A stretch of DNA of 40,394 bases from NCBI GenBank assembly GCA_026413685.1, contig JAOAKK010000003.1, forward strand, positions 1 to 40,394, read 5' to 3'. How positions within the stretch are numbered: the stretch's first letter is position 1; each line of letters opens with the position of its first letter. The notes below the pieces were generated by a model. It was not told where the DNA came from. It saw only the letters and a program-made list of their open reading frames with translations, and did no database searches. The DNA comes from Candidatus Micrarchaeota archaeon. Lineage in GTDB: Archaea > Micrarchaeota > Micrarchaeia > CAILAH01. This document shows, piece by piece, positions 1 through 40,394 of the stretch. The translations under genes and the position numbers were made by a program.

Positions 1-213
1 GTGTACAAGATTGGCAAGGGCACGTTGCGCCTTGGCCTTGCGTTTGTAGGCTCCGCTCATCAAGTTGTAGAGTTGGCTGTAGTGGCTGATGGCAAGGAAC
101 TAGTGAAAGGCATCTACAGGCCAGGTGACGACTTTACTTTCTCTGATGGCGTAAGCCTACACAACGTGGGAATAGAAAAAGTTGATTTTGTTACAAAAGA
201 GGCAAAGCAATAA
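1..213 (+). CDS. hypothetical protein, C-terminal part (5' truncated by window edge)
   Basis: Open frame from base 1 to TAA at 211-213, followed by a T-rich tract; no recognisable motif. Confidence 0.6.
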   Translation: MYKIGKGTLRLGLAFVGSAHQVVELAVVADGKELVKGIYRPGDDFTFSDGVSLHNVGIEKVDFVTKEAKQ

Positions 214-256
214 ATCAAAGCCTCTTTTCATTTTTTATTGTGGCCAATTAGATGCA

Positions 257-1501
257 TTAATCCTTGATTATCTCCCCTTTAAGGTATGCAACGCCCGCAG
301 AAACGATCCTGCACATTACAGTTTCACCTATACGGCCATCAGCCGCAACCTGCTTGTAATACTCATTCCTGCCCACCGTGCTCTTAACCTTCTCGAGCAG
401 TGTGACACCACACGTCCTGCCTACCCATAACGAATTTCTTTGCAGTGAGATTGAGTCGCACAACTTGCTCATTATAATGCTCCTCTTCTTTGCTGCGTTC
501 TTGTCCCACAACTGCATCCTTGCAGCTTCAGTGCCTGGCCGTACGCTGAATTTTGATACGTTTGTTGTATCTGCCTGCACGCGCTTTACAGCCTCAACAC
601 TTAACTCAAAATCCTCCTCGTTTTCACCAGGAAACCCGACAATGATATCATTCATTATGTTTGCGAGCCTGTCCTTTCTTATCTCTTTTATTATGCCAAA
701 GTACTCATCAACAGTGTTCTCCCTTCCCATCAGCTTAAGTATCCTGTCAGAGCCGCTCTGCAACGGCACATGGAAAAACTTGTAAAAGCACTCATTTTCC
801 ATTATAATATCGATAATCTCCATCTGCTCTTTTAGGTGTTTTGGGTTTATCATCCCTATCCGGATTTTCAGGCCCAGGTCGCCAATATCGGCAATCTGGC
901 TTAGCAGCCCTTTGAGTGATGCGCCCCTTTCAAGGCCGTATGCACCCATATCCTGTGATGTGAGGCGAAGCTCTTTTACACCAGCCTCATTTGCAGCCTT
1001 AATCCTTCTTATAACTTCACCGAGCCGCATGCTTCTCAGCTTTGGCCTTGCCAGCTTTGCAAAGCAGTAAGTACACGCGCTTGTGCACCCTTCTGACACG
1101 GCAATGCCCGCGATTGGCGGTGTGAAAGTGTATTCAAGCCCGCCCTTATCACAGGCATTGAAAAATTCCCCACAGCCTCCCCGGAGCGCATCTTCAACAG
1201 CGCTGCATATGTATTTGGTGCTATACGTGCCAATCAAAGTAGCATGTGGCGCGAACCTCCTGGCCAGCTGCCCATCAGCAGCTGCAATGCATCCACCAAC
1301 AACAACAGGCTTTTTAATGCCCTTGAGCCGCTCTATAATCCTTTTTTCGGTGGCATCCTTCACACCGCACGTGTTTATTATAATGACATCTGCATCATCC
1401 TCACTGCTTTCAACAAGCCCTTTTTTTATGAGCAGCTCTTTCATGAGTGCGGAGTCGTGCTGGTTAAGCGTGCACCCGTATGTCTCAATATAAAATTTCA
1501 T
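257..1501 (-). CDS. radical SAM tRNA methylthiotransferase, MiaB/MtaB family (probably archaeal e-MtaB, ms2t6A37)
   Basis: UPF0004 N-terminus YIETYGCTLN..NTC..GGC, radical SAM motif CTSACTYC, HVPLQSGS, IIVGFPGE, C-terminal TRAM-like domain. ATG at 1501 or GTG at 1504. Confidence 0.92.
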   Translation of the reverse strand: MKFYIETYGCTLNQHDSALMKELLIKKGLVESSEDDADVIIINTCGVKDATEKRIIERLKGIKKPVVVGGCIAAADGQLARRFAPHATLIGTYSTKYICSAVEDALRGGCGEFFNACDKGGLEYTFTPPIAGIAVSEGCTSACTYCFAKLARPKLRSMRLGEVIRRIKAANEAGVKELRLTSQDMGAYGLERGASLKGLLSQIADIGDLGLKIRIGMINPKHLKEQMEIIDIIMENECFYKFFHVPLQSGSDRILKLMGRENTVDEYFGIIKEIRKDRLANIMNDIIVGFPGENEEDFELSVEAVKRVQADTTNVSKFSVRPGTEAARMQLWDKNAAKKRSIIMSKLCDSISLQRNSLWVGRTCGVTLLEKVKSTVGRNEYYKQVAADGRIGETVMCRIVSAGVAYLKGEIIKD

Positions 1502-1537
1502 CACAAAAATTAGGCTACTTAACCATTAAAAACACTG

Positions 1538-1559
1538 CTAGAAAGGAAAAAATGGAAAA
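1538..1559 (-). terminator. oligo-T archaeal-type terminator
   Basis: Minus strand reads TTTTCCATTTTTTCCTTTC directly after the stop of 1560..2567. Confidence 0.45.
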
Positions 1560-2567
1560 TTAGCAGCTGCCCGTCGATACACCTTGTTCTGTTGAGAGTG
1601 TCTTGTTGCACTCGGCAGGCGGAGTGTTGAATGCAGAGCATATAAACTGCTTGAACGCCTCAGAGCTCCTCTGCCCGTTATACGTCTTGCCGTTAAGGAT
1701 AACGGTAGGAGACCCCTGCACATTATACTGGCTTGTTTTTGCGACCTCTGCATCAGCTATGCTGTTAAAGCTCTTTGCATATTCCTCTTCAAGGGCTTTC
1801 ACGTCTATGCCCTGCCTTGCAGCCGCTTCTTTCCAGCAAGACTCAACATTCTGCAGCGTACAGTTTTGGTTGACATCATAAGTGAATGCCATCCATTTCT
1901 TTGCACCGTATTTGTTGAAGACAATTTTCTCCCTTATATCCTGGTTAAGCTCTGCCTGGCCGTGCAATGATTGGTAAGCCCCATTTTTCCCTGAGATAAT
2001 GTACACAGGCTCAAAATCAATCTTCCCATCAAGCAGTGCGATCACATCAACAAACGCATTCTCCGCAACGTTGCCGTATGGGCAGAAGCTCATCACGAAC
2101 AGCTTTACAGTTGGCTTATCACTTTTTTCAGGTGGCTGTTTTGACATCTCAAGATCTTTCTTTGCAGCATTAACTTGTGCCTTAAGCGTGTTAAAATCAG
2201 TTGGCTGCTGCAGCAGGTATCTCAGGTCCTTGGTTGCGTAAAGCGTCTGTGGGAATGAGCCGTCAATTGTGAAGTCAATCGCAACAAGGTCCCCATCAAG
2301 CTTATAGCCGACATATTCGACGCTGTGCTCCTCGCCCGTCTGTATGTAAATTATGTCCTTGAACACCGAGCTAATCTCCTTTATCTTGTTTGTATCAGGA
2401 GTGTATGAGCCGGCCGCGGTGCCTATGCTGCACGTATTATTAATGTTGCTGGCCGAGGCTGGGTTGAGCGCAGAATACATGTAATACCCAATCCCAAGCC
2501 CTACCGCAAGCGTGAGGACAAGTGCAGCAAGCATCTGGCTGCTTAATTCAAATTGCTTATCAGGCAT
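1560..2567 (-). CDS. membrane-anchored thioredoxin-fold protein (DsbA/DsbC/GILT-like)
   Basis: N-terminal TM helix; LFVMSFCPYG active-site position; cis-Pro loop VQGSPTVILNG; GGTGG RBS upstream. Confidence 0.8.
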   Translation of the reverse strand: MPDKQFELSSQMLAALVLTLAVGLGIGYYMYSALNPASASNINNTCSIGTAAGSYTPDTNKIKEISSVFKDIIYIQTGEEHSVEYVGYKLDGDLVAIDFTIDGSFPQTLYATKDLRYLLQQPTDFNTLKAQVNAAKKDLEMSKQPPEKSDKPTVKLFVMSFCPYGNVAENAFVDVIALLDGKIDFEPVYIISGKNGAYQSLHGQAELNQDIREKIVFNKYGAKKWMAFTYDVNQNCTLQNVESCWKEAAARQGIDVKALEEEYAKSFNSIADAEVAKTSQYNVQGSPTVILNGKTYNGQRSSEAFKQFICSAFNTPPAECNKTLSTEQGVSTGSC

Positions 2568-2676
2568 TAAACCACCAAACGGCTATTATAAAGATGGAAA
2601 TGTTTTTAACAGCTTCTAATTCTGGAGGTGGGGCAAAACATATTTTAACAGGCCAGCACACAACATAACAGATGCT

Positions 2677-5214
2677 ATGCTTTCACAAAAGCTTGATTCA
2701 CTTTTCAGGAGCAGGTTCAGCTCTTACACACCTGTGCAGGAGAAGGCCATCCCAGTAATCCTTTCGGGTGCCGACACGCTCATAATCGCACCCACAGGCT
2801 CAGGAAAGACCGAGGCAGCGCTTCTCCCCATCCTTGACAGGATTAGCAGCAGTGCAGTGCCTGCACCCATATGCCTGCTTTACATTACACCGCTGCGCTC
2901 GCTAAACAGGGATATGGTAGAGCGCGTCCGGGCATGGTCACACGAGCTTGGCCTGCGCACTTCGGTACGGCACGGTGATACATCACAGCGCGAGCGCACA
3001 TTCCAGTCTAAGCATCCTCCCCATGTCCTGATTACAACCCCTGAAACGTTGCAGGCGATGCTCGGCACGGCTTCGTTTCGTGCGCACCTGCAGAACCTCA
3101 GGCACGTGATAATCGATGAGCTTCACGAGCTCATAGGCAGCAAGCGCGGTGCACAGCTTTCCCTTGCACTTTCACGCCTGCGTGCCCTCTCTTCTTTTCA
3201 GGCTGTTGCAATAAGCGCAACACTTACAAGCCCAAAATCCGCAGCGGAGTTTGTGTTCAGGGGGAGATGGTCACTCGTCCAGGAAGCGGCACCAAAGGAC
3301 ATAAGAATAGAGGTGATGCGCGCCGAAGGTGCAACAGAAGAGGCCCGCCTTGCACATATGTGCCGCATCATCAGCCAAAGCCTTGAGAACAGCAAGACGT
3401 TGGTGTTCACGAATACGCGCTATATGGCGGAGCTGATAGGCTCACACCTCATATCGATGGGTGCAAGCGTGGGGGTACACCATGGCTCACTCTCAAAAGA
3501 AGAGCGGGAGGCGATTGAGGATGATTTCAAGCAGAACAAGGTGCGCGGGCTTGTGTGCACATCATCGCTTGAGCTCGGCATTGACATTGGCGACGTTAAC
3601 CTCGTAATACACATAGGCTCACCAAAACAGGTGCGCAAGGCGCTCCAGCGCATTGGCAGGAGCGGCCACGCATTTGGCGGTGCACCACACGGCATAATAA
3701 TCTCACACAACGAGTTTGATTTTTGCGAGGCCGAAGTGATAAGTGCACGTGCAAAAAGCCACCAGCTTGAGGATGATGATATCATCTACCCTTCGCTTGG
3801 CGTCCTCGGGCACGCAGTAGCGGGCGAGCTCCTGGCCCGCGGCCAGGCTGTGGATACCGAGCTTTACAGCCAGCTTGCCTGTGAGACGCCCATCTACAGC
3901 AGTATTGGTGTTGATGAGTTTAGGCTTCTTCTCTCAGAGCTGCACAGGAACGGTGTGCTGTTTTATGATGGGCGCAATGTAAGGAAAACTAAGCGCACAC
4001 GCGAGTTTTACTTTACGCGGCTGAGCACCATCCCTACGAGCATAAAGTATGGGATGAGGTTTAACGGCCGCATGATAGGCTATCTTGATGAGAGGTTTGT
4101 GCTTTCACTCAATGAGGGAGATGTTTTTATAACCAGGGGCACGCCCTGGCGCGTGCTAAGCATTGAGAAGGGCATTGTCGAAGTTGAGCATTCACCATCC
4201 TATATCCTAGCAATACCCGATTGGGAAGGTGAGCAAATACCTGTCAAGCGCGAGATATGCAGCGACGTCAAGGCCAGGCTTGGGTTCGGCACAAAGCCAA
4301 AGGTGTGCACTTTTGGTGATATGCTCATAATATACACATTCCTTGGGAGCACGGCAAACAACGCACTTGCCCTTGCGCTTGCAAGCAGGCTTACAGCATA
4401 TTTCGGTGCCGGCGCAGTTGCAAAATCCTCACCATACGCAGTATTCATCAAGCTGCCATACCCGGTCTCCAAAGAGTCGCTAGCAAAGCTTTGCTCAGGG
4501 ATGAGCGTTGAGAACGAGATTGCTGCAATATTGCACAAGAATAGTACATTCTCATACCTGTTTTCGCAGGAGGCGTATTATTACGGGTTCTCAAGGGAGC
4601 ACGAGCGCTACTCGCCTTATTACATCTCAAGGCTGGCAGCACACCTTCCTTACAAGGAGGCGTGTGATTATTTTATGCACAGGTATTGCGACTGTGCAGG
4701 TGCACAGGAGCTTGTTAGCAGGCACCTTTCAAGCACAGATGGCTTTGATTTTGAAGTGCTCCATGGGCTTGACCACCTGGCATTATCCGCCCTTGACTAC
4801 ATGTCAGGGTCACAGGTGCTATTCCCAGACATTCCTGAGGGTGCAGCCATGGTGCTGCTCGACAAGATGCCATCAACGTTCAAGTTCATATGCGCAAACT
4901 GCGGCAACGTGTTCTATGGCCACATATCATCACTGCCAAAAAGCTGCGGCAAGTGCTCAAGCGTGCTGCTTGCGCCTTCACGTGAAAATGAGCGAAAGGA
5001 GCTGTCAAAGGCCGAGCTGATGCGCCGTGCATCACTTTACATATCATACGGGCGCCGCGCACTCATCGCACTCTCAACATATGGGGTTGGCACTGAGACA
5101 GCTGCGCGCGTGCTTTCACGGATGCATCGTGACGAGCATTCGCTTGCGCTTGACCTGCTGCGCGCACGTGAGCAGTTCATACGCACAAAGAAGTACTGGT
5201 CCCCTGGAAAGTAA
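2677..5214 (+). CDS. lhr: Lhr-family DEAD/DEAH-box helicase
   Basis: Q motif TPVQ, APTGSGKTEAA, YITPLRSLNRD, HGDT, TTPETL, DELH, SAT, TSSLELGIDIG, QRIGRSGH, IPDWEGE, C-terminal CxxC..CxxC. Confidence 0.93.
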   Translation: MLSQKLDSLFRSRFSSYTPVQEKAIPVILSGADTLIIAPTGSGKTEAALLPILDRISSSAVPAPICLLYITPLRSLNRDMVERVRAWSHELGLRTSVRHGDTSQRERTFQSKHPPHVLITTPETLQAMLGTASFRAHLQNLRHVIIDELHELIGSKRGAQLSLALSRLRALSSFQAVAISATLTSPKSAAEFVFRGRWSLVQEAAPKDIRIEVMRAEGATEEARLAHMCRIISQSLENSKTLVFTNTRYMAELIGSHLISMGASVGVHHGSLSKEEREAIEDDFKQNKVRGLVCTSSLELGIDIGDVNLVIHIGSPKQVRKALQRIGRSGHAFGGAPHGIIISHNEFDFCEAEVISARAKSHQLEDDDIIYPSLGVLGHAVAGELLARGQAVDTELYSQLACETPIYSSIGVDEFRLLLSELHRNGVLFYDGRNVRKTKRTREFYFTRLSTIPTSIKYGMRFNGRMIGYLDERFVLSLNEGDVFITRGTPWRVLSIEKGIVEVEHSPSYILAIPDWEGEQIPVKREICSDVKARLGFGTKPKVCTFGDMLIIYTFLGSTANNALALALASRLTAYFGAGAVAKSSPYAVFIKLPYPVSKESLAKLCSGMSVENEIAAILHKNSTFSYLFSQEAYYYGFSREHERYSPYYISRLAAHLPYKEACDYFMHRYCDCAGAQELVSRHLSSTDGFDFEVLHGLDHLALSALDYMSGSQVLFPDIPEGAAMVLLDKMPSTFKFICANCGNVFYGHISSLPKSCGKCSSVLLAPSRENERKELSKAELMRRASLYISYGRRALIALSTYGVGTETAARVLSRMHRDEHSLALDLLRAREQFIRTKKYWSPGK

Positions 5215-5272
5215 GAGCGTGGCAGTATTGCATGTGGTATTTGAATTAAAATATTCTTGCCATAATCTTCAT

Positions 5273-6448
5273 ATGCACCTCTACCAGAAGCATGCCCCAA
5301 AATCACTTTCAGAGTTTGCCGGCAACAGCGAGGTTGTTGAGGAAGTCCGCAAGTGGGCGCTGCTCATAGAAAGCGGCAAGAGGCAAAAGCCGCTTCTCCT
5401 GTATGGCCCTTCAGGTGTCGGCAAGACCGCCCTTGCATATGCGCTTGCTTCAGAGATGGGGTGGGAAATCCTTGAGTTTAACGCATCAGACACGCGCAAT
5501 AAGGATAACGTTGAGAGGATAATGGGTGCGGCCACATCATCGGCAGGGCTATTTTCACACCGCAAGCTTATCCTGGTAGATGAGGTTGACGGCCTTGAAG
5601 GTGCAGCGGACCGTGGGGGTGCATCTGCAATAGCATCTGTGATAGAGAATGCAACACAACCCATCATACTGACTGCAAACGATGCGTGGGACAAGAAGCT
5701 CTACTCATTGCGCTCTGCCTGCAAGCTTATCGAGATGAAGCATATCAACAAAAGGACCATACGCTCTGTGATTGCACGCATCGCAAAGGAGGAAGGCATC
5801 AGCATGCCCGAAGACGTGCTGGATAAGATAGCCGACAGCTCTGGCGGCGACCTCCGCTCGGCCATAATCGACTTGCAGGCATACTTACCCGGCTCGATGC
5901 GCGACCGTGACAAGCTCATCTTTGAGTGCGTGAAAAGCCTGTTCAAGGCGGAGACATACCAGGATGCGATGAAGTCGTTTGACGGCACAACAGTAGATTA
6001 CGGCCTGATGAAGCTGTGGATTGAGAGCAACATCCCCATCGAATACGAAAAGCCAGAGGAGATTGCACGTGCATATAATTTCTTGTCACGCGCAGATGTG
6101 TTTGATGGGCGTGTGCTTAACAGGCAGGCATGGAAACTCCAGAAGTACTCATATGCGCTCATACTTGCAGGTGTGGCGTTATCAAAGGGGCACAAGTACC
6201 ACAAGTTTTCAAAGTATGAATTCCCGCAGTTTCTCAGGCTGATGAGCATAAGCTCGGAAAAGCGCGCATTGCGCAAGTCAATCCGCAGGAAGGTTGCCGC
6301 GGCGTGCCATTGCAGTGTCAGGGATGCTGACCTATATTTCCCCCTGATTAAGCTTATGGCAAAAGAAGGCAAGCCGCTAGGCTTTTTCGGGCTTGATGAG
6401 AATGAGCTCAAGATGCTCGGTGCATCTGCAAATGAGGAGAGTGATTGA
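5273..6448 (+). CDS. rfcL: replication factor C large subunit
   Basis: KHAPKSLSEF, GPSGVGKT, EFNASDTR, LVDEVDGL, GDLRSAIIDLQ, LSRADVF. Start moved from 5027 to ATG 5273, which has an AATTAAA box 29 nt upstream and avoids overlap with lhr. Confidence 0.93.
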   Translation: MHLYQKHAPKSLSEFAGNSEVVEEVRKWALLIESGKRQKPLLLYGPSGVGKTALAYALASEMGWEILEFNASDTRNKDNVERIMGAATSSAGLFSHRKLILVDEVDGLEGAADRGGASAIASVIENATQPIILTANDAWDKKLYSLRSACKLIEMKHINKRTIRSVIARIAKEEGISMPEDVLDKIADSSGGDLRSAIIDLQAYLPGSMRDRDKLIFECVKSLFKAETYQDAMKSFDGTTVDYGLMKLWIESNIPIEYEKPEEIARAYNFLSRADVFDGRVLNRQAWKLQKYSYALILAGVALSKGHKYHKFSKYEFPQFLRLMSISSEKRALRKSIRRKVAAACHCSVRDADLYFPLIKLMAKEGKPLGFFGLDENELKMLGASANEESD

Positions 6449-6970
6449 TTGCGGAGGACGCAAGCAAGCCACAACACCACACGCGTGCACAGCTGCAGGC
6501 CTGTTGCAGCAGATGCAGTTGTCATAAGCGGGGATAGGGTGCTGCTCATACAGCGTGCAGCATACCCTTTCAAGGGCAGGCTTGCACTGCCTGGCGGGCA
6601 CCTTGCAGCTGGTGAGACACTGGAAGAGTGTGCAGCACGCGAGGTTCTTGAGGAGGCGGGCATACGCGTGTCCCCAAAGCGCATAATTGGTGTATACTCA
6701 AGGCCCGGGAGAGACCCCCGTGGCACTGTAAGCGTAGCCTTTTATTGCACTGCAAAAAGGCCACACCTGCATCCTGGGAGTGATGCGGCTGGCGCTTTGT
6801 GGGTACCTTTAAGCAGAGCGATAAGGATGCGGCTGGCGTTTGACCACAGCAGCATACTCAAGGATGCGCTTCACCAGTTGCGCTATGTGCATCGTGTTGG
6901 TGCACGCCCGCACAGAAAGGCGCAAGAGCACGGTGGTGAAGGTAAGGGCATTGGCAATAATGCCAGGTAA
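6449..6970 (+). CDS. NUDIX hydrolase (ADP-ribose pyrophosphatase-like)
   Basis: Nudix box GGHLAAGETLEECAAREVLEEAG, plus RDPRG, GSDA and LAFDH. Start uncertain. Confidence 0.88.
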   Translation: MRRTQASHNTTRVHSCRPVAADAVVISGDRVLLIQRAAYPFKGRLALPGGHLAAGETLEECAAREVLEEAGIRVSPKRIIGVYSRPGRDPRGTVSVAFYCTAKRPHLHPGSDAAGALWVPLSRAIRMRLAFDHSSILKDALHQLRYVHRVGARPHRKAQEHGGEGKGIGNNAR

Positions 6971-6973
6971 AAC

Positions 6974-9055
6974 GTGGATATTATGATGCGCAAGCTTGCC
7001 ACATCATTGGTTCTTTTTGTGCTGGTTGTGCACGTTATAGCCGCACAATCAGGGAACTTTAATCCTACAATAGTATCATCAATCACAGTAGAATTGTCAC
7101 GCGGCGGGAAAATCACTTCAACAACAGGTGAGCTATCAAGCCTGGAAGTGAGCCTGGCCATACCGCAGCGCACGGATTACCAGCAGGTGAGCATACTGCT
7201 TCCACCAGGCGCGCAGGTGGCAAGGGAAAACGGCAACGATATTGCCCTGCTTACGCACGGGCAAGCTTTCAAGAGTTATGCATACTCGGTTTCTGCAAAC
7301 GTGACATCAAGGAGCAGGGGCGTATACGCACTCCCTAGCAAATACACGAAGGCTCACATTGCGCAGGAGTACCTCTCTGGGACTGAGCACATCATAATCA
7401 CGCCAGAAATAACAAGGCAAGCGCGCGCAGTCACAGCAGGCTACAAGGAGGATATTGATAAGGTAGCGGCGCTTGCAATATGGGTTAATAATTATGTAAG
7501 GTATGATCCCTCTGACTTGGGAAAGAACAGGGACTCTGCTGAAGTAATGAAAAGCCCGCACGGTGTATGTGTTGAGTTTACAAACCTGTTCGTTGCGCTT
7601 GCACGCTCGCTTGGGTATCCTGCACGCACAGTGCTCGGCTATGTCTATTCACCCGAGTATGGCTGGCAGCTGCATTCCTGGGCGGAGGTATATATTGGTG
7701 AATGGGTTGGTGTTGACCCAACGTGGCTTGAGGCAGGGTATATAGATGCAACGCATATCCCCATGTATTTCAGCAGCGATACGAGCACAGAGCTTGTTGA
7801 GCGTGCAAGTGCGGTTTCATCAAGTGAAGACAGTGAGATGGTGTGGGAGGGCAGAGGTGCGCTTGGAAGCGGCACTGAGGATATAAAAATACTCAATTAT
7901 ACTTTTTCAGTGCCGGAGTATCGCATAAGGCATGTGCCAGAGACACTTACAGCTGGTGATGAAGGCGCCATAATCATAGAGGTTGACAGCCCGTCATACC
8001 AGCTTTTCAGTGCGCGTGTTGCCCCGTGCGAAAGCGATACTGAGATTGTCAGGTTTGACCATGGCCCAACCACTGTATTGCTGCACCCAGGCAAGAATTA
8101 CGTGATGCTCCCATTCAGGGTTTCAACAATGCTGAATAAAGGCTACAGTTATTATTGCCCTGTATGGGTTTCGCATAATTTTGGCTCGGACAAGATACAG
8201 TTAGTGGTTGGTGCAATTCCCAAGCCGGCAAAGAAATTCAGTGCCATGCTCTCAAATTACTATCCGAGGAAAGCGGAGGTTAAGATAGCATCTTTGCATG
8301 GCGAAAATATTACGATTGTCAGCGAATTCGGCAAGGAAAGCGTGGCAATTTCGCCACGCTCAGCCAGGGGCGCAACGATTGATTTTAGCGATGGGTTTTC
8401 AGAAGTGCTGCTTGTGCACGATAGCACACACGCACAAGTTATCCGTCTTCCCTATTATGCACAGCCATATTCAAACTCAGTCTACAAAATCAAGGACTTA
8501 TCGCTTACAACATCGATTCCCTCTGACAGGGTGGGCAGGCTTTTGGTGGCTTTTGACACGGTTGGCAACATAACATATGAAGTCCAGGTTTATGCAGATG
8601 GCAAGCCCGTGGGCATTGACAAATCAAGTGCGCCATCATACATTCTTAATTATACGATATTTCCCGAGCCTGGCAGCCACACAATATCATTTGTGGTTGA
8701 TTTTGGCACTGAAAAATACAAATACGATGCCTCTTATGAGGTGTTTGACCCAAAAATTTCAGTGGATAAAGCTAGTATTGATGGGCGCAATTATACCTTC
8801 AGCGTTTCAGGCCCATACCAGGCATACGCAATTTATGTGGATGGGAAAGAAGTGAGCGGGGTGGAAGGCATTATTCTTACAAGTGGTGAGCATACCCTGG
8901 CAGTTGTGTGGATTGATAAGGCTGGTATTGAGAGGGTACATGAAGAAAAGTTTTATGCAGGCATAGGGGATGCAGGCATTTGCACGGCTGCTGGGCTGGT
9001 TTTTACCCTATCGCTTATATTAATTTACATAAAAAGTAAGAAACAGGTGGGTTAA
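6974..9055 (+). CDS. secreted, C-terminally anchored transglutaminase-like (cysteine protease fold) protein
   Basis: Signal peptide; triad GVCVEF, HSWAEVY, WVGVDPT; beta-rich C-terminal domains; terminal TM helix with basic tail. Start is probably ATG 6983 or 6986. Confidence 0.87.
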   Translation: MDIMMRKLATSLVLFVLVVHVIAAQSGNFNPTIVSSITVELSRGGKITSTTGELSSLEVSLAIPQRTDYQQVSILLPPGAQVARENGNDIALLTHGQAFKSYAYSVSANVTSRSRGVYALPSKYTKAHIAQEYLSGTEHIIITPEITRQARAVTAGYKEDIDKVAALAIWVNNYVRYDPSDLGKNRDSAEVMKSPHGVCVEFTNLFVALARSLGYPARTVLGYVYSPEYGWQLHSWAEVYIGEWVGVDPTWLEAGYIDATHIPMYFSSDTSTELVERASAVSSSEDSEMVWEGRGALGSGTEDIKILNYTFSVPEYRIRHVPETLTAGDEGAIIIEVDSPSYQLFSARVAPCESDTEIVRFDHGPTTVLLHPGKNYVMLPFRVSTMLNKGYSYYCPVWVSHNFGSDKIQLVVGAIPKPAKKFSAMLSNYYPRKAEVKIASLHGENITIVSEFGKESVAISPRSARGATIDFSDGFSEVLLVHDSTHAQVIRLPYYAQPYSNSVYKIKDLSLTTSIPSDRVGRLLVAFDTVGNITYEVQVYADGKPVGIDKSSAPSYILNYTIFPEPGSHTISFVVDFGTEKYKYDASYEVFDPKISVDKASIDGRNYTFSVSGPYQAYAIYVDGKEVSGVEGIILTSGEHTLAVVWIDKAGIERVHEEKFYAGIGDAGICTAAGLVFTLSLILIYIKSKKQVG

Positions 9056-10515
9056 TGCCTGACGAGCCAAAGGTTGGAATAGTAACAAAGGATGTTGCAG
9101 GTGCAACGCACGCAATTTTGTGCTTCAGCGGCAAAGAAGGCCCAGAGCCTGTGAATGAAGGATATAAGGGCCACGTGAAAAAGCTCAGGGAGGTTAAGTT
9201 TCTTGCCAAAGCTGGTGAGGTTGCGCTTGTTGATGGCATAATATTTGTTGGGCTTGGTGAAAAGGGCAAGTTTAAGCCACGGCACGCAAGAAAAATCCCG
9301 GGTGCGGCCATAGGGCTTGCGAAAGCTCTGCGCACGCGCTCGCTCTTAATAGACTCCCGCGGGCTCGATGTGCTGCCAGTGAAAAACCTGGTTTATGCAG
9401 CCTTCGTTTCTGTGCACAAATATGAGGAATTCAAGACAAAAGAGGAAAGCAAGGGCAAAGGTGCTGATGAAGTGTTCCCTGAAGAAGTGCTCATTTTTGT
9501 TAGTGACGGCCATGTTGCAGTTGCAAACGAGGCAAAGATAGTTGCAGAATCAATCAACTTTGCGCGTGACATTGCCAACAAGCCAGCAAACGTTGCCACG
9601 CCACAGCTTATGGCAGCCGAGGCTAAGAAGCTTGCATCGCGTGCAGGGCTTGGGTATAAGCTCATAACAAAGAAAGATATGCAAAGGATGGGAATGAATG
9701 CATTCCTTGCGGTTGCAAGCGGCAGCGGGAGGGAGCCTACACTTTCAATTCTTGAATACCGGTCACCTGGTGCAAAGAAGACCTTGGTTGTTGCTGGGAA
9801 AGGGCTGACTTTTGATAGTGGTGGTATTTCACTAAAGCCAAGCAAGGGAATGGAGGATATGAAGTTTGACAAGAGCGGTGCGTGTGCAGTACTTGGCATA
9901 ATGAAGGCTGTTTCTGAGATGCGGCCAAAGATTAACGTTATCGGGATGGTGCCTTGCACTGAAAACATGCCGAGCGGCACGGCAGCAAAGCCTGGGGATA
10001 TTGTGCGCGCATACAATGGCAAGACAATAGAGATACTGAACACTGATGCTGAGGGCAGGCTTGTGCTTGCGGATGTGCTCGCGTATGCTGAGAGGAAATA
10101 CAAGCCGGATTACATGATTGATATTGCAACGCTCACAGGTGCATGCGTGGTTGCGCTTGGGTCATATGCGATGGGGATGTTTTCGAATGATGACGAGTTT
10201 GCAGAGATGCTCAAGAAAGCAAGCAGTGAGGGATTTGATGAGGTATGGCACATGCCGCTGTGGGAGGAGTACTCAGAGATGAACAAGGGCAAGTTTGCTG
10301 ATATTGCAAATGTTACAAACACAGGAGAGGCAGGTGCAGTTACAGCAGCGGCATTTTTATCGAGCTTTGTCTCAAGCGCAAAGTGGGTGCATCTTGACAT
10401 TGCAGGGACAGCATACAGGAACAAGCCAATCCCGCCTGTTGATGTTGGGTGCACAGGCTCGGGTGTTTCTGTTGTGCTAGAAGTGATAAAGCTTATTGAG
10501 CGTGCAAAACACTGA
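9055..10515 (+). CDS. pepA: leucyl aminopeptidase (M17)
   Basis: GKGLTFDSGGISLKP, MKFDKSG, NTDAEGRLVLAD, IATLTGA, WVHLDIAG. Confidence 0.95.
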   Translation: MPDEPKVGIVTKDVAGATHAILCFSGKEGPEPVNEGYKGHVKKLREVKFLAKAGEVALVDGIIFVGLGEKGKFKPRHARKIPGAAIGLAKALRTRSLLIDSRGLDVLPVKNLVYAAFVSVHKYEEFKTKEESKGKGADEVFPEEVLIFVSDGHVAVANEAKIVAESINFARDIANKPANVATPQLMAAEAKKLASRAGLGYKLITKKDMQRMGMNAFLAVASGSGREPTLSILEYRSPGAKKTLVVAGKGLTFDSGGISLKPSKGMEDMKFDKSGACAVLGIMKAVSEMRPKINVIGMVPCTENMPSGTAAKPGDIVRAYNGKTIEILNTDAEGRLVLADVLAYAERKYKPDYMIDIATLTGACVVALGSYAMGMFSNDDEFAEMLKKASSEGFDEVWHMPLWEEYSEMNKGKFADIANVTNTGEAGAVTAAAFLSSFVSSAKWVHLDIAGTAYRNKPIPPVDVGCTGSGVSVVLEVIKLIERAKH

Positions 10516-10543
10516 AAAGGGCACGCATTCTGCATATGATTGT

Positions 10544-10874
10544 TGAGCGGCTGGGTGTAGGCCGCCTTTTGTCAGGCGCACTTCCAGAAAGGATATGCTC
10601 GCCGTGGCAGCATTTGTCTAAGCGCCCAAAAGGGCTTGCACGCTCACTGCCCTGCACAGGGGGCCGTTTCATCCTGCGTCCCACCGACGTCGTTGCCTCA
10701 TCCCTTAAAGTGGGGCAGGTGCCGTTTCTGTTCCCCCATCCGCAATATTAATGCAGTCAGGGCTCTGCGTGGGCGGACCTTCCTCAGTTGCTTTCTTTCG
10801 GTGCAGCTCTTTGGAGCCTTTCCAAAGAAATTGCATTAAAAGAAAGCCACCGTGAGCTGCCCACCAGCCGCTCA
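10544..10874 (-). ncRNA. rnpB: archaeal RNase P RNA, reduced type-M-like structure
   Basis: Minus strand: P1 UGAGCGGCUGG (10874-10864) with CCAGCCGCUCA (10554-10544); P2 GGCAGC/GCUGCC; CR-I GAGGAAGGUCCGCC (10785-10772) pairing with CR-V ACAAAAGGCGGCCUAC (10572-10557); CR-II AACAGAAAC; CR-III GAUGAAAC; CR-IV GCUUAGACAAAUGCUGCC; TATA-like GCTTAAA 29 nt upstream. Confidence 0.93.
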
Positions 10875-10892
10875 GATTATTAAGCCAACCCC

Positions 10893-10908
10893 TAAATTTA
10901 AGCTTTTT
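10893..10908. promoter_or_regulatory. overlapping divergent TATA/BRE elements for rnpB (-) and the MFS gene (+)
   Basis: Plus-strand ATTTAAG at 10896 is 30 nt before ATG 10926; minus-strand AAAAAGCTTAAAT has GCTTAAA 29 nt before the P1 5' end at 10874. Confidence 0.6.
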
Positions 10909-10925
10909 GCAAGATATTTAGCAGT

Positions 10926-12116
10926 ATGCGGCAATCCCAGAAAGAGAAGGAAGGCGTAAGAAACATAACACTGCTTGGCATTGTAAGCTTCCTTAATGAT
11001 TTTAGCAGTGAGATGATAATGCCAATCCTGCCATTTTTCCTAGCTTCTCTTGGTGGCGATTCCGTCCTGATAGGGCTTGTTGGCGGGATACGCGATTCAA
11101 TAACAAGCTTCCTGAAAATACTCTTTGGGTATCTCTCTGACAAGATAGGAAAAAGAAAAGTGTTCGTTTATGCAGGGTATATCACATCTGCAGTATTCAA
11201 GTTTCTTCTTGCGTTTGCACCCACGCAGCTGTTTGCGCTTGCAGCAGCATCACTTGAGCGTGTTGGGAAAGGGATGCGTGATGCACCGCGTGATGCAATG
11301 ATAAGCCAATTCTTGCCGCATAAGAGCGGCGCCGGGTTTGGGCTTCACCAGGCACTTGATACGGTTGGGGCAATTTTTGGCTCGGTAGCAGTTCTTCTCC
11401 TGCTTATGTATGTGTTTAGCCCGCTTACCCCTGATGGGTACATGCAGATAATCGCTTTTGCCGGCGTTATAGCACTGCTTTCAGTTGTGCCGCTCATTTT
11501 TGTGAAAGAGCCGAAGTTTAAGCCAACCGGCAAGTATTATAACTTCATATCTGCCATACGGGCACTTCCAAGGGATATGCTAATCTTCATCGGGATAACA
11601 GCGGTATTCACGATTGCAAACTTCAGCTATATGTTTTTCATAATGAAAGCTGGATTAACAGAAGGGATACTCATACCAATAATGCTGTATATAGCCTACA
11701 ACATATTCCAGGCAGCATTTGCGTATCCAATAGGGAAGTATGCCGACAGGATAGGGAAGCGCACTGTCCTCATACTGTCATACATTGTGTTCTCGGCAAT
11801 CCTTTTTGGGTTTGCATTGCTCACTTCCGTTGAAGCGATGCTTTTGCTATTTGTGCTTTACGGGATAGCAACGGCTGCGTTTATCGGTGTGCAAAAGGCA
11901 TATGCAGCAGACCTGTCACCGCCTAGCCTTAGAGGGACTGCAATGGGGACTTTCCAGATGGCAGTTGGGATTGCAGCATTGCCTGCCAGCGTTATTGCAG
12001 GATACCTCTGGAAATTTATATCACCAGATGCAACGTTTATTTTCGGCGGTACGGTTGCACTGCTTGCAGCCGTGCTTATGGTTGTGTTCAGGCCAGCAAA
12101 ATTATCCAGTGGTTAA
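10926..12116 (+). CDS. MFS transporter
   Basis: About 12 hydrophobic segments; motif A twice (GYLSDKIGKRK, GKYADRIGKR); RVGKGMRDAPRDA. Confidence 0.92.
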   Translation: MRQSQKEKEGVRNITLLGIVSFLNDFSSEMIMPILPFFLASLGGDSVLIGLVGGIRDSITSFLKILFGYLSDKIGKRKVFVYAGYITSAVFKFLLAFAPTQLFALAAASLERVGKGMRDAPRDAMISQFLPHKSGAGFGLHQALDTVGAIFGSVAVLLLLMYVFSPLTPDGYMQIIAFAGVIALLSVVPLIFVKEPKFKPTGKYYNFISAIRALPRDMLIFIGITAVFTIANFSYMFFIMKAGLTEGILIPIMLYIAYNIFQAAFAYPIGKYADRIGKRTVLILSYIVFSAILFGFALLTSVEAMLLLFVLYGIATAAFIGVQKAYAADLSPPSLRGTAMGTFQMAVGIAALPASVIAGYLWKFISPDATFIFGGTVALLAAVLMVVFRPAKLSSG

Positions 12117-12119
12117 GGC

Positions 12120-13208
12120 CTATATCATAGCGCTATGCCTTTTTCTTGAGAGCTTATGCTCAAGCCCCTCAATTAGGCTGGCAGCGCGCTTGTGCCCTTC
12201 CATCTGATGGGCTATGCGTGAGAATATGCCAACGTTTTCCCTTATGCTGCACGTTCTAATCTTTCCTATGGCTATCTGAAGCGTGTCCGAATCTATGAAT
12301 TCAGGGTCCAGGACCACACCGCACCCAGCACGCTCTGCACCAAGCGCATTGTTCAGCCGCTCAGTGTATCCTTTGAGGGGTATCAGGATGACAGGCGTCC
12401 CCGCGCTTACACAGCTCATAATGCTTGTATGGCCCCCGTGAAGGATTGCAAACGGCGCCTCTGCAATCGCCTTGCTTATTTTTTCATCGCTCAAGCTGCC
12501 ATCTGCCAGGATAGGGTCATACCCAAGCTTGCCAAGAAGCTCTGCAATTGCATCCAGGTTCTTCTGCTGTGCGCGCGTCCCACCCATGCTCAGGAGCGGC
12601 CGCTTTGCATTCTTTTTCTTATGTGCAATCAGCGCTGTTGGGCCGGAAAAATGGAATTTCCTGGCGCCACCAAAAAAGCTAAGGTTGTCACGCGTAAAAT
12701 CAAATGGGGGTGGAAAGTCAGGAACAATGACAGCATCGGAGTTGTCAACAGCGCTCTTTGAGAACAAGTCTGTGCTGCTCTCAACAATCTTGCTTATTTT
12801 AGGGAACACATACCATAGCTTTGTGCAGTTTGCGATTGTAACGGTGCTTTTCCCGTACATTTTTGCAACGAAAAGGCCCAGCAAATACCCGTCAACAACC
12901 ACAACATCTGCCTTGCTATCATATATTATGTCATTTACCCTTTTGATAAGCCCAGGCCCAAGCTTCTTTGCATTGTCAAGAAGGCTTTCCTTTACATTAA
13001 CCTTTACACCATGCGTAACCACATCACCAAACGGCTTTAGATGGTATACGTCAGGATAGCCGTTTTCTTCAAGAATTTTTACAGCATTCCCGAACGCAGA
13101 TACAGATACACTATGCCTTTTTGCGAGTGTTTTCATGATAGGCAGTGCCCTGTAAACGTGCCCATTACCAATCCCATTTATCATAAAATGTATGTGCATA
13201 AATCCCAT
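12120..13208 (-). CDS. GT-B glycosyltransferase (GT28/MurG-like, MJ1255-type)
   Basis: INGIGNGHVYRA at the N-terminus, VVVDG, LLSMGG, ILHGGHTSIM..GTPVILIP, ERLNNA. Start ATG 13208 or 13199, not 13352. Confidence 0.85.
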   Translation of the reverse strand: MGFMHIHFMINGIGNGHVYRALPIMKTLAKRHSVSVSAFGNAVKILEENGYPDVYHLKPFGDVVTHGVKVNVKESLLDNAKKLGPGLIKRVNDIIYDSKADVVVVDGYLLGLFVAKMYGKSTVTIANCTKLWYVFPKISKIVESSTDLFSKSAVDNSDAVIVPDFPPPFDFTRDNLSFFGGARKFHFSGPTALIAHKKKNAKRPLLSMGGTRAQQKNLDAIAELLGKLGYDPILADGSLSDEKISKAIAEAPFAILHGGHTSIMSCVSAGTPVILIPLKGYTERLNNALGAERAGCGVVLDPEFIDSDTLQIAIGKIRTCSIRENVGIFSRIAHQMEGHKRAASLIEGLEHKLSRKRHSAMI

Positions 13209-13411
13209 ATTGTATAGAAAGTTTTTATTAAAAAAACAAGCTGGAAAAACCCATAATCCCAAAAATTTTCTATGGCCAGACCTTTGACATACTTGCGCTG
13301 ATGCACCTATTTGATTACGAAGAAGTGGGGTGAAAATCCGTATGGTGCTCAAACAGGCCGGTCAGCTCTAAAGAGCATATCCCACTGGTTGATGAAGTCT
13401 CAAAGGATATA

Positions 13412-14662
13412 GTGAAAAGGCAGGTTGGCGGGATGCTTGAGTATGATTCAGACACTTCAAAAGGAGTTCCCTCAGAAAAATTCCTGAAGTTCCTTGAGTC
13501 TGAGGTGGCGGAAGGGCTCTTGCCAGTAATATATCACCATTATCCAATAGGGGTTGGCTCATCTTTTATTTGTAACATTCACGAGTGGGCGGTGCAGAAG
13601 GGCATCCGTGATAGGATGCTTATAGTGCCTTATTTCCATACCTTAATGAATTACCATTCAGAGAGCGTGCTTAAAGAATCAATAAGCAATTTGGCAGGCA
13701 GGTACGATTTTGCAATAATGGTGAGCAAGGCAGCAAAGCGTGAGTTTGGCTTCCTCCTTGGCGACATGGAAAATTCATATGTAGTGCTTAACGGGATAAA
13801 CATGTCGCTCTACACGCCAGGCCCGTTCTTGAGCGCGCTCCAGCGCAGGAAGGTTGGGATTGACAAGAGCGTAAAAAAGCTCATCTGCTTTGTCGGCAGG
13901 TTATCGCCAGATAAGGGTGCGCATCACCTGCTCGATGTAATTTCATATTTTAACAGGAACAGCAGGCAGCACGATGATGTAGGGTTTGTGATTGCGACCT
14001 CATTCATCCTGGATCCTGGGTGTGCACCAAACATACTTGGCAGTTTCTTCAGGATGCACAGGCTCATTGAGCAGGACAGGCTTAAGTTTGTTGTTGATAT
14101 TTCAAAGTATACGTTTGCCGATGCATCAATATCCAATGATTACAAGCTGCTCTTCAACCTTGTTTCCGGCTGCTGCCCGGATGCGCTAGGAAAGATATAT
14201 GAGCACAAGTATAATGTAAAGGGATGCTCACGTGCAATAAGCCCGGGCGTTTTCGTTGATTGGCCAGTCCAGTCATTCTCAGACATTGCAGTGCAGCCAT
14301 CAGTGAAAGAGGCTTTTGGCCTTGCGATTGTTGAGGCAATTGCATCCGGCAACTATCTTCTCACCAATAAGGTTGGCGGGATCTCCGAAATATTCTCATC
14401 ACAGGAGCTTGGGATGATGTTTGATCCAGATACACCTAACCTTGCTGGCAAGTATATAGAGGCAATCACAAGCGTAAAATCCGTTCCAGGCCAGCCTCCC
14501 GAGGAGTATAGGACAGTTAGGGAGAGGTTTGATGAGCGAAAGATGTCAGACAAGGTTCGTGCAATCACGATGAAGTATGCCTCGATGAGCGGGCAGGAAA
14601 GGCGCGCGGTAAGGCAGCACACCAAAAAAGAAAAGTTTATTAATAATAACTTAAATAAGTGA
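13412..14662 (+). CDS. glycosyltransferase family 4 (N-terminus possibly disrupted)
   Basis: NGIN, FVGRLSPDKG, PSVKEAFGLAIVEA (E-x7-E), VGGISE. The frame continues upstream through a single TGA at 13331-13333. Confidence 0.8.
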   Translation: MKRQVGGMLEYDSDTSKGVPSEKFLKFLESEVAEGLLPVIYHHYPIGVGSSFICNIHEWAVQKGIRDRMLIVPYFHTLMNYHSESVLKESISNLAGRYDFAIMVSKAAKREFGFLLGDMENSYVVLNGINMSLYTPGPFLSALQRRKVGIDKSVKKLICFVGRLSPDKGAHHLLDVISYFNRNSRQHDDVGFVIATSFILDPGCAPNILGSFFRMHRLIEQDRLKFVVDISKYTFADASISNDYKLLFNLVSGCCPDALGKIYEHKYNVKGCSRAISPGVFVDWPVQSFSDIAVQPSVKEAFGLAIVEAIASGNYLLTNKVGGISEIFSSQELGMMFDPDTPNLAGKYIEAITSVKSVPGQPPEEYRTVRERFDERKMSDKVRAITMKYASMSGQERRAVRQHTKKEKFINNNLNK

Positions 14663-15069
14663 TTTGGATGCCAGCCATAATTATCCACCACAAGGTAAAC
14701 AACGGTAAGTTTTCGCAGCCGGAAGAGCTCCGTGCAGAGGGCAAGTTCCTCCTTAAGCTGTATACAACTGGCGGTGAGAAGCTGCTCAAGTTCACCATTG
14801 ACGGTTTCCTGAAACACGTAGTTGAGGAAATGAACAGGAGGCGCTTTGACAGGAACAGGCCGCCGTACACAGAGAATGATGTAAGAGAGCTCTTCATTAA
14901 GTTTATCAGGCACCAGAAGCTTGACATCTCCGACCCAGTTGTCCAGGCAATGTCATCAGCGCTGAGAGAGCTAGTGTTATCAGGTGTGCTGCTCCTGGGC
15001 ACAGAAAAAGATATCGAAGGAAACTTTAAGGCCAAAAAGCCTTCCCCAGAGGATATAAATAAAGGCTAG
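14659..15069 (+). CDS. hypothetical protein
   Basis: 136-aa ORF overlapping the GT4 stop; fills the gap before the convergent pelota gene; no motif. Start may be ATG 14668. Confidence 0.65.
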   Translation: MIWMPAIIIHHKVNNGKFSQPEELRAEGKFLLKLYTTGGEKLLKFTIDGFLKHVVEEMNRRRFDRNRPPYTENDVRELFIKFIRHQKLDISDPVVQAMSSALRELVLSGVLLLGTEKDIEGNFKAKKPSPEDINKG

Positions 15070-15097
15070 CCCTTCCGCTGCTTTTATCGTGAAAAAC

Positions 15098-16123
15098 CTA
15101 TTGCATCTTATACCTTAGGAGTGCGATTGCGCCACCAAACGCCTTTACCTGCTCAGCCGCCTGGCTTTCAGCCGGCACGATTCTTATCTCGCCACCGCGC
15201 TCCTTAACAAGCTCAAGCAACCTCTCATAAGACTCATCTCCCCACAAGCTTGTGTCGAGTATGACTAGCACGCCAATGGCACCACACTCTGCCGCTTTGA
15301 TGAGCTCATCTTTCCCGTATGCAGCCAGCCCGTCACCGCGCCCCACACTACCCAAAAACCTCTCAATATCCCTGAACACTGTGTGCATCTGCTCCTCTTC
15401 CATAATACGGTGCATCTCATCGCTTTTCAGCAGCTCGTACACACCGCTCCTTTCGCTGTTTGATGCCGCAACAACCTTTACGCGCCTTGCAATGGCAGGC
15501 TTTTCATTTTTGAGGTATGCATAAAGGTTTTCTTTTGCAAACCCCGGCCCACCAAGAATAATTGTGCCCTCAATCTTTTCCATCTCGCTGGCAATCTCAC
15601 TGAAAAACTTCCCCGTGTCAATGTTTTTGTCCTTCTTTGCAGCCGTGTTGTGCAGCTCAAGCCCAAACTCAACACCATACTGCTTGAGCGAGGCAAACAG
15701 CGCATTTTCATAATCCACAAGGACAATGCTCACAAGGCTCCTTTTGCTTGCTTTCACGGCATTCCGTAGCATATCAAGCTCAAATTCTTTCCAAGCCTTG
15801 ATTATCCTGACCTGCTCACCTATCCCTATCTCAACCGTATGGTGTGCGCCAACAGGTGCGATGTCTTCAGGCCGTATCTCAATGATTTTCCCTGTAGCGC
15901 GCAGCCTCCCGGAATCCTTGTGGAGCTCGCATTTCTCAACCTCAAGGGCCACACTCACGCTTATCCTCTCCTCCCTGTTGCTGCCTGGCGGCTTGTATTT
16001 CCTGGTGCTGTGGGATTTGACAACTGCGCCAGGGGTTATGAGCTTGTATGTATGCCATAAGTCCTCCACAGTCTCAGGCACAATCGATACTACCCCTTCC
16101 TTCTTGTTTATCTCTGCTCTCAT
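15098..16123 (-). CDS. pelA: mRNA surveillance / ribosome rescue protein Pelota (aDom34)
   Basis: VPETVEDLWH, LRATGKI, GAHHT, GGPGFAKE, AAYG, GAI..L, FGGAIALLRY. Start moved to ATG 16123 (or 16135). Confidence 0.94.
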   Translation of the reverse strand: MRAEINKKEGVVSIVPETVEDLWHTYKLITPGAVVKSHSTRKYKPPGSNREERISVSVALEVEKCELHKDSGRLRATGKIIEIRPEDIAPVGAHHTVEIGIGEQVRIIKAWKEFELDMLRNAVKASKRSLVSIVLVDYENALFASLKQYGVEFGLELHNTAAKKDKNIDTGKFFSEIASEMEKIEGTIILGGPGFAKENLYAYLKNEKPAIARRVKVVAASNSERSGVYELLKSDEMHRIMEEEQMHTVFRDIERFLGSVGRGDGLAAYGKDELIKAAECGAIGVLVILDTSLWGDESYERLLELVKERGGEIRIVPAESQAAEQVKAFGGAIALLRYKMQ

Positions 16124-16143
16124 ACGTGCACCCATACATTTTT

Positions 16144-16707
16144 TCACTGGCCGTCCTGTTTCTTGCCTTTGCTGAACAAGCCAAGCCTGGCAGCTACATT
16201 CCATATGAGCATCTGCACCATTATGTATGGTGGGATAAGCGCCGGCCAGCCATACCTGGACAGGAAGCACTTATTCCAATTATCAACAATCCTTTTATGC
16301 AGTGCCCATTCTTCCCGGAGCACTTGTACTGCTTCACGCGCCTCCTCAAAATCCTTCTGTGTAGGTATCCTTCTCTTAGGGCATACCCTGTTTTCCATCA
16401 ATTCAACCGTGCCGCCATTGCTTACAAACGGGTATGCTGCGCATACGCTCGGCTTGCAGGCGTGTATGCCACAGCCATACTCCGCGTTATCGCGCATGAA
16501 CACGCAGCCGCCATCAATACGCATCTTCATCATCAGCCCATAGCATTTACCCCTGATGTTAAAGCACGTATCACTGCCACACTCCTTTTCACAAACATAA
16601 TAAAAGTCATTAATCCCTTCAGAAGAAATGACGAATATGTCAGCTGCACTGAGCGGGATTGAATAGCTGCCACAGCATGAATAGTCGCAGCCCCTGCAAA
16701 ACTCCAT
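16144..16707 (-). CDS. YkgJ/UPF0153 cysteine-cluster (Fe-S or Zn) protein
   Basis: CRGCDYSCC at the N-terminus, GCVF, CGIHACKPSVCAAYPF, CP. Confidence 0.85.
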   Translation of the reverse strand: MEFCRGCDYSCCGSYSIPLSAADIFVISSEGINDFYYVCEKECGSDTCFNIRGKCYGLMMKMRIDGGCVFMRDNAEYGCGIHACKPSVCAAYPFVSNGGTVELMENRVCPKRRIPTQKDFEEAREAVQVLREEWALHKRIVDNWNKCFLSRYGWPALIPPYIMVQMLIWNVAARLGLFSKGKKQDGQ

Positions 16708-16759
16708 GTATCAGATATGTACAAACTTAATAAATAGCTTACATGACAAAATATCCACC

Positions 16760-18517
16760 ATGCCAGCGCCACGGCGTATAGCAGTGATAGACAGGGGCAA
16801 GTGCATACGTGAGAAGTGCGGATACCTGTGCAGGGGCATATGCCCGCCGGTCCGCATGGGGAAGGATGCCATAATTATTGATGAGAAAGGATTCCCCGTT
16901 ATTGATGAGGTGCTTTGTACAGGATGCGGCCTGTGCCCAAAGAAATGCCCCGTATCTGCAATCAAGGTAATCAACCTTGCAGGCGAAGCTGGCGACCCGA
17001 TTTTCCAGTATGGTGTGAACTCATTCCGCCTTTACAACTTTGCACTGCCAAAACCGTCTGCTGTTGTTGCACTTGTCGGCAGGAACGGGATTGGGAAGAC
17101 CACGCTCCTTGAGATAATGTCAGGCAAGCTGCTCCCAAACTTCATGGATTTCTCACGCAAGCTGGGCATTGATGAGGTCATTGCAAGGATAGCGCACAAG
17201 GAGCTTAAGAACTATTTTGAGCAGCTCAAGCCAGGCGGCTACCGTATCAGCTACAAGGTGCAAAATGTTGAGATGCTTGCGCGTGTAGCACCAGACAGCA
17301 CAGTTGAGAGTGTGCTCGCTGAATTTGACAATGGCGGCAAGCGCAGCTCCATCATAAGCAGGCTGAATATGGGAGGGTTTGTGCAGTCAAAGCTTTCGTC
17401 CCTGAGCGGCGGCGAGCTCCAGAAGGTTGCAATTGCAGCTGCAATGCTCAAAGATGCATCTCTCTATTTCTTTGATGAGCCTTCAATATACCTTGACATA
17501 TACGAGAGGATGCGTGTTGCGCGCGAGATAGCTGCGCTTTCGCAAACCAAACCAGTTGTTGTGGTTGAGCACGACCTTGCGCTTCTTGATTACCTGGCGG
17601 ACTACGTGTACATACTTTACGGCGAGCCTGGTGTTTATGGGGTTGTGAGTGGTGTTAAGAACGCACGGATGGGCATAAACGAGTTTATGGAAGGGTACCT
17701 GCGCGAGGAGAACATTAAGTTCAGGGAACGTGAGCTGCGCATTGAGCTGTTCTCTAGCTCGGAAGTATCCAAGAAAGTGCTTTTTTCATATGGCGAGATG
17801 GAGAAGTCGCTCGGCAGGTTCAGGCTTCACGTTGCACCAGGTGATGTGCGCTGTGGTGAAGTGGTTGGGATTGTGGGCCCAAACGCTATCGGCAAGTCCA
17901 CCTTCATAAAGCTGATTGCAGGTGTAGAGCAGCCAGACAGCGGTGATGCGCCGGCGGGGCTTAAAGTGTCTTACAAGCCGCAGTACATCGACCTTGGGTT
18001 TGAAGGCACAGTCCAGGAATTTGTAATTTTGAAAAAGATTGACCAGTCTTACATAAAAGAGTTTGAGCTTGAGCATCTTCTCTTTAAGCGTGTGCCAAAC
18101 CTCTCAGGCGGTGAGATGCAGCGGCTCGCAATCGCAAGCGCGCTTTCAGCAGATGCGGACATATACCTGTTTGATGAGCCATCAGCGTTCCTTGATATTG
18201 AGCAGAGGATGCGCCTCTCATCAATCATTAAGCGTGACATAGCCGGCAAGGAGAAGGTGGCGTTTGTGGTTGACCACGACCTTGTGTTCATAGATTCAAT
18301 ATCAAGCCGCATAATGCAGTTCTCAGGCCAGTCATCAGTGCACGGGAATGCATCGCAGCCATCAGACAAGGTTGAGGCTATGAACTCATTCCTCAAAGCG
18401 CTTGGTATTACACTCAGGCGCGACAAGGAGACACTGCGCCCAAAGATAAACAAGGAAGGCTCGGTGCTTGACCGTGAGCAGCGTGAGGCAGGCAACTATT
18501 ACTATCACGTGAAGTGA
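16760..18517 (+). CDS. rli: ribosome recycling ATPase ABCE1/RLI
   Basis: Two Fe-S sites (C..KCGYLC..CP; CTGCGLCPKKCP) and two ABC cassettes (GRNGIGKT/LSGGELQ, GPNAIGKS/LSGGEMQ); terminal GNYYY. Start ATG 16760. Confidence 0.96.
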   Translation: MPAPRRIAVIDRGKCIREKCGYLCRGICPPVRMGKDAIIIDEKGFPVIDEVLCTGCGLCPKKCPVSAIKVINLAGEAGDPIFQYGVNSFRLYNFALPKPSAVVALVGRNGIGKTTLLEIMSGKLLPNFMDFSRKLGIDEVIARIAHKELKNYFEQLKPGGYRISYKVQNVEMLARVAPDSTVESVLAEFDNGGKRSSIISRLNMGGFVQSKLSSLSGGELQKVAIAAAMLKDASLYFFDEPSIYLDIYERMRVAREIAALSQTKPVVVVEHDLALLDYLADYVYILYGEPGVYGVVSGVKNARMGINEFMEGYLREENIKFRERELRIELFSSSEVSKKVLFSYGEMEKSLGRFRLHVAPGDVRCGEVVGIVGPNAIGKSTFIKLIAGVEQPDSGDAPAGLKVSYKPQYIDLGFEGTVQEFVILKKIDQSYIKEFELEHLLFKRVPNLSGGEMQRLAIASALSADADIYLFDEPSAFLDIEQRMRLSSIIKRDIAGKEKVAFVVDHDLVFIDSISSRIMQFSGQSSVHGNASQPSDKVEAMNSFLKALGITLRRDKETLRPKINKEGSVLDREQREAGNYYYHVK

Positions 18518-18542
18518 GCAAAAGAAAAATGGAAATAAAGAG

Positions 18543-18647
18543 TTAATTTACACCCGCACCAGCATTTTCTGGGATCTGGTAAAACACGATATTCCCGGAG
18601 TTGCCGGCACCACCGCTTATCACAATCTGTGAGCGTGAAGGCGGCAT
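18543..18647 (-). CDS. possible 34-aa small protein or gene remnant (MPPSRSQIVISGGAGNSGNIVFYQIPENAGAGVN)
   Basis: ATG..TAA ORF filling the gap downstream of the hydrolase gene, immediately followed by a T-rich terminator-like tract; no RBS seen. Confidence 0.3.
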   Translation of the reverse strand: MPPSRSQIVISGGAGNSGNIVFYQIPENAGAGVN

Positions 18648-18697
18648 AGTTTTGGCAGTTGCGCTAACTTTCTTTTCACTGTAAAGGTGATGGTTAA

Positions 18698-19162
18698 TTA
18701 CAGGAGCGAATCAAGGATGAGGTGCGAAGCATACCCTGCAAAAAATGAGAACGCGGCAAACACTGCATTATGCACATTAACCAATGTAAGCAGGGCGTAT
18801 GCAAGCAGGGAAGATAACACAGCAATCCCCCAAGAATGTATTATGCCCCTGTGCTTAGGTATAAAGAATTCACTCAGTGCAACAAGCCCTATACCACCAA
18901 AAACCCCACATAGAATTGCAACAGCAAGCCCAACCCCTAACCATAGCATAATTATGAATATGAGTATTGCACCAGCACATATGCCAACTTTCCTGTATAC
19001 TTTCCTTGCAGTGCCCTGGGGATGGTCTATATCAGGCACTAACGATCCACCAATCGCTATGATGCCACAAATAACCTTCTCCTGAACGCTCGCTGGGAGC
19101 ATCGCGGCCAGCAGTATTCCAACCACCGCCCCACCAACCACGTGCGCAAGTGCATTTGGCAT
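18698..19162 (-). CDS. membrane-bound metal-dependent hydrolase (YdjM-like)
   Basis: N-terminal His, PDIDHP, HRGIIHS, GYASHLILD, several TM helices, GGAGG RBS. Confidence 0.88.
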   Translation of the reverse strand: MPNALAHVVGGAVVGILLAAMLPASVQEKVICGIIAIGGSLVPDIDHPQGTARKVYRKVGICAGAILIFIIMLWLGVGLAVAILCGVFGGIGLVALSEFFIPKHRGIIHSWGIAVLSSLLAYALLTLVNVHNAVFAAFSFFAGYASHLILDSLL

Positions 19163-19237
19163 AACCTCCTTTCCCTCTCCAATATTATATATTTATTTTA
19201 TACAGGCTGGAAGCAACCTGCGGGCACGCGCATAGCC

Positions 19238-19348
19238 CTATATCAGCACCGCTGTCACTCCCTTCTTCCTCTCGAATACCACATCCCCTTTCTCACTTAG
19301 CATCCTTATGAGGTCTTTCATTCTCAACCCTTCCACTCCCATTCGCAT
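19238..19348 (-). CDS. small hypothetical protein (36 aa)
   Basis: MRMGVEGLRMKDLIRMLSEKGDVVFERKKGVTAVLI; GGTGG RBS just before ATG 19348 and AATATATA box at about 19378-19385. Confidence 0.5.
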   Translation of the reverse strand: MRMGVEGLRMKDLIRMLSEKGDVVFERKKGVTAVLI

Positions 19349-19443
19349 ATTACCACCAGAGAATGTTTTGGTATGGGTATATATTGCGCTTTTGGGAGTG
19401 GCTTTCCGCTTGCCAGTGTGAAGCAAACCAAGCCGCTCATTCG

Positions 19444-21597
19444 CTAGCCAAGTGTTGCATAGAAATAATACGTGTCAGGGATATTCCCATTCTGAGAGAA
19501 GGGGACAATCAGCTCAAAATTAGCCGGCTCGCCATTGAATGCTATACCGCTTTCATTTATTTCTGTGCAGAACAGCATATTCTCTTTTGTGGGTGATTTC
19601 TTTGTTTTGAGCGAGCACGTCCTAAACCCTTTAGCGGTCCCGGTATCTGCGTAATCTGCACCAGTTACATTAGCAGTCCCCAATGACAAGTTGCACCCAA
19701 ATCCCCTAAATGTGTTCTTCCCGTTATCTGCAACATTCCCGAACCCCCACGCAAGGTCAACATCCCTTCCGGTAGCCCCTGTAACGTTTATGTTTAGCAT
19801 GGATGAGTTCGTTGATACACAAACAGAGCCTCCCTGTGCAGGTGTCCAATCCCACTTGTATAAGTAGTTCAGCAAATCCCCTATCTTGCTTGTAAGATAT
19901 ATGCTGCCAATAATGTTGCCGTAGAACGCTGCCCACCTTTGTGTAAGTGTGGCCCCAATAATATTGAAATCGCTTACATTCCCACCCTCAATATTAGCGC
20001 GTGCTGTGCTACCAATCCCCTTCCATCTTTCAAGGTCAACCCTGTCAGTCACGTTTGCCTTATATATTGAAGCCAGCGTGTAATTTGAATCAGTGCCGTT
20101 TCCAAGAATACCATACATGCTCGCAGGCACAAGCCCTGACACTGTAAGCTTGTTTTCAGCAATGTTCAAAAGTGCATTTACGTGCACCCAGCCATTGCCA
20201 TCATTTTTTGCAAGCTGGAATGATTCTTCATCATACCCGGCCACTTCACCTGATGCCCAAAGCCATTCTATCTTGCTTATTGTGCCATTCCCCGTGATGT
20301 TTACAAACTTTCCCCTAAATGAAGACCTCCCAGGAGGAAGGGGGTACGTGTTTTTTACCCATCTAATCGAGAAGTTTTCACCTTTGCTTAATGTATCAGC
20401 AATGTTTAGTGTTGTTGCATTTATAGCCGTGCCAAGCGGGCCGCCAATGGTGAGGTTTGTTGTGCTGATTGAGGCGGATAAGTCTAAAGATCTTGTGTAA
20501 AGGCCAATTGAGCTGTTGTAGATTATTGAGTTAGTCAGTTTGGTGCCATAAGAGTCAAGCAAGTACACCCCATAATCCTTATTGTTATAGGTTTTGAGCC
20601 TGTGAATAACAACATCATTGGCAGTATCAACAAGAAGGCCTGTTCTTGAATTGTATGCGGTGTTATTGTCCATAACCGCCCTATTTGATAATATGCTGAT
20701 TGCAAATCCCTGCTCTAAGATTCCACTTGCGATATTGTGCTTGAAAGTACAGTTCTCGCTTCTCTCGACGACAAATCCCGTAGTGCTGTTAATGGCTTTA
20801 TTTTTTATGAGTGTTGTGTTGCCAGAATAAATCACGTGAAAGCTCGTCTCGGCCGTATTCTTCAGCACGTTATTGTAAAAGTAGTTATGGTATGACCCCT
20901 CCCCATGGATTCCGTACAGCTGGTTTTCCAGGGTATTGCCTGTAAAATTATTGCGTGATGAGTGAGTGATCAATATACCGTAATCTATGCTGTTATATAT
21001 GCGGTTGTTTTTGACGGCATTGTTTCCTGTAAAATCCATAAAAATGCCTATATTAGAGCCACGCACTATGTTATCCTCAATCGTGTTATGCGACGATAGC
21101 GAATATATCAAGATTCCGCTATTTTGGTTTGAGAGTGCGGTGTTGTTTATGATTGTGATATTTCGCCCACCAGCTATTGTGAACCCACCATCGTTATCAT
21201 TTACAACTATCTGCCTGGCTGTCGAGTTTCTCATCTCGTTGAAAAACACGCCATGCGTGTAGCCGCTAATGCTTGCACAATTTTTTACAGTTACATTTTT
21301 TATGGCAGGCTCAACTACAAGGATCCCATACGTTATGAAAGGGACCCCACTATTGTATATCTTGTGGCCATTACAGTCAAAAACAACATCGCTCGAGGCA
21401 ATTTTTACACATGCATATCCAGAGACGATTATGCCAGGGTTTGGCGCACCAACGTAATCCTCAGGCATAACATACGTCCCTGGCGCTGTGATGGGTGCAG
21501 GGCAGGCCGCAGCATTAATACTGTTGAATGCAAAAACCAGTACACCCACAAACACAAAGAATATGCCTATTCGCAACCTACCACTCCTTCCCAGCAC
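19444..21597 (-). CDS. secreted right-handed beta-helix (NosD/CASH repeat) surface protein
   Basis: Signal peptide, DVVFDCNGH cap, many GI-x-N repeats, Asn-rich with N-x-S/T sequons, distinct C-terminal domain with RWAAFYGN. Confidence 0.85.
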   Translation of the reverse strand: MLGRSGRLRIGIFFVFVGVLVFAFNSINAAACPAPITAPGTYVMPEDYVGAPNPGIIVSGYACVKIASSDVVFDCNGHKIYNSGVPFITYGILVVEPAIKNVTVKNCASISGYTHGVFFNEMRNSTARQIVVNDNDGGFTIAGGRNITIINNTALSNQNSGILIYSLSSHNTIEDNIVRGSNIGIFMDFTGNNAVKNNRIYNSIDYGILITHSSRNNFTGNTLENQLYGIHGEGSYHNYFYNNVLKNTAETSFHVIYSGNTTLIKNKAINSTTGFVVERSENCTFKHNIASGILEQGFAISILSNRAVMDNNTAYNSRTGLLVDTANDVVIHRLKTYNNKDYGVYLLDSYGTKLTNSIIYNSSIGLYTRSLDLSASISTTNLTIGGPLGTAINATTLNIADTLSKGENFSIRWVKNTYPLPPGRSSFRGKFVNITGNGTISKIEWLWASGEVAGYDEESFQLAKNDGNGWVHVNALLNIAENKLTVSGLVPASMYGILGNGTDSNYTLASIYKANVTDRVDLERWKGIGSTARANIEGGNVSDFNIIGATLTQRWAAFYGNIIGSIYLTSKIGDLLNYLYKWDWTPAQGGSVCVSTNSSMLNINVTGATGRDVDLAWGFGNVADNGKNTFRGFGCNLSLGTANVTGADYADTGTAKGFRTCSLKTKKSPTKENMLFCTEINESGIAFNGEPANFELIVPFSQNGNIPDTYYFYATLG

Positions 21598-21673
21598 TAT
21601 GCGTGCTTCACTTCAATATCAATACAAACGTTTTTATATGTTGCATTCCATTGCATTGTGCCGGACGCTTTGC

Positions 21674-24529
21674 TCAGGAAATAGTGCACGCAGACCAGCC
21701 GCAATCCTTGCAAGACATGCACCCAGACTCTTTTGCAACGTTTGTGCTGTCGCACGAAGGGCAGATGAGAACGCTCTGTGAGATCTTGTGATTATGCACA
21801 ATATTCCCAGCAGATTCTACAAGAAGCTTGGCGTAGGCATGCTCTTTCCCGATCACCACCGCTTCGTTCCCGCTTATGATTGGGTTTATAACCCCAATTT
21901 CACCATTTCCGATAACGGGGTTTACTAGGGGCTCAACCGCAGTTGTAACCGCACCCTCGGCACCAACGGCAATGCTCAGCTGCACAATCTCGCTTTCAAC
22001 AACACTCTTGAGTGGTGCATTTAATGAGGGCTCAGCACTGCGCACTCCCGGCCCAGCAAACTTTATGTAATCTGCAATGTAGGGCCTCTCTATAATAAGT
22101 GTCCTTATAACGCCAAGCGTATAATCACTGACTTTTGCCTCAACACGCTGCCCTTTCTTCTCGTTGTTAAGGTTTAGCACTTGCCTGCTCTTTGACTCAT
22201 CCCTGTATATAGTTACCCCCTTGCACCCAAGCTCATGCGATATGAGGTATGCCTGCTCCACATCCTCCACCGTAATATTAGATGGCATATTAATCGTCTT
22301 GCTAATGCTATCTGTAATCCACATCTGCATTACAGCCTGCGCCATTATGTGGTCTGCCCAATGTATATCCATAGCAGTCACAAACACATCTTTTATATCC
22401 TGCGGCATGACCGAATCAGGCAGGTTTTGTATGCTGCCGTAATTCTCAACAATGCTCTTGACCAGCTCGTTTGAATAAAGCCCCCTTTTCTTTATCTCCT
22501 CCTCAAATATCTCGTTTGTGTAATAGAAAGAGCCAACAGAGACCCTCTTCTCAAATGCAAGTGAAAACACCGGCTCAATGCCAGTGCTTGCATCTGCAAT
22601 CATCCCGATTGAGCCTGTTGGCGGTGCGGTTGTGACCATAGCATTCCTCAGGCCGTTTCTTTTTATTTTTTCAACAAGCATGTCCCAGTCGCATGTCCAT
22701 TCATCCCTGTGGTAGAACCCTTCCACGGGAAGCTCACCTTTTGGATAGTCAGTCTCATTGTATATTGGGAACGTGCCCCTCTCAACAGCAATCTCGCTTG
22801 ATGCGTCAAGTGTGTAATATGTAAGGTGCTCAGCAAGCTTCTTCATGAAATTGAACCCTTCTTTGCTGTTGTATTTTATCTTGAGCTTGAACAGTGCATC
22901 CGCAACACCCATCAGCCCAACACCTATCCTTCGCGATTTCTTTGTGGTCCTGTCTATTTCTTCGATGGGATATTTGTTGATGCTTATCACATTGTCAAGC
23001 AGCCTTGCAACAAACCTGGTCGTCTCATGGTATGCATCCCAATCAAATATGTATTCGCCGGACTCATTCTTGACTACATAATTGCCAACGTTGATGCTGG
23101 CCAGGTTGCAGGACTCGTAGGGGTAGAGCGGCTCCTCACCGCATGGGTTCGTGACACGCACATCCCCACGCAGCCTTTTCATGATGTTTCTCTTGTTTAT
23201 GTTGTCAAAGAACAGGACACCAGGATCTGCAGACGCCCATGCATTGTACGCAATAAGGTTGAAAAGCTTCCTTGGGTCGGTTTTCCTGACTATAGCGTTG
23301 GTTTTTGGGTGCCTGAGCGGGTAATCCTCCCCCCTCTCAAGGTAAGGCCAAAAGTCGCCTGTAATCCCAACCGAGATGTTGAAATTCTCCAATACGCCCT
23401 CTTTCCCTTTTGCGGTTATGAATTTTTCAATGTCAGGGTGCCAGATCTCAAGAATTCCCATGTTTGCAGCCCTTCTCACCCCACCCTGCTTAATCACTTC
23501 AGATACTGCATCAATCATTTTCATGAATGATATCGGGCCGCTCGCCACTCCAGTTGTGGATGCAACAATGTCTCCCTCCGGCCGCAGCTTTGAGAAGTTC
23601 ATTCCCGTCCCGCCACCGCTCTTGTGTATCATTGCACAATCGTGGGCCAGCTTCATTATCGATTCCATGTCATCCTCAACATCAAGCGTGAAACATGCAG
23701 AGAGCATCCCAAGCTTTCTCCCGGAATTTACGAGTGTTGGGGTATTGGGCATGAAATCCTTGCTTGTCATAAGGTCAAACGCGCGCTGTGCAACCGCAGC
23801 GGCACGCGTGAATTCGCCACTCTCGAGCATTTTCAATATCTCCGCAAAGCTAACTTTCATCCTGCCTTCCTGCGCAAGCTCCCTGTAGAGTGCAATCATC
23901 CTGCTGAAGTTCCACTTGTTAATCTTGTACCCATTAAGGCTATACCTGTTATCATAATCATCAAGCCTTTGTGCATACCCTGCAAGCTCAATGTCGGCAT
24001 CCTCTTTCCTAATAATAAACTTCGGCTCCTTTGAGTATACGCGCGTGTCATAAAATATCTCAGGAAGCGACATTGCAAGTGCAACGCGCTGGAACATCTG
24101 CTTGGGTGTTTCAGCTGGCATCTCCTTATCATCCTTTATCAGGTACCGTGCAGCTAGGAGCCGCAATGCGTTCACGCTGAATCTCTTGTCAACCTCATCC
24201 AATTCGGTCTTGTTTAGTATTTTCTTCTTTTCTTCCCTGAGCTTTGTTTTCTCGTTCCTGTATATGATGTACGATTTTGCAACCTTGAACAGGTTGGCTT
24301 TCATCAGTGCAACTTCTATTATGTCCTGGACTTCCTCAACAGTAGGTGTCCTCTCCTTGAAAACTGCCTCTATGCTCTTGAGGACGTCTGCCACAACCTT
24401 CTCAAGGACATCGGGCTTGTATGAGTTTTCGGCAATCATTGCCTTCTTAATGGAATTCTTAAGCCTGTTTATCTCAAAAGGGACTTTTCTTCCATCACGC
24501 TTGATGATTTCTTTAAGTGAACTGCTCAT
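21674..24529 (-). CDS. nrdJ: adenosylcobalamin-dependent (class II) ribonucleotide reductase with ATP-cone
   Basis: ATP cone IIKRDGRKVPF, PNTPTLVN, LSACF, GGGTG, TNPCGEEPL, ESCNL, APPTGS, SISKTIN, C-terminal CPSC..GCMSCKDCGWSAC. Start ATG 24529 with GGTGGGG RBS. Confidence 0.95.
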   Translation of the reverse strand: MSSSLKEIIKRDGRKVPFEINRLKNSIKKAMIAENSYKPDVLEKVVADVLKSIEAVFKERTPTVEEVQDIIEVALMKANLFKVAKSYIIYRNEKTKLREEKKKILNKTELDEVDKRFSVNALRLLAARYLIKDDKEMPAETPKQMFQRVALAMSLPEIFYDTRVYSKEPKFIIRKEDADIELAGYAQRLDDYDNRYSLNGYKINKWNFSRMIALYRELAQEGRMKVSFAEILKMLESGEFTRAAAVAQRAFDLMTSKDFMPNTPTLVNSGRKLGMLSACFTLDVEDDMESIMKLAHDCAMIHKSGGGTGMNFSKLRPEGDIVASTTGVASGPISFMKMIDAVSEVIKQGGVRRAANMGILEIWHPDIEKFITAKGKEGVLENFNISVGITGDFWPYLERGEDYPLRHPKTNAIVRKTDPRKLFNLIAYNAWASADPGVLFFDNINKRNIMKRLRGDVRVTNPCGEEPLYPYESCNLASINVGNYVVKNESGEYIFDWDAYHETTRFVARLLDNVISINKYPIEEIDRTTKKSRRIGVGLMGVADALFKLKIKYNSKEGFNFMKKLAEHLTYYTLDASSEIAVERGTFPIYNETDYPKGELPVEGFYHRDEWTCDWDMLVEKIKRNGLRNAMVTTAPPTGSIGMIADASTGIEPVFSLAFEKRVSVGSFYYTNEIFEEEIKKRGLYSNELVKSIVENYGSIQNLPDSVMPQDIKDVFVTAMDIHWADHIMAQAVMQMWITDSISKTINMPSNITVEDVEQAYLISHELGCKGVTIYRDESKSRQVLNLNNEKKGQRVEAKVSDYTLGVIRTLIIERPYIADYIKFAGPGVRSAEPSLNAPLKSVVESEIVQLSIAVGAEGAVTTAVEPLVNPVIGNGEIGVINPIISGNEAVVIGKEHAYAKLLVESAGNIVHNHKISQSVLICPSCDSTNVAKESGCMSCKDCGWSACTIS

Positions 24530-24921
24530 AAAAACCCCACCCACGCAGCAAAACACATAGCATTAGCTTTTGCTTACCCCCACGCACCAATACATTGCGG
24601 CATTTCTTATTTAAGCTTAAAATTCAGGCGGGGATTTTACACCCATATATAACTTTAACTTCTCAGGCGGTAACAGGATTTCTTTGCTGTTTTATTGCCA
24701 ATAAACAAAGTAGTTAATCTATTTAAGCAAAAAAGTGATTATAAACTCGCAATTCGCTTTTATAAGCTTCTTATAGTTAAAAATATCAAAAAAAGCGCTA
24801 TTAGGGGTTTTAACTTTGTTTTAACTCTAAGCACTCTTTTTTATGAAAATGTTTTTAAACAAGAAATCTCCATATACTCACAGCTGCAGTATGCGAAAAA
24901 TGGGATGTATGGGTGGAGCTG

Positions 24922-25572
24922 ATGATGAAGGAAGGCTTAATCGAGCCCTATATCTGCCTTAATAGGCACTTCCAGTCTGCATCGGATCGCTCCAGGCGTA
25001 CTTTGCGGCTCAGGAGCAAGATTAAATATATGATAGCCAGCAAGCCACTTCCGGATCCAGCCTGGCTTGCCAAGCAAGAGCCGAGCGTGCAGCTTGGGTA
25101 TGCAATTGTTCATGCAGTAAGGCGCGGGGACAGCGGGGCCGTGAAAATGCTTCTCGAGAATGGTGCAAACCCCAACTCGGTTGATGAGGAAGGCACACCG
25201 CTTATAGTGATAGCTTCTATGTGCAACAGGATTAATGTTGTATCACATCTGCTTCGTGCAAACGCATGCATTGACGTGCGCACAAGCATTGGCGATACGG
25301 CACTAATGTGGTCTGCATGGCTGGGGGAGGCTAAGCTTGCAAAGATGCTCATAGCCGCGGGTGCAGATGTCAACGCACGCAACTTCTCAGGCTCAACAGC
25401 ACTTATGCTTGCGTGTGCAAGTGGCAGCCTTCGCATAGCAAAGATGCTCGTTAATAAAGGTGCAGGCATACTTATTGAGGACCATTGGCGCCATACCGCA
25501 ATTGATATTGCGCAAATGTGTGGCAACAGCGATATTGCAAACTACTTATTGAGGAAGCATTTTTGCCTCTAA
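24922..25572 (+). CDS. ankyrin repeat protein (about 4-5 repeats)
   Basis: LLENGANPN, GTPLIVIA, GDTALMWSA..LIAAGADVNA, GSTALMLAC, HTAIDIA; GGTGG RBS before ATG 24922/24925. Confidence 0.88.
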   Translation: MMKEGLIEPYICLNRHFQSASDRSRRTLRLRSKIKYMIASKPLPDPAWLAKQEPSVQLGYAIVHAVRRGDSGAVKMLLENGANPNSVDEEGTPLIVIASMCNRINVVSHLLRANACIDVRTSIGDTALMWSAWLGEAKLAKMLIAAGADVNARNFSGSTALMLACASGSLRIAKMLVNKGAGILIEDHWRHTAIDIAQMCGNSDIANYLLRKHFCL

Positions 25573-25650
25573 TCCACTTGGCCAAGCGCACCCAGCACAG
25601 CCGGATATCCTGGCTGCACATTTTTAACATTAAGCGCATACACGTTACTT

Positions 25651-26337
25651 ATGAAGCCGGTAATCACACTTTCAATAGGCGGTAGCCTTATGGTCCCGGG
25701 TGAGCCCGATGTTGCGTATATCCAGAAAATAGCAAACCTCCTTGTCAAGCTCTCAAGGAAGTATAAGTTTGCAATAGTGACTGGGGGAGGTGCAGCTTCG
25801 CGGGTTTATGCGCGTGCGATGAGGAAAATCACGCCGAATGAGTTTTTGGCCGACCAGGTAGCCATAATGAGCACATGGCAGAATGCATACCTGATTTTGG
25901 CAGCATTGCACGGCAAGGCATACAAGACACTTCCTAAGACGTTTGATGAGGCGGCACAGGCGCTTGAGACGAACGATTTTGTTGTCATGGGAGGGACATT
26001 GCCAGGTATAACAACCGATACGGATACGGTGCTCCTTGCTGAAAGGGTCGGCTCAAAGCGTATTGTTAACATCAGCAATGTTGATGCGATTTACACGGGC
26101 GACCCAAAAAAGGACAAGGGCGCACAGAAAATCAGGAAAATGACTGCTGATGAGCTTGTAGCCCTTGCTGCAGTTAAGGACACCAGGAAGGCAGGCGAGA
26201 ATTTTGTGTTTGACGTGCTGGCCTGCAAGCTTCTTGCCCGTTCAGGCATAGAGGCGCATTTTGTCACAGGGAGGAATATTGTTGATGTCGAGAGGGCCAT
26301 TTGTGGCATGCCGCACAGCGGGACAGTTGTCAGGTAG
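25651..26337 (+). CDS. pyrH: UMP kinase (archaeal type)
   Basis: LSIGGS, VTGGG..SR.Y, GGTLPGITTD, NVDAIYTGDPK, GTVV. Confidence 0.93.
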   Translation: MKPVITLSIGGSLMVPGEPDVAYIQKIANLLVKLSRKYKFAIVTGGGAASRVYARAMRKITPNEFLADQVAIMSTWQNAYLILAALHGKAYKTLPKTFDEAAQALETNDFVVMGGTLPGITTDTDTVLLAERVGSKRIVNISNVDAIYTGDPKKDKGAQKIRKMTADELVALAAVKDTRKAGENFVFDVLACKLLARSGIEAHFVTGRNIVDVERAICGMPHSGTVVR

Positions 26338-26378
26338 CCATCAGTCATGTTTTAACGATTATACCCAAAATATAAAGG

Positions 26379-27269
26379 ATGCGCATCGGGTACCCTTGCA
26401 TTAACAGGAGTGTCGGCTGCACCGCAAGCACCACGTTTAGGCTTGCATCCTACTCTAGTGTGCGGCTGGAAACGTGCATACGCAACAACATCTCGTGCCT
26501 CAGGAAGATACTGCAGTTTAATGCAGGGAATGGCCTCTTGTTTTTCCGCATCCCCTCAGGGCTGGTACCGTTTGCATCACACCCGATATGCACGTATGGC
26601 TGGGCAGGGAGGTTTGCGAAGGATTTCAGGGAAATCGGCCGTTACATAAGGGAGAATAATATGCGCATCTCAATGCATCCAGACCAGTTTGTATTGCTCA
26701 ATTCCACAGATGAGGAAGTGGTGCTGCGCAGTGTTTCAGAGCTTAAGTACCACGCAAAAGTGCTGGACCTGATGCGCCTGGGCCGCGATGCAAAAATACA
26801 GCTACACGTTGGTGGCGTATACGGCGACAAGGAATCTGCACTTGAAAGGTTTGCCGAAAGGTATGCCCGCCTCCCGCGGCAAGTCAGGAAAAGGCTGGTG
26901 GTTGAGAACGATGGCCACTTGTTCTCGCTAAGCGACTGCCTCAAGCTGCACAGCCTTACAGGCATTCCAGTGCTTTTTGACAGCTTTCACCATTCGCTCA
27001 ACAATAATGGCGAGAGCATGCGTAATGCAATCCTGCTTGCGGAGGCCACGTGGGCAGTGCAGGACGGCCCGCTTATGTGTGATTACAGCTCACAGCAGAG
27101 GGGCGCAAAGCGCGGGACGCACGCAAGCACAATCAACCTGCCTGATTTTGCAGCATTCGTTTCACAGGCCAAAGGCATAGAGCTTGATATTATGCTGGAG
27201 ATAAAAGACAAGGAAAAAAGCGCAATAAAAGCAGCCAGGCTCATAAGCGAAGCCAAGCCCGGCAATTAG
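26379..27269 (+). CDS. uvsE: UV DNA damage endonuclease
   Basis: MRIGYPCIN, FFRI.S.LVPFASHP, RISMHPDQF, HVGG.YGDK, LVVEND, FDSFHH, DIMLEIKDKE. Confidence 0.94.
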   Translation: MRIGYPCINRSVGCTASTTFRLASYSSVRLETCIRNNISCLRKILQFNAGNGLLFFRIPSGLVPFASHPICTYGWAGRFAKDFREIGRYIRENNMRISMHPDQFVLLNSTDEEVVLRSVSELKYHAKVLDLMRLGRDAKIQLHVGGVYGDKESALERFAERYARLPRQVRKRLVVENDGHLFSLSDCLKLHSLTGIPVLFDSFHHSLNNNGESMRNAILLAEATWAVQDGPLMCDYSSQQRGAKRGTHASTINLPDFAAFVSQAKGIELDIMLEIKDKEKSAIKAARLISEAKPGN

Positions 27270-27305
27270 CAGGCACTGCTGCCCAAATTCTATTCAGCAG
27301 CTTGA

Positions 27306-28022
27306 TTAGTGCCTGTGCTCGTGTGCATCCTCTTTCTCTTTGGAGTCTTCACCAGTAAGGTCCCATTCGCCCTTAAACTGCAATTTCTTTGCACCGTGCT
27401 CTTTCAGCTCGCGTGCAACCAGCGCAACCGCTGCAGAATCACGCGCCCTCTTATCATCAAACTTGTTTGCCCCCAAATCAACAGAAACATTCTCACCAGA
27501 GGCCTTAATGTCAGCTTTCATCTCATATTTCTCAGCCAGCAGTTGTGCCTTTTCATCAAGCGATTTTGCGTCCTTGAGCACCTTAACCTCATATCTGAGC
27601 GGGACACCTGAAAGCGGGTGGTTAAAGTCAACAACAACCCTCCCGCTGTTAACTGCCCTGATGGTTGCGGGCGTATTATCAATATTAATGACCTGGCCCG
27701 GCACGGGGTTAATGTTTGCTTCCTTGAATTGCCTGAGCGGTATTATCCTTACAAGGTCCTCATCTCTTTTGCCAAACGCTTTCTCAGGTGCAATCTCAAG
27801 CTCCTTTGGCTCATTCTCTTTCATCCCTATGATGCCCTCGTCAACACCCTCAAGCAGCTCACTGTGCCCGGCACGCACAACAACAGCACCGTATCGCTTT
27901 TTTGGGTCAAAAATCCCACTTTTCTTTGCCTTCTCAGCATCAGTGGTATCTATGACCTCACCGCTCTTTGTGTAAGCAGTGTACTCTATCTTGACCAAAT
28001 CTCCTTTTTCTACCGCCATCAT
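27306..28022 (-). CDS. slyD: FKBP-type peptidyl-prolyl isomerase, long archaeal SlyD-like
   Basis: GDLVKIEYT, IDTT, PEKAFGKRD, GRVVVDFNHPLSG; C-terminal extension ending HEHRH. Start ATG 28022 or 28019. Confidence 0.9.
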   Translation of the reverse strand: MMAVEKGDLVKIEYTAYTKSGEVIDTTDAEKAKKSGIFDPKKRYGAVVVRAGHSELLEGVDEGIIGMKENEPKELEIAPEKAFGKRDEDLVRIIPLRQFKEANINPVPGQVINIDNTPATIRAVNSGRVVVDFNHPLSGVPLRYEVKVLKDAKSLDEKAQLLAEKYEMKADIKASGENVSVDLGANKFDDKRARDSAAVALVARELKEHGAKKLQFKGEWDLTGEDSKEKEDAHEHRH

Positions 28023-28083
28023 AACACCTTTTGGCACTATTCAAATCCAAAACACTTTAAACTTTATCTCTTTAATCAACCAC

Positions 28084-29331
28084 ATGAAAATAAGCCTGAC
28101 ACGTGCCCAGATGATACAGGCAATTGTGATTTTAATTGCCGTTGTTTTCGTCTTATCAACGCTTGGGACATGGTTTACCCACCAGCCCGTAAACGGCGGC
28201 CAGACAAGCCAGGCAACGAACTTGTCTGAGGATGAGCTTGATGCCTCAATAGGCATGGGCAATGTTGTCCTTGTGGTTCGCTCATACTCACCTGTCATAA
28301 GGCTTGCAAGCCCGGGCATTGCCGCAAAGGCATACCTTAAGCAGCTACAGGCAGGCAACACCATCCTTTACCTTGATGAGTCAAACCCTCAATATATCAC
28401 GATAACGCTTTCAAGCGGGGAGGACACGCTTGAAGTTGCATCAAAGCTGGTATCACTGGACAAGAACGCGACAATGCTGCTTGAGGCATATGTAAGCAGC
28501 GACCAGGAGTTTGAGTTTTTGCTCCAGAATGGCACAAAGGTTAAGGCAAAAATCCCATTAAGCAAGATAAGCGTCTCGAGGCCCTACAAAAAGGGTGAGC
28601 AGCTTTATTTTAGTGCCCTTGTCCAGCTGTACAAGGGGCAGGTTATAGGTGCAAAGCTGACACCATTGGCACGCACCGAGAAGGTTGACCTGCCAGTGCT
28701 TCCCCTAAACTGCTTTTCAGAGCATTATGCGCGATTTTACTTTATGTGGCATGACAGGGAAGGCGTGCGCAGCTCGCTCAGCAGGCTTAACGAGTCTTTG
28801 AAGTCCATCAACGCAACGGCCGTTCAGATGCAATATGTCAGCGACACTACTGTATACGCAACTGATGGTTTCAGCAAGGCGCAGGTCCAGGAGATACGAA
28901 AGCGGCTTCCAGGCCTTTACGTTGTCCAGTTCAACAAGCTGGTGTTCTATGATAATTACACATACACTGAAGATGAAATAAGCAAAGTGATAGCAGATGT
29001 GACAAACAACACTGTTAACGTCTCATTCTCGCCGCCAATGCTTGAGATGAGGTTCAATTATGCAGGAAACGAAACCCTTCTCGAAAACACACTTAATGCA
29101 ATAGGATACACCACCATATCGAAAGAGATATACAAGGTATGTAACGCCTCGACGGGTGACATAACGATATCCATAGGCGGCAAGATGTATCGAGTCAGGG
29201 ATATGCACGTGCTTGCACTGTTGCCAACTAGCGCAAAGCCAGGTGCGCCCGAGGTTGGCAGTTTTGAGGCATACATAGTTGGTGACGAGATAGTGCGTGC
29301 AGAGCCCGTGCTTGAGACAAAATACAAGTAA
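28084..29331 (+). CDS. hypothetical membrane-anchored extracellular protein
   Basis: One N-terminal TM helix then a long soluble region with N-glycosylation sequons; CTTTAAA box 29 nt before ATG 28084. Confidence 0.75.
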   Translation: MKISLTRAQMIQAIVILIAVVFVLSTLGTWFTHQPVNGGQTSQATNLSEDELDASIGMGNVVLVVRSYSPVIRLASPGIAAKAYLKQLQAGNTILYLDESNPQYITITLSSGEDTLEVASKLVSLDKNATMLLEAYVSSDQEFEFLLQNGTKVKAKIPLSKISVSRPYKKGEQLYFSALVQLYKGQVIGAKLTPLARTEKVDLPVLPLNCFSEHYARFYFMWHDREGVRSSLSRLNESLKSINATAVQMQYVSDTTVYATDGFSKAQVQEIRKRLPGLYVVQFNKLVFYDNYTYTEDEISKVIADVTNNTVNVSFSPPMLEMRFNYAGNETLLENTLNAIGYTTISKEIYKVCNASTGDITISIGGKMYRVRDMHVLALLPTSAKPGAPEVGSFEAYIVGDEIVRAEPVLETKYK

Positions 29332-29409
29332 TCACGACGGCATCCACATACGGGGAAATGGAATTTGCCTATGGATTGCTTTTTATTTTGCCTTTTCCTA
29401 ATACTTTGC

Positions 29410-29790
29410 ATGCCTTTGAAGAACTCATACTCTAAGGGTGCGCGGTTTGAGCGTGAGCTTGCAGACCTTCTCACGCAGCGCGGGTATATGGTTGTGCGTG
29501 CCGCTGGCTCAGGCGTTTATACAACCGCACCCGACCTGCTTGCGTTCAGGAAGATGGAGGCATACGTGTTTGAGTGCAAGGCGTGGAACAGCGGCCGCCT
29601 GTCACTTAGAAAAGAGCAGTATGAGCTTCTGAAGAAATGGGAAGAGTGCACGAGCGTTTCAGCGTATGTTGCGTGGCGTGTCCCGCGTGCAGGCTGGCTG
29701 TTCATCAGGGTAAGTGAATTGTCCGAGAATGCATCCATATCACTTGAGAAGGCGCGCCTGATAAACAGGACGGTTGATGATTTGGTGTAG
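29410..29790 (+). CDS. hjc: archaeal Holliday junction resolvase
   Basis: KGARFEREL, VVRAAGSG, PDLLA, FECK. Start ATG 29410. Confidence 0.92.
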   Translation: MPLKNSYSKGARFERELADLLTQRGYMVVRAAGSGVYTTAPDLLAFRKMEAYVFECKAWNSGRLSLRKEQYELLKKWEECTSVSAYVAWRVPRAGWLFIRVSELSENASISLEKARLINRTVDDLV

Positions 29791-30828
29791 GTGTTTTCAG
29801 TGAAGCGCAGCAAAACAAATGTGCAACACAGCATAGCATTCGGGCTAAAGGTTTGCAGGAAGGACGGTGAGCCTACCAGGAGAAAGCTGGCCGAGCTTGG
29901 CATCCTTGATAACAGCCGCGCCATTAAGAGCGATTCCACGCACGTATACTTGCCCATCATAACAAAAGACCACCCGTATTTGGAAGGCAGGGAAATCGTT
30001 GAGGCAGAGTTTAAGCCGCGGGAGCAAAAGCCAGGGACGCTTGCTGAGTCACTTGGCCTTAAGGATATCCGCTCGTTTGATATCATTGGTGACATTGCAA
30101 TCATAGAAATACCCGATGAGTTGCGCAGCATGGAGAGTGAGATAGGCAACATGCTCCTCAAGCTCCACAAGGGTGTCAAGGCAGTTTTTGCTAAGGATAG
30201 CAGTGTGATGGGTGATTACAGGGTGCGCGGGGTTAGGCACATTGCAGGAGAGCACAGGACTGAGACTATCCACAAGGAGCACGGCTGCAAGTTTAAGGTT
30301 GATGTGTCAAAGGTATACTTTTCACCCAGGCTTTCGCACGAGCGTGAGCGTATCCTTGCGCAGGTAAAGGATGGTGAGCATATTCTTGCGCTGTTCTCTG
30401 GTGTTGCACCATTCCCAATCATAATTGCAAAGGAGCGCAATGTGATAGCATATTCAATCGAGCTGAACCCCGAAGGGCACAAGTATGCGCTTGAGAATGC
30501 CAGGCTAAACAAGGTCGATGGGAAGGTTTTTCCCATACATGGTGACGTGAGGGAAGTTCTTAAGGACAAGAGGTTTATTAGCTGGGCCGACAGGATAATA
30601 ATGCCACTGCCAAAAGATGCACTTGGGTTTCTCCCTTATGTTTCGCACGCTGCTAAAAGCGGATGCATAATCCACGTATATGGGTTTGCACAAAAAGGCA
30701 AGGAGCAGGAGCTGTGCAACCAGGCACTGGCACTGCTCGGCAGGCCGGCTGAGGTTATTTATGCGCGGCGTGTCAGGACATATTCACCAGATACAGACCA
30801 GTTCGTAATTGACATCCGCGTCTTATGA
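29791..30828 (+). CDS. trm5: Trm5/Taw2-family tRNA methyltransferase (probably m1G37)
   Basis: SFDIIGDIAI, TIHKEHG, VYFSPRLSHER, LFSGVAPF, ELNP, DRIIMPLP, VRTYSP. Start uncertain (GTG 29791 or 29821). Confidence 0.85.
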   Translation: MFSVKRSKTNVQHSIAFGLKVCRKDGEPTRRKLAELGILDNSRAIKSDSTHVYLPIITKDHPYLEGREIVEAEFKPREQKPGTLAESLGLKDIRSFDIIGDIAIIEIPDELRSMESEIGNMLLKLHKGVKAVFAKDSSVMGDYRVRGVRHIAGEHRTETIHKEHGCKFKVDVSKVYFSPRLSHERERILAQVKDGEHILALFSGVAPFPIIIAKERNVIAYSIELNPEGHKYALENARLNKVDGKVFPIHGDVREVLKDKRFISWADRIIMPLPKDALGFLPYVSHAAKSGCIIHVYGFAQKGKEQELCNQALALLGRPAEVIYARRVRTYSPDTDQFVIDIRVL

Positions 30829-30842
30829 TAAATTACTGCAGC

Positions 30843-31316
30843 CTAGCCGCTGCCTGCGCCCCTGATTGCATCCCGTAGGCGCGCAACAACAACATCCATA
30901 TCGCTTATCGCATCGCTCTCAACAACCTTGTAAAATATAAGCTTGTTCTCAACCTTCTCATTTGATGCGTACATCTTCTCGATTTCAAGCGTGTGGAGTG
31001 AGTAAATCCCTTTCAGCTCATCAATCGCATCAACAACAGCCTTCCTTATGGAAGGGTTTCCAGACCCGACATAAACCTTTTCAAGCTTCTTGACGCATTC
31101 ATCCAGCTTGCTCCCTATCCTCTCAACTGATTCGCGTTTTCTCTGGCTGTCAATTATAAACCCAGCTACTTCACCAAGCCCCTTCCCTACAACACCCAAC
31201 AAGCCGCTGCCCAATGCGCCGCCACCAGAGAGCTTTTCCTGCTCGCTTATAAGCTGTAATGCCTCCCTGCTGCTCTTTTCATGAATATTTTGGTGTGTGG
31301 CAGCTTTGGTGCTCAT
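30843..31316 (-). CDS. hypothetical protein
   Basis: 157-aa ATG ORF filling the gap; helical, Gly-rich amphipathic segment; no family recognised. Confidence 0.65.
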   Translation of the reverse strand: MSTKAATHQNIHEKSSREALQLISEQEKLSGGGALGSGLLGVVGKGLGEVAGFIIDSQRKRESVERIGSKLDECVKKLEKVYVGSGNPSIRKAVVDAIDELKGIYSLHTLEIEKMYASNEKVENKLIFYKVVESDAISDMDVVVARLRDAIRGAGSG

Positions 31317-31367
31317 GCTACAAAAATAGCATCCACATTATTTAAACATAACATATATAACCTATTC

Positions 31368-32486
31368 ATGCAGCTCGCTGACCTTGAGTATTTTTATGTT
31401 GCGAAAGAGATGAATGGGAGGTTTATGGGCTCGCGCATAGGCAAAATATACCAGGTTACAGGAAGGCTGTTCAAAATCCAGGTCTCAAATGATGATGGGA
31501 AGTTTACGCTCATAATACAGCTGCCAGATTACCTCACCTCAACAAAGCGGGACATACCTTCACCTGAGCGGCCCTCAAATTTCATAATGGCCTTGCGCAA
31601 GCGGCTTGCTAATGGGATAATAGAAAGCATTGAGCAGCCAGGGTTTGAGCGCATAATCATATTCAATATTTCATCGCACGGCAAGCATTATAGGCTTGTT
31701 GTTGAGCTGTTCTCGCACGGCAACATCATACTCTGTGATTCAGCCCGCAATAACGCGATAGATGTAATCTACAGGAAGGAAAGCTGGCGGGACAGGGAGC
31801 TTAAGAGAGGTGTCCCATACGTGCTCCCGCCATCTAAGTTATCACCATTCCTGATTGAGCCGAGGCACATCTCACTCAACGGAAAAAAGACGCTTATGGC
31901 AGGGATACTCTCACAGGTTTCGGTGGCGCCAAAATACCTTGAGGAAGCGTTTGTGCGTGCAGGCATTGACCCGCACATTGGGCGTGAGCTCCACCCAGAG
32001 GACCGTGAGCGCCTGCTTTATATGATTAAGGGCGTGTGTGCCGAGGGAAACTATTATACGTATTCAAAGGATGGGAAGATTGTTGATTATTCGGTTGCGC
32101 ACCTCACGAAATACGAAAGTGGCGGCTATGAGAAAGCCAGGTACAAGTCAGTGCTTGAAATGATAGATGCGGCATACGAGCCGGTGCTTTCAGAGGAAGA
32201 GGAGGTTGGGGCTGCGAAGGGCGAGGATGAAAAAGGCAGGCACCGCGAGGCTGCAATGGCAAAAATGAAAGAGCGCCTCGCTGCACTTGAGGCTGAGGAG
32301 TTGCGTGCGCGCGCATCCGCAATGCACATACATAAGGATTACCATAAGGTAGAGCATATGATAGGGCTTGTGCGCCAGATGAGAAAGCAGGGAAAAAGCG
32401 AGCGTGAGATAAGCAAGGCACTTTCGCAGATTGATAAGGATGCGCAGTATAAGAACGGGATGATAATACTCAGGATAAGGTGTTAG
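31368..32486 (+). CDS. Rqc2/NFACT (FbpA) family protein, N-terminal half only
   Basis: GSRIGKIYQ, PSNFIMALRKRL, IEQPGFERII, LVVELFSHGNIIL, RELKRGVPYVLPP, HhH region, first coil; ends at 372 aa without NFACT-R. Start ATG 31368. Confidence 0.88.
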   Translation: MQLADLEYFYVAKEMNGRFMGSRIGKIYQVTGRLFKIQVSNDDGKFTLIIQLPDYLTSTKRDIPSPERPSNFIMALRKRLANGIIESIEQPGFERIIIFNISSHGKHYRLVVELFSHGNIILCDSARNNAIDVIYRKESWRDRELKRGVPYVLPPSKLSPFLIEPRHISLNGKKTLMAGILSQVSVAPKYLEEAFVRAGIDPHIGRELHPEDRERLLYMIKGVCAEGNYYTYSKDGKIVDYSVAHLTKYESGGYEKARYKSVLEMIDAAYEPVLSEEEEVGAAKGEDEKGRHREAAMAKMKERLAALEAEELRARASAMHIHKDYHKVEHMIGLVRQMRKQGKSEREISKALSQIDKDAQYKNGMIILRIRC

Positions 32487-32498
32487 GGGGCTGTTGAA

Positions 32499-34559
32499 AT
32501 GCCAAAATATTACATCACAACCGCAATTCCATATGTGAATGCATCACCACATCTTGGGCACGCACTCGAGTTCATACAGACAGATGTGCTGGCGCGATAC
32601 CATAAGCTCCTTGGCGATGATGTGTATGTTGTTACGGGTGCGGATGAGAACAGCCTTAAGAACGTCCAGGCAGCCGAGGCAAAAGGCACAACACCGGAGG
32701 CATTATGCGCTGAGAATGCCGCATTGTTCAGGAAGCTTGCTGACACGCTTGGCCTTTCATACAGCTCTTTTGTGAGGACTTCCGTGAGCCAGGAGCATAA
32801 GAAAGGCGTGCAGATGCTCTGGGAGCTGTGTGCCAAGTCAGGTGATATTTACAGGAAAAATTACCGCGGGCTTTACTGTGTAGGGTGTGAGGCGTTTTAT
32901 GAGGAGCACCAGCTTGAGAACGGCATGTGCCCTGAGCACAAGAAGCCGCTGGAAATTGTTGAGGAGGAAAATTACTTCTTCAGGCTGTCAAAGTACCAGA
33001 AGCAGCTTGAGGAGATGATTGCAAGCGGCAGGCTGAAAGTCGTGCCAGAATCGCGCATGAACGAGATGCTGCATTTCATACGTGAAGGCCTGCAGGATTT
33101 TAGCATTTCGCGCTCTATGAAGCGCGCTAAGGGATGGGGGATCCCCGTGCCTCATGACCCAAACCAGATAATGTATGTGTGGTTTGATGCGCTTGGGACG
33201 TATCTTACCGGGGCGGGATACGGGTCTGACAGTGCAAAATTCTCGAAATACTGGCCTGCTGATGTGCACGTTATAGGGAAGGGAATCCTCAGGTTCCATG
33301 CAATCTACTGGCCGGTAATGCTGCTTTCAGCAGGGCTCCAAATGCCAAAATCAATCCTTGTCCACGGATACATAACCGTGGAGGGTGAAAAGATGAGCAA
33401 ATCACTCGGCAACATTGTCGACCCGTTCAGTGTTGTTGAGAAGTTTGGGATTGATGCGTTCAGGTATTGCCTTTTGAGCGAGGTCTCAACATTTGAGGAT
33501 GGTGACTTTTCAGAGAAAGTGCTCATTGAGAAAAACAATAATGAGCTTGTTGCAAATGTTGGCAACCTTGTTAACAGGACGATTGTGTTTGCGAAGAATA
33601 ATTTTGATGGCAAAGTGCCATACGGCCCGCTTGCAAAAGGCGATGAGCAGTTTATTGCGTTGCAGAAAGAGAAAATTGCAAAGGCTTCCGCTTTGCTTGG
33701 CCAGATGAGGCTTAAAGAGGCGATATCAGCAATAATGGAATTCTCAAGCAATGCAAACCGCTACTTCCAGGAAAATGAGCCGTGGAAAGCTGTAAAATCT
33801 GACAAGCTGAGGGCAGCAGCTGTGCTTTACGTGCTTGCAAACCAGGTAAAGGACCTTGCAATACTTCTCTGGCCTTACATCCCGCACGCAAGCGATGAGA
33901 TTTTCAGGCAGCTTAATGTTGAGAGGCCGTCCTGGAAAGATTTGGGGGCGCTTACGCTCAAGCCAGGGCATATGCTTGGCGAGCCAAAGCCAATCTTCAG
34001 GAAGATTGATGCAAGCGTGGGCGGCACACCAGGGGCAGCACAAGCGAGCAGAGGTGCCAAGCCGGCCAAAACCCAGCCGCCCGGCGAAAAGCTAACGATT
34101 GCGGGCATCGATTTGGAGATAGGCGAAATACTCTCCGTGGAGAAGCACCCGAACGCTGAGAAGCTTTTCATCGAAAAGGTAAGGCTGGGTGATGGTGAGC
34201 GCCAGATTGTATCAGGCCTTGCGCAGTTTTACACACCCGAAGAGCTTGTGGGCAAGAAAGTCATAATTGTGAAGAACCTTAAGCCAGCAAGGATTCGTGG
34301 TGTAGAGTCTGCCGGGATGCTGCTTGCAGCAGCCTCCGGTGATGAGGTTGAAGTGCTGTGTGCCCCCGATTCAAGGCCTGGCGACAAGGTAGTTGCGGAA
34401 GGCATCCTGCCAGCACCGCGCAAGGAAATAACCATCGAAGAGTTTGGGAAGGTTGTGCTTGAAGTGAAAGGGTATGAGCTTTATGCAGAAGGGAGGAAAC
34501 TGCTTGCTGCGGGCAGGCCTATAAGGGCATTAAGGGTCCCAAATGGGAAAGTTGGGTAG
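32499..34559 (+). CDS. metG: methionyl-tRNA synthetase with C-terminal tRNA-binding OB domain
   Basis: YITTAIPYVN..PHLGH, YVWFDAL, KMSKSLGN, HPNAEKL..RQIVSG..NLKP..ES.GMLLAA. Confidence 0.96.
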   Translation: MPKYYITTAIPYVNASPHLGHALEFIQTDVLARYHKLLGDDVYVVTGADENSLKNVQAAEAKGTTPEALCAENAALFRKLADTLGLSYSSFVRTSVSQEHKKGVQMLWELCAKSGDIYRKNYRGLYCVGCEAFYEEHQLENGMCPEHKKPLEIVEEENYFFRLSKYQKQLEEMIASGRLKVVPESRMNEMLHFIREGLQDFSISRSMKRAKGWGIPVPHDPNQIMYVWFDALGTYLTGAGYGSDSAKFSKYWPADVHVIGKGILRFHAIYWPVMLLSAGLQMPKSILVHGYITVEGEKMSKSLGNIVDPFSVVEKFGIDAFRYCLLSEVSTFEDGDFSEKVLIEKNNNELVANVGNLVNRTIVFAKNNFDGKVPYGPLAKGDEQFIALQKEKIAKASALLGQMRLKEAISAIMEFSSNANRYFQENEPWKAVKSDKLRAAAVLYVLANQVKDLAILLWPYIPHASDEIFRQLNVERPSWKDLGALTLKPGHMLGEPKPIFRKIDASVGGTPGAAQASRGAKPAKTQPPGEKLTIAGIDLEIGEILSVEKHPNAEKLFIEKVRLGDGERQIVSGLAQFYTPEELVGKKVIIVKNLKPARIRGVESAGMLLAAASGDEVEVLCAPDSRPGDKVVAEGILPAPRKEITIEEFGKVVLEVKGYELYAEGRKLLAAGRPIRALRVPNGKVG

Positions 34560-34666
34560 ATGTTTCTTGTGAAGCTCGACAAGTATTTATAAAACCTCGA
34601 CATTTTTTTTGCCCATTGCACACATTTAAATAGTTTTATGCATATGTCTAATCGCTTGGTGGTTTT

Positions 34667-34927
34667 ATGCCGAAATATGTTCTAGCGAAACAGCTCGCAG
34701 GAAAGAAAATAGTCACGAGCAACGGTGAAGAGCTCGGCAGGCTTGTTGACATTAAGGTTGCCGAGACAGGAGGGAGGCTACAGACACTCGTCCTGGAGGC
34801 AAGCTTTGATAGTGTACTGGCATCAAAGATGCAGAAAGATGACCAGGGGCACACAGTATTGCCTTATGATGCGGTTATGGCAGTGTCTGACTACATAATC
34901 GTAGACAGGAAATCTCTTGCACTTTAA
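34667..34927 (+). CDS. stand-alone PRC-barrel protein (CdpB-like)
   Basis: LAGKKIVTSNGEELGRLVDI..TGGRL..LPYDAVMAVSDYIIV; GGTGG RBS. Confidence 0.85.
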   Translation: MPKYVLAKQLAGKKIVTSNGEELGRLVDIKVAETGGRLQTLVLEASFDSVLASKMQKDDQGHTVLPYDAVMAVSDYIIVDRKSLAL

Positions 34928-34939
34928 GATTCTGGTTTT

Positions 34940-35578
34940 ATGATTGCAGGAATTGACGAGGCGGGGCGCGGCTCCGTTCTCGGGCCTCTTTCAATTGCGC
35001 TCGTGTGTGGCGAGGAAGAGGATTTTCTATCCCTTGAGCTTGCAGACTCAAAGCTGCTCACACGCAGCGAGCGCGAGGCACTGTTTCCTGAGATACGCAA
35101 GAAGTTTTACACATCTTTTGTGCTTGTTACTGCAAAGGAGCTCAATGAAATGATGAAAAGGTTCTCGCTCAATGAGATTGAGGCGATAAAGGAGGCATAC
35201 CTGCTCGATGAGCTCCCTCTTGAGCCCCACGAGGTCATCGTGGACTCGCCCGATGTGCTGGAGCAGAATTTTGCACATCGCATAGCAAGGCATATGGCAA
35301 GAAAGCTTACCATCAGGGCCGAGCACAAGGCAGATTTAAATTACCCTGTTGTGAGTGCAGCATCAATAGTTGCAAAAGTGATCAGGGACTGGGAGATTGA
35401 CCGCATACGTGATGAGGTCGGGTATGACTTCCAGTCAGGATATCCTTCTGATGAGAAAACAGTTGCAGCCGTCCGTGAAATGCTCCGCACTGGCAAGGGC
35501 AAGGAGTATGTCAGGATGCGATGGAGCACTGTTGAGTCAATCATTGCAAGCCAGCAGAAGCTCCACGACTATTTTTAA
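34940..35578 (+). CDS. rnhB: ribonuclease HII
   Basis: GIDEAGRG, DSKLL, KAD..YPVVSAASIVAKV.RD, SGYPSD, C-terminal PIP box QQKLHDYF. Confidence 0.95.
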   Translation: MIAGIDEAGRGSVLGPLSIALVCGEEEDFLSLELADSKLLTRSEREALFPEIRKKFYTSFVLVTAKELNEMMKRFSLNEIEAIKEAYLLDELPLEPHEVIVDSPDVLEQNFAHRIARHMARKLTIRAEHKADLNYPVVSAASIVAKVIRDWEIDRIRDEVGYDFQSGYPSDEKTVAAVREMLRTGKGKEYVRMRWSTVESIIASQQKLHDYF

Positions 35579-35609
35579 GCCAACTCGCATTACAAATAAT
35601 CCTGGCAAA

Positions 35610-36950
35610 TTATGATATCTGCTCGCCAATCTCTTTTCCGAATCTTTCTAAGAACACGTTAAGCTTGTCCGCCTCGATTGTCGCACCCGCAGCAATATCG
35701 TGGCCGCCACCAACCCCTATCCCGTTGCACGATTTCTCAAGTGATTTCCCAAGGTTCAGGCCTTTTGCAATGAGTGCTCGCGTCCCCCTGCTGCTGAGCT
35801 TAATCTTTCCTTCTGCATCAAGTGCAATCGCAAGCACGGGCTTTTCAGGAGGTATTATGCTGTAGAGCATCCCCGCAACAATACCAATAATCCCATCATC
35901 AATCATCCCGCGCCCATCAACAAAGTAGAACGGCCCCATATCAACAACAGATTTCTGTGCGTATTCAATGCCGTCACGCAGCTGTTTCCTGTGCAGCTCG
36001 AGCAGTGCCTGCGCCCTTTGGTATGCGCCTTCCATCTTCAGCATGACCGCAACTCCAATATCAGGCTCGTTATGCCTGCCGCACGCATTTAGCAGTGTTG
36101 AGAATTCGCTCGCATCGCGCATCTCCGTCCTAGGCGGATATGTAAGGAGCTCGTAAACCTCACCAATAATCGAGCCGGCATCCCTCTTATGTCCTTTCTC
36201 ATAAAGGTAGGAGACGAGCGCAGAGCGCAGGCGCATCTTTTCATCCTCGCTCAAGCCCATGTATGACCTCCACTTGCCTTCAGCATCCTTTACGGCAATG
36301 CCTATCTTCTCATAAAAATCAAGCACGTTGCTCTCATTCCCCGTCAGCCCTGGCAGGAACGGCTCTGTTGAGTATAAGAGGAATGGCACAAGCGGCCTGC
36401 TCACCCTACCAAACATGCAAATATCCTTGTAGGCGTTAACATAACCTCCAGCTATCCCTTCCTCAAGCATTTTCTTGTTCCAGCCGTATAAAGGCGCCTG
36501 CACGTCACCCACCGCACCAACAATGCCAATGGGCGCAAGCTCCGGCAACCCAAACGTGAAATATGCAGTTGACGCGCCGCTCAGCTCACGCGAGCCGTCA
36601 ATCCCAAACAGCCTGGGATTAACCTGCAGGATTGGGCCTTCCTCGCATAAGTGATGGTCAATTATTACAATGCGTCGCTTGCCCATTTTTGATAGCTCTT
36701 CCTGCACGCTTCCGCCAAAGTCCGCGAGTATCACATCACGCTCTTTCCTTTTTGCAATCTCCTCAAGCTCTTTTTGTGCAAGCTTCCTGAAGCACAGGCG
36801 CGAGTATCCTTTTCCCATTTTTTCAAGCGCCGCTGCAACAAGCGCACCGCTGCTTATCCCATCCGCATCATAATGGTGGACTATGAGCACATCATCCATC
36901 CTGCTTATTTCCTCACGAGCCTCTTTGCACCTGGCAAGAAAGCTGCCCAT
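35610..36950 (-). CDS. DHH-family phosphoesterase, archaeal RecJ/Cdc45 (GAN-like)
   Basis: HHYDADG, ADFG, IIDHH, GAVGD, EFSTLLNACGR, SSRG, GGGHDIAAGA. Start ATG 36950 or TTG 36971. Confidence 0.9.
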   Translation of the reverse strand: MGSFLARCKEAREEISRMDDVLIVHHYDADGISSGALVAAALEKMGKGYSRLCFRKLAQKELEEIAKRKERDVILADFGGSVQEELSKMGKRRIVIIDHHLCEEGPILQVNPRLFGIDGSRELSGASTAYFTFGLPELAPIGIVGAVGDVQAPLYGWNKKMLEEGIAGGYVNAYKDICMFGRVSRPLVPFLLYSTEPFLPGLTGNESNVLDFYEKIGIAVKDAEGKWRSYMGLSEDEKMRLRSALVSYLYEKGHKRDAGSIIGEVYELLTYPPRTEMRDASEFSTLLNACGRHNEPDIGVAVMLKMEGAYQRAQALLELHRKQLRDGIEYAQKSVVDMGPFYFVDGRGMIDDGIIGIVAGMLYSIIPPEKPVLAIALDAEGKIKLSSRGTRALIAKGLNLGKSLEKSCNGIGVGGGHDIAAGATIEADKLNVFLERFGKEIGEQIS

Positions 36951-37003
36951 AACACAAAGTTCGGTTTCCAAGGTTTAATAATTATTCGCTTTATATACGA
37001 CCA

Positions 37004-37657
37004 ATGGAAAAGTTCTGGATTGGCTTCACAGCGTATATGGTGCTTTCACTATTCCTGGTTGCGTTCGCTTTTGGGGGGCCAATAGCAGCACATCTGGGTT
37101 ATGCAGATGTGGCAAAAGGCCTTTACACTGCAGGTGCACCCTTGTGCCACCAGTGGGTTTACAGGTCATATTGCATTTTTAGCACGGGGAGTGCATGGCT
37201 TCTTGAGGAGTGCATCCCACACTCACATAACGGCACGGTAACAGTACGCACGATGTTTACACCAGCATCACACGCGTGGGATGGCATATTCTCATATTCA
37301 ACATCACAGCTTGGCAGGAACAGGGGTGAGATGGTTGAGCGTGACGGCATGGTAGGGTACAAGCTGGTTGTATGCTCACGCGACACGGCAATCTATCTTG
37401 GGATGGTTTTTGCAGGCATAGCGTTCCTTTACATCCGCAGGCATATTCGTGAAACGCCTTCGCTATGGCTGCTCCTCATAGGGCTTATGCCGATGGGAAT
37501 AGACGGGACAGGGCAGCTGCTTGGGCTGTGGGAAAGCACAAACACTATACGCAGCTTGACGGGATTTGTTGCTGGCGCGTTTGTGGGATTCTATCTCATC
37601 TCCCTGCTTTCAGACATAATAGCAAAATATGATTCACGGCGTGAAATTAGAAAATAA
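37004..37657 (+). CDS. DUF2085-like membrane protein
   Basis: CHQ..RS, CSRDTAIYLG, PMGIDGTGQLLGLWESTN..R.LTG; several TM helices. Confidence 0.82.
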   Translation: MEKFWIGFTAYMVLSLFLVAFAFGGPIAAHLGYADVAKGLYTAGAPLCHQWVYRSYCIFSTGSAWLLEECIPHSHNGTVTVRTMFTPASHAWDGIFSYSTSQLGRNRGEMVERDGMVGYKLVVCSRDTAIYLGMVFAGIAFLYIRRHIRETPSLWLLLIGLMPMGIDGTGQLLGLWESTNTIRSLTGFVAGAFVGFYLISLLSDIIAKYDSRREIRK

Positions 37658-37728
37658 CCCTCTCGTCATTTGTCGTAAAAAAACGTGCTTTGGAAGTATT
37701 TTTAAGCATTGCGTGGTCTTAACTTCGT

Positions 37729-39144
37729 ATGCCTCTCTCATTTGAGAACACTTCTGAGATTAAGATACCTCAAAGCCCTCTTGAGAGGGTAATCGGGCAG
37801 GAGCACGTTCTTGAGATTGCACACATTGTTGCAAAGCAGAGGAGGCACTTGCTCTTGGTCGGACCGCCCGGCACAGGCAAAAGCTTCATCGCAAACACGA
37901 TTTCTTCAGCATTGCCCAGGCCAACGCAACAGGTTGCAGTATTGGGCAATCCGGAAAACCCTGACAGGCCAATCCTTGAAATCAAGACTGCTGAGGATAT
38001 TGAGCGCGAGAAAAAGGAAATTCTCAAGGCAAGGCTCATCGACCCGCGCGATGCGCCATACTATGTTTCTGAGCGGCTTGGGTTCAGGTGCAGGAAATGC
38101 GGCACAATAAGCGATCCCGAATCAAACATCTGCCTTTATTGCGGTGCTGAGAAATACAGGCGCAACCGCAACATTGAGGATATGTTCTCAAGCGCACCGC
38201 GGATATCGCGTGATGACAAGGTGCTCATGAAAAGAGTTACTCCTGAAGGCAAGGAGGAAGAGCTTACGTATGAGCGTGCGGGTGCAAAGGTGAAGGTGTA
38301 CAAGAATAAGCCGCGCGCATTGGGCGAGCAGCAAAGGAAAGTGCTTGTGCATCTTGACAGGAATACGTTTGTGCAGGCCACGGGCGCTTCCGAGTCAGAG
38401 CTGCTTGGTGATGTGAGGCACGACCCATACGGCGGGCATAAGGATATCGGGATCCCTCCGCATGAGCGTGTTGTCCCGGGCGCAATACACGAGGCGCATG
38501 AGGGTGTGCTGTTTATAGATGAGCTGTCCACGCTTGGCGAGCTGCAGAGATACCTGCTTACTGCAATGCAGGAGAAAAAGTTCCCCATAATGGGCAGGAA
38601 CTCGACAAGCACGGGTGCAGTGGTCAGGGTTGACAATGTGCCATGTGATTTCATACTGGTTGGTGCTGTCAACATAAACGATGTCCACGCAATCCTGCCA
38701 CCACTGCGCTCACGCATCATAGGTTCCGGGTATGAGGTGTTGCTGAATACCGTAATGCCAGACACTGAAAGGAACCGTGAGAAAATGGTGCAGTTCATTG
38801 CACAGGAGATTGCAAAGGATGGTCGCATACCTCATGCATCTTACGGTGCGTGCATGCGCATAATTGATGAGTCAAAGCTGCGCGCAAAGCAGATGGATGG
38901 CAAGGATGGCCTAACCTTAAGGCTGCGTGACTTGAGCGGCATCATAAAAATGGCAGGGGATATTGCAATATTTGATGGAGCCCAGCTAATTGAGAAAGAG
39001 CATGTTGAGCGGGCAATCAAGCGTGCGCAGTCAATAGAGGAGCAGCTTCTTGATACATATGGCAGTGCATTCCGTGCAGGGCAGAGTGATTATGCAGCTC
39101 TTTCAAGGAGCAAGAGCAGAGGCTATGCAAGCGAAGTAAGGTAA
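37729..39144 (+). CDS. archaeal LonB-related AAA+ ATPase lacking the protease domain
   Basis: VIGQE, GPPGTGKS, LLGDVRHDPYGG, PGAIHEAHEGVLFIDE, PCDFILV, LRSRI..GYEV, LTLRLRDL; CRKC..CLYC insert; stops at 471 aa. Confidence 0.88.
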   Translation: MPLSFENTSEIKIPQSPLERVIGQEHVLEIAHIVAKQRRHLLLVGPPGTGKSFIANTISSALPRPTQQVAVLGNPENPDRPILEIKTAEDIEREKKEILKARLIDPRDAPYYVSERLGFRCRKCGTISDPESNICLYCGAEKYRRNRNIEDMFSSAPRISRDDKVLMKRVTPEGKEEELTYERAGAKVKVYKNKPRALGEQQRKVLVHLDRNTFVQATGASESELLGDVRHDPYGGHKDIGIPPHERVVPGAIHEAHEGVLFIDELSTLGELQRYLLTAMQEKKFPIMGRNSTSTGAVVRVDNVPCDFILVGAVNINDVHAILPPLRSRIIGSGYEVLLNTVMPDTERNREKMVQFIAQEIAKDGRIPHASYGACMRIIDESKLRAKQMDGKDGLTLRLRDLSGIIKMAGDIAIFDGAQLIEKEHVERAIKRAQSIEEQLLDTYGSAFRAGQSDYAALSRSKSRGYASEVR

Positions 39145-39162
39145 TTTAACACGGGTATTGTG

Positions 39163-39978
39163 ATGCATGGAAAGCAGGGTGCAAGCCACTCAAGCGGAGT
39201 TGCAGATTCTGTTTATTCGTTTTATTCTGAATACCCCTACCCTCTCGTATACCCTTTCTCTAAACGGCATGAACAGCTGATGAGAAAGTTCATACGGATG
39301 TGGGGGCTTAGGTGCGAGAGTGAGTTAAAAGGCCTCTCAATCCTTGATGCTGGCTGCGGGACGGGTGAAAAATCAGTCTACCTTGCATCATTGGGTGCAA
39401 GCGTCACAGCGCTTGATATCAACAAAACACAATTGTCATATGCGCAAGCGCTGGCAAGGAGGCACAGGGTTGGCGAGAAAATAAAATTTGTGTGCGCAGA
39501 CATACTTGCACTTGATTTGAATGATAAGTTTGACCTGGTCCTGTGCAGTGGCGTGCTCCATCATACACCGGATGTGCGCCTTGGGTTTTCACGCCTCGCA
39601 AGGCATCTCAGGCAGGATGGCCGCATTCTCATAGGCCTGTATAATAAATACAGCAGGATTCACTATAGGCTGCTTAGGTGGGCACTCCACAAAGCGTATG
39701 GCAACGACCCAAAAAGGATAATGGAGTTTGTGAACGGCTTCCCACTTTCATTTCTTTTGCGCGGCAAAGCATCGCAACAGACGCTTTATGACCGGTATGC
39801 AATCCCTTATGAGTCGTATCACTCGTTAAGGGAAATACGCGAGATGTTTAGGGATAATAACATAAGCATAATGCATGTTTCCCCTCCAATTTTGTTTGAC
39901 AACGATATGATATCCCAGCTCTCCTGGCTTATAAAAGGAAAGTCGTTTTTTATGGTCTCTGGGAAAAGGCATCAATAA
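39163..39978 (+). CDS. class I SAM-dependent methyltransferase
   Basis: FYSEYPYP, ILDAGCGTG, ALDIN, FDLVLCSGVLHHTPD. Confidence 0.88.
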   Translation: MHGKQGASHSSGVADSVYSFYSEYPYPLVYPFSKRHEQLMRKFIRMWGLRCESELKGLSILDAGCGTGEKSVYLASLGASVTALDINKTQLSYAQALARRHRVGEKIKFVCADILALDLNDKFDLVLCSGVLHHTPDVRLGFSRLARHLRQDGRILIGLYNKYSRIHYRLLRWALHKAYGNDPKRIMEFVNGFPLSFLLRGKASQQTLYDRYAIPYESYHSLREIREMFRDNNISIMHVSPPILFDNDMISQLSWLIKGKSFFMVSGKRHQ

Positions 39979-40008
39979 ATATTTTATTCCATAACTAATT
40001 ATGTGGGC

Positions 40009-40394
40009 ATGCCTGGTTTTAATATTATAAGGGTGGCGGTAACAGCATTGCTTTTATTGAATATTATTGCTTATGCGGCCGAATGCCCGGTGATAATTGC
40101 GCCTGGGAATTATGTATTAGCTTCTAACCTTTCAGGAGCACCTCATTTTTTGCCTCACCTTTATGGCAATGTTTGCGTTTATATTTCTTCTTCAGATGTT
40201 GTTTTTGATTGCAATAATTACGTAATAAACGGAGAAAGCGCACCGCCAGGGCTTCCTTCATTTGGAGTTTATGTTGAAGAGCTTTACAATAACGTGACAA
40301 TAAAAAATTGCAATGTTAAGTCATATAATTATGGCATATTCTCACAAACCTCAAACTTCGTGCATATAATAGGAAACAAGGTTGATAACTGTAC
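40009..40394 (+). CDS. secreted NosD/beta-helix protein, N-terminal part (3' truncated by window edge); paralog of 19444..21597
   Basis: Hand translation from ATG 40009: MPGFNIIRVAVTALLLLNIIAYAAECPVIIAPGNYVLASNLSGAP..VCVYISSSDVVFDCNNYVING..NVTIKNC..YNYGI; open to the window end; not in the ORF track. Confidence 0.82.
   Translation, partial: MPGFNIIRVAVTALLLLNIIAYAAECPVIIAPGNYVLASNLSGAPHFLPHLYGNVCVYISSSDVVFDCNNYVINGESAPPGLPSFGVYVEELYNNVTIKNCNVKSYNYGIFSQTSNFVHIIGNKVDNC

Follow-up and report, generated by a model that had tools for sequence, protein, structure and literature searches.

Type M-like losses in the RNase P RNA of a Micrarchaeia archaeon and its relatives

RNase P RNAs of Archaea were still sorted into types A, M, and T in 2026 (PMC13462272). 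Reviews define type M RNAs by what they have lost: the P15 loop that recognizes the substrate is missing, as are P8, P16, and the P6 pseudoknot (PMC4919922; PMC1874661). Their P10/P11 is described as elongated and uninterrupted (PMC1874661), and their activity in trans is reported to require proteins (PMC2475606, PMC5499556). A variant of type M that keeps P8 occurs in Archaeoglobus profundus, A. veneficus, and Ferroglobus placidus (PMC3579882). In a model of the type T enzyme the 3′ end of the tRNA pairs with L15 (PMC13462272). In human H1 RNA, which is called similar to type M, P19 lies between P2 and P4 (PMC13022451).

We analyzed a 40,394-nt stretch of DNA (the window) in which an RNase P RNA with a reduced, type M-like core had been read from the sequence at 10544-10874. 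Scanning the whole window with cmscan revealed a match to the archaeal RNase P family (RF00373) that spans model positions 1-288 of 288, with a score of 93.8 bits against a gathering score of 84 and an E value of 5.2e-25 (Table 1). The ends of this match agree within 2 nt with those proposed in the initial annotation. It is the sole Rfam match above the gathering score in the window and the sole RF00373 match in the assembly (609,022 bases in 49 contigs, 64% complete), and a standard Rfam scan detects the RNA above threshold. The gene lies alone in a 410-nt intergenic gap, with both neighbors on the opposite strand, and ARAGORN predicted no tRNA gene within the window. A look through sequencing runs listed none of RNA that contains the sequence.

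The window also encodes the archaeal markers aRF1, RFC, ABCE1, and MetRS. Five records, under the titles Candidatus Micrarchaeia, Micrarchaeum, Micrarchaeota or 'archaeon', share 63-87% identity with the ABCE1 of the window; its identity is 45% to a Candidatus Iainarchaeum record and ~40% to Poseidoniales. Judged from this marker protein, the host is a Micrarchaeia archaeon and thus a member of DPANN, as the initial annotation had supposed, and it falls outside the known type M lineages. We rejected contamination as a source of the window, since ABCE1 is encoded on the same contig as the RNase P RNA; in five other members of the family, the two genes also lie within ~7 kb of each other on one contig. 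The related genomes used for comparison are 0.6-1.5 Mb in size.

Table 1. Features of the RNase P RNA locus. RNA numbering starts at the 5′ end of the RNA, window position 10872.
Feature	Window positions	Strand	RNA positions	Pairs with (window)	Remarks
M17 aminopeptidase gene	9055-10515	+			One flank of the RNase P RNA gap
MFS transporter gene	10926-12116	+			Other flank of the RNase P RNA gap
TATA-like TTAAATTTA, putative	10893-10901	-			Lies after an A-rich stretch, 21-29 nt ahead of the RNA 5′ end; read from the sequence
RNase P RNA gene	10546-10872	-			327 nt; RF00373 full-model match
P1, 5′ strand	10864-10872	-	1-9/319-327	10546-10554	9/9 Watson-Crick
P2, 5′ strand	10856-10861	-	12-17/262-267	10606-10611	6/6 paired
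Expanded P3	10785-10852	-	21-88		68 nt; stack of four helical segments (4, 10, 4, and 7 bp)
CR-I and P4 5′ strand	10772-10785	-		10559-10566	AGG-U-CCGCC
P4			93-95, 97-101/307-314		3+5 bp, U96 bulged
P5, 5′ strand	10767-10771	-	102-106/230-234	10639-10643	CACGC/GCGUG
P7, 5′ strand	10758-10763	-	110-115/219-224	10649-10654	GCCCUG/CAGGGC
Lone P7-P10 hairpin, assigned P9	10740-10756	-	117-133		Loop with UAA core
P10/11, 5′ strand	10733-10737	-	136-140/210-214	10659-10663	GGGGG/CCCCC; 5 bp, uninterrupted
CR-II (AACAGAAACG)	10723-10732	-			From cmscan alignment and helix location
P12	10674-10718	-	155-199		45 nt; helix base and second segment located
CR-III (GAUGAAACGG)	10664-10673	-			From cmscan alignment and helix location
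P15	10624-10635	-	238-241/246-249		GCCC-UUUU-GGGC; 4 bp, UUUU loop
J15/2 (GCUUAGACAAAU)	10612-10623	-			From cmscan alignment and helix location
Extra hairpin, P2 3′ strand to J2/4	10573-10605	-	about 268-300		Position of eukaryal P19
CR-V / J2/4 and P4 3′ strand	10559-10572	-			CR-V follows the extra hairpin

The core described in the initial annotation was recovered in full. P1, P2, P4, P5, P7, P10/11, P12, P15, and one further hairpin are all present, each fully paired, with every listed pair Watson-Crick or G-U, and the five conserved regions (CR-I to CR-V) align to the RF00373 model in cmscan. In P12, a GCAA loop closes off a tandem G.A signature of the form GAUGA...CGA (about 10690-10702). 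By eye, the GAUGA motif is present in those 15 of the 18 rows of our class alignment (A1, below) that have a long P12, and the signature probably forms a K-turn that would bind L7Ae.

We collected homologs and examined covariation, as the initial annotation had suggested, in two alignments, both made with MAFFT and evaluated by pair counts without structure refinement. A1 contains 18 of the 40 class RNAs, all ≤275 nt and drawn from 10 families; the window RNA is not among them, and one more short RNA, from G003, was omitted because its match is incomplete. The structure scored in A1 comprised P1, P2, P3, P4 (as a pseudoknot), P5, P9, P10/11, P12, and P15. In this alignment 93.0% of cells pair, and two-sided changes occur in 41 of 52 pairs. 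None of 500 shuffles reached the observed values, although the aligned sequences are kin and this result is therefore not a probability; when partners were slid by 1-3 columns, pairing fell to 34-47%. A2 contains the window RNA and eight relatives from its family. Here 90.6% of cells pair, two-sided changes occur in 33 of 70 pairs, and slid partners pair at 37-48%, a comparison biased in favor of the proposed structure, since the window RNA had itself been the template for it. The pair counts of both alignments back the helices, and the compensatory changes in A2 argue for selection on the structure within the family.

In A1, compensatory changes occur in 10 of the 11 pairs of helix 1 (P1) and in four of five P5 pairs, and 99.1% of P2 cells are paired. 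P4 pairing reaches 100% in the nine family members and 99.3% in the 18 class members. In A2, P7 is 90.7% paired, with five of six pairs compensatory, and P10/11 is 82.9% paired.

Between P7 and P10, the initial annotation had found only one hairpin, and this holds. The interval between P7 and P10/11 is 20 nt (RNA 116-135), 17 of which form the hairpin, so a second helix cannot fit. cmscan aligns the lone hairpin to P9 and deletes the P8 positions of the model, and in A2 the hairpin is 100% paired, with all five pairs compensatory. Among relatives with two or more hairpins in this interval, the one next to P10 bears the YUUAAGG loop typical of the class, and for this reason we named the retained hairpin P9. 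The hairpin that precedes it in such relatives usually has a GNRA loop (by eye; G014, G039, G019, G034, G024). Across Micrarchaeia, the YUUAAGG sequence of the P9 loop is conserved (A1 columns 103-108), and in RNAs of the Iainarchaeum phylum the loop is GNRA.

P15 is equally bare, as first described. CAAG of CR-IV and GCUUAG of J15/2 are separated by 11 nt; in the type A RNA of Poseidoniales G043, which matches RF00373 at 234.5 bits, they lie 41 nt apart. In addition, cmscan replaces the 36 model positions distal to P15 with 3 nt, leaving no space for a P16/P17 arm. Within the family (A2), pairing of the short hairpin itself is 100%, and C-G pairs are exchanged for A-U. Because P5 and P7 are separated by only 3 nt, P6 has no partner. 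By spacing and by the cmscan alignment, P8, L15, P16, P17, and P6 are all absent from the window RNA.

We next give the distribution of these losses in a survey set of 41 genomes (the window genome and 40 relatives). RF00373 matches at E ≤ 0.01, 191-365 nt long, were present in 40 of the 41 genomes; scores were above the gathering score in 25 of the 41 and below it in 16. Since so many fall below this threshold, DPANN RNase P RNAs will often be left unannotated, and a lineage-specific model is needed. From all counts we excluded a second, type A-like RNase P RNA of G032 (L114, contig C8, 1,449 nt), which is probably contamination of the bin. A bare P15 element of 8-15 nt is present in all 40 Micrarchaeia RNAs (37 lengths were measured by script; those of G017, G030, and G015 were read by eye as 9, 11, and 14 nt). 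We set P8 status by the distance between CR-I and CR-II and by eye, as RNAfold misfolded the RNAs of G038, G039, and G009. A distance of ≤58 nt, corresponding to one hairpin, was found in 31 of the 40 RNAs, counting that of G028, which at 58 nt is ambiguous and was entered as one hairpin. Eight RNAs (G009, G014, G024, G039, G038, G019, G029, G034) have 69-108 nt and two or more hairpins, and one (G020) has 36 nt and no hairpin. The M-like architecture is the class-wide norm in Micrarchaeia and no quirk of the window genome.

A quick ABCE1 tree (one protein from 25 of the 41 genomes, with an Iainarchaeum outgroup; families f4, f5, and f9 are missed) placed two-hairpin forms at the base of the class and the two-hairpin G038 as sister to a one-hairpin form. 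Since well-supported branches of this tree force them, at least two changes of P8 status occurred inside the class. The short P15 extends to the Iainarchaeum phylum, in which 29 of 31 genomes have an RF00373 match and 28 of 30 RNAs have a P15 element of 7-18 nt; the parser mis-set the other two.

Of the known types, type M is the closest. Like type M RNAs, the window RNA is without P8, L15, P16, P17, and P6 and has a plain P15 hairpin, an uninterrupted P10/11, and a K-turn-like motif in P12, and its genome holds the five protein genes, two of them below cut-off. The equation of this set of losses with those of type M, made in the initial annotation, agrees with the definitions in the reviews cited above (PMC4919922; PMC1874661). 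The RNA differs from type M in its DPANN host, in a P10/11 that is 5 bp long (about 5-8 bp in relatives, by eye) rather than elongated, and in having a 68-nt P3, a hairpin between P2 and J2/4, and a P9 loop with a UAA core. The distinction by host sets Methanococcales and Archaeoglobaceae, as described in papers, against Micrarchaeia, as placed by ABCE1. The P8-keeping variant of Archaeoglobaceae has the same losses in the C-domain; it matches the eight of 40 Micrarchaeia RNAs with two or more hairpins, but not the window RNA, which has one. Among the matches listed in our search of the open-access literature, we found no description of an M-like RNase P RNA architecture in DPANN.

The other types share less with the window RNA. 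The type A comparator (G043) has in common with it the core helices, CR-I to CR-V, and the Rfam family, but possesses P8 and the 41-nt P15-P17 module, neither of which is in the window RNA; of the features that characterize type A (P8, L15/P16/P17/P6, and an interrupted P10/P11), the window RNA has none. Type T (Thermoproteaceae) is also a reduced archaeal form, and its shortened Rpp30 recalls the short Rpp30-like open reading frames (ORFs) of the class. However, type T is without most of the S-domain and Rpp21, whereas the window RNA retains CR-II, CR-III, P9, P10/11, and a 45-nt P12 but no L15, and its genome has an Rpp21 fragment. Human H1 RNA, from eukaryal nuclear RNase P, also has a long P3, and its likeness to the window RNA in the extra hairpin is one of position only; eukaryal RNase P RNAs, unlike the window RNA, keep P8.

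We searched for the proteins that the initial annotation had listed for follow-up (Pop5, Rpp30, Rpp21, Rpp29, L7Ae, and HARP) and found three of them over cut-off in the window genome, two below cut-off, and HARP not at all. Those over cut-off are Rpp29 (88 bits), Pop5 (28.5 bits; cut-off 23), and L7Ae (97.6 bits), the search for L7Ae having covered the window genome. Rpp21, a fragment at a contig end, scored 28.2 bits against a Pfam cut-off of 29.3, and a 166-aa Rpp30-like ORF immediately upstream of Pop5 scored 30.4 bits against a cut-off of 35. Across the survey set, matches were present in 40 of 41 genomes for Rpp29, 39 for Rpp21, 37 for Pop5, and, at E ≤ 0.01, 34 for Rpp30, with 12 of the last over cut-off. 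The Rpp30 matches adjacent to Pop5 cover just the C-terminal half of the Pfam model. Rpp30-like ORFs of the class are short (140-248 aa) and usually lie beside Pop5 (G000 C45:7453-7719 and 7817-8089; many relatives). HARP over cut-off was found neither in the window genome nor in the two congeners (81% and 93% complete); of the 41 surveyed genomes, one (G040) has HARP over cut-off.

None of the 16 tRNAs predicted by ARAGORN in the window genome is followed by an encoded CCA, which fits the absence of L15. With default settings, ARAGORN reports one intron-less tRNA gene in this genome (G000, 609 kb), and 16 predictions are obtained with introns allowed. The other 15 depend on introns that range from 35 to more than 1,000 nt in length, and false predictions are probably among them.

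A reading that accommodates these data, and that we hold with considerable confidence, is that the locus encodes the catalytic RNA of a ribonucleoprotein (RNP) RNase P in Micrarchaeia, with M-like losses and with substrate positioning and folding that would depend on protein. The RNA retains the universal core, which comprises P1-P5, P7, P10/11, P12, the P4 pseudoknot and its bulged U, and CR-I to CR-V, and has lost the elements with which bacterial and type A enzymes grip the substrate, namely P8 on the T-loop side and L15/P16/P17/P6 on the 3′-CCA side. Since these elements are gone, protein dependence is to be expected: positioning and folding would rest on Pop5-Rpp30, Rpp21-Rpp29, and L7Ae, as in the type M enzymes of Methanococcales. 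We infer that the window RNA functions in pre-tRNA cleavage, depends on proteins, and works like type M. The gene itself is unremarkable within its known family; what is new is that an M-like architecture with extras is standard in Micrarchaeia and a second DPANN phylum. The bare P15 is common to that second phylum, so that convergence with Methanococcales is no more than plausible.

Alternatively, the RNA could be a true type M by descent, either passed on horizontally by Methanococcales or Archaeoglobaceae or sharing ancestry with them, with no independent reduction. The set of losses is identical, and both states of P8 occur in Micrarchaeia just as a P8-keeping variant occurs in Archaeoglobaceae (PMC3579882). 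In Micrarchaeia, however, the P8-bearing RNAs (eight of 40) are basal to or nested among P8-less ones, with at least two changes of state by the ABCE1 tree (25 of 41 genomes), and this distribution, together with a YUUAAGG P9 loop and a P19-position hairpin that are features of the lineage and a P10/11 that is short, makes descent from type M improbable in our view.

The initial annotation left out two insertions, the 68-nt P3 and the hairpin at the position of P19. Relative to the Rfam model, cmscan places an insertion of 58 nt in P3 and one of 29 nt between the 3′ strand of P2 and J2/4. In the family alignment, pairing amounts to 87.5% for the base of P3 and its second segment; the distal part comes from a single sequence. 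The P19-position hairpin varies in sequence and is present in eight of nine family members (by eye), with G-C to A-U and C-G to U-A exchanges among the three closest relatives. It is absent from most families, and outside the window family we saw it in three RNAs (by eye); many Iainarchaeum-phylum RNAs have a hairpin at the same position. We considered a K-turn in this hairpin and rejected it, as the tandem G.A is missing. In the window family (10785-10852; relatives L117, L020, L120), P3 reaches ~100 nt, and CUUUCUUU / AAAGAAAG repeats are abundant in it.

As the two insertions have no assigned role, they could in principle hide equivalents of P8 or P16/P17, making the RNA a type A form in disguise. 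We regard this as very unlikely: they sit elsewhere in the chain than P8 or P15-P17, the hairpin between P2 and J2/4 is missing in most families and has a variable sequence with no conserved GGU, and P3 varies in length between about 10 and about 100 nt in a single family.

Least likely of all is that the gene is a decaying relic and that another enzyme, such as HARP, processes tRNA 5′ ends, for although two other families of the class have HARP with an RNA that is weak or not found, and although the missing part of the 64%-complete window genome might hold another RNase P activity, HARP was not found over cut-off here or in the congeners, the universal nucleotides and every core helix are intact, compensatory changes within the family indicate selection on structure, and Rpp29, Pop5, and L7Ae are encoded along with weaker Rpp30 and Rpp21 matches.

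According to Daniels et al. (2019), HARP is absent from all DPANN and, in Archaea, never occurs without the RNP proteins (PMC6380272); the main text of a 2025 genome-mining paper does not mention DPANN (PMC12153264). In a second sample, 41 genomes from the order of G020, HARP was over cut-off in 14: seven of eight genomes in each of two families, and none of the 25 elsewhere. Seven of these genomes (G079, G091, G100, G103, G106, G096, G105), 88-93% complete, have HARP at 124-178 bits. In these seven, we found no RF00373 match at E ≤ 1 with laxer filters (the best score was 12.3 bits), did not find Rpp29 or Pop5, and found no Rpp21 over cut-off. Three more of the 14 have RNA matches of just 29-33 bits. 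By eye, the RNAs of G097 (L208) and G085 (L216), both from one HARP-bearing family, are missing the P15 hairpin, such that CR-IV joins J15/2 directly, and those of G040, G090, and G084, one genus in the other HARP-bearing family, are altered at otherwise universal positions of CR-II, CR-III, and CR-V. HARP may have replaced the RNP RNase P in these archaea.

Returning to the reading of the window RNA as the catalytic subunit of a protein-dependent RNase P, we put forward more tentatively, at somewhat less than even chances, that it belongs to an undescribed lineage of RNase P RNAs found in Micrarchaeia and at least one more DPANN phylum. Such a lineage would be marked by an M-like C-domain, often by a helix at the P19 position, and by stepwise erosion, with repeated loss of P8, a 191-nt RNA that has neither P8 nor P9, two RNAs of one family without P15, and HARP replacing the enzyme in two families. 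That replacement, if true, would be the first archaeal loss of an RNA-based RNase P. Type M has so far been tied to Methanococcales and Archaeoglobaceae, and the same losses are normal in a DPANN class and a second phylum; if the reading is correct, the M architecture would be a recurrent end-point of the shift from RNA to protein in substrate binding rather than the mark of a single lineage. The class also provides a natural deletion series with which to ask what parts of the RNA can be spared as long as all five proteins remain.

The 191-nt RNA, from G020 (L017 1501-1691), matches RF00373 at 90.1 bits. Its P7 is continuous with P10/11 in a single 13-bp helix, and hairpins between P7 and P10 are missing altogether; P12 amounts to a hairpin of 15 nt, and the P15 is bare. 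The G020 genome is 96% complete and encodes Rpp29, Rpp21, and Pop5 over cut-off, together with a weaker match to Rpp30.
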